Positions 1-64,000 of a DNA stretch of 64,000 nt are shown here, piece after piece (within the stretch, counting starts at the first letter, position 1; every line of letters starts with the position of its first letter). Where the stretch lies: NCBI RefSeq assembly GCF_030013205.1, contig NZ_CP122648.1, one strand, 5' to 3'. The notes under the pieces were generated by a model. That model was given only the letters and a program-made list of their open reading frames with translations. It had not been told where the DNA came from and made no database searches. The stretch comes from Escherichia coli. Its GTDB lineage: Bacteria > Pseudomonadota > Gammaproteobacteria > Enterobacterales > Enterobacteriaceae. Made by a program: the position numbers and the translations under genes.

Positions 1-236
1 GCGCCTTCGCGCGCCATACTCTCGGCCAGAATGCCGCCGCCACAACCGACATCGAGTACCTTTTTGCCAAATAAACCGCCAGCACGCTCGGCAATATAGC
101 CCAGACGCAGCGGGTTAATGCGGTGCAGCGGTTTGAACTCACCTTCAAGATCCCACCAGCGGGAGGCGACAGCTTCAAATTTAGCGATCTCTTCGTGGTC
201 TACGTTATGGTTTACCGGCGATTTTTCGGCATTCAT
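1..236 (-). CDS. ubiG: ubiquinone biosynthesis O-methyltransferase UbiG, N-terminal part (gene continues past left edge)
   Basis: Minus strand from ATG at 236..234 translates [73 protein letters not shown], recognisable UbiG N-terminus with the SAM-binding GCGGG motif; divergent from gyrA as in E. coli. Confidence 0.85.
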
Positions 237-382
237 TGGCACTTCTACTCCGTAATTGGCAAGACAAACGAGTATATCAGGCATTGGATGTGAATAAAGC
301 GTATAGGTTTACCTCAAACTGCGCGGCTGTGTTATAATTTGCGACCTTTGAATCCGGGATACAGTAGAGGGATAGCGGTTAG

Positions 383-3010
383 ATGAGCGACCTTGCGAGA
401 GAAATTACACCGGTCAACATTGAGGAAGAGCTGAAGAGCTCCTATCTGGATTATGCGATGTCGGTCATTGTTGGCCGTGCGCTGCCAGATGTCCGAGATG
501 GCCTGAAGCCGGTACACCGTCGCGTACTTTACGCCATGAACGTACTAGGCAATGACTGGAACAAAGCCTATAAAAAATCTGCCCGTGTCGTTGGTGACGT
601 AATCGGTAAATACCATCCCCATGGTGACTCGGCGGTTTATGATACGATCGTCCGTATGGCGCAGCCATTCTCGCTGCGTTACATGCTGGTAGACGGTCAG
701 GGTAACTTCGGTTCCATCGACGGCGACTCTGCGGCGGCAATGCGTTATACGGAAATCCGTCTGGCGAAAATTGCCCATGAACTGATGGCCGATCTCGAAA
801 AAGAGACGGTCGATTTCGTTGATAACTATGACGGCACGGAAAAAATTCCCGACGTCATGCCAACCAAAATTCCTAACCTGCTGGTGAACGGTTCTTCCGG
901 TATCGCCGTAGGTATGGCAACCAACATCCCGCCGCACAACCTGACGGAAGTCATCAACGGTTGTCTGGCGTATATCGATGATGAAGACATCAGCATTGAA
1001 GGGCTGATGGAACACATCCCGGGGCCGGACTTCCCGACGGCGGCAATCATTAACGGTCGTCGCGGTATTGAAGAAGCTTACCGTACCGGTCGTGGCAAGG
1101 TATATATCCGCGCCCGTGCCGAAGTGGAAGTTGACGCCAAAACCGGACGTGAAACCATTATCGTCCACGAAATTCCGTATCAGGTAAACAAAGCGCGCCT
1201 GATCGAGAAGATTGCGGAACTGGTAAAAGAAAAACGCGTGGAAGGCATCAGCGCGCTGCGTGACGAGTCTGACAAAGACGGTATGCGCATCGTGATTGAA
1301 GTTAAACGCGATGCGGTCGGTGAAGTTGTGCTTAACAACCTCTACTCCCAGACCCAGTTGCAGGTTTCTTTCGGTATCAACATGGTGGCATTGCATCATG
1401 GTCAGCCGAAGATCATGAACCTGAAAGACATCATCGCGGCGTTTGTTCGTCACCGCCGCGAAGTGGTGACTCGTCGTACTATTTTCGAACTGCGTAAAGC
1501 TCGCGATCGTGCTCATATCCTTGAAGCATTAGCCGTGGCACTGGCGAACATCGACCCGATCATCGAACTGATCCGTCATGCGCCGACGCCTGCAGAAGCG
1601 AAAACTGCGCTGGTTGCTAATCCGTGGCAGCTGGGCAACGTTGCCGCGATGCTCGAACGAGCGGGCGATGATGCTGCGCGTCCGGAATGGCTGGAGCCAG
1701 AGTTCGGCGTGCGTGATGGTCTGTACTACCTGACCGAACAGCAAGCTCAGGCGATTCTGGATCTGCGTTTGCAGAAACTGACCGGCCTTGAGCATGAAAA
1801 ACTGCTCGACGAATACAAAGAGCTGCTGGATCAGATCGCAGAACTGCTGCGTATTCTTGGCAGTGCCGATCGTCTGATGGAAGTGATCCGCGAAGAGCTG
1901 GAACTGGTTCGTGAACAGTTCGGTGACAAACGTCGTACTGAAATTACTGCCAACAGCGCCGACATCAACCTGGAAGATCTGATCACCCAGGAAGATGTGG
2001 TTGTGACGCTCTCTCACCAGGGCTACGTGAAGTATCAGCCGCTTTCTGAATACGAAGCGCAGCGTCGTGGCGGGAAAGGTAAATCTGCCGCACGTATTAA
2101 AGAAGAAGACTTTATTGACCGACTGCTGGTGGCGAACACCCACGACCATATTCTGTGCTTCTCCAGCCGTGGTCGCGTCTATTCGATGAAAGTCTATCAG
2201 TTGCCGGAAGCCACTCGTGGCGCGCGTGGTCGTCCGATCGTCAACCTGCTGCCGCTGGAGCAGGACGAACGTATCACTGCGATCCTGCCGGTGACCGAGT
2301 TTGAAGAAGGCGTGAAAGTCTTCATGGCGACCGCTAACGGTACCGTGAAGAAAACTGTCCTCACCGAATTCAACCGTCTGCGTACCGCCGGTAAAGTGGC
2401 GATCAAACTGGTTGACGGCGATGAGCTGATCGGCGTTGACCTGACCAGCGGCGAAGACGAAGTAATGCTGTTCTCCGCTGAAGGTAAAGTGGTGCGCTTT
2501 AAAGAGTCTTCTGTCCGTGCGATGGGCTGCAACACCACCGGTGTTCGTGGTATTCGTTTAGGCGAAGGCGATAAAGTCGTCTCTCTGATCGTGCCTCGTG
2601 GCGATGGCGCAATCCTCACCGCAACGCAGAACGGTTATGGTAAACGTACCGCAGTGGCGGAATACCCGACTAAGTCGCGTGCGACGAAAGGGGTTATCTC
2701 CATCAAGGTTACCGAACGTAACGGTTTAGTGGTTGGCGCGGTGCAGGTAGATGACTGCGACCAGATCATGATGATCACCGATGCCGGTACGCTGGTACGT
2801 ACTCGCGTTTCGGAAATCAGCATCGTGGGCCGTAACACCCAGGGCGTGATCCTCATCCGTACTGCGGAAGATGAAAACGTAGTGGGTCTGCAACGTGTTG
2901 CTGAACCGGTTGACGAGGAAGATCTGGATACCATCGACGGCAGTGCCGCGGAAGGGGACGATGAAATCGCTCCGGAAGTGGACGTTGACGACGAGCCAGA
3001 AGAAGAATAA
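383..3010 (+). CDS. gyrA: DNA gyrase subunit A
   Basis: 875-aa ORF starting [53 protein letters not shown], active-site region [11 protein letters not shown], acidic C-terminal tail; full-length GyrA. Confidence 0.97.
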
Positions 3011-3029
3011 TTTTACTTCTTCATGCCAA

Positions 3030-3090
3030 AAGGGAGCTATCTCCCTTGTTTGAATTGAAAAGTCCAGGCTGCAAAGTCTGGGCTTTTGTC
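3030..3090 (+). terminator. possible gyrA terminator region (weak hairpins followed by T-rich runs)
   Basis: GGGAGCTATCTCCC then TTGTTT; second short stem CCAG/CTGG followed by GCTTTTGTCG. Stems are short. Confidence 0.3.
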
Positions 3091-3158
3091 GTATTAGGGC
3101 GCGGTAAAGTTTTGCTGTGCTCATAAAAAATGGCTGGCTTTACACAAGGAATGTGGCA

Positions 3159-10005
<6,847 letters not shown>

Positions 10006-11655
10006 GTGAACTGGCGCAGAATCGTCTGGCTATTGGCGTTGGTTACTCTGCCAACGCTTGCGGAGGAGACGCCGTTACAACTGGTGCTGCGCGGTGCGCA
10101 GCACGATCAACTGTATCAGCTGTCGTCATCAGGCGTGACCAAAGCCTCGACATTACCTGACTCGCTCACCACGCCGTTAGGGAGTTTGTGGAAACTGTAT
10201 GTTTACGCCTGGCTGGAGGATACCCATCAACCGGAGCAGCCCTACCAGTGTCGCGGAAACTCCCCGGAAGAGGTTTATTGTTGTCAGGCTGGGGAGAGTA
10301 TAACGCGCGATACCGCGCTGGTACGTTCCTGTGGGCTCTATTTTGCGCCGCAGCGGTTGCATATTGGCGCAGATGTGTGGGGGCAATACTGGCAACAGCG
10401 TCAGGCACCTGCGTGGTTAGCGTCTCTTACTACGCTGAAGCCAGAAACCTCGGTAACAGTTAAATCGCTGCTTGATTCATTAGCGACGTTACCTGCGCAA
10501 AACAAAGCTCAGGAAGTCTTACTGGATGTGGTGCTGGACGAGGCGAAAATCGGTGTCGCATCCATGCTCGGTAGTCGGGTACGGGTGAAAACCTGGAGCT
10601 GGTTTGCCGATGATAAACAGGAAATCCGTCAGGGTGGTTTTGCTGGCTGGTTAACCGATGGTACACCGCTGTGGGTTACTGGCAGTGGCACCAGCAAAAC
10701 GGTACTAACCCGTTATGCGACGGTGCTTAATCGGGTTTTGCCAGTGCCGACGCAGGTTGACAGTGGGCAATGTGTAGAGGTGGAGCTGTTTGCCCGCTAT
10801 CCGCTGAAGAAAATCACAGCGGAAAAGAGTACGACGGCAGTAAAACCCGGCGTACTTAATGGGCGCTATCGTGTGACGTTTACTAATGGTAACCACATTA
10901 CGTTTGTCAGCCACGGTGAGACGACCTTACTGAGCGATAAGGGCAAACTGAAATTGCAGTCGCATCTCGATCGTGAAGAGTACGTTGCCAGAGTTCTGGA
11001 TCGCGAGGCGAAAAGTACGCCCCCTGAGGCAGCGAAAGCCATGACCGTGGCGATTCGCACTTTTTTACAGCAAAACGCCAATCGGGAAGGCGATTGCCTG
11101 ACCATCCCCGACAGCAGCGCCACGCAGCGTGTTTCTGCTTCGCCAGCGACCACGGGGGCGCGAACGATGACCGCCTGGACGCAGGATCTCATCTATGCAG
11201 GCGATCCGGTTCATTATCATGGCAGTCGCGCTACCGAAGGGACACTTTCCTGGGGGCAAGCCACGGCCCAGGCGGGGCAGGGAGAGCGTTACGACCAGAT
11301 ACTCGCGTTTGCTTATCCCGACAACAGCCTTAGCCGCTGGGGAGCGCCACGCTCAAGCTGCCAGTTATTACCCAAAGCGAAAGCCTGGCTGGCGAAAAAA
11401 ATGCCGCAGTGGCGGCGTATATTACAAGGCGAGACGGGGTACAACGAACCAGACGTGTTTGCGGTCTGTCGTTTAGTCTCAGGTTTCCCCTATACCGATC
11501 GGCAGCAGAAACGGCTGTTTATTCGTAACTTCTTTACGCTTCAGGATCGGCTCGATTTAACCCATGAGTATCTGCACCTGGCCTTTGATGGTTATCCCAC
11601 CGGGCTTGATGAGAACTATATCGAAACGCTGACCCGACAATTATTAATGGACTAA
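10006..11655 (+). CDS. yfaQ: DUF2300-family secreted protein YfaQ
   Basis: 549-aa ORF beginning at GTG directly after the yfaS stop, signal peptide WLLALVTLPTLAEE; conserved partner of yfaS. Confidence 0.75.
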   Translation: MNWRRIVWLLALVTLPTLAEETPLQLVLRGAQHDQLYQLSSSGVTKASTLPDSLTTPLGSLWKLYVYAWLEDTHQPEQPYQCRGNSPEEVYCCQAGESITRDTALVRSCGLYFAPQRLHIGADVWGQYWQQRQAPAWLASLTTLKPETSVTVKSLLDSLATLPAQNKAQEVLLDVVLDEAKIGVASMLGSRVRVKTWSWFADDKQEIRQGGFAGWLTDGTPLWVTGSGTSKTVLTRYATVLNRVLPVPTQVDSGQCVEVELFARYPLKKITAEKSTTAVKPGVLNGRYRVTFTNGNHITFVSHGETTLLSDKGKLKLQSHLDREEYVARVLDREAKSTPPEAAKAMTVAIRTFLQQNANREGDCLTIPDSSATQRVSASPATTGARTMTAWTQDLIYAGDPVHYHGSRATEGTLSWGQATAQAGQGERYDQILAFAYPDNSLSRWGAPRSSCQLLPKAKAWLAKKMPQWRRILQGETGYNEPDVFAVCRLVSGFPYTDRQQKRLFIRNFFTLQDRLDLTHEYLHLAFDGYPTGLDENYIETLTRQLLMD

Positions 11656-11659
11656 TGCT

Positions 11660-12436
11660 ATGCGAAAGATTTTTCTTCCGTTGTTACTGGTGGCGCTTTC
11701 GCCTGTCGCTCACAGTGAAGGTGTGCAGGAAGTCGAGATTGATGCACCGCTCTCTGGCTGGCATCCGGCAGAGGGCGAAGATGCCAGTTTTTCACAATCG
11801 ATCAATTACCCGGCGTCGTCCGTCAACATGGCAGATGATCAAAATATCTCAGCGCAGATCCGCGGCAAAATAAAGAATTATGCTGCGGCGGGTAAAGTTC
11901 AGCAGGGCCGGCTGGTGGTCAACGGTGCCAGTATGCCGCAGAGAATTGAATCCGATGGTTCATTTGCACGCCCTTATATTTTCACTGAAGGCAGCAACAG
12001 CGTGCAGGTCATCAGCCCTGATGGGCAAAGCCGACAAAAAATGCAGTTTTACTCAACGCCGGGCGCTGGAGTGATCCGCGCGCGTTTACGGCTGGTTCTC
12101 TCCTGGGATACGGACAATACCGACCTCGATCTTCACGTTGTAACACCCGATGGCGAACACGCCTGGTACGGTAACACCGTGCTGAAAAACAGTGGTGCAC
12201 TGGATATGGATGTCACGACGGGGTACGGACCCGAGATTTTCGCCATGCCAGCGCCGATTCACGGACGTTATCAGGTGTATATCAACTACTATGGCGGACG
12301 CAGCGAAACGGAATTGACGACCGCCCAACTGACGCTGATCACCGATGAAGGATCGGTCAATGAGAAACAGGAAACTTTCATTGTACCGATGCGTAATGCT
12401 GGCGAGTTGACGCTGGTGAAAAGTTTTGACTGGTGA
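11660..12436 (+). CDS. yfaP: DUF2135-family secreted protein YfaP
   Basis: 258-aa ORF with signal peptide MRKIFLPLLLVALSPVAHSE; 4 nt after the yfaQ stop; last gene of the cluster. Confidence 0.75.
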   Translation: MRKIFLPLLLVALSPVAHSEGVQEVEIDAPLSGWHPAEGEDASFSQSINYPASSVNMADDQNISAQIRGKIKNYAAAGKVQQGRLVVNGASMPQRIESDGSFARPYIFTEGSNSVQVISPDGQSRQKMQFYSTPGAGVIRARLRLVLSWDTDNTDLDLHVVTPDGEHAWYGNTVLKNSGALDMDVTTGYGPEIFAMPAPIHGRYQVYINYYGGRSETELTTAQLTLITDEGSVNEKQETFIVPMRNAGELTLVKSFDW

Positions 12437-12473
12437 TTAATGGGGTTACCTTCGCCGTCGATGTTCAAGAAAA

Positions 12474-12505
12474 CGCCCGATAACTTTCGCTATCGGGTGT
12501 TTTTA
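12474..12505. terminator. bidirectional intrinsic terminator between convergent yfaP and atoB
   Basis: Hairpin CGCCCGATA-ACTTTCGC-TATCGGGTG flanked by A-run upstream and T-run downstream. Confidence 0.5.
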
Positions 12506-12509
12506 TTGA

Positions 12510-13694
12510 TTAATTCAACCGTTCAATCACCATCGCAATTCCCTGGCCGCCACCAATGCACAGTGTTGCCAGCCCCAGCGTTTTATCGCGCGCCTGCATG
12601 GCATGTAATAGTGTGACCAGAATACGAGCACCACTGGCACCGATAGGATGCCCGAGCGCGATGGCCCCGCCGTTGACATTCACTTTCTCAGAATCAAAGC
12701 CCAGGGTTTTCCCAACGGCAAGGAACTGTGCAGCAAATGCTTCATTAGCCTCAATGAGATCAATATCCGCCAGTTGCAGCCCCGCCAGTTGTAACGCTTT
12801 TTGTGTGGCAGGTACTGGCCCCATACCCATCAATGCGGGGGGCACGCCACCGCTGGCATAACTTTTAATGCGAGCCAGGGGGGTAAGGCCTGCTGCCAGC
12901 GCCGCAGATTCTTCCATAATCACCAGAGCGGCAGCACCGTCGTTAATACCAGACGCGTTCCCGGCGGTGACTGTTCCTGCTTTATCGAAGGCCGGGCGCA
13001 ATGCGCCTAACGCTTCAGTCGTAGAATCCGCTTTCGGGAATTCGTCTTGACTGAAGACGAAGGTTTTCTTCCGAGTGACAACATTTACCGGGACGATTTC
13101 GGCTGTAAAAGCACCGGACTCAATTGCGGCTGCCGCTTTACGCTGTGAATGTAGCGCCAGTTCATCCTGCATTTCTCGGGTAATTCCGTACTCTTTGGCC
13201 ACGTTCTCGGCGGTAATCCCCATATGATAACCATGGGTGGCGCACATCAGACCATCGCGCAGGATTACGTCATAAACCTGTCCGTCTCCAAGACGATAAC
13301 CAGAGCGTGCTTTTGCATCGAGTAAGTAGGGCGCTAAACTCATATTTTCCATACCCCCCGCCACAATGCTTTGCGCCTGACCTGCCTGAATTGCCTGGGC
13401 GGCAAGCGCCACACTTTTAAGACCCGAACCACACACTTTATTGACCGTGAATCCGCACACCGTTTCTGCCAGCCCGCTTTTTAACAGTGCCTGACGTGCC
13501 GGATTTTGCCCCAACCCGGCTTGCAACACGTTACCCATAATCACTTCATCAATGTGTAGTGAATCGATTTTTGCACGTTCAATGGCGGCTTTAATTACTG
13601 TCGCCCCCAGGTCGATGGCGCTGGTGGAAGCGAGTGAACCGTTAAAACTACCGATAGCAGTACGTACCGCACTGACGATGACACAATTTTTCAT
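12510..13694 (-). CDS. atoB: acetyl-CoA acetyltransferase (thiolase II)
   Basis: 394-aa [26 protein letters not shown], thiolase active-site Cys context ([11 protein letters not shown]) and C-terminal [13 protein letters not shown]. Confidence 0.95.
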
Positions 13695-13724
13695 TTTTTA
13701 TTCCTTCTGTCTGTAGGGTTGCCG

Positions 13725-15047
13725 TCAGAACAGCGTTAAACCAACGACGAAAATGACGCCGGAGAAGAGCAGGGCAGTGATGCAATAGCCCATGATGTCG
13801 CGGACACCGAGTCCGGCGATTGCCAGTGCTGGCAGCGCCCAGAATGGTTGTGCCATGTTCATCCATTGCTCGCCGTAGGCGATCGCCATTACCGATTTAC
13901 CGAGATCAGCGCCCAGCGCCTGGGCTGCGGGTATCACGAAAGGTCCCTGAATAACCCAGTGACCGCCGCCAGACGGAACGGCGAAGTTAATCAGTGCAGA
14001 ACTAAAAAAGGTCATTACCGGGAAGGTGTCTTTGTTCGCAACATTGATGAAGAATTCGGTAATGAGTCCGCCCAGACCGGAGTGCTCCATCATCAGTTGG
14101 ATCCCAGCGTAGAAGGGGAATTGCACCAGAATACCGGCAGTACTGCGTGCTGCCGCGCTGATAGCACGCATATAAGCCATTGGCGTTTTATGTAGCAGCA
14201 GACCCGCAATCATAAACATCAGGTTGACGGTATTGATGGTGATGTTGAAGCCATGTTCGCTGAAGTACATCGCAAGGTAAGCGATACCGAGTGCGCCGAT
14301 GATCAACGTCAGAATGCGGCTTTCTTCCAGTCGCTCGGATGGTGGGGCATCTTTCGGTAGCTGCTTTTGGAAATCAGCCTCTTCCATGAGTAGTTTCGGA
14401 TCGATACTCACCACGTCAGACGGTTTTGGCATCATCATGCGGGTGATAAATGGCATCACCACAATCAACGCCACAGTGATGAAAATGTTAAAACCACTGA
14501 ACAGAGTATCGCCCACCGGGATCAGCCCGGCGATATGCTCAACCGGGTTGCCCGGTGTTGCAGCCAACAGAGGCATTGAGCCAGAGAAACCGCCACCCCA
14601 GGTGAGAAAACCAATGTAGGCGCAGGCAATGAGCAACGGATAATCAGAACCGGGTACTCGGCGGGCGACTTCACGGGCAAACATTGCGCCGACAACCAAA
14701 CCAAATCCCCAGTTGATGACACAAGCGACTGAACCGAAGAAAGTAACCAGCATGACGCCCTGTACGGGCGTCTTTGCGGCGGAGGCGGCAGTACGCAGCA
14801 AACTTTTTACCGGAGCAGAGCTGGCAAGGGCATGACCGGTAACGATGATAAGCGCCATCTGCATACCAAACGCCAGCAAGTTCCAGAAACCGTCACCCCA
14901 CATTTTCACCATGCTGATCGGCGTTTGTGGTGTTAACCAAAGCGCGATCACGAAAGTTAGCAATGTCAGCAACATGGCAAAGATCAGTGGATCGGGAAGC
15001 CACCGGCTGACAAAACGCGTCATAAAACGCGATATGCGACCAATCAT
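13725..15047 (-). CDS. atoE: short-chain fatty acid transporter
   Basis: 440-aa highly hydrophobic multi-pass ORF between atoA and atoB; overlaps the atoA stop. Confidence 0.9.
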   Translation of the reverse strand: MIGRISRFMTRFVSRWLPDPLIFAMLLTLLTFVIALWLTPQTPISMVKMWGDGFWNLLAFGMQMALIIVTGHALASSAPVKSLLRTAASAAKTPVQGVMLVTFFGSVACVINWGFGLVVGAMFAREVARRVPGSDYPLLIACAYIGFLTWGGGFSGSMPLLAATPGNPVEHIAGLIPVGDTLFSGFNIFITVALIVVMPFITRMMMPKPSDVVSIDPKLLMEEADFQKQLPKDAPPSERLEESRILTLIIGALGIAYLAMYFSEHGFNITINTVNLMFMIAGLLLHKTPMAYMRAISAAARSTAGILVQFPFYAGIQLMMEHSGLGGLITEFFINVANKDTFPVMTFFSSALINFAVPSGGGHWVIQGPFVIPAAQALGADLGKSVMAIAYGEQWMNMAQPFWALPALAIAGLGVRDIMGYCITALLFSGVIFVVGLTLF

Positions 15048-15694
15048 AAATCACCCCGTTGCGTATTCAGATCGGCGGCAACTTCAAACCGAGCTTCTGT
15101 TTTGGCACACACGGTGGCTAAATCACACCCGTCGGCAATTTCGGTGAGCCACATTTTGCCGTCAATAAAACGAAAGACAGCCAGTTCAGTAACCAGCATA
15201 TGCACCGCATGTTGCGCAGTGAGTGGCATGGTGCAGCGGCGCAAAATTTTTGCTGAACCATCTTTGGCACAATGTTCCATGGCGATGATCACTTTGCGCG
15301 ACCCGGTCACCAGATCCATCGCGCCACCCATACCGGGCACCATTTTCCCAGGCACTACCCAGTTCGCGAGGTTTGCTTCTTCGTCTACTTGCAAACCGCC
15401 GAGCACGCAGGCATCAATATGACCGCCGCGGATTAGCGCAAATGACATGGCGCTATCAAACATGGCTGCACCGGGTAAAACACCGCACGGTTGTCCGCCA
15501 GCGTTCACCAGATCTGGATGCGCTGTCGTGACCGGGCCTAAACCGAGGAAGCCGTTTTCCGATTGCAGAGTGATATGAATACCCTCCGGTAAATAATTGG
15601 CGACCATTGTGGGTAAACCGATCCCTAAGTTAACGATGTCACCATCACGAAGCTCTTGCGCCACACGGCGCGCAATACGTTGTTTCGCATCCAT
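15044..15694 (-). CDS. atoA: acetate CoA-transferase subunit beta
   Basis: 216-aa [32 protein letters not shown], CoA-transferase family II signature; coupled to atoD. Confidence 0.92.
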   Translation of the reverse strand: MDAKQRIARRVAQELRDGDIVNLGIGLPTMVANYLPEGIHITLQSENGFLGLGPVTTAHPDLVNAGGQPCGVLPGAAMFDSAMSFALIRGGHIDACVLGGLQVDEEANLANWVVPGKMVPGMGGAMDLVTGSRKVIIAMEHCAKDGSAKILRRCTMPLTAQHAVHMLVTELAVFRFIDGKMWLTEIADGCDLATVCAKTEARFEVAADLNTQRGDL

Positions 15695-16356
15695 TATTTG
15701 CTCTCCTGTGAAACGATGATGTGGTCGATAACGGCACCAGGGGTGACAATATGGTCAGGTTGCAGCTCGCCGGTTTCGACCAGTTCATCTGGCTCTACCA
15801 GCGTGATATCAGCCGCAAGGGCTATCAGGGGGTTAAAGTTGCGGGCGCTAAGTTGATAGGTCAGGTTGCCAAGTGTGTCGCAACGATGAGCGCGAATTAG
15901 CGCCAGGTCGGCGCGCAGTGGGCGTTCGAGCAGCCAGGTTTTACCGTCGAGTGTCAGTGTCTGTTTGCCTTCCTCTACGACGGTGCCGACACCCGTTGGG
16001 GTGAGAAAACCACCAAGTCCAGCTCCGCCACAGCGAATTTGCTCGATTAGCGTACCTTGCGGCACCAGAACGACGTCCATCTCACCAGATATCATGCGCC
16101 GACCTGTTTCCGGGTTGGTGCCGATATGTGAAGCAATCACTTTGCGGACTCGACCATTGACGATGAGCGGACCGATGCCGGTATCAACAAACGCGGTATC
16201 ATTGGCTATCAATGTCAGGTCGCGAACACCTGATTCCAGTAATGCTTCAACCAGGCGGGATGGAGTGCCAATCCCCATAAATCCGCCCACCATGATGGTC
16301 ATGCCGTCACGAAAGAAGCCGGTGGCATCTTGTAATGTCATCAATTTTGTTTTCAT
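15694..16356 (-). CDS. atoD: acetate CoA-transferase subunit alpha
   Basis: 220-aa [35 protein letters not shown], CoA-transferase family I. Confidence 0.92.
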
Positions 16357-16401
16357 TTTTTATCCCTCTTGCATACACCGTTGTGGGTACAGTCAGGGAA
16401 T

Positions 16402-16419
16402 AGCAAGGGGAGTGCCAGA
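16402..16419 (-). promoter_or_regulatory. sigma-54 (-24/-12) promoter of atoDAEB
   Basis: Minus strand reads CTGGCACTCCCCTTGCT: GG and GC separated by 10 nt, matching the TGGCAC-N5-TTGCW sigma-54 consensus, about 45 bp upstream of the atoD start. Confidence 0.55.
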
Positions 16420-16499
16420 ATGAGATTATTGGGTTTTGTTATTTAACTAATTGAATATGAAGGGATAAATTGGATGAGGATTTATAAGGAGAATGAGCG

Positions 16500-16540
16500 G
16501 CTATGCAGAAAATTGCGCACTGTGCAAATTTCTGCATAGC
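16500..16540. promoter_or_regulatory. AtoC enhancer-type binding site (imperfect 20-bp inverted repeat)
   Basis: GCTATGCAGAAAATTGCGCAC/TGTGCAAATTTCTGCATAGC palindrome between atoC and the sigma-54 promoter; matches the recalled AtoC cis element. Confidence 0.5.
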
Positions 16541-16551
16541 AAGTTTTGGCG

Positions 16552-17937
16552 TTATACATCCGCCGGATCGATACCGTATTCCTGGAGTTTATACATCAAT
16601 GCACGGCGACTGATGCCCAGCATTAAAGCAGTGCGGGTTCGGTTTCCTTCTTGTTGTTCCAGCACTTCCATAATGATGCGTTTTTCGACGCGTTTAATTT
16701 CCTCTTTTAAATTACGCTCTCCGACAGGGGATGTTTTTACCTCGCCAGCATTACAGACTGGCTGACGAATCTGCGGCGGAAGATCCTCAGAAAAAATGAT
16801 CGGGCCTGAGTTCATCACGACGGCGCGTTCAATAACGTTGGAAAGCTCTCGAATATTTCCCGGCCATGACCAGGCGGTAAGCAGTGACATTGCCATCGGA
16901 TCGATGTCGATAATATCGCGCTGATTCTCACTACTGAATTTTTGCAAAAAGTGATTAGCTAACAGGGAAATATCTTCCCGGCGATCGCGCAGAGGCGGCA
17001 GTATTAAATGAATAACGTTAAGGCGATAAAAGAGATCTTCACGGAAGGTGCCTTCTTTTACCATTGCCTGCAAGTCACGGTTGGTGGCAGCAATGATGCG
17101 GATATCAACTTTTATGGTCTGATGGCCGCCAATCCGTTCAAATTCCCGTTCCTGCAGAATGCGTAGTAATTTGGCTTGCAGTACGAGCGGCATTTCGCCA
17201 ATTTCGTCGAGGAGCAGAGTACCTTCGTTGGCACGTTCAAATAATCCCTGACGCAAGGTTTGTGCACCAGTAAATGCACCTTTTTCATGACCAAACAGTT
17301 CACTTTCGAGCAACGATTCCGGCAGCGCCGCGCAGTTGACTTTAATGAACGGCCCCTTTGCCCGCCGCGAATTGTAGTGAATCGCTCTGGCAATCAACTC
17401 TTTCCCGGTGCCGCTTTCACCGCTAATCAAGACGCTGGCCTGAGAAAGGGCAATTTTGGCGGTGTCTTTGCAGATGTCCATCATCGCCGGGCTGTTGGTG
17501 AGAATGTGCCCCCATTGCCAGCTAGTGCTCAGTGCCTGGTGCAGATGGCGGATCTCTTTTTTCATTGACTGGAGTTGTAAAGCGCGCTGAACGATTAAAT
17601 TCAACTCATCGAGATCAAACGGTTTGATAACATAGTCGAAGGCCCCGCAGCGTAGCGCTTCGACGGCGGTTTCCACTTCAGCATAGGCCGTCATCAGAAT
17701 AACGGGGGTCCGTGTCTCATGGCTGCGCATCTCCTTGAGTGCCTTGATGCCGTCCATCTCTGGCATGCGGATATCCATCAACACCACGTCAGGGTGAATA
17801 TCAGCAAACAGGTGTAATGCTGTGCGTCCGTTGTTCGCACAATGTGTTTCGAAACCTTGTAGTGCAAAAGCGGTGCTCAGCATACGGCGAACATTATCTT
17901 CATCATCCACAATAAGGATGCGATTAATAGCAGTCAT
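16552..17937 (-). CDS. atoC: sigma-54-dependent response regulator AtoC
   Basis: 461-aa ORF: receiver domain (ILIVDDEDNVRRML), AAA+ sigma-54 activator core (GESGTGKE, GAFTGA), C-terminal HTH. Confidence 0.95.
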   Translation of the reverse strand: MTAINRILIVDDEDNVRRMLSTAFALQGFETHCANNGRTALHLFADIHPDVVLMDIRMPEMDGIKALKEMRSHETRTPVILMTAYAEVETAVEALRCGAFDYVIKPFDLDELNLIVQRALQLQSMKKEIRHLHQALSTSWQWGHILTNSPAMMDICKDTAKIALSQASVLISGESGTGKELIARAIHYNSRRAKGPFIKVNCAALPESLLESELFGHEKGAFTGAQTLRQGLFERANEGTLLLDEIGEMPLVLQAKLLRILQEREFERIGGHQTIKVDIRIIAATNRDLQAMVKEGTFREDLFYRLNVIHLILPPLRDRREDISLLANHFLQKFSSENQRDIIDIDPMAMSLLTAWSWPGNIRELSNVIERAVVMNSGPIIFSEDLPPQIRQPVCNAGEVKTSPVGERNLKEEIKRVEKRIIMEVLEQQEGNRTRTALMLGISRRALMYKLQEYGIDPADV

Positions 17938-30368: not shown

Positions 30369-31018
30369 TGTTGGATCTGTTTGCCGATGCTGAACCGTGG
30401 CAAGAGCCACTGGCGGCTGGTGCGGTAATTTTACGGCGTTTTGCTTTTAACGCTGCGGAGCAACTGATCCGCGATATTAATGACGTTGCCAGCCAGTCGC
30501 CGTTTCGCCAGATGGTCACTCCAGGCGGATATACCATGTCGGTGGCGATGACCAACTGTGGGCATCTGGGCTGGACGACCCATCGGCAAGGTTATCTCTA
30601 TTCGCCCATTGATCCGCAAACAAATAAACCGTGGCCCGCCATGCCGCAGAGTTTTCATAATTTATGTCAACGTGCGGCTACGGCGGCGGGCTATCCAGAT
30701 TTCCAGCCAGATGCTTGTCTTATCAACCGCTACGCTCCTGGCGCGAAACTGTCGCTGCATCAGGATAAAGACGAACCGGATCTGCGCGCGCCGATTGTTT
30801 CTGTTTCTCTGGGCTTACCCGCGATTTTTCAATTTGGCGGCCTGAAACGAAATGATCCGCTAAAACGTTTGTTGTTGGAACATGGCGATGTGGTGGTATG
30901 GGGCGGTGAATCGCGGCTGTTTTATCATGGCATTCAACCGTTGAAAGCGGGGTTTCATCCACTCACCACCGACTGCCGCTACAACCTGACATTCCGTCAG
31001 GCAGGTAAAAAAGAATAA
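30368..31018 (+). CDS. alkB: alpha-ketoglutarate-dependent dioxygenase AlkB
   Basis: 216-aa ORF MLDLFADAEPWQEPLAAGAVILRRFA; start overlaps the ada stop (ada-alkB operon). Confidence 0.95.
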   Translation: MLDLFADAEPWQEPLAAGAVILRRFAFNAAEQLIRDINDVASQSPFRQMVTPGGYTMSVAMTNCGHLGWTTHRQGYLYSPIDPQTNKPWPAMPQSFHNLCQRAATAAGYPDFQPDACLINRYAPGAKLSLHQDKDEPDLRAPIVSVSLGLPAIFQFGGLKRNDPLKRLLLEHGDVVVWGGESRLFYHGIQPLKAGFHPLTTDCRYNLTFRQAGKKE

Positions 31019-31093
31019 AAATAAGAATTATTATTGCTGTGCGCACGAAGATGTTTAAACTGCGGGCTGTAATTCATTGTCCGGGTTTTCTGC

Positions 31094-32737
31094 ATGGAAC
31101 TTCTTGTACTTGTCTGGCGGCAGTATCGCTGGCCATTTATCAGTGTGATGGCGCTAAGCCTCGCCAGTGCGGCATTAGGCATTGGCTTAATTGCTTTTAT
31201 CAATCAGCGCCTTATCGAAACGGCGGATACCAGTCTGCTGGTATTGCCGGAGTTTCTGGGGTTATTGCTGCTGTTGATGGCCGTCACTCTCGGATCGCAA
31301 CTGGCGCTCACCACTTTGGGGCATCACTTCGTTTACCGACTGCGTAGTGAATTTATCAAGCGGATTCTCGATACTCACGTCGAGCGCATTGAACAACTCG
31401 GTAGCGCCTCGTTGCTGGCGGGATTAACCAGCGATGTGCGCAATATCACCATTGCTTTTGTGCGTCTGCCGGAACTGGTGCAGGGGATCATTCTCACTAT
31501 CGGTTCAGCGGCGTATTTGTGGATGCTGTCGGGCAAAATGTTGCTGGTAACGGCTATCTGGATGGCAGTCACCATCTGGGGTGGTTTTATACTGGTGGCG
31601 CGGGTGTACAAACATATGGCGACCCTGCGTGAAACCGAAGATAAGCTGTACACGGATTTTCAAACCGTACTCGAAGGGCGCAAAGAGCTGACTCTGAACC
31701 GTGAACGCGCCGAGTATGTGTTTAACAACCTCTACATTCCTGATGCGCAAGAGTATCGCCATCATATTATCCGCGCAGACACCTTCCATCTTAGTGCCGT
31801 GAACTGGTCAAACATCATGATGCTGGGCGCTATCGGCCTGGTGTTCTGGATGGCGAACAGTCTCGGTTGGGCTGATACCAACGTTGCTGCGACCTATTCG
31901 TTGACGCTGTTATTCCTGCGTACGCCGCTGCTTTCGGCGGTTGGCGCATTGCCGACGCTGCTGACGGCGCACGTGGCGTTTAACAAGCTGAAAAAATTCG
32001 CGCTCGCGCCTTTCAAAGCAGAGTTTCCGCGCCCGCAGGCGTTTCCCAACTGGCAAACGCTGGAGCTGCGTAACGTGACGTTTGCTTATCAGGATAACGC
32101 GTTTTCCGTTGGGCCGATTAACCTCACCATCAAACGTGGTGAACTGCTGTTTCTGATTGGTGGCAACGGTAGTGGAAAATCGACGCTGGCGATGTTGCTG
32201 ACGGGCTTGTATCAGCCACAAAGCGGCGAAATCTTGCTGGATGGCAACCCTGTCAGCGGCGAACAACCGGAAGATTATCGCAAACTGTTTTCGGCAGTGT
32301 TTACCGATGTCTGGCTGTTCGATCAACTGCTGGGGCCGGAGGGTCAACCCGCTAACCCGCAACTGATTGAGAAGTGGCTGGCGCAACTGAAAATGGCTCA
32401 TAAGCTTGAGTTAAGCAACGGGCGTATTGTTAACCTGAAGTTATCGAAAGGGCAGAAAAAACGCGTCGCGCTGTTGCTGGCGCTGGCAGAAGAACGCGAT
32501 ATTATCCTGCTGGATGAATGGGCGGCGGATCAGGACCCACACTTCCGTCGTGAGTTTTATCAGGTGTTGCTGCCGCTGATGCAGGAGATGGGTAAAACTA
32601 TTTTCGCCATCAGTCATGATGATCATTACTTTATCCACGCCGACCGCCTGCTGGAAATGCGCAACGGGCAACTTAGCGAGCTGACGGGCGAAGAGCGCGA
32701 TGCCGCTTCGCGTGATGCCGTTGCCCGGACGGCATAA
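31094..32737 (+). CDS. yojI: ABC transporter permease/ATP-binding protein YojI
   Basis: 547-aa ORF with N-terminal TM domain, Walker [10 protein letters not shown] and Walker [13 protein letters not shown]. Confidence 0.9.
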
Positions 32738-32942
32738 TATTACGACGCTGACCTGGCGGACTGCTGCCGCCAGGTCAATATGCTAAAAATCCCTTCATTT
32801 CTAATAACCCTATAATTAATCAATGAAATTATAATGTTTCTAAAATTAGAATATAATTTATAAACATCATTTAAATGTTGTTACTTAAGTGTTACCGTTG
32901 ATGCCGCGCAAATCTCACCTGCAATAAAGCGACTAAAAGTAA

Positions 32943-34601
<1,659 letters not shown>

Positions 34602-34603
34602 TG

Positions 34604-34745
34604 ATGTGCCACATCCGGCATGGTATGCCGGATGTGGCGTATGCAGATAAGACGCGCCAGCGTCTTATCAGGCAACCGGCTTGGGCGTTAGATCGGATGC
34701 GGCGTAACCGCCTTATCTGACCTACGGGGTGGAGCACTTCACGGC
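34604..34745. repeat. REP element cluster between convergent mqo and eco
   Basis: GCCGGATGTGGCGTATGCAGATAAGACGCGCCAGCGTCTTATCAGGC ... GATGCGGCGTAACCGCCTTATCTGACCTAC, tandem REP-type palindromes. Confidence 0.6.
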
Positions 34746-34748
34746 AGT

Positions 34749-35237
34749 TTAGCGAACTACCGCGTTGTCAATTTTCTCTTCCGCCTTCCAGATGCGGTAT
34801 TTCACATCCACATTGTCTGGCGTATACACCACGATCGGCAGCTTGCTGTTGTAACGCAGCATTCCGGCATCACCCAAATACGCTGTGACAAATTTCTTCT
34901 CTTTCTTGCCATCCGGGCAGGCCATCATCGTCGAAACCGGGGAACTGACTTTATCAAAGACATAATAATCATAGCCCCAGCCTTCCAGCGTTTTGCTTTC
35001 CAGCTTCCCGCCGAGACGATGCAAATTGCAATCGACTTCCAGCGTCTGACCGATTAACAGTTCTACTTTCAGGGTAGATTCATCTTCTTGCGGGGTTAAC
35101 TGAATCACCTGACGCTTCATGCCTTTTTCAGCTTGCGGATAAGGCGCGATTTTTTCCAGTGGCTGGACGCTCTCTGCCGCCCAGGCGGAGGTGGTGGCGA
35201 AAGCGGCAAACAATACTGCAGGTAGAATGGTCTTCAT
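34749..35237 (-). CDS. eco: ecotin (periplasmic serine protease inhibitor)
   Basis: 162-aa [50 protein letters not shown] with signal peptide. Confidence 0.93.
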
Positions 35238-35513
35238 TTTTGCTTTCCTTCTTCATTTATAGGTTTTCACCGATGATGTCGCTGAAGGTTAACATATTCA
35301 TCAGATTTATTAATTTGCTTTATGAATAACTTAAAGAACATTCAGATAATTTTACCTGCTCTTTTAGTGTTAAATTCTGATGAGAGAGCAAACCAACAGA
35401 AATATTTCTGGTGAATTAATCGCTATATAAATATGTTTATAACCATTTGAAATGTGAGCAAAAGCCCGTTTTTGCCACGCTTCCCGCCACTCTTTTGATC
35501 CTGCTACAGGTTT

Positions 35514-35529
35514 TACCCCGATCGGGGTA
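35514..35529 (+). promoter_or_regulatory. NarP/NarL 7-2-7 heptamer pair in the napF promoter
   Basis: TACCCCGATCGGGGTA, a perfect inverted heptamer pair about 115 bp upstream of napF; a possible Fnr half-site TTGAT lies just upstream (35495-35508, weak); putative -10 TATAAA near 35565. Confidence 0.55.
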
Positions 35530-35642
35530 TGCATCTTTGACACATCCTTTAATATCTTAGCGGCTATAAAAATGGCTTATTAATTATGCGGTTTATTTGG
35601 TCGCTCTCAATTTTCAGAGCGCGTTAATGATGGAAGGTCAAT

Positions 35643-36137
35643 GTGAAGATTGATGCATCCCGTCGGGGCATACTCACTGGTCGCTGGCGCAAAGCCAGTA
35701 ACGGTATCCGTCCGCCCTGGTCCGGTGATGAATCTCATTTTCTGACCCATTGCACCCGCTGCGACGCCTGTATTAATGCTTGTGAAAACAACATTCTGCA
35801 ACGCGGCGCGGGCGGCTATCCGAGCGTTAACTTCAAAAATAACGAGTGCAGCTTCTGTTACGCCTGCGCGCAGGCTTGCCCCGAATCGCTATTTTCTCCG
35901 CGCCACACCAGGGCCTGGGATTTGCAGTTCACCATTGGGGACGCGTGCCTGGCGTATCAGTCAGTTGAATGCCGCCGCTGTCAGGATAGCTGTGAGCCAA
36001 TGGCAATTATCTTTCGCCCGACGCTCTCCGGGATCTACCAGCCGCAACTTAATAGCCAACTTTGCAACGGATGTGGAGCATGTGCAGCCAGCTGTCCGGT
36101 ATCAGCCATAACTGCGGAGTATCTCCATGCACACTAA
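35643..36137 (+). CDS. napF: ferredoxin-type protein NapF
   Basis: 164-aa ORF with multiple CxxCxxCxxxCP 4Fe-4S motifs. Confidence 0.93.
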   Translation: MKIDASRRGILTGRWRKASNGIRPPWSGDESHFLTHCTRCDACINACENNILQRGAGGYPSVNFKNNECSFCYACAQACPESLFSPRHTRAWDLQFTIGDACLAYQSVECRRCQDSCEPMAIIFRPTLSGIYQPQLNSQLCNGCGACAASCPVSAITAEYLHAH

Positions 36138-36390
36138 CTGGCAAGTTTGCAGCCTGGTCGTGCAGGCCAAAAGCGAACGAATTTCAGACATCAGCACCCA
36201 ACTGAACGCCTTTCCCGGCTGTGAAGTTGCTGTCAGCGACGCGCCGAGCGGTCAGTTGATTGTGGTGGTGGAAGCAGAAGACAGCGAAACGCTGATCCAA
36301 ATCATTGAGTCAGTACGCAACGTAGAGGGCGTGCTGGCGGTGTCGCTGGTTTATCACCAGCAGGAAGAGCAAGGTGAGGAAACACCATGA
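36127..36390 (+). CDS. napD: NapA chaperone NapD
   Basis: 87-aa [22 protein letters not shown] overlapping napF end and napA start. Confidence 0.93.
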
Positions 36391-38873
36391 AACTCAGTCG
36401 TCGTAGCTTTATGAAAGCTAACGCCGTTGCGGCCGCTGCGGCGGCTGCCGGTCTCAGCGTGCCGGGCGTTGCCCGCGCCGTTGTTGGTCAGCAGGAAGCC
36501 ATTAAATGGGATAAAGCGCCGTGCCGTTTCTGCGGTACTGGTTGCGGCGTTCTGGTCGGAACGCAGCAGGGGCGTGTGGTGGCCTGTCAGGGCGACCCGG
36601 ACGCACCGGTTAACCGTGGTCTGAACTGCATTAAGGGCTATTTCCTGCCCAAAATCATGTACGGTAAAGACCGTTTGACGCAGCCGCTGCTGCGTATGAA
36701 AAACGGTAAATATGACAAAGAAGGCGAATTTACCCCAATCACCTGGGATCAGGCCTTCGATGTGATGGAAGAGAAATTCAAAACCGCCCTGAAAGAAAAA
36801 GGGCCGGAGTCGATCGGTATGTTCGGTTCTGGTCAGTGGACTATCTGGGAAGGTTATGCCGCGTCCAAGCTGTTTAAAGCGGGCTTCCGTTCGAACAACA
36901 TCGACCCGAACGCGCGTCACTGTATGGCGTCGGCAGTAGTTGGCTTTATGCGTACCTTTGGTATGGATGAGCCGATGGGCTGCTATGACGACATCGAGCA
37001 GGCTGACGCGTTTGTGCTGTGGGGCGCTAACATGGCGGAGATGCACCCGATCCTCTGGTCACGCATCACTAACCGTCGTCTCTCTAACCAGAACGTCACC
37101 GTGGCGGTGCTTTCTACCTACCAGCATCGTAGCTTCGAGCTGGCGGATAACGGCATCATCTTTACGCCACAATCTGACCTGGTGATCCTGAACTACATCG
37201 CCAACTATATCATTCAAAACAATGCGATAAATCAGGACTTCTTCAGCAAGCACGTTAACCTGCGCAAAGGGGCGACGGACATCGGCTACGGTTTACGTCC
37301 GACCCATCCGCTGGAAAAAGCAGCGAAGAATCCGGGTTCTGACGCCTCCGAACCGATGAGCTTTGAAGATTACAAAGCCTTCGTTGCCGAGTATACGCTG
37401 GAAAAAACCGCCGAAATGACTGGCGTACCAAAAGATCAGCTGGAACAACTGGCGCAGCTGTATGCCGATCCGAACAAGAAAGTCATCTCCTACTGGACGA
37501 TGGGCTTCAACCAGCATACTCGTGGCGTGTGGGCCAACAACCTGGTCTACAACCTGCACCTGCTGACCGGCAAAATTTCCCAGCCGGGTTGCGGTCCGTT
37601 CTCCCTGACCGGGCAGCCTTCCGCGTGTGGTACTGCGCGTGAAGTGGGCACCTTTGCTCACCGTCTGCCTGCGGACATGGTGGTGACTAACGAGAAACAC
37701 CGTGATATCTGCGAGAAGAAGTGGAATATCCCGAGCGGCACCATTCCGGCGAAAATCGGTCTGCACGCGGTGGCACAAGACCGTGCGCTGAAAGACGGCA
37801 AGCTGAATGTTTACTGGACCATGTGTACCAACAACATGCAGGCCGGGCCGAACATCAATGAAGAGCGTATGCCGGGCTGGCGCGATCCGCGCAACTTCAT
37901 CATCGTCTCCGATCCGTATCCGACAGTCAGTGCGCTGGCAGCGGACTTGATTCTGCCGACCGCAATGTGGGTAGAGAAAGAGGGGGCTTACGGTAACGCC
38001 GAACGCCGTACTCAATTCTGGCGTCAGCAGGTACAGGCACCGGGCGAAGCGAAATCGGATCTCTGGCAGTTAGTCCAGTTCTCCCGCCGCTTCAAAACTG
38101 AAGAAGTATGGCCGGAAGAGCTGCTGGCGAAGAAACCGGAACTGCGTGGCAAAACGCTGTACGAAGTTCTGTATGCCACCCCGGAAGTGAGCAAATTCCC
38201 GGTATCAGAACTGGCGGAAGATCAGCTGAACGATGAATCCCGCGAGCTGGGCTTCTATCTGCAAAAAGGGCTGTTCGAAGAGTACGCATGGTTTGGTCGT
38301 GGTCACGGTCACGATCTGGCACCGTTCGATGATTACCACAAAGCACGCGGTCTGCGCTGGCCGGTAGTGAACGGTAAAGAAACGCAGTGGCGTTACAGCG
38401 AAGGTAACGACCCATACGTGAAAGCGGGCGAAGGCTACAAGTTCTACGGTAAACCGGATGGCAAAGCGGTGATCTTCGCGCTGCCGTTCGAACCGGCGGC
38501 GGAGGCACCGGATGAAGAGTACGACCTGTGGCTCTCTACCGGACGCGTCCTGGAGCACTGGCATACCGGCAGTATGACTCGCCGTGTACCGGAACTGCAC
38601 CGTGCCTTCCCGGAAGCGGTCCTGTTTATTCACCCGTTGGATGCGAAAGCGCGCGATCTGCGCCGTGGCGACAAAGTGAAAGTGGTTTCTCGCCGTGGCG
38701 AAGTGATCTCGATTGTCGAAACGCGCGGTCGTAACCGTCCGCCGCAGGGCCTGGTGTACATGCCGTTCTTCGACGCCGCACAGCTGGTTAACAAACTGAC
38801 GCTGGATGCGACCGATCCGCTCTCGAAAGAGACGGACTTCAAGAAGTGCGCGGTCAAACTGGAGAAGGTGTAA
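36387..38873 (+). CDS. napA: periplasmic nitrate reductase catalytic subunit NapA
   Basis: 828-aa ORF with twin-arginine signal ([28 protein letters not shown]) and CxxCxxxC 4Fe-4S motif ([10 protein letters not shown]). Confidence 0.97.
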
Positions 38874-38879
38874 GCCATT

Positions 38880-39575
38880 ATGTCCCGGTCAGCGAAACCT
38901 CAAAATGGTCGCCGCCGCTTTCTGCGCGATGTCGTTCGCACAGCTGGCGGGCTGGCTGCCGTGGGTGTGGCGCTGGGGTTACAACAGCAAACCGCACGCG
39001 CATCTGGCGTGCGGTTGCGCCCGCCCGGAGCCATAAACGAGAACGCCTTTGCCAGTGCCTGTGTGCGTTGCGGTCAGTGTGTTCAGGCTTGCCCTTACGA
39101 CACCTTAAAACTGGCGACGCTGGCCTCTGGTCTGTCGGCGGGCACGCCATATTTTGTCGCACGGGATATTCCTTGCGAAATGTGTGAGGACATTCCGTGC
39201 GCCAAAGTGTGCCCAAGCGGTGCGCTGGATCGTGAGATTGAATCGATCGACGACGCGCGGATGGGGCTGGCGGTGCTGGTGGACCAGGAAAACTGTCTCA
39301 ACTTTCAGGGGCTGCGCTGTGATGTTTGTTATCGCGAATGCCCGAAAATTGATGAGGCCATCACCCTGGAGCTGGAGCGCAACACGCGTACCGGTAAGCA
39401 CGCCCGCTTTCTGCCGACGGTTCACAGCGACGCCTGTACCGGTTGCGGTAAGTGCGAAAAAGTGTGCGTGCTGGAACAACCGGCAATCAAGGTGTTACCG
39501 CTGTCACTGGCGAAAGGGGAGTTAGGTCACCATTACCGCTTCGGCTGGCTGGAGGGGAACAATGGCAAATCGTAA
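38880..39575 (+). CDS. napG: ferredoxin-type protein NapG
   Basis: 231-aa ORF with Tat-like N-terminus ([23 protein letters not shown]) and several 4Fe-4S cysteine clusters. Confidence 0.93.
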
Positions 39576-40425
39576 ACGTGACGCCGGGCGCGAGGCGCTG
39601 GAGAAAAAAGGCTGGTGGTGCAGTCACCGTTGGCTGGTATTGCGTCGCCTTTGTCAGTTCTTCGTGCTGGGGATGTTTTTGAGCGGCCCGTGGTTTGGTG
39701 TGTGGATCTTGCACGGCAACTACAGCAGTAGCCTGTTATTCGACACCGTTCCACTGACCGATCCGCTGATGACGCTGCAAAGTCTTGCCAGCGGTCATCT
39801 GCCTGCCACGGTGGCGTTGACCGGTGCGGTGATTATCACCGTGCTCTACGCCCTGGCAGGAAAGCGATTATTTTGCAGCTGGGTCTGCCCGCTGAACCCG
39901 ATTACCGACTTAGCGAACTGGTTACGCAGGCGCTTTGACCTCAATCAGTCTGCGACGATCCCTCGCCACATTCGCTACGTGCTGTTGGTGGTCATTCTGC
40001 TGGGATCGGCCTTAACCGGCACACTCATCTGGGAATGGATCAACCCCGTTTCCCTGATGGGGCGCAGTCTGGTAATGGGATTCGGCAGCGGCGCGCTGCT
40101 TATTCTCGCGCTGTTTTTATTTGATTTACTGGTCGTTGAACACGGCTGGTGCGGGCACATTTGTCCGGTTGGCGCGCTGTATGGCGTGCTGGGTAGCAAA
40201 GGTGTCATTACCGTTGCGGCCACCGATCGGCAGAAATGTAACCGCTGTATGGATTGTTTTCATGTTTGCCCGGAACCGCATGTGCTACGTGCCCCGGTGC
40301 TGGATGAACAAAGCCCGGTGCAGGTCACCAGCCGCGATTGCATGACGTGCGGTCGCTGCGTGGATGTCTGTTCTGAGGATGTATTTACAATAACTACACG
40401 ATGGAGTTCGGGAGCGAAATCATGA
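39562..40425 (+). CDS. napH: membrane ferredoxin-type protein NapH
   Basis: 287-aa ORF with TM segments and C-terminal CxxCxxC clusters. Confidence 0.93.
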
Positions 40426-40871
40426 AAAGCCATGACCTGAAGAAAGCGCTGTGTCAATGGACGGCGATGCTGGCCCTGGTGGTGAGCGGCGCGGTTTGGG
40501 CGGCTAATGGCGTCGATTTTAGCCAGTCGCCGGAAGTATCCGGGACGCAGGAAGGGGCCATTCGGATGCCAAAAGAGCAGGATCGGATGCCGCTGAACTA
40601 TGTGAATCAGCCGCCAATGATCCCGCATAGCGTTGAAGGTTATCAGGTAACGACCAATACCAACCGCTGCTTGCAGTGCCACGGTGTCGAAAGCTATCGC
40701 ACCACTGGCGCGCCGCGCATCAGTCCTACTCACTTTATGGACAGCGACGGCAAAGTGGGCGCGGAAGTGGCTCCACGTCGTTACTTCTGTCTGCAATGTC
40801 ACGTGCCGCAGGCTGATACCGCGCCAATCGTGGGGAATACCTTTACCCCGTCAAAAGGTTACGGGAAATAA
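40422..40871 (+). CDS. napB: diheme cytochrome c NapB
   Basis: ORF 40401..40871; start placed at the internal Met [27 protein letters not shown] (signal peptide); two CxxCH motifs (CLQCH, CLQCH); 149 aa. Confidence 0.92.
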   Translation: MKSHDLKKALCQWTAMLALVVSGAVWAANGVDFSQSPEVSGTQEGAIRMPKEQDRMPLNYVNQPPMIPHSVEGYQVTTNTNRCLQCHGVESYRTTGAPRISPTHFMDSDGKVGAEVAPRRYFCLQCHVPQADTAPIVGNTFTPSKGYGK

Positions 40872-40880
40872 GAGGTTATT

Positions 40881-41483
40881 ATGGGAAATTCTGACCGTAA
40901 GCCTGGTCTGATTAAGCGCCTGTGGAAATGGTGGCGTACCCCCAGCCGTCTGGCGCTGGGGACGCTGCTGTTGATCGGCTTTGTTGGCGGCATCGTCTTC
41001 TGGGGCGGCTTTAACACCGGGATGGAAAAAGCCAATACCGAAGAGTTCTGCATTAGCTGCCACGAAATGCGTAACACGGTGTATCAGGAATACATGGATT
41101 CCGTGCACTACAACAACCGTAGCGGCGTCCGTGCGACCTGTCCGGATTGTCACGTTCCGCACGAGTTTGTGCCGAAGATGATACGCAAGCTCAAAGCAAG
41201 TAAAGAGCTGTATGGTAAAATTTTTGGCGTTATTGACACGCCGCAGAAATTTGAAGCTCATCGCCTGACGATGGCACAGAATGAGTGGCGGCGCATGAAG
41301 GACAATAACTCGCAGGAGTGCCGTAACTGTCACAACTTCGAGTATATGGATACAACCGCCCAGAAATCGGTTGCCGCGAAGATGCATGACCAGGCGGTGA
41401 AAGATGGGCAAACCTGTATTGATTGCCATAAAGGGATAGCGCACAAGCTGCCCGATATGCGTGAAGTCGAGCCAGGTTTTTAA
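40881..41483 (+). CDS. napC: tetraheme cytochrome c NapC (NapC/NirT family)
   Basis: 200-aa ORF with N-terminal membrane anchor and four CxxCH motifs (CISCH, CPDCH, CRNCH, CIDCH). Confidence 0.93.
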   Translation: MGNSDRKPGLIKRLWKWWRTPSRLALGTLLLIGFVGGIVFWGGFNTGMEKANTEEFCISCHEMRNTVYQEYMDSVHYNNRSGVRATCPDCHVPHEFVPKMIRKLKASKELYGKIFGVIDTPQKFEAHRLTMAQNEWRRMKDNNSQECRNCHNFEYMDTTAQKSVAAKMHDQAVKDGQTCIDCHKGIAHKLPDMREVEPGF

Positions 41484-41495
41484 CAGGGTTATTGC

Positions 41496-42119
41496 GTGGG
41501 TATGCTTGAAGCCAGAGAGTTACTTTGCGAGCGGGATGAACGAACCTTATTTAGTGGCTTGTCATTTACGCTGAACGCAGGAGAGTGGGTACAAATCACC
41601 GGTAGCAACGGCGCGGGGAAGACAACGCTTCTCCGTTTGCTGACGGGGTTGTCTCGCCCTGACGCAGGCGAGGTTCTCTGGCAAGGGCAGCCCTTGCATC
41701 AGGTACGCGACAGCTACCATCAAAACCTGTTATGGATAGGCCATCAGCCGGGGATCAAAACCCGGCTGACGGCGTTAGAAAATCTGCACTTTTATCATCG
41801 CGATGGCGATACCGCACAATGTCTGGAAGCCCTGGCGCAGGCCGGGCTTGCCGGATTCGAAGATATTCCGGTAAATCAACTTTCTGCCGGGCAACAACGC
41901 CGCGTCGCTTTAGCGCGTCTGTGGTTGACCCGTGCCACGTTATGGATCCTCGACGAGCCTTTTACCGCGATTGACGTTAACGGCGTCGATCGTCTGACCC
42001 AGCGTATGGCGCAGCATACGGAGCAGGGGGGGATTGTGATTCTGACTACCCACCAGCCGCTCAACGTTGCTGAAAGTAAAATTCGCCGCATTTCACTGAC
42101 GCAAACGAGGGCCGCATGA
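41496..42119 (+). CDS. ccmA: heme exporter ATP-binding protein CcmA
   Basis: 207-aa ORF with Walker [10 protein letters not shown] and signature LSAGQQRR. Confidence 0.93.
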
Positions 42120-42778
42120 TGTTCTGGCGCATTTTCCGTCTTGAGCTGCGCGTAGCGTTTCGCCATAGCGCCGAAATCGCCAACCCGCTGTGGTTCTTCC
42201 TGATTGTCATTACCCTTTTTCCGCTCAGTATCGGTCCGGAGCCGCAACTGCTGGCGCGTATTGCACCGGGCATTATCTGGGTTGCTGCGCTGCTTTCATC
42301 CTTGCTGGCGCTGGAACGATTGTTCCGTGACGATTTGCAGGACGGCAGTCTTGAACAATTGATGTTGTTGCCGTTACCCTTGCCCGCCGTTGTGCTGGCG
42401 AAGGTGATGGCGCACTGGATGGTAACCGGTCTGCCGTTACTCATCCTTTCGCCACTGGTAGCAATGCTACTGGGAATGGATGTTTATGGCTGGCAAGTGA
42501 TGGCGCTGACGCTGCTGCTGGGAACGCCTACGCTTGGCTTTCTCGGTGCACCGGGCGTGGCGCTGACGGTGGGACTTAAGCGCGGTGGTGTGCTGCTCAG
42601 CATACTGGTGTTACCGCTGACTATCCCATTACTCATCTTTGCCACCGTCGCGATGGACGCGGCTTCCATGCATTTGCCCGTTGACGGGTATCTGGCAATT
42701 TTAGGCGCGTTGCTGGCAGGCACCGCGACATTAAGTCCTTTTGCGACGGCGGCAGCGTTACGAATCAGCATTCAATAA
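42116..42778 (+). CDS. ccmB: heme exporter membrane protein CcmB
   Basis: 220-aa hydrophobic ORF overlapping the ccmA stop. Confidence 0.93.
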
Positions 42779-42819
42779 CGCTGGATTACTGATTTTTGTT
42801 CGAGTCTGGTATCGAAACT

Positions 42820-43557
42820 ATGTGGAAAACACTGCATCAACTGGCGATCCCACCACGGCTGTATCAAATCTGTGGCTGGTTTATACCGTGGCTGGCAATT
42901 GCCAGTGTGGTCGTGCTTACCGTTGGCTGGATCTGGGGATTCGGCTTTGCTCCGGCTGATTATCAGCAGGGAAATAGCTACCGCATTATCTACCTGCATG
43001 TGCCTGCGGCGATCTGGTCGATGGGCATTTATGCATCAATGGCGGTGGCGGCGTTTATTGGCCTTGTCTGGCAGATGAAAATGGCCAACCTGGCGGTGGC
43101 GGCGATGGCCCCCATTGGTGCCGTGTTTACCTTTATTGCCCTGGTTACCGGCTCTGCATGGGGAAAACCGATGTGGGGCACCTGGTGGGTATGGGACGCA
43201 CGCCTGACTTCTGAACTGGTGCTGCTGTTTTTGTATGTGGGTGTGATTGCCCTGTGGCACGCCTTCGACGACCGCCGTCTGGCGGGCCGTGCGGCAGGTA
43301 TCCTGGTGCTGATTGGCGTGGTGAATCTGCCGATTATTCATTACTCCGTGGAGTGGTGGAACACCCTGCATCAGGGATCAACGCGGATGCAGCAAAGTAT
43401 CGATCCGGCGATGCGTTCGCCGCTGCGCTGGTCGATTTTTGGCTTCCTGCTGCTGTCTGCCACGCTGACGCTGATGCGGATGCGTAATTTAATTTTGCTG
43501 ATGGAAAAACGCCGTCCGTGGGTGAGTGAACTGATACTGAAAAGAGGCCGTAAATGA
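42820..43557 (+). CDS. ccmC: heme exporter protein CcmC
   Basis: ORF 42796..43557; start placed at the internal Met MWKTLHQLAIPPRLYQICGW; contains the WGxxWxWD tryptophan-rich motif (WGKPMWGTWWVWDARL); 245 aa. Confidence 0.92.
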   Translation: MWKTLHQLAIPPRLYQICGWFIPWLAIASVVVLTVGWIWGFGFAPADYQQGNSYRIIYLHVPAAIWSMGIYASMAVAAFIGLVWQMKMANLAVAAMAPIGAVFTFIALVTGSAWGKPMWGTWWVWDARLTSELVLLFLYVGVIALWHAFDDRRLAGRAAGILVLIGVVNLPIIHYSVEWWNTLHQGSTRMQQSIDPAMRSPLRWSIFGFLLLSATLTLMRMRNLILLMEKRRPWVSELILKRGRK

Positions 43558-43763
43558 CCCCTGCATTTGCTTCCTGGAATGAATTTTTCGCAATGGGCGG
43601 TTACGCCTTTTTTGTCTGGCTGGCGGTGGTGATGACCGTCATTCCGCTGGTGGTTTTGGTCGTGCACTCGGTGATGCAGCATCGCGCAATTCTGCGTGGC
43701 GTGGCGCAACAGCGGGCGCGTGAGGCGCGTTTACGTGCTGCGCAACAGCAGGAGGCTGCATGA
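43554..43763 (+). CDS. ccmD: heme exporter protein CcmD
   Basis: 69-aa single-TM ORF coupled to ccmC and ccmE. Confidence 0.9.
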
Positions 43764-44239
43764 ATATTCGCCGTAAAAACCGCTTGTGGATTGCCTGTGC
43801 CGTGTTGGCGGGGCTGGCGCTGACTATCGGTCTGGTGCTGTATGCGCTGCGCTCGAATATCGATCTCTTTTATACGCCGGGGGAAATTCTCTACGGCAAG
43901 CGTGAAACTCAGCAAATGCCGGAAGTCGGTCAGCGTCTGCGCGTTGGCGGGATGGTGATGCCGGGGAGTGTGCAGCGCGATCCCAATTCGCTAAAAGTAA
44001 CTTTCACCATTTACGACGCTGAAGGTTCAGTAGATGTCTCTTACGAAGGCATTTTGCCGGATCTGTTCCGTGAAGGGCAGGGCGTTGTAGTGCAGGGCGA
44101 GCTGGAAAAAGGCAATCATATCCTCGCGAAAGAAGTGCTGGCGAAACATGATGAAAACTATACGCCGCCAGAAGTTGAGAAAGCGATGGAAGCTAACCAC
44201 CGTCGCCCGGCGAGTGTTTATAAGGACCCAGCATCATGA
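43760..44239 (+). CDS. ccmE: cytochrome c-type biogenesis heme chaperone CcmE
   Basis: 159-aa ORF with N-terminal membrane anchor and heme-binding region [12 protein letters not shown]. Confidence 0.93.
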
Positions 44240-53361: not shown

Positions 53362-55401
53362 TCATCCCAGGAACCGTTGAGCACCAATTAGTTGCGCGAA
53401 GTAATCGGCACCAGCGTTCCGAACAATTTCCAACTTAACGTTCTGATCATTGTTTCCTGCTGCAGGGACAATCCCACGATTCATAGCCAGCGCCCGGATC
53501 ACATCTTCAACACTTACAGCTTTAGCGGCAGCACCATTTTCATGGTTAATAATGCCCTGAATTAGCTTTTTCATGACCTCAAAATTAGAACCATCGATTT
53601 TCTCCTTAACACCTAATCCGGTGTACTGAGAGAGATAGCTTTTATAGGACGATGTGTTATTTCCATCAGATGAAGGGGCATAAATATCAATAATCTGATC
53701 AATCGTATTTTTGCCGCGTTTCAGGTATAGCATTACCTGCCGATCTAAGGCGGCAATGCCTTCCAGCATCGTCGGGAAGCTGGCAAAACGGGCATTTGGC
53801 CCCGATTCCAGGGTAGCCCCTTTTTGTCCTGCGAAATTAAGATTTCCGGGATTGTTATTCCTGATCCCTCTGGATAAATATGCAGATCTGTTTACTTGAT
53901 TTGAAAATCCCTGCAATCCTCCAGGCCAGACCTTACCCGGATTGTTTTTTTGCCACTCCTGCACTTCGTTAAAATAATCAAAGTTGAAACGCCCCTCCAG
54001 CCCTTTCATTTCCTCACTGGTGGTAGGTGTGTCATTTGTAGGAATAGCCAATCCAGCTACTGTTCCGGCTGTAGCCCCAAGAAGACTTCCACCAACAACA
54101 CGGGCGGCAACTCCGGTCGTTGTGGCTGCCACAGCACCAACTCTCGATGGTCCAGCAAGTACTGCGGCCCCAAAAAGCCAGGGATGTTCAACCGCAAAAC
54201 CAACAAACCCGCTAAGTGCCTTAACAACCTTTGCAACGTTTTCGGCAAAATTGTTCAGGTCGTTATTAAAATCCGGGCCATTTACGTACTTACCAAGTTT
54301 ATCCAGCCCCGTTTCTACATCCGTCAGAATCCTTTTAAAGTTCTCACCATTCATGAAATTCAGGGCAGCATTCGTGGCACCATCAGACATTCTGATTAAA
54401 GCGTCTTCATTCCCCGCCATTGCTCCCTGAAATCCGCTGGTAAGCCGATCCCAGTTTTTTTCCAGGTTACTGGTAATATTCTGATATTTACTTGTATGTG
54501 CAGAGGTCAGTAACGAATCATTCTGCGCTGCACGTAACGAAAACTCTTTGTTGAGTTCAGGTATTTTGTCCTGATATTTGACTAACTGGTTAGTAAGACC
54601 AAAATTTACCCATCCAAGCCCCATTCCTCTGAAATTGCTCTGGGTAAGACCAGTTCCCTGATATTCCTTTGCCAGCGCTGCAACCTTTTTCAGGAATACA
54701 GGCAGGTTTTCAGTCGCGTTTTTATCAGGATTTAGCCCCAGATTAAGCAGGCCGACGCGGGCAGGATGCGATATATCATTTTGTGCTGCTGCCAGTGTAT
54801 TGAGCACATTGCCAACACCGGAAAAATAAGGCGAATAAGTGCTTTCTGCCGCCTTTAACTCTCCTGGCGTTGCCACCAGCTCATCTGCATTTTTCTGTTT
54901 CTCTACAACACTACGGGACATCATGCCAAAGCCAAACGGTCCGGCAACGCCCATAACCGAGAGTTTTGTTCCCCACGATACGGTTGTTTTAAACAGGTTG
55001 TTTAATCTTGAAGTGGTCGTCTGTAGTGTAGAATTGATCTGCTTGTAAGTTTTCAGCGTCTGTTGGGCATTTTTCCCCAGCCCGCTGAGATACTTATCAA
55101 ACATCGTTTCGCCGCGACCTTTATAGTTGCTTACGAACGAATCTGCTGTTTTTCCGCTGCCGACAAAGCGCCCTTTTTCGTCCCTCACTCTCCCGGATAC
55201 ATCCGGTCCTGTCCGACCAGATTTTGCCGCCACGGGTAAGCCTGCCCCCACGCTGCGCCCACTTTGCCCCGGTATTTTCATCGGCGTTCCGGCAGGGCCG
55301 ATCATCAGCCCGTTGCGATACTTTTCAAAAATTGCCTCAAGCCGTTTGAGGTGTTCTTCATTAACGTCCAGCGTCAGAACTGGCATCTGATTACCTGACA
55401 T
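53362..55401 (-). CDS. large Gly/Ala-rich protein, tape-measure-like (function uncertain)
   Basis: 679-aa ORF; hydrophobic Gly/Ala-rich segment (GFVGFAVEHPWLFGAAVLAGPSRVGAVAATTTGVAARVVGGSLLGATAGTVAGLAIP), helical N-terminal half, C-terminal NNNPGNLNF region; start codon overlaps the stop of the upstream frameshifted pair (TAATG). No NTPase motif found. Confidence 0.45.
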   Translation of the reverse strand: MSGNQMPVLTLDVNEEHLKRLEAIFEKYRNGLMIGPAGTPMKIPGQSGRSVGAGLPVAAKSGRTGPDVSGRVRDEKGRFVGSGKTADSFVSNYKGRGETMFDKYLSGLGKNAQQTLKTYKQINSTLQTTTSRLNNLFKTTVSWGTKLSVMGVAGPFGFGMMSRSVVEKQKNADELVATPGELKAAESTYSPYFSGVGNVLNTLAAAQNDISHPARVGLLNLGLNPDKNATENLPVFLKKVAALAKEYQGTGLTQSNFRGMGLGWVNFGLTNQLVKYQDKIPELNKEFSLRAAQNDSLLTSAHTSKYQNITSNLEKNWDRLTSGFQGAMAGNEDALIRMSDGATNAALNFMNGENFKRILTDVETGLDKLGKYVNGPDFNNDLNNFAENVAKVVKALSGFVGFAVEHPWLFGAAVLAGPSRVGAVAATTTGVAARVVGGSLLGATAGTVAGLAIPTNDTPTTSEEMKGLEGRFNFDYFNEVQEWQKNNPGKVWPGGLQGFSNQVNRSAYLSRGIRNNNPGNLNFAGQKGATLESGPNARFASFPTMLEGIAALDRQVMLYLKRGKNTIDQIIDIYAPSSDGNNTSSYKSYLSQYTGLGVKEKIDGSNFEVMKKLIQGIINHENGAAAKAVSVEDVIRALAMNRGIVPAAGNNDQNVKLEIVRNAGADYFAQLIGAQRFLG

Positions 55402-56083
55402 TACAATACTCCTGCGGGATTTTTGAATTTGAGCAGCTCACGAAACTGAGCTGCTGTTTTTACATTCAGACCGGAATCTGCACAGATGTCTCTGAATCCG
55501 GCTCCGGCTGAGTAGTCGAGGATGTCGCTGATGACGTGTTCGCCGTCGCGCCAGAACTGACGGCAGGCTTCAATGTCGGCAATGAATCGATCCATTCCGT
55601 AAGACTCAAGGACGAGCATTGAGTGCTCCATATTCCATTCACCGCATCCATAGTCCCCTTCGTCTGCTCCGGGGAATTTATCGACGAGACGCATGTAAAA
55701 AAAACAAGTTCACCCGCCACTTCGTCCAAATCAACGATTTCACGCTCCAGCGCCATATCGAGAGGGATTGTGTCGTAGCCTTTGCCCTCCACTGGATAAA
55801 CAAGGTTTGCCAGGCGAATAATTTCGTTTATGAGCGTATTACGTATGCCTTTCTCCCCATCCCATAAACCGGAGTCACGGGAGATTTTCTCCAGCATAAG
55901 GCAGGCAACGCGCGGACCCGCAACAACACCAAGACCTTCAGAAAAAATGGCAGAAAAGGTTTTACTCAGGATGAAGAAATGCTCTTTAAACACCTCTTTG
56001 CTGATCGGCGTGGCATGGAGCCAGCCATTACCCTTTTCAGTGCGCACAGGGATAATCAGATTTAAGTTTTTAGCAATTTTCAT
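55401..56083 (-). CDS. two overlapping same-strand ORFs joined by a probable programmed -1 frameshift (tail assembly chaperone G/GT-like)
   Basis: ORF A (56083 down to about 55466) reads ...DLDEVAGELVFF through a run of 8 T on the minus strand (8 A on plus at about 55696-55703); ORF B (about 55694..55401) is in the -1 frame and continues ...YMRLVDKFPGADEG. Upstream segment about 129 aa, downstream about 98 aa, directly 5' of the 679-aa gene. Confidence 0.4.
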
Positions 56084-56763
56084 GATTCACTCACTCTGTT
56101 TTTTTCCAGTTGATCCAGCCGCCCGGATATTTCTTCCAGTTTTTCCAGAGCTGGCTTGCAGGCCGCATCAATAACTTCACGGACCATTCCGGCGAGCTGT
56201 TCTTCTTCTGTCGGCGTTGTTACTTCCACACCTGATGGTTTCCCGCCCTTATCCCATACGCCCAACGGTACGAGCGCAACGTGATCGATAAGAAATGGCG
56301 TACCCTCAATGAAAAAATTGTCCTCGCCCATTACATCAGGAACTTCTGCCCCACCGGACGCACCACAAAACACAACCGACGGGCTGGTGGATACCTCCCC
56401 CCGTGCTTTCTGGATGTAATCGATGATTTCCTGCCCGTAAATCCGGCATACACCCCACACCTCGTCACCGCGAATATACGGCAACATGACGGTGCCAATA
56501 ATGCGCGACCGTTCGCCAACGTCTTCAATGGTTTTGCCTTCGGGATGGTCGATAATGACGGGTACTCCGGCGCAACGTTCCAGGAACTGCGGATTGAGAT
56601 AAGTTTGCGGTGAACGCCAGACAAATTCTTTTTCTTCGGCGCGGTAGGCCATGCCAGTCCCTGTAATACGCAGGTTAACCAGCCACATGTTGGAGAACTG
56701 ATAAGGCGACGGTAGCTGACCGTCCCGAATCTGCTTTGCCGCCTCAATTTCTGTTAAAAGCAT
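56080..56763 (-). CDS. phage-like hypothetical protein (227 aa)
   Basis: ORF MLLTEIEAAKQIRDGQLPSPYQFSNMWLVNLRITGTGMAYRAEEKEF; overlaps the start of the downstream gene by 4 nt (coupled operon). No family recognised with confidence; could be a tail-tube-type or protease-type protein. Confidence 0.5.
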   Translation of the reverse strand: MLLTEIEAAKQIRDGQLPSPYQFSNMWLVNLRITGTGMAYRAEEKEFVWRSPQTYLNPQFLERCAGVPVIIDHPEGKTIEDVGERSRIIGTVMLPYIRGDEVWGVCRIYGQEIIDYIQKARGEVSTSPSVVFCGASGGAEVPDVMGEDNFFIEGTPFLIDHVALVPLGVWDKGGKPSGVEVTTPTEEEQLAGMVREVIDAACKPALEKLEEISGRLDQLEKNRVSES

Positions 56764-56827
56764 AATGTCACCCGGTTATAATCAATAAGCCCCGCCAAAT
56801 CCGGCAGGGCTGAAATCAGCACGTTTT

Positions 56828-57415
56828 TCATGCCCCCGCGAGGCTTGCAACGTTAATTTTGACCAGGCGACGGGGAGGGATTTTGAAAGCACTAAGCCAG
56901 TTATTCGGATCCCCCTGATATTCAGTAATCCGGCGCCCGGCTTCATCCATCCTGACTTTTTTAGTCAAATAACCCGGCGTGTTTTCCACGGCCCACTGAG
57001 CACTTTCCTGAGCAGCCTTGTAAATCTGATCTTCCAGCACCGCCAGCGTTGCAGAATCTGAAACGGAACGAATATCCACATCACTGAATTTTTTAGCCAG
57101 CTTCTGTGCGCCAATTAATGCACGCTTGCGGTAATCCATCGACTTTTCACCAGCAAACGGGGCCGGAGCTCGACGGCCCATATTGCTGTATGCGGAATCC
57201 GCTTTGGCCTGGGCTTCTGCCAGTGAGGATTCATCTTCGACTGACGCGACGATGTTTTGATTAGCGTTATCCTCTTTTATGAAATCCTGTGCGGGGATCG
57301 CATTCAGAATTTCGATAATCTCCTGCGGAGTGCTGCCCTGCGACTCTGACAGAGCGTTAACCACCTCCATCAGTTTTAATCGCAAATCTTCTTTGCTTGC
57401 TGGCATTTTTACCAC
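56828..57415 (-). CDS. phage-like hypothetical protein (195 aa)
   Basis: ORF MVKMPASKEDLRLKLMEVVNALSESQGSTPQEIIEILNAIPAQDF; acidic/helical; first gene of the leftward operon after a promoter-like gap. Confidence 0.5.
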   Translation of the reverse strand: MVKMPASKEDLRLKLMEVVNALSESQGSTPQEIIEILNAIPAQDFIKEDNANQNIVASVEDESSLAEAQAKADSAYSNMGRRAPAPFAGEKSMDYRKRALIGAQKLAKKFSDVDIRSVSDSATLAVLEDQIYKAAQESAQWAVENTPGYLTKKVRMDEAGRRITEYQGDPNNWLSAFKIPPRRLVKINVASLAGA

Positions 57416-57445
57416 CTCTCTTTTTTCACCAAAAAATCACGACCA

Positions 57446-57643
57446 TCAGGCCGGACGTTCTACGGGATAAAGCGCCCGCTGCATTAAACGCCGGGCGACC
57501 TCATGAATGCTCGGAGCAATCCCCAGCGGAGAATTGCGGCGTTCCTCGTCCTGGATGCGCTGTAATGCTTCAATCTGATCACGAGCGAGTAAAACAGGTT
57601 TCACGCTGGCTTTTCTCATAGTCATATCTCCTGAACAAAACAA
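57446..57643 (-). CDS. small hypothetical protein (65 aa or shorter from an internal Met)
   Basis: ORF MFCSGDMTMRKASVKPVLLARDQIEALQRIQDEERRNSPLGIAPSIHEVARRLMQRALYPVERPA; possibly a small DNA-binding/antitoxin-like protein; no family recognised. Confidence 0.35.
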   Translation of the reverse strand: MFCSGDMTMRKASVKPVLLARDQIEALQRIQDEERRNSPLGIAPSIHEVARRLMQRALYPVERPA

Positions 57644-57749
57644 CGATTATGATTGCACAAACTGAAATGACGATCTACATCATTGCAATTTATGAAACAA
57701 TAACGCATGATGATCGCGTTCTTCCCATTGACTTCAATCACCTGAAAAA

Positions 57750-57785
57750 CAAAGCCCGCAACACTTCTGGCTGCGGGCTTTTTAC
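57750..57785 (-). terminator. intrinsic terminator downstream of the PerC-like gene
   Basis: Minus strand GCCCGCAGCCAGAAGTGTTGCGGGC hairpin followed by TTTGTTTTT. Confidence 0.5.
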
Positions 57786-57820
57786 TGGCACAAAAAAGCC
57801 GGGAAAAATCCCGGCCTCCG

Positions 57821-58108
57821 TCACTGACTGCAATTTTTCGATCCAGGGTATTTCCTGAATGCCTTACCATTGGGCTGATGTAATCCCATCCCGGCATGTG
57901 CCCGGCTGATGGTTTCGCGCATCTCCCCGAAATTATCCTGCCGTGCTGGTGGGCGTGCTGCCTTGCGGATACATTCCGCGCGACGTTTTGCCGCCTGTTC
58001 CCGTGCCTTGTCATCATTCGCCAGCATGATGACCTCAGCCCACCGCGCCGCCGCTCTCCGGTACAGACCACGCGCTTCCAGTGCTTCCGCTTTGCTGTCG
58101 TGAATCAT
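57821..58108 (-). CDS. PerC-family transcriptional activator-like protein
   Basis: 95-aa ORF MIHDSKAEALEARGLYRRAAARWAEVIMLANDDKAREQAAKRRAECIRKA; the KAExLExRGxYRRAAxRW pattern matches recalled PerC/Pch-type activators. Confidence 0.55.
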   Translation of the reverse strand: MIHDSKAEALEARGLYRRAAARWAEVIMLANDDKAREQAAKRRAECIRKAARPPARQDNFGEMRETISRAHAGMGLHQPNGKAFRKYPGSKNCSQ

Positions 58109-58647
58109 GCGCCTGTTTTCTCCTTTGCTACCCGGCGCTGACGTTTGCGCTTCTCATTCAGCGCCACCAGCCGCGTTTCTGCGTCCTGTTGTTCCTGTGG
58201 TGTCACCTCGCCGCACGGCTGGCCTTTCAGGTCGTAGCGTACCCCACCAGCCATTAAGGCGCGGTAATAGCGCGGACACTGTGCATAAGATGCCAGCGTC
58301 GCACGCAATGCCCCTGGACCGAATGCCAGCCCCCTGACGGCGAGATCCTGCATCAGGTCGTCGAATATCCCCACCTTAAGCGGCTTCGGTGCTTCCCGGC
58401 TGAATAATTCAGGCCACAACTCAGTGAGGCGGTTAATGCGCCTGCGGTTTTTGCGCTGGCGCTTGGTCATATGCCGCCACAGTGTCGCCCCTGTGGGCTT
58501 CTGCTGCGCTTTCTGGTTACCGGGCATCACTTTATGCGCCGATGTGGTTTTATCCTGCTCCTGCGCCGCCTGCGTCGTTTTCTGCGGCGTGCCGTAAATG
58601 CCTTTAGGTTTTCTGTTAATGGTCAGCTTAGTCATGCTTTGCCCCAT
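58105..58647 (-). CDS. ProQ/FinO-domain RNA-binding protein
   Basis: 180-aa ORF; basic N-terminus then LTELWPELFSREAPKPLKVGIFDDLMQDLA...GALRATLASYAQCPRYYRALMAGGVRYDLKGQPCGEVTPQEQQDAETRL, closely resembling the recalled ProQ N-terminal FinO domain. Confidence 0.7.
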   Translation of the reverse strand: MGQSMTKLTINRKPKGIYGTPQKTTQAAQEQDKTTSAHKVMPGNQKAQQKPTGATLWRHMTKRQRKNRRRINRLTELWPELFSREAPKPLKVGIFDDLMQDLAVRGLAFGPGALRATLASYAQCPRYYRALMAGGVRYDLKGQPCGEVTPQEQQDAETRLVALNEKRKRQRRVAKEKTGA

Positions 58648-58719
58648 CGTTTTTACTGATTGCTACGTTGCCCAACGGCACTGACACAACATTCTGTTTT
58701 CATTTTTAACATTCCTAAT

Positions 58720-59115
58720 TTTTTAATTCCTCACCTGCTGCACAGTGAAAATTTATGAAGTTAATAACAATATGATTTTAAATGTATTTTTAAGTACTCA
58801 CTTTTTAATCCTTATATATACGCAAAAGTGAGGTAAATAGTTAAGTTTTAGTTAATATCTTGCATGGTGTGTTTTTTAACCTACCTGTTATTTTTATTAC
58901 CTCATTTCTATTAACTCACCATTCCTCACTTTTGTTCCTCACTTTTTGTTATTCCCGTCCTGCTCCTCACCTGTTTTTCTTGTTGTTGTAATGTCTTGTT
59001 TTACAATATGTTTTTCATTCCTCACTTTTTGACCTATATACAGGTGAGAAAGTGAGGAGTGGCGTTGATTTTTTGTTAAATTACCCGCCATCCTCACTTT
59101 TGCTCCTCACTTTTT
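58720..59115. repeat. iteron array (TCCTCACTTTT and variants, direct and inverted), candidate replication origin
   Basis: At least 10 copies of CCTCAC(T/C)TTT: e.g. 58728, 58924, 58937, 58964, 59020, 59091, 59105 direct and 58826, 59044 inverted, within AT-rich DNA directly 3' of the helicase gene; the last copies overlap the helicase stop codon. Confidence 0.6.
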
Positions 59116-60529
59116 ACAGTGGGCGCACATAATCACCGTCAATAGCGATTACGCCGTCGCTTTCCAGCTTGTACAGCCAGCGCCGGAAGTTTTTCATTTC
59201 ATACCCCAGCTTTTTCATATCATCGCGGAGAAGGGCGATAGTGCACGCCTCCCCGTGTGCTGTTCGCGTTCTGATGCACTGCCATAGCGCAGCGTGATTT
59301 TCCGTCTTGTTCCCGGCCTCCTCGATGCGTTCCAGTTCAACAGGTGGGCGCGGCTTATCCACAACCACCAGCGACGTGATTAACTCCCCGTCAGTGTCGG
59401 TAAAAAGCTCCACCACGCGTAAATCATATGCAGCCTCTTTCAGTTCCTCCGCGTCCTTCATTTTGGTGCAGGAGATAACCAGGGCTTCACTGTCCGCACC
59501 TTCACGGCGAATACGGTATTCAGCGTCCAGAGATGCACGAAATGCACTGGAACCACGCGCCCCTTTTGTTTCATCCTTGCCGGAATGGTGAACCACCAGT
59601 ACCGTGGCCCCCGTGCGTCGTTTCAGTTCGTCACATCCACGGATAAACGCCCCCATATCCCGCGCGTCATTTTCATCATTACCGCCAAAGCAACGCGCCA
59701 GCGTATCCAGAATAATCATGCGTACCGGTTTACCCGTTTCCCGTTCAACCTGACGGGAAGCGATGACCATTTCATCAACATCAAGCGGGACCGCCGGAAA
59801 AATCGGGCGGTTTACCAGGTACAGATTTTTCACCCGTTCATCATTAACGATTTCCCATGCTTTGATACGACGAGGGACACCAATGCCACCTTCACCGACG
59901 ACATACATCACCGAACCATGCGCCACCCTGCGGCCTCCCCAGTGGCGACCCGTGGCAACATGACACGCCCAGGAACACGCGAGGAACGATTTATAGGAAC
60001 CGCTCGCGCCGTATGTGCTGCACAATGAATTAGCCGGAATCACGCCCTTAACGACATAATCAAGCTGTGTGTCGTACCCTGCAGATCCAATACTCATTGG
60101 TAGTGTGGTTTTTCGCTGGTCGTTTTTTTCTTCCTCTGGTATCTCTCCGGACAGTCTTTTCTGGCGCTCTCGTTCCAGATATTCGCGCCACTCCTCGCGT
60201 TTCTGGCTGTGCATTCCCTCGGGGTAATAATTCGCATCCCGTACACCTGCCGCCGCCAGCTTTTGCCCGATGGCGTTAATATTTGACGGCTTGATGTGGC
60301 CTGCCTTGTACAGCCGGACACAATAGCGACCATCGTCGATAATTTTCAGGTCTGCCAGTTCGTCAAGCTGGCTGTCTCCCAGCCATACAGGCGGCACGTT
60401 GTCGCCAGCAAGTCGCCCGTCCTGCTCCTGCCACTGTTTCGCGTGCGCCCAGGCATCACTACCCGCAAAAATAATGACTTCGGTCATTTTGTCGTGTGGC
60501 TGTTTTTTTAAGTTCGGTGCCAGTTTCAT
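59114..60529 (-). CDS. RepA/DnaB-like replicative helicase (RecA-fold ATPase)
   Basis: 471-aa ORF with P-loop GASGSYKS, Walker-B-like ILDTLARCFGG and LVVHHSGKDETKGARGSSAF, typical of phage/satellite helicase-type initiators; start overlaps the upstream gene stop. Confidence 0.75.
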   Translation of the reverse strand: MKLAPNLKKQPHDKMTEVIIFAGSDAWAHAKQWQEQDGRLAGDNVPPVWLGDSQLDELADLKIIDDGRYCVRLYKAGHIKPSNINAIGQKLAAAGVRDANYYPEGMHSQKREEWREYLERERQKRLSGEIPEEEKNDQRKTTLPMSIGSAGYDTQLDYVVKGVIPANSLCSTYGASGSYKSFLACSWACHVATGRHWGGRRVAHGSVMYVVGEGGIGVPRRIKAWEIVNDERVKNLYLVNRPIFPAVPLDVDEMVIASRQVERETGKPVRMIILDTLARCFGGNDENDARDMGAFIRGCDELKRRTGATVLVVHHSGKDETKGARGSSAFRASLDAEYRIRREGADSEALVISCTKMKDAEELKEAAYDLRVVELFTDTDGELITSLVVVDKPRPPVELERIEEAGNKTENHAALWQCIRTRTAHGEACTIALLRDDMKKLGYEMKNFRRWLYKLESDGVIAIDGDYVRPL

Positions 60530-60825
60530 TTTGTGCCCCTGAATGCGTTAATCATGTTTTTCATTTTCTGAATATTTGCCCGTGCCTTTGCGTTGCTGGT
60601 GGGCTGTTTGCATGGCGTGGCCTGTATCAGTGAAAAATCACGCCGGAACTGATAAACAGGCATCACGCAGTCATATTCGTACCCATCACGGCGGTAAGTA
60701 ACGCACCGTCCCGCCACGCTTTTAATCGTTACAGTGCCGCCGTATTTATCTTTGAAAATATCGCCGGGGCGGATTTCAGGCCGAGAGAGACCGCTGGCAG
60801 TAAAGCCAGAATTTTTCTTTTTCAT
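60526..60825 (-). CDS. hypothetical protein (99 aa)
   Basis: ORF MKKKNSGFTASGLSRPEIRPGDIFKDKYGGTVTIKSVAGRCVTYRRDGYEYDC; coupled (ATGA overlap) to the helicase gene. Confidence 0.5.
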   Translation of the reverse strand: MKKKNSGFTASGLSRPEIRPGDIFKDKYGGTVTIKSVAGRCVTYRRDGYEYDCVMPVYQFRRDFSLIQATPCKQPTSNAKARANIQKMKNMINAFRGTK

Positions 60826-60831
60826 GGTTTT

Positions 60832-61197
60832 TTACTCCTGCGTCTTGCTCTGAATTACCTGATAACCGCAATCGGTCAGCAATTCGATAAATTCCGGCAA
60901 TGTGCCGAAACAGCAATTATCACGCATACGTTCGCGGGATACCTCAACGCCGTTTTCGTAGTGACTCACCATGCGTCCGGTAAAATGCAGATCATCATCG
61001 TGATGGCACGTTGACGGCTTAATCAGTCGCGCACGTTCTGCCAGCTCCAGCAATGCTTCAACACTTCCGGCAATTGCACCATCCGGCAGGCGATAATTAC
61101 TTACCACGCGTCCATTCTCCACATTGACCAGTAGCTGCCCGGTAAATTTCTCATCAAACTGAATGCTGTTAAGGTCAGAAATTGACAGGTTATGCAT
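60832..61197 (-). CDS. hypothetical protein (121 aa)
   Basis: ORF MHNLSISDLNSIQFDEKFTGQLLVNVENGRVVSNYRLPDGAIAGSVEALLELAERA; same operon, overlaps the upstream gene by 8 nt. Confidence 0.5.
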   Translation of the reverse strand: MHNLSISDLNSIQFDEKFTGQLLVNVENGRVVSNYRLPDGAIAGSVEALLELAERARLIKPSTCHHDDDLHFTGRMVSHYENGVEVSRERMRDNCCFGTLPEFIELLTDCGYQVIQSKTQE

Positions 61198-61552
61198 GGT
61201 GCACCTCCTGGCGAATACGGGCGGCGAATACCATCACGCAGCCATCAGGAGATTGCTGGCGTGCTTCCTGTTCGCTGGTGGCCTCGATGTGAATCACGCG
61301 CGGTTGTGCCGTACTCAGGGCGATAAAACGCCAGATAAAATTGTTTTCGCATTTCTGAATAAACAGCGTGTTTTCTTCGCGCCCTTTCCATGTTGCCGAG
61401 ATATAGCCCATGCCATTGAGCATCTCGCAGGCATCAACCAGCGTATCAGCGGCTACGTGTACAGTGTTTTTACCGTCAGCTATGCAATCACGGTGCACCG
61501 CCAGGAAGGTGTATATAAATTTAGGGTGAGTTTGGGTATGCTGTGTTCCAGC
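61190..61552 (-). CDS. hypothetical protein (about 120 aa)
   Basis: Internal start of the long minus ORF: MAGTQHTQTHPKFIYTFLAVHRDCIADGKNTVHVAADTLVDACEMLNGMGY, preceded by GAGGT RBS; everything upstream in that frame looks like antisense junk. Confidence 0.45.
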   Translation of the reverse strand, partial: AGTQHTQTHPKFIYTFLAVHRDCIADGKNTVHVAADTLVDACEMLNGMGYISATWKGREENTLFIQKCENNFIWRFIALSTAQPRVIHIEATSEQEARQQSPDGCVMVFAARIRQEVHHA

Positions 61553-61754
61553 CATAATCGTTACCTCATTTAACGGTTTGGTTAGAAGCCCCGTTACTGC
61601 TCCAACAGTGCGGGGCTTCGTCGTTTCAATTGCTGAATTGCATGTATCAGCCCTTGTGGTATTCAGATTACATTTTGGTGAATACCATTTCAAGTCTTTT
61701 TTGGTATTCACTTTTGTATTACACTGCATCCCGTTATTAATCGGAGGTGCAAAC

Positions 61755-62060
61755 ATGTCCACGAGTTCTGTTAACAATAAGTCACAGCAACTGAATGCCA
61801 GATTTCCACATGAAGTAGTGAGTGGCATTGAGGCATCCCTACAGCCAGGGGAAACTAAAGCGAATTTTATAGTTACGGCTGTACGCGGTGAGATCGCCCG
61901 CCGCCAGGCAGAAGGAAGCGGAGAAAACCCCCTGGTTTCTTCGCTCGATGCGCTGGCGCAGGTGGAAAAAATCGGAGTCAAAGCTGCCGAGGAGATCGGG
62001 CAGCTCGTCACCGTCGCACGTGAAGAACTCCAGCGCCGCAAGGCCAAAGAATCAGAATAA
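61755..62060 (+). CDS. small DNA-binding-like protein (possible ribbon-helix-helix / YlcI-YnfO-like), the only convincing plus-strand gene in the element
   Basis: ATG 61755 preceded by GGAGG RBS; MSTSSVNNKSQQLNARFPHEVVSGIEASLQPGETKANFIVTAVRGEIARRQAEGSGENPL (101 aa); divergent from the flanking minus-strand genes. Confidence 0.5.
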   Translation: MSTSSVNNKSQQLNARFPHEVVSGIEASLQPGETKANFIVTAVRGEIARRQAEGSGENPLVSSLDALAQVEKIGVKAAEEIGQLVTVAREELQRRKAKESE

Positions 62061-62283
62061 TAACTATCATCGCCGTGGTGTGAGGAACTCCGGCGCATTG
62101 CTTTACAGGTACACAGAATGACCAACAAAGAATCAACCAAAACACCATCACCAACTCGTAAGAGACGACGCAAAAATATAGCGCATGAACATGAATCAGA
62201 AAGATTCGCACCTTGTTCGTTTGCTCTTGAGAAATTCCTTAAAGAGCACAGGAAAAAGCTCTCGTTGCAAACCTTGGAACGAA

Positions 62284-62692
62284 CCAAATCTGACTGATCA
62301 CATTGCCCACCAGCCGCAAATGTGGCATTGTTGGTGATGCGTTCAAGTATGTAGCTTTTCCACTGGCGGCTCTCTACGGTCGCCTTTGTTTTATCCAGAA
62401 CGAAATCAGACATCAGATTGATCAGCACCTGGCGACCTGACAAAATCGCATCAGTCGCGCCACCAGCAAAATTTTTTGCTTTCCGGACGGCGTGACCAAC
62501 GGCATTTTGCAGCAAAATATTCTGCATTTCTGGCGTGCTGTAGTAACGGTGATCAGCGCCTTCACTCTGTGCGACCACAACGCTATAATCTGCCTCGTAG
62601 ACAGTAAGCAATATGGCGCAGTAGGCTATTCGTTCACAAAGGCGCTCCGGCAACGGGGCGCTTTTTGTTATGTTCATCGCGTTACGCCTCAC
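62284..62692 (-). CDS. hypothetical protein; protein-like N-terminal about 135 codons of a 500-codon open frame (true 3' end unclear)
   Basis: MRRNAMNITKSAPLPERLCERIAYCAILLTVYEADYSVVVAQSEGADHRYYSTPEMQNILLQNAVGHAVRK is protein-like, but the frame has no stop until 61190 and runs antisense through the plus-strand gene with Ser/Cys-rich junk; possible lost stop, frameshift or sequencing error. Confidence 0.35.
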
Positions 62693-62696
62693 ACCA

Positions 62697-62903
62697 TTAC
62701 GCAGCCGTTCCGCGCGCTTCTTCCTCGCGTTCTTTCAGCCAGGCCAGCACCTCATCTTCATACCAGCCAACACGACGCAGACCGATTTTGAAGCCTTTCG
62801 GGAATTTTCCGGCGTTGATCATGTCCTGTAGCGAACTGTCTGCCTTGATGCGCAGAATATTTTTTACTTCCTGACGGGTAAGGATTTTTCTGATTGTTTC
62901 CAC
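62697..62903 (-). CDS. alpA: AlpA-family phage regulatory protein (excisionase-like HTH)
   Basis: 68-aa ORF METIRKILTRQEVKNILRIKADSSLQDMINAGKFPKGFKIGLRRVGWYEDEVLAWLKERE, the AlpA/Vis pattern. Confidence 0.8.
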   Translation of the reverse strand: METIRKILTRQEVKNILRIKADSSLQDMINAGKFPKGFKIGLRRVGWYEDEVLAWLKEREEEARGTAA

Positions 62904-62971
62904 TATGTTTTACCTCGTTAATCCGGCGTATTCCGGTGATAAATACGGTAAAACAGGGCAGGGCGGGAAAA

Positions 62972-63008
62972 ACAGTACCCACCGTTTTAAAACGGTACCC
63001 ACTGTTTT
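62972..63008. promoter_or_regulatory. candidate operator in the alpA upstream region
   Basis: ACAGTACCCACCGTTTTAAAACGGTACCCACTGTTTTTT: two direct GTACCCAC copies flanking the perfect palindrome CCGTTTTAAAACGG, about 70-100 bp upstream of the alpA start. Confidence 0.4.
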
Positions 63009-63039
63009 TTATCTCATTGATTACGCTTTTCTTTTTGCA

Positions 63040-63066
63040 AAAAAATAGCGACCGCAAAGGGCCGCT
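63040..63066 (-). terminator. intrinsic terminator after the 76-aa ORF
   Basis: Minus strand ATAGCGGCCCTTTGCGGTCGCTAT hairpin followed by TTTTTTT. Confidence 0.45.
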
Positions 63067-63073
63067 ATTGTGA

Positions 63074-63304
63074 TTACCGCTTCCACTTCTTAGGTCGTCC
63101 ACCGCATTTAAGGCTGGTGGGTCTCAGCACCTTGTCGATGCTTTCAGCCAGATTTTTCGATGCGCCACGCGAGCGCAAAAAACTGACTACCTCGTGTTTT
63201 GTGGGGGCTGTTGATTTGTCTTCCGGATCGTACGTTGACCAGAATTCACGATTTGCCATTAAGGCCAGTTGCAGGCCTTCGCCGTAGGCGGTGGTATTTT
63301 GCAT
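63074..63304 (-). CDS. hypothetical small protein (76 aa)
   Basis: ORF MQNTTAYGEGLQLALMANREFWSTYDPEDKSTAPTKHEVVSFLRSRGASKNL between int and alpA; no family recognised. Confidence 0.45.
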   Translation of the reverse strand: MQNTTAYGEGLQLALMANREFWSTYDPEDKSTAPTKHEVVSFLRSRGASKNLAESIDKVLRPTSLKCGGRPKKWKR

Positions 63305-63402
63305 AATAGAATTTTCATATACTCCGGCCTTGTCGTTAAATTTGTGGCAATTATACGATGGTTTGGCATGGTTTTCACTGGTTGCACTGGCTTTTTGTAC
63401 AG

Positions 63403-64000
63403 TTACACGGCACGGATACCCCTTTTACCACTGGCTATGGTCACTCCGGTAGCTGCGGCCTCTACAAATTCCCCCCACCAGCGCATAAGCACCACGCGCT
63501 TTTCCAGGTAGTTACTTCGGTTATATGCTCGCCTTACCTCGTTCGTGTCCACGTGTGCGAGTGCGGCCTCGATTACGTCCGGCTCGAATCCTTCCTCGTT
63601 CGCTGCTGTACTGAATATGGCGCGTAATCCGTGAGACACCAGCACACCAGCGTATCCCATCCGGCGCAATGCAGCGTTAGCGGTCTGGCTGCTCATTGGC
63701 AGCATTGGATTTTTAAGGCTGGGAAAAACATGTTCCCTGTGTGCGCTGATTGGCTTCATTGTTTCCAGTACAGCCATCGCCTGACCGCAAAGAGGGATCA
63801 CATGGTCACGGCGCATCTTCATGCGTCCGGCTGGAATCGTCCAGGTTTCGGCATCGAGATCTATTTCTTCCCAGCGTGCGGCGGCTGCTTCGGCTGGGCG
63901 TGCTACGGTCAGCAGTTGCCACTCAATCAGCAATCTGGTTTGCCGTTCTATGCTGGCGACCGATAAATCGTGCATTAGCTGCGGTAGCTGTTCCGGTCGG
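63403..64000 (-). CDS. int: tyrosine recombinase / P4-type integrase, C-terminal catalytic part (gene starts beyond right edge)
   Basis: Frame is open to the window edge; C-terminal sequence ...HDLSVASIERQTRLLIEWQLLTVARPAEAAAARWEEIDL...HVIPL...LVSHGLRAIFSTAANEEGF...RRAYNRSNYLEKR shows the R...HxxR...Y catalytic residues of tyrosine integrases. Confidence 0.85.
   Translation of the reverse strand, partial: RPEQLPQLMHDLSVASIERQTRLLIEWQLLTVARPAEAAAARWEEIDLDAETWTIPAGRMKMRRDHVIPLCGQAMAVLETMKPISAHREHVFPSLKNPMLPMSSQTANAALRRMGYAGVLVSHGLRAIFSTAANEEGFEPDVIEAALAHVDTNEVRRAYNRSNYLEKRVVLMRWWGEFVEAAATGVTIASGKRGIRAV

Follow-up and report, generated by a model that had tools for sequence, protein, structure and literature searches.

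The stretch of DNA analysed here, referred to as the window, comprises 64,000 nt of Escherichia coli DNA, and the gene under study within it is gyrA, which encodes DNA gyrase subunit A. According to the list of open reading frames and their translations, the coding sequence occupies 383..3010 on the plus strand and consists of 875 codons followed by a TAA stop codon. In the genomes CFSAN018748 and ETEC4079, both of which carry the identical gene, PGAP called gyrA at exactly these coordinates including the start codon, and the order ubiG-gyrA-yfaA retains the arrangement found in K-12. In a profile search the encoded protein reached 1310 bits with TIGR01063, the NCBIfam equivalog model for gyrA with a cut-off of 877, and remained under the cut-offs of the parC models, with 580 bits for parC_Gneg (cut-off 629). 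Direct comparison revealed 875 of 875 amino acids to be identical to GyrA of K-12 MG1655 (b2231, NP_416734.1), at equal length and without gaps, and the same holds for full-length E. coli GyrA in the PDB entry 6rks_A, residues 1-875. The alignment of the translated 383..3010 to a reference GyrA, which an earlier note on this DNA had proposed as a check, is thus gapless and 100% identical with both references.

The quinolone-resistance-determining region (QRDR), whose bounds we take to be GyrA residues 67-106, extends over 581..700 on the plus strand and has the K-12 amino acid sequence throughout. It includes codon 83 at 629..631, which is TCG and encodes the wild-type Ser, as well as codon 87 at 641..643, which is GAT and encodes the wild-type Asp, K-12 having the synonymous GAC at this place; the surrounding positions 620-650 read CATGGTGACTCGGCGGTTTATGATACGATCG. 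The earlier note had read residues 81-87 as GDSAVYD with Ser83 and Asp87 at these very codons, and counting from the ATG at 383 confirms this reading. Further downstream on the same strand, codon 122 (TAT, 746..748) encodes the catalytic Tyr122, preceded by Arg121; in E. coli gyrase Tyr122 is the residue that forms the covalent bond with the cleaved DNA. The C-terminal domain contains the GyrA box QRRGGKG (residues 560-566, 2060..2080, plus strand), the motif that tells GyrA from ParC.

ParC, the paralogous subunit A of topoisomerase IV, shares the fold and a homologous drug site on helix IV, with Ser80 and Glu84 as the equivalent residues, and ParC entries were matched by the GyrA query as well, however at lower scores. 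In contrast to ParC, the protein encoded in the window contains the GyrA box, and the real parC of the matching genome is located approximately 1 Mb away. The gene product is assigned to the GyrA family by its TIGR01063 score, above the cut-off and above the scores with ParC models, by Tyr122 and by the GyrA box. Based on the complete identity to the K-12 enzyme, for which a solved structure exists, it is predicted to support supercoiling together with GyrB. A promoter and terminator scan of positions 200-3200 picked up no gyrA promoter and returned fewer promoter-like sites than were obtained in shuffled sequence. By eye, a TATAAT hexamer can be recognised at 333-338; as it obtained no support from the scan, it was not retained as a feature.

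The matching genome and further features of the window

The window aligns over its full length to positions 1759726-1823724 of the ETEC4079 record NZ_CP122643.1 with 0 mismatches and one 1-base gap. This single difference is a run of eight T at window positions 51461-51468, for which the ETEC4079 record has seven, and it lies in a stem-loop/T-tract downstream of yejO; it probably reflects uncertainty in homopolymer length or a difference between assembly versions. The gyrA gene of ETEC4079 is identical to that of the window at the DNA level throughout the gene. ETEC4079 was isolated from pig faeces in Belgium and is an F18-positive, Stx2e-positive and haemolytic strain (Front Microbiol 2023;14:1139312, PMC10151945), for which a chromosome, plasmids of 77,176, 216,724, 36,528 and 58,596 bp as well as a contig of 4,376 bp are reported (ETEC_4079 in Supplementary Table 5, PMC10151945). 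From the sequence identity we infer that the window derives from ETEC4079 or a clonal strain, and the one-base difference would also fit a different version of the assembly or a sister isolate. The related genome CFSAN018748 aligns to the window with 99.76% identity up to position ~51494, where the alignment ends.

Comparison with CFSAN018748 also brought out smaller changes in the window. The gene atoS, encoding the sensor kinase of the acetoacetate two-component system (17934-19756, minus strand), is frameshifted near 19309; the window contains two CCTG units at this place versus three in CFSAN018748, and PGAP classes the ETEC4079 copy as a pseudogene. Loss of a 4-nt repeat unit is less likely to be a long-read error than a homopolymer indel. 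Between mqo and eco, at 34603-34630, the window contains an insertion of 28 bp, GATGTGCCACATCCGGCATGGTATGCCG, relative to CFSAN018748, which looks like a REP-type palindromic unit. Two small RNAs were matched at their expected K-12-like positions, namely the antisense RNA MicF at 26509-26602 on the minus strand upstream of ompC (116.8 bits) and the REP-derived nucleoid-associated RNA naRNA4 at 22772-22848 on the plus strand between rcsC and rcsB (73.4 bits). Both ompC and MicF, present in the window, look intact.

The integrated element at the end of the window

The place at which the CFSAN018748 alignment ends coincides with the start of an integrated element of ~13 kb, which reaches from window position 51495 to beyond 64000, is located between yejO and tRNA-Pro and is lacking in CFSAN018748. 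Its left boundary is marked by a degenerate copy of the 3'-end of tRNA-Pro at ~51475-51494, while its right end is the intact tRNA-Pro past the end of the window; a search for exact direct repeats of at least 12 nt flanking the element gave no hit. Genes of the element code for an integrase, an HTH regulator, a RepA-family primase/helicase-like protein, a ProQ/FinO protein and a PerC-type activator, as well as for a NUDIX protein, a lytic transglycosylase of 679 aa and a DUF2213 protein; an Icd-like pseudogene is also present, and one of the encoded proteins gives a weak match to the small terminase subunit. Just inside the left end, window positions 51709-51790 resemble the cos site that is annotated in the Stx2e-converting phage phiP27, with 86.9% identity over 82 nt. 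Taken together, the element looks like a cos-type phage satellite integrated at tRNA-Pro, and the similarity to the phiP27 cos site suggests that a phiP27-like helper phage may be able to package it. Alongside this cos match, it was observed that ETEC4079 is Stx2e-positive. For follow-up studies, the element would be a better target than the gyrA finding.

Synonymous divergence and census of gyrA alleles

While the GyrA protein is identical to that of K-12, the gene differs from K-12 gyrA at 50 nt (98.1% identity). All of these differences are synonymous, 49 of them affecting the third and one the first codon position. The QRDR and its vicinity contain five of them, namely GTC>GTT at codon 85, GAC>GAT at codon 87, CGC>CGT at codon 91, TAT>TAC at codon 100 and TCT>TCC at codon 111. 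Of the 5,425 complete E. coli genomes in which gyrA was matched, only 60 have a gene with at least 99% DNA identity to that of the window, and the identical copies listed come from pig isolates, among them O139:H1 and 'ETEC' strains. The gene is a clear example of a divergent and lineage-restricted gyrA allele under purifying selection.

The distribution of the spellings around the drug site was determined in 5,426 complete E. coli genomes by a census with exact 33-nt words covering codons 79-89. The spellings queried account for 82% of the genomes, the other 18% having other spellings or mutations, so that all percentages are lower bounds. Wild-type codons 83 and 87 were found in 639 genomes with the K-12-type spelling GTC85/GAC87, in 2,014 genomes with GTT85/GAC87 and in 25 genomes (0.5%) with GTT85/GAT87, the spelling of the window. 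The amino acid state of the wild type is therefore common, with at least 49% of the 5,426 genomes, whereas the spelling of the window itself is rare. The exchange S83L on the GTC85/GAC87 background was present in 72 genomes, and the double exchange S83L+D87N in 331 genomes as GTC85/AAC87 and in 1,371 genomes as GTT85/AAC87, which amounts to at least 1,702 of the 5,426 genomes. Neither change is present in the gyrA gene of the window, which sets it apart from these and other resistant alleles (S83L, D87N/G/Y). In the set of 5,426 genomes, a plasmid record accounts for one of the gyrA matches, and a plasmid record likewise for one match of the 33-mer for S83L+D87N (GTT/AAC). The two may or may not be the same record, and either a misassigned replicon or a real plasmid-borne resistant gyrA copy might lie behind them.

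The rare spelling of the window leaves the known mutational routes unchanged. At codon 83, a single change of TCG to TTG, C>T at position 630, results in Leu (S83L), and at codon 87 single-base changes of GAT lead to Asn (AAT), Gly (GGT) or Tyr (TAT). As Leu83 and Asn, Gly or Tyr at 87 can each be reached in one step, the usual first-step resistance mutations are equally accessible on this allele. It is unlikely that the rare spelling (GTT85, GAT87, CGT91, TAC100, TCC111) has diagnostic consequences as the mark of a divergent pig-lineage allele, although its mismatches, especially the one at the third base of codon 87, might give false calls in probe assays or allele-specific PCR assays designed on K-12.

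State of the quinolone target and phenotype of the matching isolate

DNA gyrase is a heterotetramer of the composition GyrA2GyrB2, in which Tyr122 of GyrA becomes covalently linked to the cut DNA. Quinolones bind where the DNA is cleaved, and their contact to the enzyme is a water-Mg2+ bridge, which, as biochemical work on E. coli gyrase indicates, is anchored by both Ser83 and the acidic residue 87 of helix IV and which mainly positions the drug (PMC9917921). The absence of S83L and D87N/G/Y from the window, as it had been stated in the earlier note, is borne out and can be widened to the entire protein: since the whole GyrA sequence is that of K-12, it contains no resistance substitution at any position. 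Positions 51, 67, 81, 82, 84, 106 and 196 were inspected one by one and each shows the K-12 state (A51, A67, G81, D82, A84, Q106, A196), and the lineage-marker positions 678 and 828 are in the K-12 state as well. The related strain ETEC4090 served as a positive control, in which this codon comparison recovered D87N (GAC>AAC). ETEC4090 is reported with a single GyrA mutation (PMC10151945); it shares the gene and its genomic context with the window and differs by AAC (Asn) at codon 87, on a synonymous background that is K-12-like.

These assignments depend on the residue numbering and on the correctness of the assembled codons. A shifted numbering, in which the Ser and Asp seen here would not be residues 83 and 87, is excluded: the proteins of the window, K-12 and 6rks_A all have 875 aa and align without gaps from position 1 to position 1, PGAP chose the identical start codon in two genomes, and it is this equal length together with the gapless identity that makes the standard E. 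coli numbering applicable. An assembly artefact, by which a true S83L or D87 substitution was lost through a long-read consensus error, might be considered because the matching assembly derives from a study using nanopore sequencing and the sole difference between window and record is the length of a homopolymer. Nanopore errors, however, are mostly homopolymer indels, and codons 83 and 87 are located outside of any homopolymer. In addition, the 33-nt spelling of the window is present in 24 other independent complete genomes, at least 15 further records listed carry the gene with 100% identity, D87N was called in ETEC4090 by the same pipeline, and the wild-type call agrees with the susceptible phenotype of the matching strain. 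We consider such an artefact exceedingly improbable.

A wild-type GyrA could also be combined with non-susceptibility of the strain if parC, parE or gyrB were mutated, if plasmid genes such as qnr, aac(6')-Ib-cr, oqxAB or qepA were present or if efflux was up-regulated, as gyrA by itself does not set the quinolone phenotype and low-level resistance may arise from efflux or from mutated regulators (marR, acrR, soxR). This explanation draws on the multidrug resistance of ETEC4079, whose large plasmids carry tet(B), blaTEM-1, sul3, cmlA1, floR, mph(A) and others, and on the detection of qnrS1 in six strains of the same collection (PMC10151945). The additional targets of ETEC4079, by contrast, are all of wild type: ParE and GyrB are identical to the K-12 proteins, and ParC (NZ_CP122643.1, 739247-741505) has the wild-type residues Ser80 and Glu84, which settles the parC check suggested in the earlier note for this matching genome. 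The sole difference of this ParC to K-12 is D475E; it was noted that this exchange lies outside of the ParC QRDR and that the strain is phenotypically quinolone-susceptible. With regard to the qnr check suggested alongside, the published ResFinder table lists many other resistance classes for ETEC4079 and none of qnr, aac(6')-Ib-cr, oqxAB and qepA for any of its replicons (PMC10151945). Likewise, no plasmid quinolone genes were found in the annotation of the first 50 kb of ETEC4079 plasmids 1 and 2, and according to the annotation of the matching genome the window contains no resistance determinants, qnr, oqxAB, qepA and aac(6')-Ib included. The published disc zones of ETEC4079 (Supplementary Table 2, PMC10151945) are well within the wild-type range of that study: enrofloxacin gave 39 mm (cut-off >=30 mm), flumequine 33 mm (cut-off >=26 or 25 mm) and marbofloxacin 38 mm (cut-off >=31 or 26 mm). 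ETEC4079 is thus phenotypically wild type to quinolones, which would extend to the strain of the window through the sequence identity. Together, these data render non-susceptibility by another route very unlikely. In section 3.2.3 of the same study, A56T, G78C and S80I/R are ascribed to GyrA and S83L and 87N/G to ParC; the two protein labels are interchanged there, as residues 83 and 87 belong to GyrA and residues 56, 78 and 80 to ParC (PMC10151945).

Taking all of this into account, we are almost certain that the gene encodes a wild-type GyrA and that the locus is devoid of target-mediated quinolone resistance. The gyrA with which the window opens is the chromosomal gene of a pig-associated E. 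coli lineage indistinguishable from ETEC4079 and encodes the K-12-identical GyrA, which would assemble with GyrB to form gyrase and, by Tyr122, cleave DNA and hold it covalently. A quinolone would then enter the cut DNA and be set in place by the water-Mg2+ bridge anchored at Ser83 and Asp87. With both anchors and every other residue intact, and the protein being that of the reference enzyme, the encoded target should be the normal, drug-sensitive one; this sensitivity is suggested by the identity to K-12 and backed by the phenotype published for this strain's match, ETEC4079. The quinolone susceptibility that the earlier note had predicted by this locus holds in this respect, the protein being that of the drug-sensitive K-12 reference and the published zones of the matching strain being of wild type.

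The finding represents the textbook wild-type allele of a well-characterised gene and is as such already known. It concerns an essential and highly conserved gene in its ancestral state rather than a statistical pattern, for which reason chance is irrelevant. It is a clean negative that raises no new question from the gyrA locus and gives no hint of new gyrase or quinolone-resistance biology. Its value is a practical one only: the primary quinolone target is unmutated, in line with the susceptible phenotype of the matching isolate, and no more than one point mutation, C>T at 630 or an exchange at 641 or 642, separates the strain from reduced susceptibility.

Follow-up and report, generated by a model that had tools for sequence, protein, structure and literature searches.

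Intact sigma-54 control elements of atoDAEB next to an atoS gene frameshifted in a CAGG repeat in Escherichia coli

The ato locus and its control region

The window, i.e., the whole stretch of 64,000 nucleotides of Escherichia coli DNA analyzed in this work, has the gene order gyrA, yfaA/T/S/Q/P, atoBEAD, atoC, atoS, rcsC, rcsB, rcsD, and from rcsD on micF/ompC, apbE, ada, alkB, yojI, mqo, eco, nap, ccm, and narP. The ato genes are all carried on the minus strand (Table 1). A 3.65-kb query running from atoD' through atoC and atoS to rcsC' was found at 100% identity in complete genomes of swine enterotoxigenic E. coli (ETEC) and O139:H1 strains, among them K_EC180, ETEC1748, ETEC4067, and W13-16. 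On the gyrA side of the window, the quinolone-resistance-determining region of gyrA (383-700, plus strand) is wild type, with S83 and D87, and yfaS, which we take to be a pseudogene in K-12, forms a long unbroken open reading frame (ORF) of the alpha-2-macroglobulin family (5386-10005, plus strand; 1539 codons from the first ATG). The annotated length of yfaS in K_EC180 is 4515 nt.

Table 1. Coordinates of the features of the ato locus, numbered along the window
Feature	Position	Strand	Description
atoDAEB operon	12510-16356	-	0-5 amino-acid differences per protein vs K-12
atoB	12510-13694	-	Full length, no internal stop; 5 substitutions vs K-12
atoE	13725-15047	-	Full length, no internal stop; 1 substitution vs K-12
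atoA	15044-15694	-	Full length, no internal stop; 1 substitution vs K-12
atoD	15694-16356	-	Full length, no internal stop; 0 substitutions vs K-12
Sigma-54 (RpoN) -24/-12 element	16402-16417	-	TGGCACTCCCCTTGCT, TGGCAC-N5-TTGCT; perfect consensus match, same as K-12
Candidate IHF-like site	16444-16456	-	ATTCAATTAGTTA, 1 mismatch to WATCAANNNNTTR; script scan, candidate by consensus match only
AtoC enhancer (UAS)	16500-16540		Two inverted 20-bp half-sites, 1 nt between (20+1+20); repeat and consensus scans
atoC	16552-17937	-	461 codons, unbroken; sigma-54 enhancer-binding response regulator
atoS pseudogene	17934-19756	-	1823 nt vs 1827 nt in K-12; single 4-bp gap
Residual native-frame atoS ORF	17934-19310	-	GTG (Val151) to stop; 458 codons, AtoS residues 151-608
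Premature TGA	19292-19294	-	Closes 154-aa AtoS N-terminal fragment; translation from ATG 19756
Frameshift site	19310-19317	-	(CAGG)2 for functional (CAGG)3; alignment with K-12 and CFSAN018748

Analysis of the sequence upstream of atoD identified a single match to TGGCAC-N5-TTGCW, the only one in the 64-kb window, where 0.11 would be expected by chance. Its GG (16416-16415) and GC (16404-16403) dinucleotides are 10 bp apart, and the -12 GC precedes the atoD ATG (16356) by 47 nt on the same strand. In K-12, binding of the RpoN holoenzyme at the atoC-atoD spacer has been reported by gSELEX (PMC8743547). No sigma-70-like promoter for atoD was detected in the region 16250-16700, and we rejected an alternative promoter of that type as the driver of atoD. 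An Rfam scan detected no RNA element in the ato control region; its matches in the window lay elsewhere, namely, the MicF antisense sRNA upstream of ompC, as expected at the ompC locus (26509-26602, minus strand, 116.8 bits), and naRNA4 (CssrE, a nucleoid-associated ncRNA) in the rcsC-rcsB intergenic region (22772-22848, plus strand, 73.4 bits).

Further upstream is a palindrome whose arms, at 16500-16519 (GCTATGCAGAAAATTGCGCA) and 16521-16540 (reverse complement GCTATGCAGAAATTTGCACA), are 90% complementary. The AtoC half-site consensus GCTATGCAGAAAWTTGCRCA fits both arms exactly, i.e., 2 matches for 0.07 expected. The ChIP-positive AtoC sites of K-12 atoD are GCTATGCAGAAATTTGCACA at -184 to -165 and GCTATGCAGAAAATTGCGCA at -163 to -144 from the gene start (PMC3118216, Table 5). 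Counted from the atoD ATG, the arms in the window (16540-16500) span -184 to -144, and thus they have the same offsets as the K-12 sites. According to the summary by Pilalis et al. (2011, PMC3118216), the AtoC site is a 40-bp palindrome that governs both the inducibility by acetoacetate and the sigma-54 dependence of expression.

From the center of the palindrome down to the -12 GC is 117 bp, and the spacer between enhancer and promoter is rich in A+T (69.5%, compared with 48.4% for the window). Sigma-54 promoters have their enhancer 80-150 bp upstream, often with an IHF-induced bend in between. A candidate IHF-like site, the single one in the spacer, is located between the two elements. On the plus strand, a 90-codon ORF (16493-16765), which probably occurs by chance, begins immediately ahead of the palindrome and extends into the 3' end of atoC, to which it is antisense.

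Alignment of the segment 16340-16560 with K-12 MG1655 gave 97% identity, with both motifs identical base for base, and the 195-bp atoC-atoD intergenic region is likewise 97% identical. The five single-base differences all fall outside the motifs, four in the intergenic spacer and one in the last codons of atoC. A first-pass annotation of this DNA had placed an intact -24/-12 element and an intact 20-bp inverted repeat at 16400-16545 and had proposed their alignment with the mapped K-12 elements as a check. Its coordinates and motif sequences were accurate, and the alignment revealed no mismatch and the same offsets from the ATG. Judged by these matches, this is the canonical, enhancer-dependent E. 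coli promoter for the atoDAEB operon. When a degenerate form of the AtoC palindrome was searched for in 100,044 species genomes, the E. coli representative was the sole match, which left no basis for a cross-genus footprint.

The regulator gene was also found to be intact, as the first-pass annotation had it. AtoC is identical to its K-12 counterpart at 460 of 461 positions, A403S being the sole change, and comprises the Pfam domains Response_reg (REC), Sigma54_activat (AAA+), and HTH_8 (Fis-type HTH). The phospho-acceptor D55 and I129 are both retained. In strain LS5218, the I129S change makes AtoC constitutive independently of the kinase (PMC5699524); this known atoC(Con) change is absent from the window. 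The protein accession with A403S, WP_000125284.1, is also annotated in CFSAN018748, whose atoS is intact, arguing that A403S is not compensatory. We thus ruled out the known constitutive form of AtoC. As a distinct atoC promoter, patoC, has been reported (PMC1784093), AtoC is probably still made in this genome.

The four-base-pair deletion in atoS

Functional atoS alleles read TTCAGGCAGGCAGGTG where the window reads TTCAGGCAGGTG, i.e., one CAGG unit is gone. The (CAGG)3 tract corresponds to nt 436-447 of K-12 atoS, and the missing unit to nt 440-443. The frameshift that had been called in atoS is therefore a single 4-bp deletion relative to both K-12 and CFSAN018748, and the gene is annotated as "frameshifted" by PGAP in K_EC180, a genome 100% identical over the query. 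Within the 3-kb stretch compared with CFSAN018748, the only single-nucleotide polymorphism (SNP) is at window position 19465, upstream of the frameshift; it causes the change G98S in the N-terminal domain of AtoS.

The reading frame that starts at the atoS ATG encodes 149 native residues, through R149, followed by CAAIF and a stop at codon 155. A functional AtoSC system has an uninterrupted 608-codon sensor kinase gene, and the window contains none. A Pfam search of the 154-aa fragment identified no domain. In full-length AtoS, Pfam places HAMP from near residue 209, followed by PAS, HisKA, and HATPase, and the translation has a hydrophobic stretch ahead of HAMP at about residues 190-210. The break falls N-terminal to the hydrophobic stretch and HAMP, in what is, by standard kinase topology, the presumed periplasmic sensing domain.

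Two ways of restoring the frame were considered and rejected. A compensating second indel is inconsistent with the alignment to K-12, which has a single 4-bp gap. Ribosomal frameshifting was rejected by inspection of the sequence: a -1 shift would be needed within 16 nt, where there is no X_XXY_YYZ heptamer, and the UUU-UGA context at the stop would favor a +1 shift, i.e., into the wrong frame.

Downstream of the lesion, the native frame is open to the end of the gene. The residual ORF has 3 substitutions relative to K-12 and encodes the hydrophobic stretch (presumed TM2), HAMP, PAS, HisKA, and HATPase. Translation might restart at the GTG at 19310 (Val151), which overlaps the slippage site and has the premature stop 16 nt beyond it, and yield a kinase or phosphatase, AtoS(151-608), that is blind to the signal. 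The preservation of all cytoplasmic domains in the native frame with so few substitutions would fit such a restart, as would a report that overexpression of cyto-AtoS (232-608) together with AtoC raised the activity of a fliA-promoter reporter and that AtoSC enhanced the atoDAEB promoter (PMC10963238). However, the GTG is preceded, at 3 nt, by no more than a 3-nt AGG, a poor ribosome-binding site, and the product would be devoid of TM1. The small number of substitutions is explained equally well by a young lesion, and other lineages with the same deletion have later broken distal atoS or apparently deleted the operon (see below), suggesting a remnant without retained function. We therefore regard a functional restart product as very unlikely.

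A literature search for pseudogenized atoS in E. coli from pigs returned nothing relevant; the atoS mutation described in PMC2784333 is a missense change without relation to the frameshift.

Recurrence of the (CAGG)2 allele

We determined the distribution of the allele using a 68-nt query across the atoS junction, which matched 3925 of 5426 complete E. coli genomes. The (CAGG)2 allele was present without a gap in about 24 of these 3925 atoS-bearing genomes, and about 3896 aligned with a 4-bp gap. The swine ETEC/O139:H1 clade accounts for 17 of the roughly 24 carriers, all independently assembled. The other seven are GF31, 500111, E1, 214-4, FORC_042, 2018-05-5CC, and VTB97420v, and in all of them atoS is annotated as "frameshifted." In the carriers whose fetched locus spans the intergenic region, both cis motifs are kept exactly.

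This distribution bears on whether the frameshift is genuine. Indels in short repeats are a known class of sequencing or assembly error, and an artefact would leave atoS truly intact; nothing specific points to one here. The allele is shared by 17 related complete genomes, which come from several countries and sequencing projects, and by 7 unrelated ones, and on these grounds we rejected a sequencing artefact, to which we give next to no credence.

Compared across 3 kb surrounding the start of atoS, the carriers form at least four haplotype groups that are 14-39 SNPs apart. For two of these, a genome with an intact atoS is close: the window differs from CFSAN018748 by 1 SNP, and the 214-4 group differs from K-12 by 4-6 SNPs. 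The deletion has thus arisen more than once, and (CAGG)n in atoS looks like a small recurrent slippage hotspot, which would account for the same frameshift in unrelated genomes. It follows that the (CAGG)2 allele should not serve as a clonal marker in comparative studies. Given the intact-atoS relative only 1 SNP away in 3 kb, the lesion in this genome is, as far as the alignments indicate, a young one, and its youth would explain why no other decay is seen at the ato locus.

Repeats that gain and lose units in a coding region raise the question of phase variation, i.e., of (CAGG)n acting as a contingency switch that turns AtoSC signaling reversibly off and on. Loss of a unit on at least four haplotype backgrounds would agree with such a switch, as would the gain of one: a (CAGG)4 query detected the extra unit in 2-3 genomes (ZF31 and ZF34). 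However, the tract is only 3 units long, a number that holds exactly in about 99% of the genomes with atoS, the swine clade is OFF in each of its 17 members, and irreversible IS1 damage accumulates in OFF lineages. Contingency loci typically have long tracts of 5 or more units, with ON and OFF alleles in one clone; here the tract is short and the clade uniformly OFF. Phase variation at atoS is accordingly judged extremely unlikely.

The IS1 damage was observed in two carriers. In GF31 (fetched locus L004, 4611-6145), IS1A truncates atoC and is followed by a truncated hypothetical ORF and then yfaT, and atoDAEB appears to be missing. In 2018-05-5CC (fetched locus L009, 4335-5391), IS1A interrupts atoS in its distal part. 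Both cases are consistent with a dead AtoSC system. Moreover, neither atoS nor the ato control region was matched in about 1500 of the 5426 complete genomes, indicating that the locus is dispensable and accessory within the species.

On a broader view, the (CAGG)3 tract, which lies where atoS encodes its presumed sensing domain, could be a recurrent and perhaps reversible mutational switch by which gut-adapted E. coli lineages repeatedly shut off AtoSC signaling. We consider this very improbable. If it were true, the catabolism of acetoacetate and short-chain fatty acids and the reported effects of AtoSC on flagellar genes would be shut off, and the retained promoter, atoC, and AtoS(151-608) ORF would allow quick reversion or provide a residual, signal-blind kinase.

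Predicted loss of induction and relation to known systems

In the established pathway, acetoacetate triggers autophosphorylation of the membrane kinase AtoS, which in turn phosphorylates AtoC; the phosphorylated regulator, bound at the palindrome, then uses ATP to open the RpoN complex at -24/-12 (PMC3118216, PMC10963238). The contribution of each component has been probed in K-12 with a Pato-GFP plasmid, which did not respond to acetoacetate in atoSC-, atoS- (Keio JW2213), or atoC- strains (PMC7618054). The authors of that study concluded that all components are required and that, under the conditions used, Pato is activated by no other two-component system (TCS).

We propose the following sequence of events for this genome. 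Replication slippage removed one CAGG of (CAGG)3 from atoS, truncating AtoS after residue 149, ahead of the hydrophobic stretch and HAMP. Without the kinase, AtoC would not be phosphorylated upon addition of acetoacetate, and Pato would stay silent. Both cis motifs, atoC, and the structural genes atoDAEB are unchanged; atoS alone is broken. We assign a probability of roughly 0.8 to this reading, i.e., that the known ato switch is intact beside an atoS broken by slippage and that acetoacetate induction is lost in this lineage. The first-pass annotation had called the operon likely uninducible by acetoacetate unless another donor phosphorylated AtoC, a view with which the data on the Keio atoS knockout (PMC7618054) and the lack of I129S agree. 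Taken together, the sequence and the K-12 knockout data indicate that acetoacetate induction is probably lost in this strain.

The operon might nevertheless be expressible without AtoS if AtoC were phosphorylated by acetyl phosphate or by a non-cognate kinase, so that Pato would follow the metabolic state of the cell. AtoC and all cis elements are intact, patoC could supply the regulator, and atoDAEB is strongly upregulated in an anaerobic ackA mutant (PMC7047895). The latter increase could come from acetyl phosphate or from internally made acetoacetate; the authors credit internally made acetoacetate, and their strain was atoS+. Furthermore, the K-12 single knockout of atoS gave no Pato response, and its authors saw no role for another TCS at Pato in the conditions of their assay (PMC7618054). 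Expression that bypasses AtoS is thus unlikely, and a promoter that is intact but silent is the most likely state of this genome.

For the porcine ETEC/O139:H1 lineage, this state predicts an inability to induce the catabolism of acetoacetate and short-chain fatty acids, and AtoSC-dependent phenotypes may be altered as well. Its importance beyond strain annotation is small. Promoter, enhancer, and AtoS dependence are already textbook matter for K-12, and the atoS pseudogene is already flagged in RefSeq. The small addition made here, drawn from sequence comparisons, is that the atoS lesion is the loss of one unit in a (CAGG)3 microsatellite and that it recurs on several backgrounds.

The closest known system is the K-12 atoDAEB promoter, Pato, with its palindromic AtoC enhancer, reportedly described by Matta et al. 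in 2007. The palindrome and the -24/-12 element are the same in both, as are their distances from the atoD ATG, whereas the window has five base differences outside the motifs and a pseudogene in place of the upstream cognate kinase gene. With respect to the kinase, the nearest counterpart is Keio JW2213. Both genomes are devoid of AtoS function and have intact atoC, Pato, and atoDAEB, and the expected phenotype is the same, i.e., no response to acetoacetate. Unlike the clean deletion in JW2213, the lesion in the window arose naturally, by slippage of 4 bp, and what remains is a 154-aa N-terminal fragment plus a C-terminal ORF that would be either untranslated or possibly re-initiated.

With NtrC-type promoters such as glnAp2, the control region shares sites for a bacterial enhancer-binding protein (bEBP) 100-150 bp upstream, an A+T-rich spacer, a GG-N10-GC core, and possibly bending of the spacer by IHF, for which the window offers a candidate site only. 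It differs from them by its single pair of palindromic sites specific for AtoC. The tract in atoS resembles the tetranucleotide contingency loci of the Haemophilus lic type in that it lies in a coding region and that recurrent changes in the number of units toggle the reading frame. In contrast to those loci, the atoS tract has 3 units, its variants amount to less than 1%, and they look like one-way pseudogenization.

Follow-up and report, generated by a model that had tools for sequence, protein, structure and literature searches.

Gene content of the island

The window, a stretch of 64,000 nucleotides of Escherichia coli DNA, ends inside an island of about 13.2 kb. The gene for a 679-aa protein lies in the late operon of this island, which is tight and has all its genes co-oriented (Table 1). 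Its start codon is preceded by an AGGAG Shine-Dalgarno sequence 7 nt upstream. In E. coli ETEC4079, a strain 100% identical to the window, the RefSeq CDS is the same ORF, and the RefSeq product name is "lytic transglycosylase domain-containing protein".

Table 1. Features of the island and of the tape-measure protein (TMP) gene, with positions in the window.
Feature	Position	Strand	Basis or remark
PICI-type island	51552..64000 (window part)		annotation and boundary repeats
Three TTGACACTTTTT repeats	52576..52778		just 3' of the 175-aa gene
175-aa HTH protein, TerS-like N-terminus	52783..53310	minus	position of RppA in EcCICFT073
TMP gene	53362..55401	minus	679 aa; WP_236448941.1; ATG start, listed ORF
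TMP C-terminal tail, aa 643-679, ending KLEIVRNAGADYFAQLIGAQRFLG	53365..53475	minus	alignments
Enc34-type (PHA02564) predicted muralytic domain, aa ~508-642	53476..53880	minus	phmmer, AF2, Foldseek
Hydrophobic Gly/Ala-rich TMP segment, aa 396-455	54037..54216	minus	Kyte-Doolittle windows >= 1.2
Variable low-complexity TMP linker, aa 41-86	55144..55281	minus	dN ~0.55 against two helper TMPs
Conserved TMP N-terminal 40 residues	55282..55401	minus	many invariant columns in alignment
T8 slippery run (55697-55704) and -1 frame extension	55401..55704	minus	phrog_14324 for the -1 ORF
Tail assembly chaperone, 205 aa, zero-frame product	55466..56083	minus	phrog_11810
Short DUF2213 protein, 227 aa	56080..56763	minus	54% identity to gp46 residues 1-226
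195-aa protein	56828..57415	minus	64% identity to gp46 residues 305-433; no Pfam match
PerC-family regulator and ProQ/FinO-family protein	57821..58647	minus	head of the island late region
RepA-type helicase/primase	58922..60529	minus	three iterons TCCTCACTTTTT on the 3' side

A 26-nt repeat bounds the island. One copy lies at 51552-51577 and the second past the end of the window (L001 21011-21036); they match at 25/26 positions and are 13,158 bp apart. The integrase gene also runs past the window end, with a tRNA-Pro beyond it (L001 21155-21231). ARAGORN detects zero tRNA genes within the 64-kb window, the tRNA-Pro being just outside. A search for an att core copied from the tRNA 3' end gave none as long as 10 nt, and the 26-nt repeat is therefore the sole boundary marker, though possibly an arm-type site and not the core. 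A promoter and terminator scan gave nothing above chance.

Upstream of the chaperone gene, two proteins resemble parts of a single 440-aa DUF2213 head protein of the presumed helper phages. The 227-aa protein is homologous to its N-terminal half, with a weak match to the head maturation protease family phrog_530, and is encoded by a core gene of this island type, present in 33 genomes. The 195-aa protein is homologous to the C-terminal part, the order being permuted relative to the helper. The downstream neighbour of the TMP gene is the TerS/Rpp-like gene for the 175-aa protein, which matches a terminase small subunit family (phrog_57, E 5e-7) and occurs in 164 E. coli genomes. The N-terminal HTH of this protein shows 40% identity to RppA in a stretch of 25 aa, and 32% to the helper TerS N-terminus. 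No significant relative was found among PDB sequences, and kinship with RppC is not supported that way. The three repeats beside the gene are candidate packaging-site elements.

The 679-aa protein is related to contractile-tail tape-measure proteins

The original prediction took the 679-aa protein to be tape-measure-like on the grounds of position and composition, and homology bears this out. The family phrog_7694 (PHROGs) covers the protein end to end (E 1.9e-290), and further PHROGs matches at the C-terminus are to TMP, endolysin and injection-transglycosylase families. Residues 1-508 are 89% identical to gp56 of phage PP818812, which is itself in the TMP position, and the overall identity to the TMPs of many E. 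coli prophages is 82-88%. Helper TMPs such as gp56 and that of a prophage of E. coli 214-4 are collinear with the island protein throughout (82-89% identity).

Tail-type neighbours in homologous loci, whose absence would have counted against a TMP, were looked for and are present in 52 prophage loci and in PP818812. There the homologues are flanked by sheath, tube and chaperone genes on one side and by baseplate genes on the other; the order in the prophage loci is sheath, tube, chaperone, TMP, baseplate. These tail modules are contractile and Mu-like, with TMPs of 652-704 aa, and the earlier remark that 679 aa is short for a siphovirus tape measure is consequently moot.

The island and helper TMPs share their N-terminus, hydrophobic segment, terminal motif and T8-frameshift chaperone. 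The first 40 residues are 92-100% identical between the island and co-resident helper proteins, even where the remainder is 44% identical. The linker that follows (aa 41-86) varies, and accounts for the length of 679 aa against 691/693 aa in other TMPs. A short linker was considered as a satellite-specific trait and rejected, being found also in the helper prophages L015, L016 and L035. In an AlphaFold model of the full-length protein aa 100-507 are almost wholly helical, but the mean pLDDT is low (43) and the model is too poor for a fold search. Gly and Ala make up 11.3% and 9.6% of the protein. The Gly/Ala-rich hydrophobic core predicted for it does exist, but is not long: only the 60 residues 396-455 belong to it (40% G+A, 5% charged). 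From its composition this segment is a candidate membrane-inserting hairpin. All TMPs in the group end in a conserved motif, of which the C-terminal tail (aa 643-679) is the allele specific to islands. As far as sequence can tell, the protein is a genuine contractile-tail TMP ending in a domain predicted to cut the cell wall.

A conserved frameshift signal in the chaperone gene

The frameshifted chaperone-like pair reported immediately upstream of the TMP gene proved to be real. The 205-aa protein is 85% identical to gp55 of PP818812, whose gene is flanked by those for the tube and the TMP. The T8 run is in X_XXY_YYZ register, and the -1 frame is open for about 100 codons, up to a stop within a TAATG overlapping the ATG of the TMP gene. 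Homologous genes with 76-100% amino acid identity retain the run at the same place, together with the -1 ORF, in 67/67 cases, and both are also present in PP818812. The two ORFs thus form a real tail chaperone pair with a predicted -1 frameshift. Slippage on the T8 run would give a putative G/GT-like fusion of about 228 aa.

The C-terminal domain is of the Enc34 type

The C-terminal 150 aa had been said to match no nameable domain. Pfam-A indeed has no significant match for the TMP (E <= 0.001), nor for the 205-aa and 195-aa proteins, and NCBIfam has none for the TMP, the chaperone or the scaffold-like genes. However, phmmer and Foldseek both lead to an Enc34/PHA02564-type domain. In phmmer searches of PDB sequences the C-terminal domain matches 9vvp_L (E 1.6e-12) and, over aa 508-625, 7q47_A (E 1.3e-10). 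The AF2 model of this domain has a core pLDDT above 90. With it, the top Foldseek match is 7Q47 (E 2.7e-8, probability 1.00, TM 0.60-0.71), beyond which there are zero matches at E < 1, and the modelled domain fits the all-helical lysozyme-like fold of that structure.

The Enc34 family motifs appear in an alignment of 18 sequences including the TMP domain. Shared with the Enc34 endolysin (7Q47; Cernooka et al. 2022, PMC8943055) are RGIRNNNPGN, (W/Y)AP, NNTxxY, HENG and the catalytic Glu; in the TMP the first of these is found as RGIRNNNPGNL at aa 511-520. The catalytic residues of Enc34 are Glu131, with the conserved Tyr95 and the aromatic Trp79 (PMC8943055). By alignment, their predicted counterparts are E621 in HENG, Y586 in NNTSSY and Y574 in IYAP, the last being a Tyr in place of the Enc34 Trp. 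The domain is therefore assigned to the Enc34/PHA02564-type peptidoglycan hydrolases, with activity predicted from motifs and model; enzymes of this type were inferred to be glucosaminidase-like (PMC8943055). In the TMP the domain is a module of a 679-aa structural protein, whereas Enc34 is a free-standing endolysin that ends in a membrane anchor. The same domain type is found on another expelled protein, the gp16-type internal virion protein of K1F-like podoviruses (9VVP Gp29). There it is N-terminal in an internal core protein of about 1300 aa of short-tailed phages, in contrast to its C-terminal place in the TMP.

The RefSeq name, which implies an SLT/GH23 lytic transglycosylase, was rejected: there is no Pfam match at E <= 0.001 and the E-S...GLMQ motifs are absent. 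The classical SLT motifs are present in the alternative C-terminal domain that PP818812 gp56 and many helper TMPs carry in place of the Enc34-type domain. Some helper TMPs carry the same Enc34-type domain as the island.

A predicted enzymatic domain together with a hydrophobic segment would also suit an effector or toxin that is injected and has no part in setting tail length, an alternative that the original prediction held to be equally likely. This is now very improbable. The protein is homologous over its full length to proteins that occupy the TMP slot in complete tail modules, a dedicated frameshifting chaperone adjoins the gene, and no defence or toxin family is matched in PADLOC (which gave nothing meaningful), Pfam or NCBIfam. 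It is moreover well established that TMPs can end in muralytic domains, as in T5 Pb2 and the mycobacteriophage TM4 Tmp.

The surroundings are those of a PICI-type satellite

The canonical TMP position claimed for the gene holds for the chaperone neighbour but not for the rest: the window has no tail module around it, and the surroundings are those of a PICI-type satellite. Sheath, tube, baseplate, capsid and lysis genes are all absent from the island, the chaperone being the only tail-related neighbour of the TMP. While helper TMP genes are preceded by sheath and tube genes and followed by hub and baseplate genes, the island copy is flanked by PICI genes. The PICI traits found are a size within 10-15 kb, a terminal integrase, an AlpA-like regulator, pri-rep with adjacent iterons, and the 26-nt flanking direct repeats; TTGACAC repeats are present as well.

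Among the closest known systems is the validated PICI EcCICFT073 (Fillol-Salom et al. 2018/2019; PMC6739421). Both elements have the order int, AlpA-like HTH, YlcI/YnfO, Icd-like, DUF4222, primase, PerC, helper-derived morphogenesis genes, an HTH gene in the Rpp position, and a small terminal ORF. They are of similar size and are integrated beside a conserved locus. Seven backbone genes are both homologous and syntenic (int, HTH, YlcI, DUF4222, primase N-domain, PerC and the terminal ORF); the PerC proteins are 53% identical. The 175-aa protein resembles RppA of EcCICFT073 in the N-terminal HTH only. The morphogenesis genes differ: EcCICFT073 encodes proteins homologous to a lambda-like capsid protein and to a decoration protein and lacks tail genes, whereas the island has split DUF2213 genes, the chaperone and the TMP. 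Judged by gene content and synteny, the island is a PICI-type satellite of the EcCICFT073 kind, and its induction and transfer are predicted. An origin by deletion between the 205-aa helper genes gp47 and gp55 was considered on the premise that these are homologous, and was rejected as the two are unrelated.

Putative E. coli satellites that encode an MCP, a decoration protein, a TMP and a baseplate hub have been described (Barth et al. 2023, PMC10055350). Like the island, they are small integrative E. coli elements that lack most tail genes yet have a putative TMP, and one element of this type is found in the same strain, beside the tRNA-Gly copy of the island. The assignment of the island to this family was nevertheless rejected. 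The described satellites have a RepA_N initiator, no alpA or pri-rep, and capsid and hub genes, and no chaperone pair was reported for them; the island encodes a helicase/primase and an AlpA-like HTH but neither capsid nor hub proteins, and there is no sequence relationship between its TMP and the TMP-like gene of the element in the same strain. In the literature, no report was found of a TMP in an AlpA/pri-rep PICI, the bioinformatic precedent being in this other satellite family (PMC10055350).

A TMP and chaperone are unusual for satellites with AlpA and pri-rep. According to the "forbidden component" rule of SatelliteFinder, a PICI has no tail or lysis genes (PMC10085698); the island lacks lysis genes but violates the rule by its TMP and tail chaperone. 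Because satellites are recognised partly by missing tail genes and the main tool rejects carriers, islands like that of the window are probably undercounted. The rule is an operational criterion and not a biological definition.

Helper prophages and TMP variation

The TMP-chaperone cassette occurs in islands at no fewer than three integration sites (tRNA-Pro, tRNA-Gly and smrA), with differing integrases and primases. A diverged island, L039, has an intact copy (TMP 78%, PerC 73%), and four island-type contigs of 10-16 kb are found in IMG/VR. A helper-type prophage is present in at least 15 of the 33 island-bearing genomes, where 0.49 would be expected (Fisher p 9e-20). Together with the homology of four island genes to helper genes, this co-occurrence lends indirect support to helper-dependent induction, packaging and transfer. 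For ETEC4079 itself a helper-type prophage did not come to light: the strain is not among the 60 carriers listed, and the three matches that it has resemble copies of the island.

Across 53 helper loci, the TMP (median identity 71%) and the chaperone (86%) are the only hypervariable structural genes; the others are 95-100% identical. In four strains with both elements, the island and co-resident helper TMPs are 44-89% identical, and in 3/4 of them the helper TMP carries an SLT domain. Their C-terminal tails are only 32-38% identical in 4/4 strains. The island tail is an allele of its own also when compared with PP818812-type helper TMPs, and is absent from 52 helper TMPs, the nearest being that of L040. 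It matches no co-resident helper examined, which would be a problem if the tail must fit the helper hub.

Selection, recombination and loss of the cassette

Sequence comparisons suggest that within islands the TMP is under purifying selection, recombines with helper TMPs and is recurrently deleted. Island copies compared with one another have a dN/dS of 0.15 in the TMP gene and 0.10 in the chaperone gene. All of the full-length island TMP copies examined (10/10) are intact: although dS reaches 0.17, none carries a nonsense or frameshift mutation. Codons 401-500 of the TMP are 100% identical in nucleotides to prophage L005, against a dS of 0.4-0.57 in the flanks; 300 identical nucleotides amid such diverged flanks point to recombination with a helper TMP. 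The low dN/dS may partly be owed to variation imported in this way. The cassette is kept in only about 13/33 island-bearing genomes and 4/17 IMG/VR islands with the DUF2213 module. Three distinct deletions were recognised: a clean excision, one that left a 138-nt 3' remnant, and a DUF2213::TMP fusion. As most islands have lost or lack the TMP and chaperone, the cassette is dispensable for island persistence.

The chaperone and TMP genes might then be a passenger or relic, that is, captured helper DNA that is useless to the satellite and is being lost, with gene conversion keeping the ORFs fresh. The three independent deletion forms, the absence of the cassette from most islands of the type and the mosaic identity of the TMP with helper alleles all agree with this, and so does the identity of the TMP and chaperone to helper genes (85-100%, against 53-64% for the island scaffold-like genes), a gap which indicates that the two gene sets have different histories. 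It is nonetheless considered unlikely. Intact copies persist at three or more sites and in the diverged L039, none of the ten full-length copies is broken at the divergence given above, and a TMP gene is retained in an unrelated satellite family as well. In addition, islands share a conserved C-terminal tail for which none of the 52 helper TMPs is a donor, so at least the tail has been maintained in the island lineage.

Proposed role in helper tails

The island probably carries a functional Mu-like contractile-tail TMP with a -1 frameshifting chaperone in a PICI of the EcCICFT073 kind, which would presumably act in helper tails. In the proposed scheme, the lytic cycle begins in a lambdoid helper prophage that has a contractile tail and a head of the DUF2213 type, and the island late operon would be switched on. 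The island TMP, if expressed, would be coated by the chaperone and its frameshift product, and would nucleate on the helper baseplate hub via the C-terminal tail. It would then determine how long the helper-made tube and sheath become, and would remain inside tails bearing satellite or phage capsids. Upon infection the TMP would be expelled, the Enc34-type domain would cleave peptidoglycan, and the Gly/Ala hairpin would help passage through the inner membrane.

By this scheme the island would bring its own allele of the two tail genes most variable among helpers, an allele usually unlike the co-resident helper in the muralytic domain and always unlike it in the C-terminal tail. The likely gain would be independence from the helper TMP allele, for example an escape from TMP-directed tail-assembly blockers or entry exclusion. 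In a known TMP-directed defence, specificity maps to the TMP C-terminal region and is bypassed by a TMP swap (PMC10884400). A tentative extension, possible but rather doubtful at present, is that some PICIs pirate the tail too: with their own TMP and chaperone they would re-equip helper contractile tails with a different penetration module, comprising another muralytic domain and another hub-proximal tail, so that satellite particles could assemble and inject where the helper TMP is blocked, for instance through entry exclusion in helper lysogens.

The divergent tail can also be read the other way, with the island TMP competing for chaperone, tube or hub, poisoning helper tails and lowering helper yield, which would serve the satellite as interference or would protect the host. 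Its difference from the co-resident helper in every one of the four strains agrees with such interference, tail-assembly interference is a known PICI defence strategy (PMC11364771), and satellites often disrupt helper morphogenesis; the neighbouring genes resemble split scaffold mimics and a TerS mimic. However, PICI transfer needs helper tails and a blockage would hit the island too. Every TMP feature is also kept (the N-terminus, the frameshifting chaperone, the catalytic residues and the terminal motif), and TMP segments are interchangeable with those of helpers. An interfering function is accordingly held to be improbable, and a working part in helper tails is preferred.

If the island TMP is built into helper tails, the satellite can alter the virion part that crosses the recipient envelope. 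The satellite targets known until now are only the head and packaging specificity, and tail remodelling would, if true, be a third axis of exploitation beside capsid-size and packaging redirection. The cassette consists of exactly the two most variable tail genes of the likely helpers, which points to a strong, unexplained diversifying pressure on the TMP. Strains holding both alleles, such as TUM1881 and STEC719, in which the island TMP is of the Enc34 type and the helper TMP of the SLT type, are a tractable natural system for studying this pressure. For annotation, the analysis names a domain missed by Pfam and NCBIfam and corrects two RefSeq product names.

Identity of the 679-aa protein

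ORF listing of the window confirmed the 679-aa ORF at 53362-55401 on the minus strand with an ATG start, as first described, and a good Shine-Dalgarno sequence precedes its start codon. The window is 100% identical to Escherichia coli ETEC4079 (pig, Belgium), where RefSeq names this product 'lytic transglycosylase domain-containing protein'. Gly and Ala make up 21% of its residues. The long Gly/Ala-rich core of the original prediction is only partly borne out: a hydrophobic Gly/Ala-rich segment is present, but it is a single stretch of just 60 residues (aa 396-455).

The 205-aa chaperone ORF directly upstream is overlapped by a -1 frame ORF of 97 codons, whose stop lies in a TAATG that overlaps the 679-aa gene's start codon. 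The frame would switch at eight consecutive T (T8, 55697-55704), which follow the classical X_XXY_YYZ register. In 67 of 67 chaperone copies examined (protein identity down to 76%), T8 is present at the same position, the zero frame has 205 codons and a -1 frame of ~100 codons ends where the 679-aa gene starts, which upholds the predicted frameshifted chaperone-like pair.

The 679-aa protein matches phrog_7694, a family without annotated function, end to end (PHROGs, E 1.9e-290); over its final ~140 residues there are further matches, to families named tape measure, endolysin and tail injection transglycosylase. Among deposited phages it has a single close relative, gp56 of PP818812 in GenBank (89% identity over residues 1-508). 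There, gp56 comes after a sheath-sized gene (445 aa), a tube-sized gene (147 aa) and a 205-aa gene that is 85% identical to the window's 205-aa ORF, and it is followed by baseplate genes; in Mu-like contractile tails this position belongs to the tape measure. The E. coli 214-4 prophage has the same gene order with a 691-aa homologue. A scan of IMG/VR for homologues yielded 56 loci, 52 of them prophage fragments of 20-50 kb carrying portal, capsid, sheath, tube, chaperone, tape measure, hub and baseplate J. The PHROGs match, the homologues in tail slots and the conserved frameshift pair therefore show the tape-measure reading to be right. The concern that the protein is short for a siphovirus tape measure falls away because tape-measure proteins (TMPs) of this contractile-tail group span 652-704 aa.

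PP818812 is titled 'Actinobacillus phage vB_Apl-pPE4', yet it carries the E. coli Rac-like genes recE, recT, kil, dicA and ydaT, and in its structural genes it shares 95-100% identity with E. coli prophages; Actinobacillus seems doubtful as its host. In one helper-type prophage (L005), RefSeq labels the portal-position gene at 24507-25943 'anti-CBASS protein Acb1 family protein', probably a naming artefact given the gene's position and size.

Predicted muralytic C-terminal domain

The C-terminal domain, earlier thought to match nothing nameable, had no match in Pfam and NCBIfam searches of the 679-aa protein but proved assignable to the Enc34 (PHA02564) type. [quoted passage not shown] Residues 493-679 were modelled with AlphaFold from an alignment of 18 homologues; pLDDT exceeds 90 in the core, and 7Q47 was the model's sole significant Foldseek match in PDB (E 2.7e-8, TM 0.60-0.71). 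The PHA02564 family is muralytic, with a diverged all-helical lysozyme-like fold, and Enc34 catalysis uses Glu131 together with Tyr95 and Trp79 (PMC8943055). In the alignment these correspond to E621 (INHENG), Y586 (NNTSSY) and Y574 (IYAP) of the window TMP. The domain also occurs in chi-like endolysins, Pseudomonas Mu-like phage proteins and the N-terminus of gp16-type internal virion proteins. The RefSeq name 'lytic transglycosylase' comes near but is imprecise; it is gp56 of PP818812 and many helper TMPs that have the classical SLT motifs, in an alternative C-domain.

Layout of the island

No tail module is present in the 64-kb window. The TMP gene lies in an island of the phage-inducible chromosomal island (PICI) type, bracketed by a 25/26 direct repeat with copies 13,158 bp apart.

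Features of the island in window coordinates
Feature	Position	Strand	Remark
Integrase	past 64000 to 63403		runs off window end
AlpA-like HTH	62697-62903		
YlcI/YnfO gene and Icd-like remnant	~61400-62300		
DUF4222	60526-60825		
RepA-type helicase/primase	59114-60529		followed by three iterons
Three TCCTCACTTTTT iterons	58922-59116		~84 bp spacing, directly 3' of helicase/primase gene; probably the island's replication origin
ProQ/FinO	58105-58647		
PerC	57821-58108		
Strong hairpin, 12 pairs (7 G-C), then T-run	57751-57781	-	directly after PerC gene; may separate it from the morphogenesis operon
Small ORF	57446-57643		
195-aa gene	56828-57415	-	
227-aa DUF2213 gene	56080-56763	-	
Chaperone	55466-56083		
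TMP	53362-55401	-	
175-aa HTH protein	52783-53310		TerS-like N-terminus
Three TTGACACTTTTT repeats	52576-52778		inside longer imperfect repeats, just downstream of 175-aa TerS/Rpp-like gene; candidate packaging-site (cosB/pac-like) elements
59-aa ORF	52310-52489		

Gene order and seven proteins match EcCICFT073, an experimentally validated PICI. The 175-aa gene occupies the RppA position of EcCICFT073 and shares its N-terminal HTH (RppA function: PMC6739421). At the place where EcCICFT073 encodes relatives of the capsid and decoration proteins of its helper, the window island has homologues of the 440-aa DUF2213 head protein of its putative helper, a lambdoid prophage with a Mu-like contractile tail. 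This homologue is split into two genes in permuted order: the 195-aa gene comes first (64% identity to the C-terminal part of the helper protein) and the 227-aa gene second (54% to the N-terminal half). By analogy with other satellites, the pair looks like scaffold mimicry for capsid-size redirection. Chaperone and TMP complete the helper-homologous module.

RefSeq names the 195-aa protein 'NUDIX hydrolase' in several genomes. A Pfam search gave no match, and the protein is clearly homologous only to the phage DUF2213 protein, over the C-terminal part of the latter; the name looks wrong. A 500-aa ORF at 61190-62692 (minus strand) is probably spurious; RefSeq instead has an Icd-like pseudogene and a plus-strand YlcI/YnfO gene there.

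Distribution and co-occurrence with helper-type prophages

ETEC4079 carries a second island at tRNA-Gly (record 949326-989864, island at 18900-32800 of this locus, L004) with another integrase and primase; its late cassette, including the TMP, is 99-100% identical to that of the window island. Match counts suggest a third copy in this strain. The late cassette also occurs in islands near smrA (TUM1881, STEC719) and at the tRNA-Pro site (ETEC4090, UMNF18). IMG/VR holds four island-type contigs (10-16 kb), one clearly diverged (TMP 78%, PerC 73%) and with an SLT-type C-domain.

Among 5426 complete E. coli genomes, 33 carry islands with split DUF2213 genes (47 places in all), and ~13 of the 33 have the full TMP cassette. 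Helper-type prophages occur in 81-92 genomes overall and in at least 15 of the 33 island genomes, against 0.49 expected (odds ratio 67, p 9e-20, a figure that ignores phylogeny); the strains behind this co-occurrence came from varied sources.

Sister islands (L007, E. coli 55989 at tRNA-Thr, and L083-L110) share the backbone and the 175-aa gene. They hold other modules between PerC and that gene, such as 380-aa and 107-aa proteins, and the cargo at their end is often defence-like (for example DUF4435 with an AAA ATPase, or Abi plus SieB). Such swapping of modules and end cargo is typical of satellites.

Island and helper TMP alleles

Across 53 helper-type loci, structural proteins are 95-100% identical (median) to those of PP818812, except the chaperone (median 86%) and the TMP (median 71%, down to 29%). 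These two hypervariable genes are exactly those that the island carries. Helper TMPs (L005, L014-L066) come with several types of C-terminal tail and with alternative muralytic C-domains of at least two kinds, Enc34-type and SLT-type. In four strains with both alleles, identity between the island TMP and its co-resident helper counterpart is 44, 63, 74 and 89%; the helper TMP has an SLT domain in three of these strains, and the C-terminal tails differ in all four.

PICIs are known to encode tail-assembly inhibitors themselves (PMC11364771). As the most economical reading, we infer that the island supplies an alternative TMP-chaperone pair, which would still let tails be built or DNA be injected were the helper TMP allele compromised. 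This reading would run into difficulty if the C-terminal tail of the island TMP did not fit the helper hub.

Retention and loss of the cassette

The cassette might be a relic, as three different deletions have removed it and the majority of this island type is without it. The TUM9812 island shows a clean 2,778-bp absence, ETEC1738 retains 138 nt of the TMP 3' end, and ETEC4090 has an in-frame DUF2213::TMP fusion. Against decay, dN/dS between island copies is low (TMP 0.15, with 72 synonymous versus 39 non-synonymous differences; chaperone 0.10), all ten full-length island TMP copies are intact, and the slippery site is retained in chaperone copies. The island allele's extreme C-terminal tail (...KLEIVRNAGADYFAQLIGAQRFLG) is also kept among islands and absent from 52 helper TMPs. 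The island TMP is, however, mosaic: over codons 401-500 its nucleotides are those of a prophage allele and the flanks have dS 0.4-0.57, so part of the purifying-selection signal may be imported. On balance the cassette is probably functional, as an accessory rather than a core module of the island.

Relation to known satellites

A TMP with a muralytic end is of a known kind, the Enc34-type domain is characterised, and the PICI backbone is also known; a tail-assembly pair inside an AlpA/pri-rep PICI is unusual. One precedent for a TMP in a satellite is a set of 224 putative E. coli satellites of different architecture, which encode putative TMPs and a baseplate hub component (Barth et al., PMC10055350). 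Beside the tRNA-Gly island of ETEC4079 lies a small element (L004 3825-16753) that fits this set of Barth et al. 2023. Besides an integrase and a serine recombinase it encodes a major capsid protein, a replication initiator, a baseplate-like protein and a TMP-like protein of 607 aa (phrog_16051) unrelated to the window TMP.

Follow-up and report, generated by a model that had tools for sequence, protein, structure and literature searches.

Gene order and reading frames at the chaperone locus

The window, i.e., the whole stretch of 64,000 nt of Escherichia coli DNA analysed here, carries on its minus strand a gene for a putative tail assembly chaperone directly followed by the gene for a large tape-measure-like protein. 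The features of this pair and of the genes 5′ of it are:

56828..57415, minus strand: ORF of 195 aa (192 aa and "NUDIX hydrolase" in the PGAP annotation), with homology to the C-terminal part of rac43
56080..56763, minus strand: DUF2213 protein, 227 aa, with 54% identity to the N-terminal 226 aa of rac43
55466..56083, minus strand: frame-0 ORF of the putative tail assembly chaperone, 205 aa, best PHROG match phrog_11810
55710..55712, minus strand: TGA closing the -1 frame, 6 nt 5′ of the heptamer and 5 nt 5′ of the T run
55697-55704, minus strand: whole T8 run
55697..55703, minus strand: slippery heptamer U_UUU_UUU, with the frame-0 codons UUU UUU after the last U of GUU
55466..55696, minus strand: dual-coding stretch of 76 frame-0 codons plus the frame-0 stop TGA (55466-55468)
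55401..55697, minus strand: -1 frame segment of 98 codons ("T" domain, YMRLVDK...NPAGVL) plus TAA (55401-55403)
53362..55401, minus strand: tape-measure-like protein, 679 aa, with a C-terminal peptidoglycan-hydrolase region (from position, size and PHROG)
Residues 1-129 of the 205-aa product: common to both products
Residues 130-170 of the 205-aa product: rest of the folded domain
Residues 171-205 of the 205-aa product: Ser/Thr-rich disordered tail

The sequence-only reading had proposed a programmed -1 ribosomal frameshift on a run of eight T, in a tail chaperone gene directly 5′ of the 679-aa gene. The run is present on the minus strand, one base away from where it had been placed (55697-55704 instead of 55696-55703). 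Frame 0 reads ...GELVFF over GTT TTT TTT, as described, and the proposed U UUU UUU heptamer has the correct X_XXY_YYZ phase. From there, the -1 frame continues as YMRLVDKFPGADEG... for the predicted 98 codons. The 129 aa assigned to the part before the slip correspond to the shared part only; the upstream ORF encodes 205 aa and stays open for 76 codons beyond the slip site, overlapping the -1 ORF. The fusion thus amounts to 129 + 98 = 227 aa, with base 55697 read twice. Because of the TGA at 55710-55712, the -1 frame (opening at ORF index 374, with the T run starting at index 379) can be entered only at the U run or later. T8 runs are not rare by themselves (three in the window vs about six expected from shuffles), and the signal is conservation, not the run. 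The chaperone/frameshift element is single-copy within the window.

The stop of the -1 frame and the start of the tape-measure-like gene (ATG, 55399-55401) overlap as TAATG, which bears out the claimed position. The 679-aa protein shares 88.6% identity with its counterpart in phage pPE4 over the N-terminal 501 aa and 49% with that in Rac-SA53 over the N-terminal ~450 aa; a Pfam scan gave no significant domain. We call the protein tape-measure-like on the basis of its position, its size and PHROG matches to its C-terminal region. A chaperone gene lies directly 5′ of the tape-measure-like gene also in Rac-SA53, pPE4, Chronis and vB_YenM_21.09, and the gene order in complete phages is sheath (phrog_205, E 2e-54), a 147-aa gene in tube position, chaperone, tape-measure-like gene and baseplate hub. 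A conserved frameshift at this gene position is attributed to Xu et al. 2004, as cited in PMC5009743 and PMC2628397. In the window, there is no tube gene 5′ of the chaperone, because the pair sits in a satellite-like island and not in a prophage. Its place is taken by the DUF2213 gene, which overlaps the chaperone by 4 nt (ATGA), and the phage homology breaks at the ATG. The DUF2213 protein and the 195-aa ORF both resemble rac43, a phage protease/scaffold-like protein, the latter with 64% identity between its residues 61-189 and the C-terminal part 295-423 of rac43.

Searches with the chaperone sequence against Pfam, NCBIfam and PDB (phmmer) returned no match, nor was there a named PHROG match, phrog_11810 being of unknown function. 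Comparison with known chaperones (lambda gpG, the Pfam Phage_TAC families, XkdN and FluMu gp41) gave neither a sequence match nor a convincing fold match; therefore, the label rests on gene position and frameshift architecture. The family comprises 607 clusters at 50% identity, has members among the prophages of E. coli W and of DH5alpha-labelled assemblies and is labelled "hypothetical protein" in every family record inspected. In these records, the joined 227-aa product shows up only in rare T9 variants (e.g., P0177 and P0182), which bear no functional name in the records inspected, and the 97-aa -1-frame ORFs called by gene callers constitute phrog_14324.

Conservation of the slip site and coding in both frames

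Of 71 viral loci with an N-domain identity of 65-100%, 69 have T8, or in one case T7C (U_UUU_UUC), together with two open frames, and only two have T9. Among unfused relatives at 27-35% identity (from fused-product alignment A4), whose loci were reached through exact-protein look-ups, all eight that were checked possess an in-phase heptamer and a -1 ORF of 95-107 codons. Where the start of the next gene falls on the contig, this ORF ends at most ~125 nt before, or a few nt past, that called start. Altogether, T_TTT_TT[T/C] was in phase in 22 of 22 loci examined, spanning 27-100% identity and including the isolated phages Klebsiella vB_Kpn_Chronis and Yersinia vB_YenM_21.09. The base preceding the two Phe codons is always T, whichever residue it belongs to (GTT, ATT, AGT or ACT). 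In 52 unique colinear homologues, codons 127-129 follow the pattern xTT TTT TTT in 52, 52 and 51 cases, respectively, and the sole exception, TTC, is still slippery. Elsewhere in the N-domain, only 4 of 126 third codon positions never vary in these homologues, and all other conserved Phe columns mix TTT and TTC. Elsewhere, genes of E. coli avoid U7 (PMC4066793).

These counts bear on two alternatives that the sequence-only reading had raised itself, a frameshift pseudogene or a homopolymer sequencing error, in which case the true gene would be a single T9 ORF of 227 aa. There are a few such records (L022, L074, P0177 and P0182), with the N-domain and the -1 domain joined in single ORFs of 227-233 aa in L022, P0177 and P0182, and one island copy with T7 is labelled "frameshifted" by PGAP. 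However, homologues with one continuous ORF are not the rule, given the two-frame arrangement in nearly all close loci and in every unfused distant relative checked, and the loci in question stem from assemblies that are independent of each other, from complete genomes and from isolated phages. Moreover, the 205-aa length of frame 0 is preserved in nearly all relatives, and 136 of the 150 best cluster representatives retain a frame-0 tail of ~60-75 aa with the pattern ..LWG.Q.TS...TEF..SLPTST.., a conserved and confidently folded segment, which is not expected of a single-ORF gene. On these comparative data we reject both alternatives, to which we assign hardly any probability.

Both frames encode protein, according to the variability by codon position, the conservation of the proteins and the AlphaFold models. 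Past the frame-0 stop, it is the third positions of the -1 frame that vary most (0.78 vs 0.25 and 0.33 bits). In the dual-coding test, the BLOSUM score per residue was 0.53 and 0.43 vs 0.11 for the control frame; pairwise identity (0.25 and 0.22 vs 0.23) did not discriminate. The -1 domain is conserved down to 27-35% identity, with Gly163 and Gly196 invariant and Tyr162, Phe197 and Arg215 nearly so in the family alignment. AF2 models residues 152-203 of the 227-aa fusion as a helical domain (pLDDT 85-92) and residues 11-170 of the 205-aa product with pLDDT 95-98. The frame-0 continuation after the slip comprises 76 codons here and 57-63 in distant relatives.

A coding -1 frame could also be read as a second gene, with a separate 97-aa protein starting at the ATG 55694-55692 and the U run acting as a U-rich translational enhancer or having no role. 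This ATG after the run is present in all close relatives (65-100% identity), in which a little independent initiation is possible, and gene callers do annotate the 97-aa ORFs. As a full explanation we reject it, however, and consider it very improbable. The window sequence offers no Shine-Dalgarno at a usable distance, and distant relatives usually do not open the -1 frame with a start codon, having GTT, CTT, TGT or GGT there with the domain still conserved; several have no Met for at least 30 residues, and some neither Met nor another start for at least 30 codons. The -1 frame of relatives usually opens only 5-30 nt 5′ of the heptamer. The Tyr before the ATG (Y130) is nearly invariant as a protein residue, the VFF codons are frozen at their synonymous sites, and fused T9 forms exist.

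No downstream stimulatory hairpin or pseudoknot, for which the sequence-only reading had suggested a search, was found: folding the window sequence alone gave z = -0.23, the RNAalifold consensus of 17 sequences reached -2.35 kcal/mol with almost no covariation, and Rfam returned no match. A pseudoknot spotted by eye in the window (CGUCU/AGACG plus CCCC/GGGG) was dropped because its second stem is missing in Rac-SA53. GGGUGA, 6-7 nt 5′ of the heptamer, was likewise discarded as an upstream SD-like stimulator, not being conserved among relatives. In E. coli, U_UUU_UUU shifts weakly compared with A_AAA_AAG (PMC5009743).

The lack of a detected ribosomal stimulator in both the window fold and the alignment consensus also counts in favour of transcriptional slippage, in which RNA polymerase would add a U on the A8 template, yielding U9 mRNAs that encode the 227-aa fusion in one frame. 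Most family members have a run of eight identical bases, which is near the range for polymerase slipping, and the T9 and T7 DNA variants show that the run is unstable in length. Avoidance of U7/A7 in E. coli genes is thought to be due in part to transcriptional slippage (PMC4066793). Against it stands the observation that the exactly in-phase heptamer is conserved and not the run length: the arrangement is retained with only seven T (AGT TTT TTT A and ACT TTT TTT A) and with T7C (U_UUU_UUC). E. coli polymerase slips very little at runs of seven. Furthermore, slippage should remove a U as well, and the resulting 139-aa product (LVFLHASRR*) would be useless. We therefore treat transcriptional slippage as a minor rival, unlikely but clearly ahead of a separate second gene.

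Taken together, the comparative evidence supports the core of the original proposal, a programmed -1 shift on a U run in a chaperone gene 5′ of a tape-measure gene. [quoted passage not shown] Most ribosomes would stay in frame 0 and produce the 205-aa protein. A minority would slip back one base with two tRNA-Phe on UUU UUU (55703-55697), both of which could re-pair perfectly with UUU in the -1 frame, and would then decode the 98 -1-frame codons. The resulting fusion would share its first 129 residues with the shorter protein, carry a different, helical C-terminal domain and end on the TAA that overlaps the tape-measure start codon. What is observed here is how the site is built, that it is deeply conserved and that both frames are coding; that the shift is ribosomal, how efficient it is and what the two products do are what we infer. 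By analogy with lambda G/GT, the shared N-domain may coat the tape measure and the -1 domain may recruit the tube subunit.

The island carrying the pair

The chaperone/tape-measure pair is located in a ~13 kb integrase/replicase island at tRNA-Pro and not in a prophage. Its features outside the late genes described above are:

51552..51577, minus strand: right-end direct repeat, 26 nt
52783..53310, minus strand: ORF of 175 aa with an N-terminal helix-turn-helix and a weak likeness to small terminase/excisionase proteins
58795..59115, minus strand: iterons (AAAAAGTGAGGA-like, 7 copies), adjoining the RepA-family helicase gene
59114-60529: RepA-family helicase gene

The island is bounded by 26-nt direct repeats 13,158 nt apart, beside tRNA-Pro, with the integrase at its left end; the partner of the right-end repeat lies ~120 nt past tRNA-Pro, outside the window (>64000). 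The iterons are the probable replication origin of the island, and the 175-aa ORF is the last sizeable gene of its late module. According to annotation and PHROG/NCBIfam scans, the island holds no capsid, portal, large terminase, sheath, tube, baseplate or lysis genes. Sister copies occur at tRNA-Gly and at abgR/smrA, with other integrases and with a primase or a DUF927 replicase in place of the RepA-family helicase. Identity of the island with the tRNA-Gly island of ETEC4079 (L003) was rejected, as the att core of the latter is absent from the window; in ETEC4079, the island of the window is a second copy, at tRNA-Pro.

A Rac-SA53/pPE4-like prophage was present in at least 9 of 13 island-bearing complete genomes and overall in 82 of 5426 genomes, counts that are not independent since many of the strains are related porcine ETEC. 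ETEC4090, STEC005 and RM9088 are examples of strains with both island and prophage; ETEC4079 did not appear among the prophage-bearing genomes listed. The island looks like a satellite of Rac-SA53/pPE4-like myoviruses that has its own chaperone and tape measure. We tentatively suggest, as a possibility somewhat short of even, a family of ~13-14 kb PICI-like satellites in E. coli with several attachment sites and interchangeable integrases and replicases. Their conserved late module would include the frameshifting chaperone and a tape measure copied from the helper myovirus, together with split pieces of the helper protease/scaffold. Rather than simply taking over finished tails, such satellites might equip those of the helper with a tape measure of their own, whose C-terminal cassette for cell-wall degradation differs.

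A chaperone and a tape measure in a satellite-like island contradict the working rule that satellites come without tail genes, and suggest a new point of helper manipulation. If a satellite tape measure did enter helper tails, it could change entry, evade exclusion or sabotage the helper, and the recoding signal of the chaperone would be maintained by selection on the satellite and not on the phage. For the study of recoding, the site offers a clean natural example of U_UUU_UUU in which no stimulator could be detected; it is kept over 27-100% protein identity and has 57-76 dual-coding codons, which makes it a good test bed for the tuning of a weak heptamer and for dual-coding constraint. For annotation, the "frameshifted" T7 copy is one case of a run-length variant flagged as a pseudogene by PGAP.

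Comparison with known systems

Frameshifting in phage tail chaperones is well known; the present case has an unannotated family, a long two-frame stretch and a satellite-like carrier. The closest parallel is lambda gpG/gpGT (Levin et al. 1993; Xu et al. 2004; reviewed in PMC5009743), which shares with the present system a gene immediately 5′ of the tape measure. It likewise follows a tube-position gene (here, in the phage relatives only) and yields two products that share their N-terminal part. Both systems shift into a -1 frame that lacks a start of its own and ends near the tape-measure start, with an overlapping TAA in our case. Both have an X_XXY_YYZ heptamer, which is U_UUU_UUU here and G_GGA_AAG in lambda; an RNA stimulator was not found here. 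Lambda G ends just after the slip. In contrast, the slip occurs here about two-thirds along the gene, and where the short product of the class ends soon after the slip, 76 further frame-0 codons follow, encoding a conserved, folded extension of ~40 residues plus a tail, with 57-76 dual-coding codons across relatives. No sequence or fold relationship to the lambda proteins was detected, and this copy resides in a satellite-like island. The G/GT-like arrangement thus holds for gene position and the -1 frame, but not for gpG homology or for a short product without a conserved folded C-terminal part.

P2 gpE/gpE+E′ is likewise from a contractile-tail phage. Its gene lies between the tube and tape-measure genes and has a T-rich slippery run, T_TTT_TTG. 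P2 E extends only a few codons beyond the slip, and its protein family is unrelated to ours as far as compared. P2-like phages shift with 2-3 times the efficiency of lambda (PMC5009743). E. coli dnaX (tau/gamma) resembles the chaperone in its internal slip within one gene, giving two products that share the N-terminal part but differ at the C-terminus. However, after the dnaX shift, which takes place on A_AAA_AAG with an SD-like element 5′ and a hairpin 3′ of it, translation stops almost at once, whereas the shifted frame here adds a 98-residue domain and such stimulators were not found.

With phage satellites (PICI, cf-PICI, P4-like elements and the EPIPs of Mycolicibacterium), the island shares its size of ~13 kb, direct repeats, a tRNA gene alongside, an integrase, small regulators, Icd-like and DUF4222 genes and a replicase with iterons. 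It also has a short late module of helper-morphogenesis homologues without a complete set of virion genes, and it co-occurs with the matching prophage type. According to a December 2025 preprint, tape-measure proteins are not known in satellites besides EPIPs and a proposed PLE11 case. SatelliteFinder treats tail genes as forbidden satellite markers (PMC10085698); in contrast to the satellites so defined, the island described here carries both a chaperone and a tape-measure-like gene.

Slip site and reading frames

On the minus strand the slip site reads ...GGT GAA CTT GTT TTT TTT ACA TGC GTC..., and the features built around it are as follows.

Features of the chaperone locus (window sequence and translation)
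55697-55704, minus strand: T8 run
55697-55703, minus strand: slippery heptamer U_UUU_UUU, in phase
ATG at 56083 to TGA at 55466, minus strand: frame-0 ORF, 205 aa, ...GELVFF across the T8 run, then 76 more codons
TAA at 55401-55403, minus strand: end of the -1 ORF, 98 codons from the run, FF-YMRLVDKFPGADEG...
53362-55401, minus strand: 679-aa gene, its ATG overlapped by the -1-frame TAA

The sequence-only reading proposed overlapping ORFs in a -1 relationship, an in-phase heptamer and a large gene abutting them, and all of these are real. Its T8 run on the minus strand stands as well, shifted by one base (55697-55704, not 55696-55703), whereas the 129 aa it placed before the shift are merely the segment common to both products, since the upstream ORF runs on for 76 codons to 205 aa. 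A TGA shuts the -1 frame 6 nt 5' of the heptamer (5 nt 5' of the T run). The window holds three T8 runs vs about six expected; the run by itself is not unusual.

The tandem-slippage model fits the heptamer exactly: when the P-site and A-site tRNA-Phe occupy UUU UUU preceded by a U, a -1 move would let both anticodons re-pair perfectly, and the first codon after the slip would be UAC (Tyr). In E. coli U_UUU_UUU shifts frames modestly (PMC5009743), and modest slippage would suit a low-ratio, G/GT-like system. Folding, alignment consensus and Rfam searches for the downstream stimulatory hairpin or pseudoknot that had been suggested found no conserved structure. An SD-like GGGUGA upstream of the heptamer was considered as a stimulator; it is present in the window but not conserved in relatives.

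Conservation of the heptamer and of both frames

GenBank matches to Escherichia phage Rac-SA53 and to a phage deposited as Actinobacillus phage pPE4 have 85-87% nucleotide identity, with the T8 run and the next 20 nt unchanged. Scanning viral contigs turned up 71 loci with 65-100% identity over residues 1-129 (the N-domain). Slip site and both frames, whose conservation in homologues had been proposed as a check, are retained in 69 of them, with T8 (T7C, that is U_UUU_UUC, in one), a frame-0 ORF of 205 aa, or 210 at a single locus, and about 100 open codons in the -1 frame; the other two carry T9. In 52 unique colinear sequences, just 4 of the N-domain's 126 third codon positions lack any variation. 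Codons 127-129 are xTT TTT TTT in 52, 52 and 51 of these sequences; TTT and TTC both occur in each of the four other conserved Phe columns. The U-run is under selection at the nucleotide level, contrary to the general tendency of E. coli genes to avoid U7 (PMC4066793).

The same arrangement extends to eight distant relatives, namely six unfused ones at 27-35% identity and the isolated phages Klebsiella vB_Kpn_Chronis and Yersinia vB_YenM_21.09, for which DNA was fetched. In all eight the conserved FF motif lies in NNT TTT TTT with unchanged phase, the frame-0 ORF has 186-195 aa, and the -1 ORF, of 95-107 codons, ends at most about 125 nt upstream of the next gene's called start, or a few nt past it, wherever the contig includes that start. 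The residue preceding FF is V, I, S or T, yet its codon ends in T every time, and two of the eight have exactly seven T. Transcriptional slippage, which could act on a run of eight bases, is unlikely to be the main route, as the conserved unit is the phased heptamer, T7 and T7C forms included; ribosomal recoding at U_UUU_UUU is the probable explanation. In the -1 frame the codon following Tyr is GTG, GTT, CTT, TGT or GGT in the distant relatives, so the ATG of the close relatives is not a conserved start; some distant relatives have no Met for at least 30 residues of this frame. The -1 domain can be aligned across the whole set, with Gly163 and Gly196 invariant and Tyr162, Phe197 and Arg215 nearly so.

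Per-site entropy (bits) at frame-0 third position, -1 third position and remaining phase
Overlap (55466..55696): 0.48, 0.50, 0.29
Past the frame-0 stop: 0.33, 0.78, 0.25

In the N-domain the frame-0 third position reaches 1.08 bits and the other phases 0.29 and 0.20. Across the overlap, entropy is raised at each frame's third position and total variability is lower; past the frame-0 stop, variability is confined to the third position of the -1 frame. Both frames thus encode protein. Their translations show that they divide conservation along the overlap: just after the slip frame 0 is better conserved (TCVSSINKP.QAK..M..V.G.W), farther along the -1 frame (FIADIE..RQFWRDGEHVIS.ILDY ... KTAAQLRELLKFK). 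For pairs below 50% N-domain identity, mean BLOSUM62 per residue is 0.53 in frame 0, 0.43 in frame -1 and 0.11 in the third frame, which has 1-6 stops in each sequence.

An exhaustive search placed 607 clusters (50%-identity representatives) in the family. Of the best 150 of these, 136 have about 171-240 aa and a recognizable frame-0 tail, ..FF[TI]..S......LWG.Q.TS...TEF..SLPTST...TGE....SS[IV]P[SH]; 12 are short or fragmentary, and two (P0177, 232 aa; P0182, 233 aa) fuse the N-domain to a homologue of the -1 domain. The DNA of these two has T9. T9 loci (L022, L074, L075 = P0177, L076 = P0182) form one fused ORF, with the usual frame-0 tail moved to the +1 frame, and the island of E. coli RM9088 has T7 (L087 12065-12681), giving a 139-aa truncation labelled by PGAP as a frameshifted pseudogene. 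These run-length variants may be sequencing errors, dead copies or phase variants.

Predicted products and gene assignment

AF2 models of the 205-aa product (70-sequence alignment) have a mean pLDDT of 90.5, with 95-98 for residues 11-170; helix 119-135 crosses the slip site unbroken, beyond it lie helix 138-152, a short strand and helix 161-167, and residues 171-205 are disordered. The 227-aa fusion (21 sequences; mean pLDDT 83.9) retains the N-domain, which a linker of low confidence (141-147) joins to a helical domain spanning 152-203 (pLDDT 85-92). Because frame 0 is predicted to fold to residue 170 and the -1 frame to form this helical domain, the products would differ in a folded part, not merely in a tail.

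In Rac-SA53 and pPE4 the sheath gene (phrog_205, E 2e-54) comes first, followed by a gene of 147 aa, the chaperone, a protein of 657-693 aa that contains a lytic transglycosylase region, and then the baseplate hub and baseplate proteins. PMC5009743 and PMC2628397 credit Xu et al. 2004 with describing a conserved frameshift of long-tailed phages at this gene position. Assignment as a tail assembly chaperone is based on gene position and frameshift architecture and not on homology. The initial interpretation of a programmed -1 shift 5' of a tape measure is essentially right. In E. coli genomes, all four genes of a sheath-to-chaperone query are annotated "hypothetical protein".

The island and its relation to phages and satellites

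At 1.81 Mb, E. coli ETEC4079 carries a sequence 100% identical to the window. The chaperone and tape-measure pair lies in an island, not a prophage.

Features of the island
51552-64000 and on past the window end: island, 13.2 kb, adjoining tRNA-Pro, between yejM and yejO (L088 2766-15949)
51552-51577: one copy of the 26-nt direct repeat bounding the island
Running off the window end: integrase, gene 1
Next: HTH regulator, YlcI/YnfO, Icd-like protein, DUF4222
Next: RepA-family helicase, then seven iterons
Next: ProQ/FinO, PerC
56828-57415, minus strand: 195-aa protein, residues 61-189 matching the C-terminus of rac43 (64% identity); PGAP "NUDIX hydrolase"
56080-56763, minus strand: DUF2213 protein matching the N-terminus of rac43 (54% identity)
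Next: chaperone, tape-measure-like gene
Last: 175-aa HTH protein

Annotation and scanning of the island revealed no capsid, portal, large terminase, sheath, tube, baseplate or lysis genes. The phage protein rac43 is a single protease/scaffold-like protein of 430 aa, and the two adjacent island ORFs that match it stand in swapped order; by analogy with SaPI CpmB, this split pair could be a capsid-size redirection device. Directly 3' of the 175-aa ORF, a minus-strand cluster of direct repeats (52549-52782; CGCGAAAAAGTGTCAA and AAAAGTGTCAAGTTG, 3-4 copies, partly palindromic), which recurs at the equivalent position of the island copy at tRNA-Gly, is a candidate packaging or regulatory site.

The island tape measure shares 88.6% identity with that of pPE4 over 501 residues, and its C-terminal ~180 residues are unrelated; the RM9088 island has a third C-terminus. 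Over its N-terminal 501 aa the 679-aa protein shares 88-91% identity with pPE4 and with the RM9088 island, and the three C-termini are mutually unrelated. The C-terminal cell-wall-hydrolase part (53362-53900, ~180 codons) is a swappable cassette.

At tRNA-Gly, ETEC4079 has a second island copy, which encodes a primase and a different integrase, and the STEC005 version at abgR/smrA combines yet another integrase and a DUF927 replicase with the same late module. At the tRNA-Gly locus (L003 10057-39073) the copy stands in tandem with a ~14.7-kb element that encodes an integrase of its own, a homologue of the major capsid protein, a tape-measure-like protein of 607 aa (phrog_16051) and a baseplate protein, and that contains an IS3. 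Three copies of the tRNA-Gly 3' end are present, at 10057, 24305 (partial) and 39051. A myovirus prophage of the Rac-SA53/pPE4 type with the chaperone occurs in 82 of 5426 complete E. coli genomes, among them E. coli W, its derivatives LY180 and KO11FL, and two assemblies labelled DH5alpha. It is also present in at least 9 of 13 island-bearing complete genomes, a co-occurrence that is suggestive only, because many of these are related porcine ETEC strains.

The chaperone frameshift belongs to a well-known class. New are the unannotated protein family and the predicted mid-gene slip, which would give two alternative C-terminal parts, both conserved, and goes with a long stretch of dual coding. 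New, too, is the host element, which looks like a satellite with its own chaperone and tape measure. Tail genes serve as exclusion markers for satellites (PMC10085698), and a December 2025 preprint treats a tape measure in a satellite as notable, with one other proposed case; the island is a satellite-like element with tail genes, which current satellite models forbid.

Follow-up and report, generated by a model that had tools for sequence, protein, structure and literature searches.

What do a FinO/ProQ-domain protein and a PerC-family protein, encoded by two overlapping genes on a mobile element of Escherichia coli, do for that element or for its host? Plasmid-borne FinO-domain proteins control copy number as well as conjugation, and ProQ binds RNAs on a global scale. 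In the 64,000-nucleotide stretch of DNA analysed here (called the window), the two open reading frames described in an earlier note were recovered on the minus strand at 58105..58647 (180 aa) and 57821..58108 (95 aa) with an ATGA overlap, and the peptides quoted there as signs of a FinO-like domain (LTELWPELFS, KVGIFDDLMQDLA and RYDLKGQPCGEVT) are all present in the translation of 58105..58647. The note had proposed that the pair may reprogram the host or serve the element's own antisense control, and both proposals are plausible. The reading that we favour, with a probability of about 60%, is that the replication operon of a PICI-type phage satellite ends in an optional regulatory pair, FinO-perC, which encodes a FinO-domain RNA binder and a PerC regulator.

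The window belongs to E. coli ETEC4079, a pig isolate (NZ_CP122643), in which its sequence is identical. The pair lies in an island of about 13.2 kb with yejO on one side and tRNA-Pro/yejM on the other, flanked by 26-nt direct repeats, CGTATAGCT(T/A)AACGTGTAGCTAAAAA, at a spacing of 13,158 bp. The left repeat is located at 51552-51577 and the second copy (L001 27311-27336) lies past the window end, as does the tRNA-Pro; the two copies are the probable ends of the island. Having an integrase gene at one end, an AlpA gene, a rep gene followed by an iteron origin, a single gene orientation, a size in the range of ~10-15 kb with flanking repeats, and lacking a complete complement of phage structural and lysis genes, the island is a PICI-type phage satellite integrated at tRNA-Pro. 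The earlier claim that the pair is carried by a mobile element is thus borne out by the RefSeq neighbourhood, and also by the related loci described below. The gene order matches the published layout of Gram-negative PICIs (PMC6092414). With EcCICFT073 and EcCIEDL933 the ETEC4079 island shares the integrase, alpA, an RgdR-like DUF4222 gene, rep followed by an iteron origin, a length of ~13 kb and a tRNA site, but its packaging module consists of DUF2213, lytic-transglycosylase and small-terminase-like N-terminus components, whereas that of the two published islands contains capsid, portal and terminase genes.

In minus-strand order, the island contains first the integrase (63403..64000, cut at the window end; the gene ends at window-equivalent position 64644 with tRNA-Pro just past it), a small hypothetical gene, the AlpA-family regulator (62697..62903; Pfam Phage_AlpA, E 5.5e-8), ~640 nt without annotation, an Icd-like remnant and a 121-aa gene. 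Next come the DUF4222 gene (60526..60825), the RepA-family helicase that is the island replication protein (59114..60529), the iterons, the FinO-domain gene, perC, two terminators and a phage-derived module (52783..57619), with the genes all on the minus strand. The DUF4222 protein shares 65% identity with RgdR (ECs1581) of O157 Sakai Sp7/OI-51, a regulator of type III secretion in which the substitution R20C in the RGD motif abolishes activation (PMC3378721); at the position of this motif the island protein has PGD. The stretch without RefSeq annotation (62060-62697) displays mosaic conservation across many islands, and a 59-aa plus-strand ORF within it (62119-62298) matches phrog_21027 and is followed by a terminator at 62365-62384. 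The minus-strand open frame 61190-62692 was considered as a further gene; the part upstream of the Icd-like end is probably none and gave no PHROG or NCBIfam match.

The downstream module encodes 57-aa, 195-aa, DUF2213, 205-aa, 679-aa lytic-transglycosylase and 175-aa proteins, the last of which closes the module and has a small-terminase-like N-terminus. The 57-aa, 195-aa and DUF2213 proteins jointly match one 545-aa phage family. Within 56080-57415, the protein called 'NUDIX hydrolase' in RefSeq (56828-57406) and the DUF2213 protein correspond to the C- and N-terminal parts, respectively, of the 545-aa phrog_6216, and the DUF2213 part of this pair is also similar to head maturation proteases; judged from these alignments, the name 'NUDIX hydrolase' appears doubtful. 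Directly downstream of the gene for the 175-aa protein, several copies of TTGACACTTTTT(CGCG) are found at 52549-52782, which may represent a packaging or regulatory site.

The domain searches that the earlier note had proposed as a check support both of its assignments at the profile level, and searches of structures and folds support that of FinO. The product of the upstream gene matches Pfam ProQ (PF04352) with an E-value of 1.2e-23 over model positions 4-108 of 109. Its length of 180 aa holds for the open reading frame counted from the upstream ATG (58105..58647), but the true start is probably the ATG at 58635, which yields a protein of 176 aa beginning MTKLTINRKPKGIYG (58105..58635, minus strand). 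The start at 58635 is preferred because it is the RefSeq choice, because 22 of 23 aligned homologues begin there, with N-termini of the form MT(K/T)LTINRKPKGIYG, and because it has the better ribosome-binding site (GGGG). Residues 1-51 are disordered and basic and contain the conserved motif MTKLTINRKPKGIYG and an RQRKNRRR cluster; the FinO domain spans approximately residues 58-145, and a basic helix is found at the C-terminus. The best NCBIfam match, FinO (NF010317), scored 64.6 bits against a cut-off of 136 and the ProQ equivalog (NF003434) 58.1 bits against a cut-off of 127, so that neither cut-off was passed, and the protein belongs to a separate clade which is neither FinO proper nor ProQ proper. 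A search of phage genomes returned seven weak matches with at most 39% identity. Plasmid matches likewise reached at most ~39%, except for two records with identities in the range of 60-80%; of these, the listed one (78%) was discarded as a close plasmid relative, being a 4.8-Mb sequence and evidently a chromosome filed as a plasmid.

A sequence search against solved structures matched ProQ (5nb9, E 9e-12), FinO (1dvo), NMB1681 and RocC. The AlphaFold2 model, computed from 24 clade members, shows disorder up to residue 51 and is confident from residue 61 to residue 170 (pLDDT ~86-96). Foldseek returned 26 matches at E <= 0.001, every one of them to a FinO-domain structure, and their target-normalised TM-scores range from 0.60 to 0.84. 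In the RocC-RocR structure, the residues G52, Y87 and R97 of RocC form the pocket for the 3'-nucleotide and are equivalent to G37, Y70 and R80 of ProQ, while S70, K71 and R75 constitute a helical N-cap motif reading the phosphates of the hairpin (PMC9674577). The pocket residues have their counterparts in G89, Y123 and R133 of the island protein, and K87, G89, R111, Y123 and R133 correspond to K35, G37, R58, Y70 and R80 of ProQ. All 24 clade members have K87, Y123 and R133, and nearly all have G89 and R111. In the N-cap, structure-chain alignments indicate that the arginine is kept (R111) and that Ser-Lys is replaced by Gly-Pro (G106-P107). Since this Ser-Lys is present in RocC, ProQ and FinO, the hairpin contacts of the island protein may differ.

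The protein was compared with two groups of characterized relatives. FinO of F-like plasmids and FopA of the IncI plasmid pCol1B9 are, like the island protein, borne by mobile elements, have a basic N-terminal extension ahead of the FinO domain, do without the Tudor-like C-terminal domain of ProQ and conserve the pocket Tyr and Arg; the identity amounts to ~30% with FinO and to 35% over 83 residues with FopA. The N-terminal region of the island protein is however unrelated to those of FinO and FopA, and its carrier is a phage satellite rather than a conjugative plasmid. The N-terminal domain of ProQ (E. coli, Salmonella), RocC (Legionella) and NMB1681 (Neisseria) have the same fold (target-normalised TM-score up to 0.84), and towards residues 1-126 of ProQ the island protein has 34% identity and the same 3'-nucleotide pocket. 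It lacks the linker and Tudor-like C-terminal domain of ProQ, reads G-P-G-A-L-R in the N-cap where the ProQ/RocC/NMB1681 group has S-K-(T/S)-x-L-R and, unlike in that group, is encoded by an accessory, strain-variable gene.

The downstream gene, perC (57821..58108, minus strand, 95 aa), matches Pfam PerC (PF06069) over essentially its full length (E 2.4e-32, model positions 1-89 of 90) and phrog_994 with E 8e-36. The match to the ANR family (NF033650; 14.4 bits against a cut-off of 32, E 0.024) is a resemblance only, and a weak ANR-family resemblance of PICI PerC proteins has also been remarked in PMC11773190. The phage-genome search with this protein returned two weak matches. In its structural model the N-terminal half forms a generic TPR-like helical bundle, and no DNA-binding fold was recognised in the model by the fold search. 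Gram-negative PICIs are known to carry PerC homologues as accessory genes (PMC6092414). The island protein has 51% identity to PchE of O157 Sakai Sp7/OI-51, for which the location in OI-51 has been described (PMC3378721), and 46% to EcCIMP1_025 from the E. coli MP1 PICI. PchE (Sp7/OI-51, EcCIEDL933) and EcCIMP1_025 are likewise PerC-family proteins of ~90-95 aa encoded after the replication genes of a PICI or cf-PICI, but their islands have no FinO-domain gene, in contrast to the ETEC4079 island. The earlier wording 'PerC-like activator' is correct as to the family, but 'activator' names the family and not an activity: EcCIMP1_025 silences LEE1 (PMC11773190), whereas LEE1 is, according to work cited in PMC11773190, unaffected by the PchE-type PerC homologues of EcCIEDL933 and EcCICFT073. 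What has been published on PICI PerC homologues and LEE thus gives no consistent effect.

At the junction between the two genes (gcATGAtt), the ATG of perC (58108-58106) shares bases with both the final sense codon and the TGA stop (58107-58105) of the FinO-domain gene, which gives an overlap of 4 nt (ATGA, 58105-58108). An AAGGAG Shine-Dalgarno sequence is located at 58125-58120, 11 nt upstream of the perC ATG, and from this arrangement perC is probably translationally coupled to the FinO-domain gene. Directly 3' of perC, two tandem intrinsic-terminator hairpins with U tracts (57741..57818, minus strand; -39.6 kcal/mol, z -4.7) mark the end of the rep-proQ-perC transcription unit. Because the terminators predicted in the window include none between repA and the FinO-perC pair, the pair appears to close the replication operon; no sigma-70-like promoter was found directly ahead of the pair either. 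Between repA and the FinO-domain gene lies an AT-rich iteron region (58728..59112) containing, on both strands, ten copies of AAGTGAGGA with at most one mismatch. All six exact matches of the 64-kb window fall within this region, which is therefore the probable replication origin of the island, and the 50-aa 'hypothetical protein' annotated inside it by RefSeq (58939-59091) is probably no real gene.

A pattern search of IMG/VR yielded 80 loci encoding a relative of the FinO-domain protein, many of them on contigs of 10-17 kb. Marker mapping in these loci revealed a modular backbone of int, alpA, DUF4222, rep, an optional SSB gene and the FinO gene, in which the rep slot is filled interchangeably by a RepA helicase, a DUF927 primase or a D5_N primase and the FinO gene is placed after rep or SSB in the loci that are not cut at the contig end. 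PerC comes after the FinO gene in 51 of the 80 loci, in 48 of them with the same overlapping junction; in 17 loci a capsid gene directly takes this place (capsid-forming PICIs), in four an unrelated 138-aa gene, and another four have the order SSB-PerC-FinO. The arrangement rep-FinO-PerC without SSB was found in 35 of the 80 loci, and SSB and FinO genes occur together in 29. Sakai Sp7 carries SSB-PchE without a FinO gene, EcCIMP1 has PerC and no FinO gene, and in a second, independent sample collected with a backbone DNA motif the FinO gene was present in 41 non-duplicate loci and missing from another 32. Islands of otherwise similar make-up can lack the FinO gene or PerC, so that the satellite life cycle requires neither of them. 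Both genes are under purifying selection (median dN/dS 0.24 and 0.29 for the FinO gene and perC, respectively), and on these values the possibility of decaying cargo was rejected. In a blastn census the clade was detected in 1174 of 5426 complete E. coli genomes (22%), always on the chromosome and with up to nine copies per genome, and every row among the census matches listed bears the annotation 'ProQ/FINO family protein'.

Two observations on the related loci concern other genes. The first ~30 residues are near-identical (MKxAPNxKxxP...TEVIIFAGSDAWAHA) in four different replication proteins, namely the RepA helicase at 59114-60529, two DUF927-type primases and a D5_N primase (L002 7202-9328, L007 2839-4587 and L008 4601-6733), which suggests a common N-terminal module that may be swapped among different replication enzymes. 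A Citrobacter island with the FinO-PerC pair (L007) also carries, in its cargo region at 14758-15822, a gene with a PDDEXK_GAPS4 domain, which is a candidate anti-phage defence gene.

Mobile-element FinO proteins are known to work with dedicated antisense RNAs, FinO with FinP and FopA with Inc (PMC9977716, PMC7491321), and the island was searched for such a partner. An Rfam scan of 50000-64000 (E <= 1) returned sub-threshold chance matches only, among them an 'ncr1175' match that coincides with the tandem terminators after perC, and contained no C4-, CI- or IsrK-type RNA despite the presence of the Icd-like gene. The terminator following the pair, another possible ligand, is present in many lineages, not in all, and was set aside because GC-rich hairpins of this kind are too ordinary in form to be evidence for a specific ligand. 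The best candidate is a predicted 77-nt RNA on the plus strand (62596..62672), which would be antisense to the leader that lies downstream of alpA. Its promoter-like site (TTCACT-17-TATAAT, 62561-62589) is found immediately downstream of alpA on the opposite strand, about 75 nt from a strong terminator, a 12-bp hairpin with a U5 tail at 62638-62672. Three features suggest that the element is real: pairing in the hairpin is perfect for the plus strand alone, the U tract persists although four different sequences flank it, and a diverged relative retains the promoter hexamers at the same 17-nt distance. The predicted fold of the RNA has a z of -2.6, and Rfam has no match for the element (62561-62672). 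Hairpin and U tract recur in at least 73 non-duplicate PICI-like loci.

Whether the FinO-domain protein is the dedicated partner of this antisense RNA, tuning satellite induction or replication, is another matter. The behaviour of the plasmid proteins and the conserved promoter and terminator speak for this possibility, but the element occurs in 32 non-duplicate PICI-like loci that have no FinO gene as well as in 41 that have one, and it is missing from some loci with the gene, e.g. L002 and L073. It is thus a backbone feature and not a dedicated partner, and the comparisons of island sequences and loci disclosed no RNA partner specific to the FinO-domain gene. The hairpin exhibits almost no covariation and could just stop plus-strand read-through into alpA, and we regard a one-to-one partnership as quite unlikely. 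Somewhat less unlikely, although still improbable, is that the pair mainly reprograms the host, with the FinO-domain protein as a second ProQ-like global binder and PerC acting on virulence or metabolic promoters. The wide distribution of the clade with its multiple copies per genome, the ability of minimal FinO-domain proteins to bind RNA globally (PMC7272453) and the changes in LEE expression caused by PICI PerC and RgdR homologues in some strains (PMC3378721, PMC11773190) are in line with such a role. The position of both genes at the end of an apparently induction-dependent replication operon with no sigma-70-like promoter of their own detected ahead of them, and the PchE-type homologues described as having no effect on LEE1, argue against it.

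The FinO-domain protein might also be a nucleic-acid-binding accessory in replication or packaging that partly replaces SSB, or it might act on helper-phage RNAs against the helper. The gene occupies the origin-side slot in which other islands have SSB, the rep-FinO-PerC loci without SSB are numerous, and many islands without the FinO gene have rep-SSB; however, 29 loci contain both genes, and binding of single-stranded DNA by FinO domains finds no support in the present analyses or in the literature found, which makes this the case only with very small probability.

We therefore return to the optional regulatory pair at the end of the satellite replication operon. By analogy with other FinO domains, the FinO-domain protein would most likely grip an intrinsic-terminator-type hairpin together with its 3' tail, and this grip would protect the bound RNA or aid its pairing with a partner; the island's own RNAs, those of the helper phage and those of the host are candidate targets. 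The PerC-like protein would probably be translated in step with it and, judging from its model, would most likely alter transcription through protein contacts and not through a classical DNA-binding domain. We infer RNA binding by the FinO-domain protein and expression of the pair upon island induction. A more specific version, which we put forward tentatively and consider rather doubtful, is that the island proteins form a satellite-specialised clade of RNA chaperones and that together with a small terminator-bearing RNA they time induction or replication or blunt the helper phage; the transcript antisense to the alpA-adjacent leader or a helper-phage RNA would be candidates for this RNA.

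Both gene labels were already known from RefSeq ('ProQ/FinO family protein' and 'PerC family transcriptional regulator'), and PerC in PICIs has been published. Reviews give FinO-domain proteins of phages and plasmids a general mention (PMC9977716, PMC7491321), and our literature searches found no paper that connects the FinO domain with PICIs or with satellites of other kinds. What is new, to a modest degree, is that the enterobacterial PICI/cf-PICI backbone regularly, though not always, includes a FinO-domain clade that is distinct, conserved and widespread, often in or beside the SSB slot and often coupled to PerC. The PerC half matters less, because PerC genes in PICIs have already been described and their effects on virulence promoters vary. 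A third FinO group that is satellite-borne and common in E. coli would extend RNA-chaperone biology to the conflicts between satellites and their helpers, and the clade is predicted to add an accessory RNA-binding protein to many pathogenic strains. If the clade is indeed a satellite-specialised chaperone, no earlier case of RNA control assisted by a protein would be on record for PICI-type satellites, and PerC would be its co-translated transcriptional arm.

Follow-up and report, generated by a model that had tools for sequence, protein, structure and literature searches.

What would a helicase gene followed directly by an array of short repeats be doing in an island of the Escherichia coli chromosome and, if the array is an origin of replication, how would the helicase recognize it? 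The locus that raises this question lies in a stretch of 64,000 nucleotides, analysed as a whole and called the window here, from the chromosome of ETEC4079, a pig ETEC strain. Our frame of reference is the set of E. coli PICIs described by Fillol-Salom et al. 2018, which have an int-alpA-icd-like-rep-ori backbone, in some cases carry perC, and have as their origin the region 3' of rep, where two sets of iterons surround an AT-rich region; for EcCICFT073, plasmid replication driven by the rep-ori segment was shown (PMC6092414).

An island with the anatomy of an E. coli PICI

The helicase gene (rep) belongs to an island of about 13.2 kb delimited by 26-bp direct repeats (96% identical) that lie 13,158 bp apart. 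Its main landmarks are listed here by position in the window.

51552..51577, plus strand: att direct repeat marking the distal boundary of the island; the matching copy, beside tRNA-Pro/yejM, falls outside the window
59114..60529, minus strand: rep, encoding a 471-aa initiator-helicase of the RepA family (RecA-fold, AAA_25), stop codon included; assigned from the ORF, Pfam and AF2
60526..60825, minus strand: DUF4222 gene, its stop overlapping the start of rep; 70% identical to its EcCICFT073 homologue
62697..62903, minus strand: alpA-family regulator, 68 aa, HTH; matches phrog_66 (excisionase/transcriptional regulator)
63403..64000, minus strand: 3' part of the integrase gene, which extends past the window end

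Read along the minus strand, the island begins with the integrase, a small ORF, the alpA-family regulator (sharing 76% identity with its EcCIATCC25922 counterpart), the oppositely oriented ylcI/ynfO, an icd-like gene, another small ORF and the DUF4222 gene, and continues with the helicase, an AT-rich gap, a ProQ/FinO-like gene, perC and cargo genes; all annotated genes lie on the minus strand except ylcI. The 13.16 kb between the att repeats fall within the PICI range of about 8-15 kb, the integrase stands at the end beside an att region used by PICIs, alpA follows int and transcription runs in one direction. EcCIATCC25922 occupies the same tRNA-Pro/yejM site, and a yejM-luxR/aidA site is listed for published PICIs; the published att core is absent from the island, which has a similar 26-bp repeat instead. 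The DUF4222 gene precedes rep in the examined E. coli and Enterobacter/Salmonella PICI-like elements, except EcCIRM13514. [quoted passage not shown] Judged by these comparisons, the analysis confirms the island as a PICI-type satellite with its own predicted replicon, in a rep-ori arrangement already published in 2018.

The remaining gene content can be summarized briefly. Searches of the island genes gave no capsid, tail or large-terminase match; closest to structural or lytic functions are a 679-aa protein with a lytic-transglycosylase domain and a DUF2213 protein that weakly matches a head protease. Rfam found no known RNA family in the island. A prophage replication module can be ruled out, as the rep-ori module has no close relatives in phage genomes by megablast and true phages reach at most 41% protein identity to Rep, over the core. 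The cargo at 52783-57415 (NUDIX, DUF2213, phrog_11810 and the 679-aa lytic-transglycosylase protein, phrog_7694) is unlike that of published E. coli PICIs, and over 500 aa the phrog_7694 protein shares 89% identity with a gene product from the record "Actinobacillus phage vB_Apl-pPE4". A ProQ/FinO-family RNA-chaperone gene (58105-58635) directly follows the origin region, as it does in EcCIRM13514. At 52519-52782 there is a second repeat array, in which TTGACAC(T)TTTT occurs six or seven times, once in inverted orientation; it adjoins a 175-aa ORF (52783-53310, minus strand) with an N-terminus like those of terS/Cox/MerR-type HTH proteins, and could be a pac site, an operator site or a second Rep-related site.

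Two further observations concern the state and number of such islands in this strain. A 500-aa open frame at 61190-62692 overlaps ylcI of the opposite strand, has an Icd-like match in its last ~50 residues only, and is annotated by RefSeq as a partial pseudogene; given this neighbouring icd-like pseudogene annotation, the island may be partly decayed. In NZ_CP122643.1 the rep-ori query and the cargo query each match three places, so that on sequence matches the strain seems to carry three related islands.

The iteron array in the AT-rich gap

The gap 3' of rep (58648-59113, 466 bp) has 32.8% GC, against 52-57% in its flanks. The motif CCTCACYTTT occurs six times in the 64-kb window, where 0.28 occurrences are expected and none of 100 shuffles reaches six, and all six copies lie within 291 bp (58824-59114). 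In terms of a longer 11-mer, TCCTCACTTTT, the gap holds eight strong copies, five exact and three with one mismatch. The copies and the modules that they form are as follows.

58923, 58936, 59019, 59091, 59104, plus strand: exact copies of TCCTCACTTTT
58795 (plus), 58824 (minus), 59048 (minus): copies of TCCTCACTTTT with one mismatch
58728 (plus), 58964 (plus), 59040 (minus): three weak copies of the CTCACCTG type
59091..59114, plus strand: iterons I2 and I1, in tandem at 13-bp spacing and abutting the stop codon; TCCTCACTTTT exact twice
59019..59058: inverted pair I4 (plus) / I3 (minus) around CCTATATACAGG, with an inner weak copy at 59040-59050 (minus)
58975..59018: AT-rich spacer (44 bp, 22.7% GC) between the iteron sets; candidate unwinding site
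58923..58974, plus strand: iterons I6 and I5, in tandem at 13-bp spacing, with a weak copy at 58964-58974
58795..58834: extra inverted pair I8 (plus) / I7 (minus) around TATATATAC, lineage-specific
58728-58738: further weak copy beyond the I8/I7 pair

The six core iterons are each exact or within one mismatch of the consensus, and the position of the AT-rich spacer is conserved among relatives. The first-pass annotation of this DNA, a RepA-like helicase with a 3' repeat array in AT-rich DNA, is borne out by the minus-strand 471-aa ORF and the composition of the gap. Its count of at least ten repeat copies holds if degenerate ones are included (eight strong plus three weak) and not otherwise, and of the two last copies said to overlap the stop codon, the final one (59104-59114) does so by 1 nt (the stop codon is 59114-59116), while the penultimate copy lies entirely outside the rep ORF.

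RefSeq places a small hypothetical protein inside the array (58939-59091, minus strand). The corresponding 52-aa ORF (58939-59097, minus strand) lies wholly within the iterons, has no PHROG or family match and is probably spurious.

Rep is a RecA-fold helicase with a predicted C-terminal winged helix

Rep matches the family profile of RepA/DnaB-like helicases (AAA_25), a RecA-like NTPase domain, at residues 153-320 (Pfam profile search, E=1.1e-43), and phrog_2850 covers its full length in a PHROG search. In the AF2 model (mean pLDDT 90.9) the protein has an N-terminal alpha/beta domain (17-126), a RecA-like core (158-389) and a C-terminal unit (410-470). The top structural match by target TM-score in Foldseek is RSF1010 RepA (1g8y, TMt 0.74), which is also the closest solved structure to the core by sequence (E=0.004). 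Three parts of the gene matter for what follows.

60125..60529, minus strand: N-terminal alpha/beta domain (aa 1-135), common to D5/primase-type PICI Pri-Rep alleles, from alignment
59117..59332, minus strand: predicted C-terminal winged-helix domain (aa 400-471), proposed iteron reader, from AF2 topology
59189..59191, minus strand: Asn447 codon (AAC), proposed specificity residue, the sole zero-error column in the alignment

The N-terminal domain has no Pfam match and a weak match to a primase PHROG fragment, and Pfam detects no primase or D5-type domain in Rep. The protein thus lacks the P4 alpha-type make-up of a primase domain joined to a D5/SF3 helicase, and its AAA_25 RecA-fold core is not the SF3 AAA+ ATPase core of SaPI-type Reps. 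Residues of the ATPase domain that are nearly invariant across the family are kept, in a full-length ORF.

Which domain would recognize the iterons? The first-pass annotation had looked to the N-terminal domain for DNA binding, and here comparative evidence points elsewhere. Only the N-terminal 135 aa of Rep align to D5-type PICI alleles, and they do so at 62-63% identity to the Pri-Rep N-termini of EcCICFT073 and EcCIRM13514, whose iterons (TGTCTACC and TGTTCACC) are unrelated to those of the window; we therefore reject the N-terminal domain as the main iteron reader. The C-terminal unit consists in the AF2 model of three helices (410-424, 431-440, 448-457) and a hairpin (461-470), a winged-helix topology that is predicted with high confidence; when this domain is modelled on its own all Foldseek matches are winged-helix proteins, none of them statistically significant (E>=0.14). 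Helix 3 is the recognition helix of this fold, and residue 447 directly precedes it, at its N-cap in the model. On the comparative evidence, it is most likely the C-terminal domain, and not the N-terminal one, that reads the iterons.

The iterons are exchanged together with the Rep core

We compare the island with four published elements, EcCI042, EcCICFT073, EcCIATCC25922 and EcCIRM13514. The order alpA, ylcI, icd-like, rep, ori is common to the window island and all four. The DUF4222 gene stands directly before rep in 3/4 (not EcCIRM13514) and perC is present in 3/4 (not EcCIATCC25922). The closest is EcCI042: full-length Rep shares 88% identity with the Pri-Rep allele of this element, and the 200 bp after EcCI042 rep contain CCTCACTTTT-type repeats in the same layout as in the window. 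Sorted by iteron, EcCICFT073 and EcCIATCC25922 have TGTCTACC, EcCIRM13514 has TGTTCACC, and EcCI042 and the window have CCTCACTTTT.

Between EcCI042 and EcCICFT073, homology extends to about rep codon 125, breaks off, and resumes with the next gene (92-95%); on this alignment the rep core, the C-terminal domain and the iterons are exchanged as a single cassette. The homology that many other E. coli genomes share with the window begins at about 58915, and therefore the proximal six iterons travel with rep. The cassette is common, with related rep-ori sequence in 1101 of 5426 complete E. coli genomes. In the EcCIRM13514 origin (locus L004, 9060-9300) the repeats are TGTTCACC, which we take to be the type I iteron of P4 alpha, and this suggests that the C-terminal domain of the EcCIRM13514 Rep is related to that of P4.

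The pattern of exchange bears on another reading of the array, in which the repeats are transcription-factor operators for the downstream operon (the proQ/finO-like gene, perC and cargo) and there is no origin. The array does immediately precede the next same-strand genes, and its inverted pairs look like operators. However, the repeat sequence tracks the rep allele and not the downstream genes, in both directions: EcCI042 and EcCICFT073 differ in their repeats while their downstream genes are 92-95% identical, and the window and EcCI042 have repeats in common while their downstream genes differ. Moreover, the repeats co-vary with residue 447 of Rep (see below), and no sigma-70-like promoter was found within 58500-59300. 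We consider a purely regulatory array quite unlikely; a dual role, as origin and regulatory site, is possible.

One residue of Rep predicts one base of the iteron

If the origin travels with its helicase, does the protein carry a signature of the iteron that it is paired with? We analysed 82 modules: 80 IMG/VR loci (relatives at 63-100% identity), the window and EcCI042. All 82 have repeats after rep, with six strong copies at fixed offsets from the stop codon. The origin reading had been held to fail if homologous elements lacked the iterons, and they are present throughout and co-vary with the helicase. The repeats come in two types, TCCTCAC and TCCCCAC (the T-type TCCTCACTTTT has the C-type counterpart TCCCCACTTTT), and all six core iterons switch type together. 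Asn447 occurs with TCCTCAC in 43/43 modules and His447 with TCCCCAC in 39/39, with zero exceptions. Among the 57 unique proteins, column 447 alone predicts iteron type without error, and the next best column misclassifies 14. A particularly close comparison is that of the window Rep with the Rep of locus L007: the proteins are 96.6% identical, and six strong and at least two weak repeat copies differ at the one base.

Because these sequences are related, the counts are not counts of independent events, and the number of switches, at least six when the tree is built from the C-terminal domain and twelve when it is built from the full-length protein, is better taken at its minimum of six as a conservative figure. 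Linkage alone can be set aside as the source of the association, since residues 448-471, which are encoded between codon 447 and the iterons, have no association with iteron type.

A stringent count across IMG/VR gives a similar picture, with 19 cases of Asn with the T-type repeat, 51 of His with the C-type, none of Asn with the C-type and one of His with the T-type. The lone exception, L096, has no start codon and is what remains of the 3' part of a gene, residues 337-471. In this locus (3434-5990) an intact CFT073-type Pri-Rep with TCTACC iterons is followed by the RepA-type remnant and a window-type origin, which looks like the scar of a replication-cassette replacement.

Beyond the close relatives, the helicase-sense repeat GTGAG accompanies the N-type in 3/3 distant relatives (primase-fused) and GTGGG the H-type in 2/3, the third H-type locus, L092, having mixed ATGAGG and ATGGGG repeats. 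Distant relatives have a zinc-ribbon/Toprim primase in place of the N-terminal domain. In the types from Enterobacter and Salmonella, residue 447 is Gly or Ser and the repeats are GTGCG in the same geometry, including an inverted pair around TGTATATAC; the inverted module centred on this sequence is conserved in both H-type and GTGCG-type relatives. The pairings of Asn with adenine and His with guanine agree with general amino-acid/base preferences. We also considered whether orthogonal types avoid each other within a genome, and this was unsupported: among the six IMG/VR genomes that contain at least two modules, N and H types occur together in two and a single type in four.

Taken as sequence evidence, these data point to the matching of residue 447 with one iteron base as an addition to the known PICI rep-ori arrangement; we found no description of such a residue-iteron rule in the searchable literature, which is a limited set. 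We think it probable, with some reserve, that residue 447 (Asn, His or Gly/Ser) sets the accepted iteron base (A, G or C, respectively, in helicase-sense 5'-GTG[A/G/C]G-3') and so splits RepA-type satellite replicons into repeatedly switched orthogonal origin classes, and that Rep is a RecA-fold helicase that recognizes and loads at its own double-stranded origin with no separate initiator, in convergence with SaPI Reps, which are SF3 helicases.

The co-variation also weighs on two further accounts of the array. Short-repeat arrays are known at pac and parS sites, so the repeats could be a packaging (pac/cos) signal or a partition site. PICIs do have helper-phage packaging signals (PMC6092414). 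We regard this as very improbable, since no terminase or ParAB gene adjoins the array, the array co-varies with the Rep C-terminal domain, and the second array at 52519-52782, beside a terS-N/MerR-like gene, is a better candidate for packaging. The other account takes the module for a dead remnant: the repeats would once have been an origin, in an island that has since lost the ability to replicate. The icd-like gene is annotated as incomplete and remnant rep-ori fragments occur elsewhere, as in L096, yet the window has a full-length Rep ORF with its near-invariant ATPase residues, six core iterons exact or within one mismatch, intact att repeats and integrase, and a residue 447 that still matches the iterons; we judge a relic unlikely. 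In sum, three findings count against the operator, relic and packaging accounts: the exchange of rep and iterons as a cassette, their co-variation, and a rep gene that is intact.

A model for initiation at the module

The reading that we prefer, and consider likely, is that the locus is the rep-ori of an integrated E. coli PICI, at which Rep, after induction and excision, binds the iterons by its C-terminal winged helix, opens the spacer and loads itself as helicase. In this model the 471-aa protein would bind the TCCTCACTTTT iterons through the C-terminal domain, with Asn447, at the start of the recognition helix, reading the A:T pair at iteron position 4. With Rep bound to either side of the AT-rich spacer (44 bp, 58975-59018), the DNA would open there, and Rep would then load its own RecA-fold ATPase ring as the replicative helicase, needing no separate initiator or loader. 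Iteron binding, melting, self-loading, polarity, priming and autonomous replication of the module are steps that we infer, and for polarity the RecA-fold AAA_25 core, closest to RSF1010 RepA, leads us to expect a hexamer that moves 5'-3', the direction opposite to the 3'-5' of SaPI Reps.

The module itself is ordinary, a satellite replicon of the type described in 2018. If the rule for residue 447 is true, a widespread family would have a simple recognition rule that keeps initiator and origin matched, and Rep would be an accessible case of an origin-binding initiator that is itself a RecA-fold helicase.

Comparison with known systems

The nearest relatives of the island are EcCI042 and the EcCI family, with which it has in common the order int, alpA, ylcI (on the opposite strand), icd-like, DUF4222, rep, ori and perC. 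It differs from them in its distinct integrase/att allele (75% DNA identity to EcCIATCC25922 at the integrase/alpA end), in the extra inverted iteron pair at 58795-58834, and in its cargo, where the EcCI elements have SSB, capsid and decoration genes and the window instead has ProQ/FinO, NUDIX, DUF2213 and the 679-aa lytic-transglycosylase protein. EcCICFT073, the only PICI allele with replication shown (PMC6092414), has a Rep core unrelated to that of the window.

A more distant parallel is the satellite phage P4, with which PICIs have been compared (PMC6092414). P4 alpha is a primase joined to an SF3 helicase, whereas the window Rep has no detectable primase or D5-type domain, and the P4-like TGTTCACC repeats occur in EcCIRM13514 and not in the window element. 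P4 alpha is nonetheless a satellite-encoded, multifunctional initiator-helicase that binds short repeats by its C-terminal domain.

The SaPIs of the earlier PICI/SaPI-type reading are similar in layout: their origin lies directly 3' of rep, with iterons that flank an AT-rich region, some in opposite orientation, and their Reps read these iterons via a C-terminal winged helix (PMC9371898). In the window, too, initiator and helicase would be one protein, with a predicted C-terminal winged helix as the proposed reader. SaPI Reps, however, are self-loading SF3 AAA+ helicases that move 3'-5', and the window Rep has a RecA fold without sequence homology to them. The PICI half of that reading stands, on gene order, att region and the EcCI042 layout, and the SaPI half does not extend to the helicase core.

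In its core, Rep is most like RSF1010 RepA, the nearest solved structure by both sequence and fold, with a RecA-like core. RSF1010 RepA is without an origin-binding domain and relies on a separate initiator, RepC, and a primase, RepB'. The window Rep differs in having a fused, predicted winged helix and an extra N-terminal domain, and its iterons follow its own gene.

Follow-up and report, generated by a model that had tools for sequence, protein, structure and literature searches.

A stop-free reading frame antisense to a YlcI/YnfO-family gene in the putative switch region of an Escherichia coli phage-inducible island

The segment at positions 60526 to 62692 of the window (the whole 64,000-nucleotide stretch of Escherichia coli DNA that was analysed) is probably a regulatory and early-replication zone built on the plan of the left operon of P4, and not a cargo region. 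The segment would then be the on/off switch of its island, since a long open frame appears to carry ribosomes from alpA across a repressor gene into the replication genes. The island, which occupies about 13 kb between yejO and tRNA-Pro in strain ETEC4079, has the order int, alpA, regulatory zone, replication gene, and late/packaging genes. Judged by this order, by the tRNA site, and by a size within the expected range of about 10 to 15 kb, it is a Gram-negative phage-inducible island (PICI) of the EcCICFT073 type. Among 5,426 complete E. coli genomes, 1,877 had the layout of 60526-62692 at least partly.

The minus-strand chain begins with alpA (62697-62903), which encodes an AlpA/Vis-family helix-turn-helix (HTH) activator/excisionase that is called an HTH regulator by PGAP and matched an excisionase/regulator family in PHROG (E = 6e-9) and P4 Vis in blastp (E = 2e-7). 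Coupled to alpA is an eta-like read-through open reading frame (ORF; 61190-62677, minus strand) of 495 codons, whose likely start, ATG 62677, has a GAGG 9 nt upstream and lies 19 nt from the alpA stop TAA (62697-62699). From the alternative start GTG 62692 to 61190, the frame comprises 500 codons without a stop, and its openness extends to 62734 (515 codons). The preliminary description had reported this 500-codon frame with antisense genes embedded in it, and both features were confirmed. The frame ends as, and in frame with, a nested kil/icd-like gene (61190-61555, minus strand), which has its own Shine-Dalgarno sequence (SD), GAGG, and ATG at 61555 and encodes 121 amino acids in two tandem Icd-like units; it scored 76.2 bits against NF033153 (cut-off, 25; E = 1.5e-21). 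Variable sites in kil fell 23/22/58 by codon position, with a pN/pS of 0.225. Kil is followed by orf121 (60832-61197, minus strand), the gene of a conserved 121-aa protein, which is translationally coupled to kil: its start is overlapped 8 nt by kil, AGGAG stands upstream, and it ends 6 nt before the ATG of the DUF4222 gene. The orf121 product matched phrog_340 and phrog_2512 and had a pN/pS of 0.29; a Pfam search gave no match for it. The DUF4222 gene (60526-60825, minus strand; 99 aa; PF13973, E = 6e-25; phrog_285) directly precedes a primase or helicase gene in every related island examined, and in the window its stop overlaps, as ATGA, the start of the RepA-family replicative helicase gene (59114-60529, minus strand; from PGAP and the ORF listing), with which the coupled chain ends. 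Three small minus-strand ORFs coupled to the helicase, as first described, were thus found, with sizes of 99, 121, and 121 aa.

This arrangement resembles the P4 immunity region (Forti et al. 1999, J Bacteriol 181:5225, as summarised in PMC10111431), in which vis precedes eta, with kil nested in the latter, and then epsilon ... alpha. The open frame of P4 eta spans 8761 to 8168, its ATG abutting the vis stop; it contains C4 and isrK as well as the kil ATG, at position 8365. Likewise, in the window, a long ORF begins directly behind an AlpA/Vis-family gene and ends in a Kil/Icd-like gene with its own ribosome-binding site (RBS); the in-frame nesting of kil in the 3' end of a 495- to 500-codon ORF directly after alpA shows, in the order and phase of its predicted genes, the eta/kil layout of P4. 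The likeness extends to an internal promoter region within the long ORF (in the window, a candidate promoter), to coupled small ORFs and a replication protein downstream, and to poor conservation of the eta-specific sequence beside homologous kil starts, the start at 61555 aligning with that of P4 kil. The differences were also marked. The window ORF is 2.5 times longer (495-500 versus 197 codons), Kil is duplicated in tandem, and a RepA-type helicase takes the place of the alpha primase-helicase as replication protein. The C4/CI immunity RNA and isrK/seqA gave no match in the window (E <= 1) or in six related ylcI-type loci, in a search that detected both positive controls, P4 and L068. The latter locus has a 96%-identical Icd domain, yet it carries C4 and isrK and has no ylcI. 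Instead, the window has an opposite-strand cassette of a ribbon-helix-helix (RHH) gene and a basic ORF, with its own terminators and triple operators.

The first gene of this cassette, ylcI (61755-62060, plus strand; 101 aa), is preceded by a GGAGG at 61743-61747, as had been described. Its product was confidently folded as an N-terminal ribbon-helix-helix domain followed by a long C-terminal helix, and it scored 60.3 bits (cut-off, 30) over residues 9 to 50 against NF041551, the YlcI/YnfO family (DUF3950); PGAP likewise names the gene YlcI/YnfO. Its strand-helix-helix fold of about 45 residues is that of the ribbon-helix-helix (Arc/MetJ/CopG) class; the gene called "HTH-like" in the preliminary description is therefore a real, divergent, small DNA-binding gene, but not of the HTH type. 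The second gene, orf59 (62118-62297, plus strand), has the same orientation, lies antisense within the eta-like frame, and encodes a small basic protein of 59 aa; a basic ORF had been rightly placed here, but its limits, 62119-62289, required correction. The orf59 product matched phrog_21027 (E = 3e-15), is annotated as hypothetical in other RefSeq genomes, and retains the motif ERFAPCxFALExFLKE, with a weak coding signal (variable sites 24/24/37; pN/pS, 0.54). The cassette is closed by two predicted plus-strand terminators. The first, t1 (62365-62394), is a terminator-like hairpin with a T run located 3' of orf59, and its place is taken in other variants by perfect hairpins of the GGCGACCG-CCCC-CGGTCGCC-TTTGTTTTG and GGCCACC types. 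The second, t2 (62638-62675), is an intrinsic terminator-like hairpin facing alpA, with a 12-bp stem followed by the T run TTTTTGTTAT; it overlies codons 2 to 13 of the eta-like ORF, and in other variants the hairpin is kept with differing arms, e.g., GCGGCTCC/GGGGCCGC.

If the long ORF were a genuine multidomain "Bro-network/Eta" protein, functional over its whole sequence, for example as a regulator, then ylcI and orf59 would be overlapping or spurious. Eta-like genes are treated as Bro-network proteins in PMC10111431, which also states that P4 Kil "functions in cell killing." In addition, gene callers and older PGAP runs give an "Icd-like protein" of 400 to 530 aa, the length class of the ORF is conserved, and the EcCICFT073 version starts with an extra 85-aa segment that is protein-like in look. 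The composition and conservation of the sequence nevertheless make this reading unlikely. The family match, to NF033153, was confined to about the last 48 residues (residues 452-495) and occurred nowhere else in the ORF, and a Pfam search of the ORF gave no match. In the 5' 126 codons, variable sites were spread evenly over the codon positions (24/26/22, versus 23/22/58 in kil), with a pN/pS of 0.78, and the N-terminal part had 19 relatives only among 1.84 billion representatives; the N-terminal stretch of about 135 codons that had been taken for a real protein thus does not behave as one. The part of the frame in the ylcI-kil spacer could not be aligned between variants. The middle is antisense to two genes with their own families, RBS, and purifying selection, one of which has the confident YlcI fold. 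On these comparisons, most of the eta-like amino-acid sequence is not conserved as protein, and the earlier judgement that the middle of the frame is not meaningful protein sequence was borne out. Full-length homologues, which the preliminary description had named as a finding that would count against it, are conserved as an open frame and not as a protein.

The spacer between ylcI and kil contains three operator-like copies (61657-61711) of the form GTGAATACC(A)/(T)GGTATTCAC, O1 at 61702-61711, O2 at 61678-61687, and O3 at 61657-61666, which were recognised as a perfect 10-nt inverted repeat plus a third copy found by coordinates. They bracket a candidate internal kil promoter (61665-61693, minus strand), a putative analogue of P4 PLE, with a -35 of TTGAAA (61693-61688), a 17-nt spacer, and a -10 of TAATCT (61670-61665); no other sequence in the spacer matched at 8/12 or better, and its own score, 8/12, is a consensus match only. 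All spacer variants retained a TTGAC-type -35 at the corresponding position. In every other YlcI variant, these three sites are occupied by a triple motif particular to that variant, the triplets surrounding the conserved -35 within a spacer of 181 to 208 bp. Among 17 distinct YlcI N termini, each recognisable variant was paired with its own repeated motif, a relationship of co-variation only, and the near-identical strands SLTARIP and SVTARIA have GTGTAAGACA in common. A promoter for ylcI itself was sought, and none was convincing. These features would suit a repressor of the internal promoter. The best RHH fold matches of YlcI were antitoxins (TacA, Rv0298, CopA_SO, and MazE), and Icd/Kil proteins are toxic division inhibitors, as expected if ylcI and kil formed a toxin-antitoxin-like or addiction pair, with Kil as the toxin and the RHH protein either neutralising it or only autoregulating, and no replication switch. 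However, the two genes are divergent and not co-transcribed, the operator-like sites lie on a candidate promoter that would also drive the replication genes, and the cassette stands in the exact slot of the P4 CI immunity RNA within a homologous frame, all of which render an addiction pair distinctly improbable.

The frame is open to a degree that greatly exceeds chance expectation. Across 66 unique related loci that were selected solely on the last 51 residues, the eta-like frame contained 0 stops in 26,476 codons, versus 1,446 and 1,491 stops in the other two forward frames, and in 9 of 9 E. coli loci examined it was open for 358 to 577 codons in spite of indels and module swaps. The frame was also matched by >1,700 database ORFs, many of them 400 to 530 aa long. 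One could suppose that the frame is a passive, untranslated by-product: stops would simply be rare because the frame is antisense to real genes in a wobble-sharing phase and overlaps nucleotide-conserved elements. Consistent with this supposition, ylcI and orf59 have their third codon positions in common with the frame, the ylcI of K-12, which has a prophage context, likewise lacks stops in that antisense phase throughout its 65 codons, and the 72 variable sites of the 5' module would be expected to include only about 2.7 changes to a stop, given that 3.8% of the single-base changes possible there yield one. Several findings, however, leave a passive origin very improbable. The flanks of the K-12 ylcI close the frame within 20 to 30 codons. 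Seven unrelated, unalignable AT-rich cores of the ylcI-kil spacer had 0 stops each, versus 2 to 6 in the other frames (joint P for at least seven versions, 10^-9.1). Spacer lengths were 181, 190, 193, 196, 199, 205, and 208, every one 1 mod 3, and the indels in the 5' part of the frame, +6, -3, and +6, were multiples of 3. Furthermore, codon choice in ylcI and orf59 avoids making antisense stops: in ylcI, the codon before His/Gln ended in T in 1 of 80 cases (expected, 17%) and the codon before TAN ended in T or C in 0 of 17 (expected, 44%), and the corresponding counts in orf59 were 0/131 and 0/51. Finally, the frame begins in every case at the stop of the preceding gene, the in-frame extension upstream of kil beginning at the end of an AlpA/Vis-family or other co-oriented gene; the stop of an antA-type gene is overlapped 8 nt by the eta ATG in 34 of the 66 loci, and in Klebsiella the junction is an ATGA overlap. 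The frame therefore appears to be kept stop-free by selection, which lends indirect support to a role of translation in countering Rho-dependent termination.

From these sequence features, we infer the following mechanism. In the resting island, YlcI bound to O1 to O3 would close the internal promoter, so that neither Kil nor the two small proteins nor the helicase would be made. A helper phage would activate the alpA promoter, and transcripts would pass from alpA antisense to orf59 and ylcI. Ribosomes reinitiating downstream of alpA would translate the stop-free track from end to end and enter orf121, the DUF4222 gene, and the helicase gene by coupling. Unbroken translation would keep Rho from terminating transcription within about 1.1 kb of antisense RNA that would otherwise be untranslated, and convergent read-through would hinder repressor expression, locking the switch on. 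Counting against this mechanism, the enrichment of C over G in the minus transcript was modest (C/G, 1.35 to 1.42) and confined to 62010-61810. A different role for the stretch, that of an accessory or anti-phage cargo slot as proposed in the preliminary description, is scarcely credible even though satellites do have defence genes near regulators and the related island L077 has an unrelated 227-aa opposite-strand ORF between alpA and the RHH gene, given that none of the six proteins of the region matched a PADLOC-DB 2.0 family (E <= 0.01), that every gene belongs to a conserved set whose order is shared by the model PICI and many E. coli islands, the layout being core to EcCICFT073, and that the small ORFs are coupled to a replicative helicase.

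EcCICFT073 shares with the window int, alpA, an antisense orf57 and YlcI, an Icd-like gene, small ORFs, DUF4222, and a replication gene, and it, too, has a long open frame, which crosses orf57 and YlcI and extends 433 codons from immediately behind alpA to the end of the Icd-like gene; EcCICFT073 differs in its YlcI form (59 aa), its 5' module, and its replication protein, a primase. Both the next ORF and replication were shown to depend on AlpA in that island, where reporters fused to "ORF3" need alpA and alpA over-expression triggers replication (PMC6092414, Fillol-Salom et al. 2018). More tentatively than for the zone itself, we propose that many Gram-negative PICIs, including EcCICFT073, are silenced by a hitherto unrecognised Arc-like RHH repressor (YlcI/YnfO) with swappable strand and operator specificities, whose gene lies antisense in a "translation-only" ORF selected solely for stop absence, and that ribosomes arriving from alpA on this ORF carry transcription across the repressor gene, which is thereby silenced, and into the replication genes. 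Arc and Mnt of P22 immI are ribbon-helix-helix repressors in which strand residues set operator specificity, and YlcI resembles them in being a small RHH protein with an N-terminal strand of the form xxxxR-hydrophobic-P-x-E/D-V, divergent from the promoter that it would repress. No sequence relationship between YlcI and Arc/Mnt was detectable, and YlcI differs in its long C-terminal helix or basic tail and in lying inside an antisense reading frame. The immI operon of phage P1 has the order c4 RNA, icd, ant; its control element is the c4 antisense RNA, its first translated gene encodes an Icd-family division inhibitor, and downstream expression needs the translation of that gene. Unlike the window, it is not known to have a long upstream in-frame extension or an antisense protein gene. 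The window also resembles excludons and other convergent-transcription switches, in that two convergent units overlap by about 1 kb, so that activity of one should silence the other. It differs from them in that the read-through transcript is kept translatable across the whole overlap, which would constrain the codon choice of the opposite-strand genes.

If the proposal is true, then a protein has replaced the CI RNA immunity of P4, and the islands offer a clear case in which the codon usage of one strand is shaped by keeping the other translatable, as well as a natural system in which translation serves purely as an anti-termination device, with a resulting constraint on opposite-strand genes. 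The repressor of Gram-negative PICIs was described as unclear in 2018, and nothing on it was found in the literature searched; YlcI would be a concrete candidate, with predicted operators at 61657-61711 and a predicted internal promoter. A recurrent annotation problem would also be resolved, in that PGAP variously annotates a 500-aa "Icd-like protein" here, marks a pseudogene "missing N-terminus," or leaves the stretch blank, a problem touching at least the 1,877 complete E. coli genomes with part of the region. In strain ETEC4079, to which the window is 100% identical, PGAP has the Icd-like gene as such a pseudogene, and 62061-62696 is left without annotation.

Openness of the long frame is not universal among related islands: the frame is broken in L055 and in the decaying island of O157:H7 SS17, and it is absent from L077-type islands and from Pectobacterium. 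A further segment, 62395-62637, was conserved in nucleotide sequence without codon periodicity, a conservation that falls outside the switch model and is not explained by it. In addition, the kil 5' leader contains a conserved 9-bp hairpin (61585-61619, minus strand) about 15 nt upstream of the kil SD, and in other variants its arms change while their complementarity is kept.

The region between alpA and the RepA-type helicase gene (60526-62692) is best explained as the regulatory core of a PICI, with a nested gene of the P4 eta/kil type that carries an antisense cassette for a putative RHH repressor in place of the RNA immunity module. Confidence in this architecture is high, and confidence in the mechanism that we infer from it is moderate. 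No description of an eta/kil variant with an antisense RHH cassette was found in the literature searched, the coverage of which was incomplete. The interval 60400-63000 matched the chromosome of E. coli ETEC4079 at 100% identity, and among 5,426 complete genomes of E. coli, 1,877 contained parts of it. The island is approximately 13 kb long and is bounded by yejO and tRNA-Pro, with the minus-strand order int, a 76-aa ORF, alpA, the studied region, the RepA-type helicase gene, ProQ/FinO, PerC, DUF2213, and a lytic transglycosylase gene.

The PGAP annotation of the region includes the following: on the minus strand, a DUF4222 gene (60526-60825; PF13973 match), the hypothetical protein gene orf121 (60832-61197; no match in a Pfam search), and an Icd-like pseudogene "missing N-terminus" (61190-61627); on the plus strand, a YlcI/YnfO gene (61755-62060); and no feature at 62061-62696. 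The same stretch is annotated inconsistently in sister islands, where Icd-like proteins of 65 to 190 aa, pseudogenes lacking either end, and, in some cases, additional small plus-strand ORFs are recorded. The ORFs, overlaps, and ribosome binding sites agreed with the preliminary description after slight corrections of coordinates: the third small ORF, kil, occupies 61190-61555, with TGAGGTAACGATT preceding its ATG; the small basic ORF, orf59, occupies 62118-62297; and the stop-free minus-strand frame spans 62734-61190, or 515 codons. The long frame probably starts at the ATG at 62677, with GAGG 9 nt upstream and the alpA stop 19 nt before it; alpA, the long ORF, orf121, DUF4222, and the helicase gene form an unbroken chain with junctions of +19, -8, +6, and -4 nt.

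The preliminary description had proposed accessory or antiphage cargo at this position, a suggestion that did not hold: a PADLOC search of the region's proteins returned 0 matches, and the small ORFs, unlike variable cargo, are conserved and belong to the replication operon. It had also judged that the N-terminal ~135 codons of the long frame look like a real protein. A conserved protein domain in these 5' 126 to 135 codons was rejected: a PDB search with this part and a Pfam search of the long-frame protein gave no match, a search of 1.84 billion representative proteins turned up only 19 relatives (the same ORF in nearly every case), and codon periodicity was absent. Variable sites in the 5' 126 codons were spread evenly over the three codon positions (24/26/22), compared with 23/22/58 in kil, 41/27/71 in orf121, and 10/7/25 in ylcI, and the only family match was limited to residues 452 to 495 (NF033153). 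What is conserved in the long frame is its openness and, its last part excepted, not the protein sequence.

Several lines of evidence indicate, with high confidence, selection on the openness of the long frame. The frame was open for 358 to 577 codons in nine related E. coli loci, indels and swapped segments notwithstanding, and a protein search returned over 1,700 ORFs, most of which were named "Icd-like" and many of which were 400 to 530 aa long. Because selecting for openness was to be avoided, 80 IMG/VR loci were retrieved by the last 51 residues alone; across the 66 unique sequences, stops occurred at 0 of 26,476 codons in the frame and numbered 1,446 and 1,491 in the other two forward frames. 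A scan of genome contigs with the 51-aa Icd domain yielded 2 loci only. The spacer between the ylcI and kil ATGs measured 181, 190, 193, 196, 199, 205, or 208 nt, all equal to 1 mod 3, and its variable core existed in at least seven AT-rich, mutually unalignable versions, each with no stop in the long frame and two to six in each other frame (joint P of stop-free cores from base composition, 10^-9.1). Indels in the 5' part were +6, -3, and +6. The long frame and the plus-strand genes share third codon positions, and an antisense stop in ylcI would come from NNT-CAN or NN(T/C)-TAN; a T-ending codon preceded His/Gln in 1 of 80 cases (expected, 17%) and a T- or C-ending codon preceded TAN in 0 of 17 (expected, 44%), with counts of 0/131 and 0/51 for the same two contexts in orf59. 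The frame was also present in Klebsiella pneumoniae ATCC 13883 (324-codon ORF with an ATGA overlap), was disrupted in one compared locus (L055) and in the island of O157:H7 SS17, which is decaying, and was absent from Pectobacterium and from islands of the type of L077, a related locus described below.

The layout follows the plan of P4, in which vis, the alpA homolog, is abutted by eta, a 197-codon open frame whose final 65 codons are kil with its own ribosome binding site; the kil starts align (window, IMAGTQHTQTHPKFIYTF; P4, IMATTLTPSHPEFVFVF). According to the summary of Forti et al. (1999) in PMC10111431, a constitutive promoter lies within eta, its transcripts end early through CI and seqA RNAs, and Kil is produced upon read-through; translation of full-length eta occurs only on transcripts from the upstream late promoter, is coupled to the alpA homolog, and blocks termination, allowing the late transcript to extend into the genes beyond. 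Rfam placed C4 and isrK inside P4 eta and inside the frame of the compared locus L068, the Icd domain of which is 96% identical to the query, and detected neither RNA in the window or in any of six ylcI-type loci; therefore, the RNA and ylcI cassettes are alternatives in one homologous frame. No homology of orf121, DUF4222, YlcI, or orf59 to P4 epsilon, orf151, or orf106 was found.

The Kil/Icd-like protein (61190-61555) comprises two Icd-like units in tandem (HPKFIYTFLAV... and NNFIWRFIAL...), and many sister islands carry a single unit of 62 to 68 aa. A 9-bp GC-rich hairpin (GAAGCCCCG...CGGGGCTTC) at 61585-61619, which precedes the kil Shine-Dalgarno sequence by ~15 nt, is kept in other island variants with altered yet complementary arms; it has a T run on neither side and is therefore not an obvious terminator.

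YlcI matches NF041551, and its gene is under purifying selection (pN/pS, 0.22). In the AlphaFold model (pLDDT, 81), the N-terminal segment is extended and is followed by helices at residues 19 to 28 and 35 to 53 and by a long C-terminal helix; comparison of YlcI or its profile with PDB sequences gave nothing significant, and tblastn against a phage collection gave no relatives at E <= 1e-3. The K-12 ylcI of the DLP12 prophage lies at 4252-4446 of L095, another compared locus; the YlcI/YnfO gene of lambdoid cryptic prophages is divergent from the small terminase gene nohD, adjoining cos, and the setting of this RHH family there differs from that in the island. Among the 17 distinct YlcI N-termini across loci, every recognizable strand variant (xxxxR-I/V/F-P) was paired with its own ~10-bp motif, and one motif was common to two nearly identical strands. 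Each motif occurred in three copies, the positions of which were fixed: before a conserved TTGAC-type -35, within the spacer, and past the -10. In the window, the operator-like copies (61702-61711, 61678-61687, and 61657-61666) flank a candidate minus-strand kil promoter, TTGAAA-17-TAATCT (61693-61665). From these sequences, the pattern is that which would be expected if YlcI were a repressor acting at operators on the kil promoter. A search for a ylcI promoter recognized none. The companion gene orf59 has a conserved ERFAPCxFALExFLKE core and belongs to a PHROG family. Two plus-strand terminator-like hairpins, t1 (62365-62394) and t2 (62638-62675, which overlaps the long ORF at its first codons and faces alpA), close the plus-strand unit, and other variants retain hairpins there with different arm sequences.

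Between t1 and t2 (62395-62637), conservation was at the nucleotide level without codon periodicity, with a mean pairwise difference of 0.027 to 0.042 at all three codon positions, compared with 0.062 to 0.098 at third positions of kil and orf121. The palindromic motif CAGCAAAAT(T/A)TT(T/C)TGC occurs there in two copies 46 bp apart (62464-62489 and 62510-62535). A promoter-like plus-strand site at 62561-62589 would, with t2, yield an ~80-nt RNA opposite the eta start. Such a new antisense sRNA ending at t2 may exist but is unsupported: covariation was weak (1 of 22 pairs compensatory and 5 broken), and the -10 was poorly kept in variants. RNA folding z-scores at 62295-62700 were -2.2 and -1.7. 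In 57000-64000, Rfam hits at E <= 1 were noise only, with no C4, isrK, or int-alpA, and C/G bias as a rut signature gave a weak local signal only.

In the proposed mechanism, the internal promoter would be repressed by YlcI in the resting state, with Kil, orf121, DUF4222, and the helicase off. Upon induction, the alpA promoter, activated by the helper, would drive a transcript across the region, and ribosomes would trail RNA polymerase for 1.5 kb along the stop-free track, antisense to orf59 and ylcI, and then enter the replication genes by coupling. The stop-free track would thereby avoid Rho-dependent polarity, and repressor expression would probably be disturbed by the same read-through.

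The model Gram-negative PICI EcCICFT073 (L097, 8526-10053; CFT073, NC_004431.1, 1379525-1381052) has the same layout, with orf57 and YlcI antisense in a 433-codon frame; in the CFT073 RefSeq entry, the only annotation is a 66-aa Icd-like gene, and ~530 bp past alpA are blank. The "ORF3" of this island is presumably the long frame. In published work, reporters fused to "ORF3" were alpA dependent, replication was started by alpA overexpression, and the repressor was not known (PMC6092414). These data would fit the proposed mechanism.

The related island L077 (IMG/VR UViG_2778261672_000001; 2744-3654) lacks the long open frame; there, alpA is separated from a different RHH gene (3460-3654), itself divergent from kil, by an unrelated opposite-strand 227-aa ORF, which is a candidate true cargo gene for this position. 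Immediately past the helicase gene and before ProQ/FinO, an AT-rich stretch at 58650-59110 (GC, 0.33 to 0.37) is the likely replication origin of the island. Upstream of alpA, at 62975-63070, direct and inverted repeats of GTACCCAC(C/T)GTTTT may be AlpA autoregulation sites, and a strong minus-strand terminator (63069-63044) follows the 76-aa ORF.

Follow-up and report, generated by a model that had tools for sequence, protein, structure and literature searches.

A conserved tandem dyad site upstream of alpA in an Escherichia coli phage satellite and a 76-residue protein as its candidate ligand

Two phage-inducible chromosomal islands (PICIs) of Gram-negative bacteria serve as models; in both, AlpA functions as the master activator and acts on its own promoter, and helper phages turn on alpA through an unidentified route (PMC6092414, PMC11773190, PMC10111431). 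Helper phages have been shown to induce and package islands other than the one studied here (PMC6092414, PMC11773190). For the Gram-negative PICIs, no repressor has been identified: alpA stays silent until the helper acts, the inducer was described as "under study", and expression of alpA was reported to be SOS-independent (PMC6092414). A cis-element of a PICI alpA promoter is nowhere defined in the literature that we searched. Here, we analysed a 64-kb stretch of Escherichia coli DNA (hereafter the window), in which a tandem, dyad-symmetric site precedes an alpA gene and follows a gene for a 76-aa protein, Orf76.

The autoregulated alpA promoters of EcCICFT073 and EcCIMP1 belong to the same class of island and resemble this locus in the order int ... 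alpA ... replication genes and in having a promoter region that decides on induction (PMC6092414, PMC11773190). Unlike the window, both islands lack an orf76-family gene and the GTACCCAC/dyad site, and their spacers contain other repeats. Stl of the SaPIs and Gram-positive PICIs offers a second comparison, as it is an island regulator whose gene lies beside the promoter that starts the lytic programme, and in the model proposed below that promoter would likewise be held off until a helper phage intervenes. However, Stl is large, divergently transcribed and unrelated in sequence, whereas Orf76 comprises 76 aa and its gene runs in the same direction as int and alpA. Repression by Stl and its helper-mediated relief have been demonstrated, while for Orf76 we infer both, and the putative target of Orf76 differs in that it would be the promoter of the activator gene alpA. 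The lambda OR/OL-type operators also consist of adjacent 17-20-bp dyads at a key early promoter with same-side spacing; they share no sequence or protein homology with the present locus, where two sites abut with a 20-bp period and a divergent promoter pair is missing. The AlpA/ABE system of Pseudomonas aeruginosa, whose AlpA is an antiterminator, is similar in name and in having a regulator near a promoter with a terminator nearby (PMC7969949, PMC9371919). Homology was rejected as a coincidence of names, since that AlpA is Q21-like and longer than 140 residues, compared to the 68-aa Phage_AlpA protein of the island (PMC7969949, PMC9371919).

The island and the architecture of the site

The region from 62600 to 63420 (821 bp compared) is 100% identical to E. 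coli UMNF18, where the locus forms a ~13-kb island between tRNA-Pro/yejM and yejO. The gene order in UMNF18 is int, the 76-aa gene, alpA, a divergent YlcI/YnfO gene, an Icd-like gene and DUF4222, followed by a RepA-family helicase, ProQ/FinO, PerC, DUF2213 and others. According to the UMNF18 annotation and Pfam matches, this is a tRNA-site island in the range of ~10-15 kb with co-oriented int, alpA and replication gene and without a full set of morphogenesis genes. Judged by these features, the element is a Gram-negative PICI-type phage satellite of ~13 kb at tRNA-Pro. Moreover, 49 IMG/VR contigs contain the dual pattern described below upstream of alpA; most of these contigs are satellite-sized (7-14 kb), and one of their ends lies ~1.65 kb from the site.

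All genes near the site are encoded on the minus strand in the order int (3' part), orf76, terminator, site, alpA. The 3' part of the P4-type integrase gene occupies 63403-64000 (minus strand), and the remainder of the gene and the tRNA-Pro att site lie beyond the window. It is followed by orf76 (63074-63304, minus strand), which encodes the putative operator binder. A promoter-like site upstream of orf76 (GTGAAA-17-TATAAT, 63350-63378, minus strand) is a consensus match only and was not recovered in the related group B. Downstream of orf76, a strong intrinsic-terminator-like hairpin with a 10-bp stem, a 6-nt loop and T7 spans 63037-63069 (minus strand; 63069-63044 in the terminator scan). Relatives with 78% identity have a hairpin of unrelated sequence and a T-run at this position, so that the place of the terminator is kept and its sequence is not. 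The alpA gene (62697-62903, minus strand) codes for a 68-aa protein of the Phage_AlpA/HTH_17 family (Phage_AlpA E = 4.5e-8) and starts with GTG at 62903, with GAGG nine bases upstream. By analogy to EcCICFT073 and EcCIMP1, from which the role is known, its product is presumed to be the master activator of the island (PMC6092414, PMC11773190). A search of 50000-64000 against Rfam returned nothing relevant.

The site itself (62969-63008) is located 66-105 bp upstream of the alpA start and consists of two tandem 20-bp dyad units, which read AAAACAGTGGGTACCGTTTT and AAAACGGTGGGTACTGTTTT in gene (minus-strand) orientation. As direct repeats, AAAACAGTACCCACCGTTTT (62969-62988) and AAAACGGTACCCACTGTTTT (62989-63008) share 90% identity, and both have the imperfect dyad form AAAACnGT-N4-ACnGTTTT. 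The distal unit 1 (62989-63008) has the structure AAAACAGT-GGGT-ACCGTTTT in gene orientation and the alpA-proximal unit 2 (62969-62988) the structure AAAACGGT-GGGT-ACTGTTTT; their GTACCCAC cores are found on the plus strand at 62995-63002 and 62975-62982, respectively. Both units are on the same face of the helix, and their abutting arms create a central perfect 16-bp palindrome, ACCGTTTTAAAACGGT (62981-62996). The site thus displays the 15-20-bp dyad and repeat symmetry of transcription-factor operators, with two dyads and four arms. When the 20-mer consensus was searched with up to three mismatches, the 64-kb window contained two matches, namely units 1 and 2, while 0 of 100 shuffles gave two matches. 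No further copies were detected in the window or the island, including the regions near both island ends.

The first-pass annotation had described an operator-like site composed of a perfect 14-bp palindrome and flanking GTACCCAC direct repeats between a terminator and the alpA start. The string that it quoted, ACAGTACCCACCGTTTTAAAACGGTACCCACTGTT, lies at 62972-63006, and the palindrome CCGTTTTAAAACGG is indeed perfect (62982-62995) and extends to the 16 bp given above. The two repeat copies are present, and so is the placement, with the hairpin and T-run on one side and the alpA start at 62903 on the other. Its operator-like reading agrees with a conserved, dyad-symmetric element in the alpA control region. 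The division into a palindrome with flanking repeats, however, does not match the pattern of conservation: the E. coli lineage keeps the four A/T-rich arms, with AAAACnGT and ACnGTTTT as the invariant parts, and it is the GTACCCAC core that is common to very distant islands.

Conservation of the site and its co-occurrence with orf76

When complete E. coli genomes were searched with blastn, a query of alpA plus the site was covered to at least 80% in 371 records, and ~370 of 5,426 genomes, many of them STEC, carry the segment. The identity was 60-80% in 294 of the 441 matching records (~78% among the matches listed), and the alignments end just beyond the site among the matches listed. In aligned relatives, the site is kept even though neither the terminator region nor the 14 bp downstream of it can be aligned. 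An apparent recombinant with the site but without alpA in strain RM13745 was discarded, as the region turned out to be junk assembly.

Conservation in homologous islands, which the first-pass annotation had named as a check, was then read from 52 relatives that were fetched via AlpA alone, so that their selection was independent of the site. Unit 2 is kept with invariant arms in all 52, and both units are kept in 50, the other two having lost precisely one 20-bp unit in a clean deletion. The 16 distinct variants of the site differ in unit 1 (positions 6, 9-12 and 20) and in unit 2 (positions 29-32). Unit 1 is the more variable of the two; its positions 7 and 15 are altered in one variant each, and apart from these changes the arms AAAAC.GT and AC.GTTTT do not vary. 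The centre of unit 2 (GGGT, GAGT, GGGA or TGGT) never deviates by more than one mismatch from GTACCCAC. In one relative, unit 1 forms a perfect 20-bp palindrome, TAAACGGTTATAACCGTTTA.

The site equals coding DNA in its degree of conservation. The 20-column block over the site core has a mean column identity of 0.92 and the two edge blocks have 0.79 and 0.75, compared to 0.68-0.97 in the two genes, leaving out the divergent 5' end of orf76, and 0.59-0.75 in the flanking non-coding DNA, which is unalignable between groups. High column identity and invariant arms next to diverged flanks show that the site is under purifying selection, with a pattern typical of protein contacts.

Comparison of islands with and without the site shows that its presence follows orf76 and not int or alpA. 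Group B, with 83% identity in Int, 68-76% in AlpA and 67% in Orf76, contains the site. An island at the same tRNA-Pro site in strain C21 (L005) is closer in its integrase (87% identity, 77% in the N-terminal domain) and has an AlpA with 73% identity, and it lacks both orf76 and the site. The AlpA proteins of two further islands, L080 and L086, are 72% identical to that of the window, and neither island has the site; orf76 is absent from L086 as well. The 76-aa gene was the sole feature that co-occurred with the site.

The gene, the terminator and the site are contiguous, so that in E. coli they could be gained or lost together as one indel block. The case for a functional link between orf76 and the site is made by the motif test in distant loci that is described in the next section.

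Islands with the EcCIMP1-type AlpA allow one more comparison. L189 combines this AlpA type with an orf76-family gene, while MP1 has the same AlpA type without the gene; their spacers are unrelated, and RGTGG-type repeats occur in the L189 spacer only. In the EcCIMP1-type integrase clade, two GGGGGTAC(N)TT repeats in tandem and an inverted copy are found directly upstream of int, irrespective of the presence of the gene. GGGTAC-like cores are therefore not exclusive to loci of the Orf76 family, and these GGGGGTAC-type repeats are probably Int or Pint sites. As EcCICFT073 and EcCIMP1 are silent until induced without having the gene, Orf76 also cannot be a universal PICI repressor.

Three candidate relationships were discarded. 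EcCIMP1_002 is not a homologue of Orf76, as MP1 holds no FWSTYD-type ORF, and P0014, a potential AlpA-family relative of Orf76, proved to be a deletion chimera. A function of the repeats as iterons of a replication origin was rejected because the site is retained in group B whether the replicase is a RepA-helicase or of the primase type.

The Orf76 domain family and the motif in distant islands

The orf76 product has no match in Pfam, PHROG or NCBIfam, and a word-based search recovered it in E. coli only. An exhaustive profile search, by comparison, retrieved 590 proteins at E <= 1e-3. In most of these matches, the whole 76-aa protein aligns to the C-terminal 60-70 residues of hypothetical proteins of 190-300 aa from Pectobacterium, Kluyvera, Vreelandella and many metagenomes, and by these alignments Orf76 consists solely of a domain, undescribed so far, that is otherwise C-terminal in longer proteins. 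The pattern of the domain is S.GL...FWSTYDPeD..TAP.K.eV..yL...GaS.NLA.AvD.vLRP....GRPkK. In six of the seven genomic contexts that were read, the orf76-family gene is followed by a 140-260-bp spacer and then by a small AlpA/HTH_17-type gene, and a P4-type integrase lies upstream in all four of the seven whose contigs are long enough. Where the contig continues beyond the AlpA-like gene, it encodes AntA, Bro-N, DUF4222 or primase genes.

AlphaFold2 modelled Orf76 from an alignment of 23 sequences with a pLDDT of 84 as three helices (residues 9-22, 36-45 and 50-60), the last two of which are split by a four-residue turn. The helices are followed by a conserved basic tail, LRP....GGRPKKWKR. No relative with a solved structure was found, either by structure or by sequence. 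We take the HTH-like helix pair and the GRP(K/R)K tail to resemble the GRPR arm of the Hin recombinase and AT-hook GRP motifs, and the G/C-containing core between A4/T4 tracts is presumably similar to the targets of such proteins, which combine an HTH with a minor-groove arm (Hin, AT-hook). Orf76 differs from them in that its tail sits C-terminal to the helices. The HTH-like spacing of the helices, the AT-hook-like tail and the comparative association with the site together suggest that Orf76 binds DNA.

The motif test used GTACCCAC with at most one mismatch, fixed a priori, and 13 independent distant loci, from which the E. coli type was excluded and five of which were new material from a metagenome scan. 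Compared to the window, these loci have 49-55% identity in the Orf76 domain and 34-37% in Int. Their AlpA-like proteins fall into five types with 26-39% identity, and one further local match over 16 residues reaches 50%. The motif was detected in 9 of the 13 spacers between the orf76-family gene and alpA, with ~0.14 expected per spacer (binomial 9e-6), and in 0 of 10 int-alpA spacers of islands without an orf76-family gene (Fisher 9e-4). Its density in the 13 loci was 6.55 per kb in the spacers versus 0.54 per kb elsewhere (Poisson 6e-12), and GTACCCAC came joint first in a de novo discriminative 8-mer screen. Examples are TGGTACCCATCA in two copies (L198), AGTGGTACCCATTT (L132), two copies of GGGCACCCACCC together with TGTACCCACT (L136) and GTGCACCCACCC (L196). 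The strict motif is missing from the remaining 4 of the 13 spacers, which show either variants of the GGTGGCACC or GGTGACCACC type or nothing obviously related. In the distant loci, the core occurs as dispersed copies and not as a hairpin. The simplest reading of these comparisons is that a conserved domain recognises a conserved core, ~GGTG-N1-2-YACC, which is represented in the window by AGTGGGTACC and GGTGGGTACT, and that the invariant A4/T4 arms would be an addition of the E. coli lineage to this core.

Control of alpA and competing explanations

No good sigma-70 promoter was predicted near the site, and all candidates score weakly. One of them, P-up (TTGCAA-18-TGAGAT, 63011-63040, minus strand), would place the operator at ~+1 to +40; group B has a candidate in the same place (TTTATA-17-CAATAT) despite unrelated sequence. 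Another, P-mid (TGGGTA-18-TACTGT, 62972-63001, minus strand), would lie within the operator, where we place it with the -35 element in unit 1, the -10 element TACTGT in unit 2 and the central palindrome centred near -24.5. This arrangement may be compared with MerR-type promoters, in which a dyad is centred in an over-long spacer of 19-20 bp between good hexamers; P-mid has weak hexamers 18 bp apart, and a Pfam search revealed no encoded MerR-family protein with an effector domain. A third candidate, P-down (-10 TACCGT), was disfavoured, as it would leave out the 5' arm of a conserved hairpin in the alpA leader.

This leader (62906-62960, minus strand) is predicted to form an outer stem and an inner CCGG-N6-CCGG hairpin (62923-62936). 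The outer stem joins 62946-62954 with 62907-62914/5, with GUUUUACC (62947-62954) pairing with GGUAAAAC, and since the latter overlaps the SD (GAGG, 62913-62916), the predicted stem would sequester it. Between groups A and B, the stem shows a compensatory change from U-A to A-U (group B pair GAUUUACC/GGUAAAUC), and in further relatives (L088 and L089; Pectobacterium and Brenneria) the inner hairpin is the same but is enclosed by unrelated arms, CCUCAUC/GAUGAGG. These structures were obtained from per-sequence folds and duplex tests; RNAalifold returned only the CCGG hairpin, as MAFFT had misaligned the arms. If the leader hairpin is functional, it needs its 5' arm, and transcription of alpA would therefore start at or upstream of ~62957, which disfavours a promoter downstream of the site. 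The operator would then lie over the promoter or just downstream of it, as is usual for repression; with P-up or P-mid, the predicted geometry fits repression by occupancy better than activation from upstream. The terminator ahead of the site and the putatively SD-sequestering leader would likewise fit a design that holds alpA tightly off.

We are confident, though short of certain, that the site binds a protein and functions in the control of alpA. That Orf76 is its ligand appears slightly more probable than not, and an effect of Orf76 on alpA in the form of repression is a tentative suggestion that falls somewhat below an even balance. Our working model as a whole, to which we give about equal weight for and against, is a tandem operator through which bound Orf76 would control the alpA promoter and may repress it. 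Orf76 would recognise the GGTGGGTAC-type core, and its AT-hook-like tail would sit in the flanking A4/T4 tracts. Occupation of both units would then cover the promoter or start region and keep alpA off in the quiescent island. The upstream terminator would stop read-through from int/orf76 and thereby reinforce the silence of alpA, while the SD-sequestering leader hairpin would limit translation. Induction by a helper phage would have to relieve or override this control.

It is also conceivable, although unlikely, that the repeats form an autoregulatory site on which AlpA activates its own promoter in a positive feedback loop. AlpA activates PalpA in EcCICFT073, and an EcCIMP1 alpA-lux fusion needs alpA for its full level (PMC6092414, PMC11773190). 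Repeat arrays also precede other alpA alleles, such as six copies of (G/A)AACAAC every 10 bp in CFT073, six of AAAACTTCCA in L079 and four of GGAGCCAATTT in L086, and the present site is located in the control region and is unique within the island to the region upstream of alpA. What disagrees with AlpA as the ligand is that the proteins of L005, L080 and L086 (72-73% identity) come without the site and one with 68% identity comes with it, and that GTACCCAC-type motifs stand beside five unrelated types of AlpA, only where an orf76-family gene is present. Moreover, the winged helices of Xis/AlpA proteins usually bind phased direct repeats as monomers, whereas the units here are dyads, and with a start upstream of ~62957 the site would not be at the position of an upstream activator. 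AlpA could nevertheless bind elsewhere or jointly with Orf76. A helper-phage inducer or a host transcription factor that docks on the dyads to switch alpA on is a less probable ligand still. The dyad symmetry would suit a dimeric regulator, and helpers are known to induce alpA by an unidentified factor in a partly AlpA-independent manner (PMC6092414, PMC11773190). Yet a BLAST search against 50,697 phage genomes gave no significant match to the site (chance-level matches only), the 49 IMG/VR contigs with the dual pattern have it upstream of alpA, and the association of the motif with the orf76 family across distant hosts would be left unexplained. To our knowledge, no consensus of an E. coli factor (LexA, PhoP, CpxR, NarL or GntR-type) fits the site; the LexA box CTGT-N8-ACAG is not present, as ACAG...CTGT occurs in reverse order with a long gap.

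A role at the level of structure, with the palindrome as a 5'-leader hairpin, attenuator or cruciform, seems very improbable to us. The 40-mer does fold into a long hairpin (-16.6 kcal/mol) that is followed by U5, and a terminator scan flagged its inner part. But the fold is not exceptional (z = -1.7, with 10 of 200 shuffles at least as stable), the stem contains only three G-C pairs, the changes at pairing positions are not compensatory (A-U to G-U and U-U, C-G to A-G), and the distant loci retain dispersed copies of the core. We give even less credence to an arm-type integrase or excisionase site used in recombination. The first-pass annotation had offered the integrase arm-type reading and had named the 76-aa protein among the proteins to test for binding; the latter stands out as the best candidate from the comparisons above, while the former finds no support. 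The repeats belong to the integration module, an arm-binding domain is present in P4-type integrases, and the GGGGGTAC repeats with their similar core adjoin int in the EcCIMP1-type clade. The distance to the att core is ~1.3 kb, however, compared to the roughly 200 bp that would be expected, and two genes and the terminator lie in between. Neither island end has copies of the site, the att-proximal repeats upstream of int in this island are different ((G)TAGCTA in five copies), and integrase and site do not co-vary, given that the Int of L005 (87%) is found without the site and that of group B (83%) with it.

In the Orf76 model, the locus would be a compact test system for the silencing and induction of PICIs, as it combines a 40-bp operator, a 76-aa candidate ligand and the promoter of the master switch. 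Even if Orf76 did not bind, the site would be the best-defined cis-element of any PICI alpA promoter. Its analysis has also brought to light a widespread domain, undescribed so far, that is encoded next to integrases and is matched by a conserved DNA motif, and as domain and core motif recur in Pectobacterium, Kluyvera, Vreelandella and metagenomic contigs, a result obtained here would generalise. It may be speculated, albeit with considerable doubt, that the domain family represents previously unrecognised maintenance regulators of Gram-negative satellites and P4-integrase islands, that is, a functional counterpart of Stl that binds GGTGGGTAC-type operators ahead of alpA, thereby silences the island and is neutralised by helpers; the long forms would have an N-terminal sensor, and the 76-aa form would consist of the DNA-binding module alone. 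Pathogenic E. coli commonly harbour the family, and its islands carry PerC-type virulence regulators.

Leader and 3' flank of alpA

On the minus strand, the 5' leader of alpA (62906-62960) can fold into a stem that sequesters the Shine-Dalgarno sequence and encloses a CCGG-N6-CCGG hairpin. Within this stem, a single compensatory pair separates the two groups of E. coli relatives that carry the operator (groups A and B), and relatives in Pectobacterium and Brenneria retain the same inner hairpin but surround it with wholly different leader arms. Together, the different arms and the compensatory pair around the same hairpin suggest from sequence comparison that alpA may be under translational control across alleles. 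Two loci, L004 (3184-3420) and L124, contain a 10-bp tandem duplication in the leader (CACCGGAATA), through which the inner hairpin's first CCGG arm is present twice.

A 65-bp segment (62600-62665) lies immediately 3' of alpA, and on the plus strand a hairpin within it is scored as a terminator. When E. coli genomes were searched with alpA plus the operator site, approximately 290 matching records showed less than 80% query coverage, and the segment was 100% identical in all seven listed E. coli matches lacking the rest of the query. Icd-like or Ash pseudogenes are annotated in the corresponding zone among relatives, and Rfam returned no match to the segment. It may represent a shared immunity or RNA module. 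A minus-strand open frame of 500 codons (61190-62692) begins 5 nt past the alpA stop codon. It is overlapped by annotated YlcI/YnfO and Icd-like genes and had no match in Pfam; in P4, an eta-type frame is translationally coupled to alpA (PMC10111431). The 500-codon frame is either spurious or an eta-like frame coupled to alpA in the same way.

Orf76-family proteins and altered forms of the operator region

The N-terminal domains of three long forms of the Orf76 family (P0020, P0021 and P0024) have the motif HWK.V.EF(T/S)..(Q/E)AALLLAGIDP in common, for which no family assignment was obtained. This domain could serve in sensing or oligomerisation. In another protein, P0016 (2552 aa), 25 separate stretches match positions 32-53 of the Orf76 profile.

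The 90-aa chimera P0014 joins Orf76 residues 1-41 to AlpA residues 22-68, and the deletion that created it removed both terminator and operator. Its deposition under the nematode Cooperia oncophora probably reflects bacterial contamination. In strain RM13745, whose genome is labelled complete, the place of alpA is taken by G/T- and A-rich junk of low complexity (L130:1800-2500), almost certainly an assembly artefact. One operator unit (20 bp) is cleanly deleted in L112 and one sibling (IMG/VR 2874945390_000001), and these natural variants would be ready-made controls with a single operator.

Repeats near the integrase gene and upstream of alpA

The first-pass annotation had considered the operator (62969-63008) as a possible integrase arm-type site. 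Likelier candidates for arm-type or Pint control sites are five (G)TAGCTA(Y)A copies in both orientations between tRNA-Pro and the int start of UMNF18 (L001:14050-14140), outside the window on its right-hand side. Where the integrase of an island is of the EcCIMP1 type (L131:4000-4060, L197:1585-1640, L198:165-220), there is a tandem GGGGGTAC(N)TT pair, its core similar to the operator core, and the start of int is overlapped by an inverted GTACCCCCA. The arrangement occurs both with and without an orf76-family gene.

In EcCICFT073, the int-alpA spacer is the experimentally studied PalpA region (L101:8160-8525). It contains six (G/A)AACAAC copies in 10-bp phase, separated by a terminator-like hairpin from three GACACAA-type repeats close to alpA. 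Among other alpA alleles, L079 carries six copies of AAAACTTCCA upstream of alpA, and L086 four of GGAGCCAATTT and three of CCCATTATTTAAA. Repeat arrays upstream of alpA are a general feature, but allele-specific.

Follow-up and report, generated by a model that had tools for sequence, protein, structure and literature searches.

The open frame that runs off the right-hand edge of the window, by which we mean the whole 64,000-base stretch of Escherichia coli DNA analysed here, is in our reading the catalytic half of an intact 413-residue integrase of the P4/CP4-57 IntA type, carried by a PICI-like element of about 13.4 kb inserted in the 3' end of the tRNA gene proL. We hold this reading with a probability of roughly 90%. 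The integrase gene is intact, and it looks cut only since the window ends inside it. The protein is an ordinary member of a well-known family and is annotated in public genomes; its apparent truncation is an artefact of where the window happens to end in a gene of known kind, and in itself matters little. With the gene whole, and with proL and both ends placed, further analysis of the window can take the element as one complete unit of 13.4 kb.

The part of the integrase that is visible in the window is the following.

63403..64000, minus strand: 3' part of the integrase gene (residues 216-413 and the stop codon), identified by PF00589, by the full coding sequence in strain ETEC4079 and by the catalytic residues

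Translation of the minus strand from 63403 to 63999 yields 198 residues and a stop codon at 63403-63405, without an internal stop, and the frame stays open up to the last base of the window, in agreement with the first-pass annotation, which had described about 200 visible C-terminal residues. The fragment alone matches the Pfam family Phage_integrase (PF00589) with an E-value of 8.5e-27 and 94.5 bits (cutoff 27.1) over profile positions 5-170 of 172, and therefore stands far above a chance open reading frame. This catalytic-domain match above the curated threshold makes the fragment a tyrosine recombinase. Residues 216-413 of 413 amount to essentially the whole catalytic domain, and the gene points away from the window edge, as alpA does (62697-62903, minus). 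Comparison of the fragment with lambda Int by BLASTP was uninformative, and a phmmer comparison with PDB sequences gave no match.

To extend the sequence past position 64,000 we relied on a public genome identical to the window, E. coli ETEC4079 (NZ_CP122643.1), rather than on the window's own record. This genome was picked out by a 14 kb query, and its locus, named L002, is numbered such that the window position equals the L002 position plus 44000. Local BLAST demonstrates that window positions 1-44075 and 44000-64000 are identical to ETEC4079 save for one T. Since the two sequences agree over 64 kb bar this one base, ETEC4079 is a reliable extension. The sole difference is an extra T at window position 51461, within the homopolymer T-run of the yejO/proL terminator hairpin. 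Elsewhere in the window, atoS (about 17934-19756) is annotated in the ETEC4079 record as a frameshifted pseudogene. Six porcine ETEC genomes match the final 1.4 kb of the window with 100% identity. One of these, ETEC1747, was rejected as an extension, being identical over that segment only and carrying a mosaic island of about 97% identity with indels.

In ETEC4079 the integrase frame continues past the edge for another 644 bases, or 215 more codons, up to an ATG, with neither a stop nor a frameshift. The full coding sequence spans L002 19403-20644, equivalent to window 63403-64644 on the minus strand, and its product is a protein of 413 residues (WP_000101918.1) that starts with MARKTTPLTITEIK. 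The disruption just beyond the edge that the first-pass annotation had named as counting against its reading is thus absent, and the N-terminal part whose inspection it had proposed consists of complete arm-binding and central domains behind the ATG start.

The arm-binding domain Arm-DNA-bind_3 (PF13356) covers residues 8-94 with an E-value of 6.7e-24, in the part of the protein outside the window, and the central domain Phage_int_M (PF22022), also outside the window, covers residues 107-203 with an E-value of 1.9e-24; the Phage_integrase domain takes up residues 215-379 of the full-length protein. Over its entire length, residues 1-413 on profile positions 1-412 of 413, the protein scores 559.8 bits against the NCBIfam model NF007246 (cutoff 434), a score that takes in the 215 residues from ETEC4079 beyond the window. 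The match above the NF007246 cutoff, the PF13356 and PF22022 domains and the insertion into a tRNA 3' end with a direct repeat (see below) all place the integrase in the P4/CP4-57 IntA type. Solved homologous structures cover the N-terminal and central domains only, those of the N-terminal domain being 3ju0 and 3jtz.

Six residues of the catalytic domain, R249, K276, H338, R341, H364 and Y374, are invariant across 10 relatives of the integrase down to 34% identity, and the codons of all six lie within the window. When a profile of these 10 relatives was aligned with lambda Int by hhalign (94.8% probability), the first five corresponded to lambda R212, K235, H308, R311 and H333, and Y374 fell past the end of the alignment. 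Because Y374 follows H364 by 10 residues, against a spacing of 9 in lambda, it is the probable tyrosine nucleophile. One alignment was built after leaving out a locus with an in-frame stop.

ARAGORN detects no tRNA gene within the 64-kb window. As the first-pass annotation had anticipated, the partner tRNA gene lies beyond position 64,000 on the minus strand: in ETEC4079, proL, encoding tRNA-Pro(GGG), occupies L002 20854-20930, equivalent to window 64854-64930, minus. The gap of 209 bases between proL and the start codon of int, which lies downstream of it, also disposes of the objection that a tRNA might not be found nearby. The next gene after proL is yejM, and a tRNA is the only Rfam family matched over the island. 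Island insertion at this tRNA site is on record for Salmonella (PMC7143636).

Alignment of empty and occupied sites defines an att core of 17 bases, TTTGGTCGGCACGAGAG, made up of the 15 bases that end the tRNA and two further bases. Its int-proximal copy is located at window-equivalent 64852-64868, so the attachment site on this side (attL) does lie outside the window, as had been claimed. The distal copy and the body of the element within the window are as follows.

51475..51490, unstranded: distal copy of the att core (attR in the lambda convention), TTTGGTC-GCACGAGAG, the 17-base core minus one G, from the empty/occupied alignment

51491..64000, minus strand: body of the integrated element within the window, delimited by the empty site of K-12; about 13.4 kb in total, reaching to window-equivalent 64851

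The two cores are 13,377 bases apart from start to start, and the element including both of them extends from window 51475 to window-equivalent 64868. The first-pass annotation had held that neither the boundary nor the integrity of the element could be judged from the window. This view fails for the far boundary, which the window contains at 51475-51490; the extent and integrity of the whole can be judged once the tRNA sequence is supplied. The distal core adjoins the yejO terminator, just past it. The site is empty in K-12, where only 102 bases separate proL from the yejO stop codon. A contiguous int-proL junction is present in 438 of the 5426 complete E. coli genomes, and in island-free E. 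coli genomes the homology to the int-proL query starts exactly at the att core. The base composition of the island, 47-52% GC, could not be told apart from that of its flanks.

Among ten genomes, the distal core was perfect in three, lacked one base in four (the window included) and lacked four bases in two. Every deletion is at the same GGTCGG spot, which could be the strand-exchange (crossover) region or a slippage hot spot. Excision is predicted to yield the attP junction …CCGATATTCGA-TTTGGTCGGCACGAGAG-TATTCAAAAC…, a pattern that had 0 matches in IMG/VR. In that collection this integrase family is represented by predicted proviruses whose sequence is cut where int starts, so that attP could not appear and its absence says little.

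Several repeats and signals are recognizable near int and at the far end of the island.

51552..51577, plus strand: 26-base repeat CGTATAGCTTAACGTGTAGCTAAAAA, a candidate arm-type integrase binding site, with a second copy (25 of 26 bases identical) between the int start and proL

63044..63069, minus strand: terminator-like hairpin of 10 pairs with a T run, after the 76-residue reading frame (L002 19069-19044)

63350..63378, minus strand: match to a sigma-70-like promoter, GTGAAA-17-TATAAT, in the interval from the int stop to the 76-residue reading frame, a consensus match only (L002 19378-19350)

L002 has seven GTAGCTA matches, of which four fall in the interval from the int start to proL and one in the distal 26-base repeat. 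In the related element of an O111 strain the motif is altered to TAACTA or TAGTTA at both ends, alongside a diverged arm-binding domain, which is the most diverged part between the window and O111 integrase alleles. This joint change is consistent with the TAGCTA-type repeats being arm-type binding sites. The promoter match should be read together with the scan that produced it, in which 1 site was found against 2.4 expected in shuffled sequences, a non-significant result. A further terminator-like hairpin is carried by the element directly 3' of proL.

Two other repeat groups occur within the island. A cluster of TTGACAC(T)TTTT direct repeats (D1-D3, in units of 39-40 bases) spans 52521-52782 at the far end, between reading frames of 59 and 175 residues, and could consist of regulator or packaging-site repeats. 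Just downstream of the helicase gene, at 58923-59116, three to four copies of TCCTCACTTTT(T/G) recur about 84 bases apart (D4, D11) and may be iteron-like origin repeats.

These features suggest a route of integration. The N-terminal arm-binding domain would bind the TAGCTA-type repeats near both element ends, while the central and catalytic domains would hold the core overlapping the last 15 tRNA bases, where Y374, assisted by R249, K276, H338, R341 and H364, would cut and rejoin the DNA. Because the element would bring along a copy of the end of the tRNA gene, proL would stay intact after insertion; the element also supplies the terminator-like hairpin just downstream of proL. AlpA, encoded two genes on from int, is the likely activator or excision partner.

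The genes that separate int from the remainder of the island are these.

62697..62903, minus strand: alpA-family helix-turn-helix gene of 68 residues (PF05930, E-value 4.5e-8; phrog_66, excisionase and transcriptional regulator)

63074..63304, minus strand: reading frame of 76 residues with a basic C-terminus, GGRPKKWKR, between int and alpA

On the minus strand the gene order is int, the 76-residue frame, alpA, an Icd-like pseudogene, a DUF4222 gene, a RepA-type helicase gene, ProQ/FinO, PerC and a late block; a YlcI/YnfO gene is on the strand opposite to the rest of the island. The helicase, also on the minus strand, matches PF13481 (E-value 3e-44) and primase/helicase families of PHROGs. 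The 76-residue protein has no match in Pfam, PHROG or NCBIfam. IMG/VR contains 59 loci with an integrase at least 74% identical, and among them an alpA homologue is present in all 59 and the 76-residue frame in 53, with the window's late block in only one. Thus int, the 76-residue frame and alpA form a cassette joined to varied cargo, and the 76-residue protein may belong to the module for integration and excision. An O111 strain carries, likewise at proL, an island with an 83%-identical integrase and with the canonical PICI markers terS and a capsid-like gene. Conversely, the cargo of the window is located between dinD and yicC in ETEC1716, where it is accompanied by an unrelated integrase of 422 residues (26% identical).

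A separate observation concerns the region behind alpA. An open frame of 500 codons (61190-62692, minus) starts 5 bases past the alpA stop, crosses the YlcI/YnfO gene in antisense and terminates within the Icd-like pseudogene. Its first half is without an annotated gene in RefSeq, and two sub-fragments of the 500-residue translation had no Pfam match. It is probably a fused or read-through frame arising from insertion into the Icd-like gene.

The late block (52310-57406, minus) contains copies of myovirus morphogenesis genes. Residues 1-501 of a protein of 679 residues labelled lytic transglycosylase are 88.6% identical to the protein in the tape-measure position of the myovirus record PP818812, and a reading frame of 205 residues is 85% identical to the gene upstream of the tape-measure-position gene in the same record. 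[quoted passage not shown] A reading frame of 175 residues resembles terS (phrog_57) weakly, with an E-value of 5e-7 over its first 42 residues only. Pfam and PHROG scans found no capsid-like gene in the window's island.

The front half of the island matches the published layout of Gram-negative PICIs (PMC6092414, PMC11773190): int, alpA and a gene of the primase/replicase type lie on the minus strand and are read in one direction from the int end. The SatelliteFinder PICI model defines a marker set and forbids tail genes (PMC10085698), and the tail-gene homologues of 679 and 205 residues are at odds with it. Because the late block breaks this rule, we term the island PICI-like rather than a PICI. 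It is conceivable, if doubtful, that the island represents an undescribed subtype of phage satellite that combines a PICI front with myovirus head protease/scaffold, tail chaperone-like and tape-measure-position genes. If so, the gene mix would suggest interference with, or reuse of, the tail assembly of a helper besides its head assembly, and such elements would escape tools that allow no tail genes in a PICI. A literature search on satellites with tape-measure genes returned nothing relevant, the paper on Tai (PMC11364771) dealing with a different mechanism.

Whether the intact integrase still serves a mobile element deserves consideration. The integrase could be the relic of a fixed remnant that is no longer excisable because its distal att site has decayed, an account that we regard as less probable but worth keeping in mind. 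The one-base deletion in the distal core is what such decay would leave, and the gap could hinder excision if it is inside the crossover region; perfect 17-base copies are nevertheless retained at the distal end in other genomes. The Icd-like pseudogene likewise fits a remnant, as does the missing attP junction, although the latter loses its force with proviruses that are cut at the int start. These same observations, including the loss of four bases at the same spot in related islands, are the evidence that our preferred reading has to accommodate. A decayed element is difficult to reconcile with the integrase itself: relative to the 83%-identical allele at the same proL site in the O111:H8 strain, dN/dS is 0.09, implying that purifying selection on int is continuing. 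In addition, the combination of one int cassette with many cargo sets, and of the same cargo with another integrase elsewhere, indicates recent mobility and module exchange. The element may be mobile at present.

A different proposal, that the integrase belongs to a defective prophage or a P4-type satellite and not to a PICI-like island, seems quite unlikely to us. It would account for the P4/CP4-57 type of the integrase and for the myovirus homologues of the island, which correspond to a head protease/scaffold, to a tail chaperone-like protein and to a protein in the tape-measure position that has a lytic transglycosylase domain. Yet the 13.4 kb element has no capsid, portal, large terminase, tail tube or sheath, baseplate or lysis genes, no deposited phage carries an integrase more than 60% identical, and the same late module is found as a unit at another site. 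As for P4, the psu-delta-sid, epsilon and alpha primase set of P4-like satellites was not recovered: Psu, Sid, Delta, epsilon and alpha primase had no match among 17 proteins and the two sub-fragments of the 500-residue frame (Pfam) or among 10 proteins (PHROGs), and the one-direction front half described above is that of Gram-negative PICIs. Least probable by far is an integrase pseudogene disrupted just past the window edge, given that the frame is uninterrupted to the ATG 644 bases further on, that the product aligns end to end with IntA, and that the same accession, WP_000101918.1, is annotated in ETEC1747 too. An intact integrase in a PICI-like element at proL accordingly remains our preferred reading.

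The closest known counterpart of the integrase is IntA (SlpA) of the cryptic prophage CP4-57 in K-12 (b2622). Both proteins have 413 residues and are 56% identical end to end with one gap, and they have the three-domain layout and the NF007246 model in common. The setting is also alike: int follows immediately after a small RNA gene, in the same orientation, the 3' end of that RNA gene is the att core, and alpA is nearby. The target differs, being the proL tRNA-Pro(GGG) for the island and ssrA (tmRNA) for CP4-57. The two AlpA proteins are 33% identical over 45 residues only, the gene between int and alpA is the 76-residue frame in the island and yfjH in CP4-57, and the cargo is satellite-like in an element of 13.4 kb as compared with the 22 kb of CP4-57.

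The integrase of satellite phage P4 targets the tRNA-Leu gene leuX. By description, P4 Int and the island integrase share the broad tyrosine recombinase subfamily, the PF13356 arm domain, a tRNA 3'-end target and a partner of the AlpA/Vis type (PMC6092414). Unlike in P4, psu, delta, sid and alpha primase were not detected in the island by Pfam and PHROG scans. SPI-12 of Salmonella enterica is also among the closest known systems; by description, it belongs to another species and carries other cargo.

In contrast to PICIs, the island has a terS-like N-terminus that is weak, lacks a capsid-like gene and contains a tape-measure-position homologue (PMC10085698). In other respects it resembles Gram-negative PICIs such as EcCICFT073 and EcCIMP1, with int at one end, alpA adjoining and transcription running one way from int. 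A primase/helicase-type replication gene, a PerC-family regulator, a size of about 10-20 kb and an int allele absent from deposited phages are likewise shared between PICIs and the island (PMC6092414, PMC11773190).
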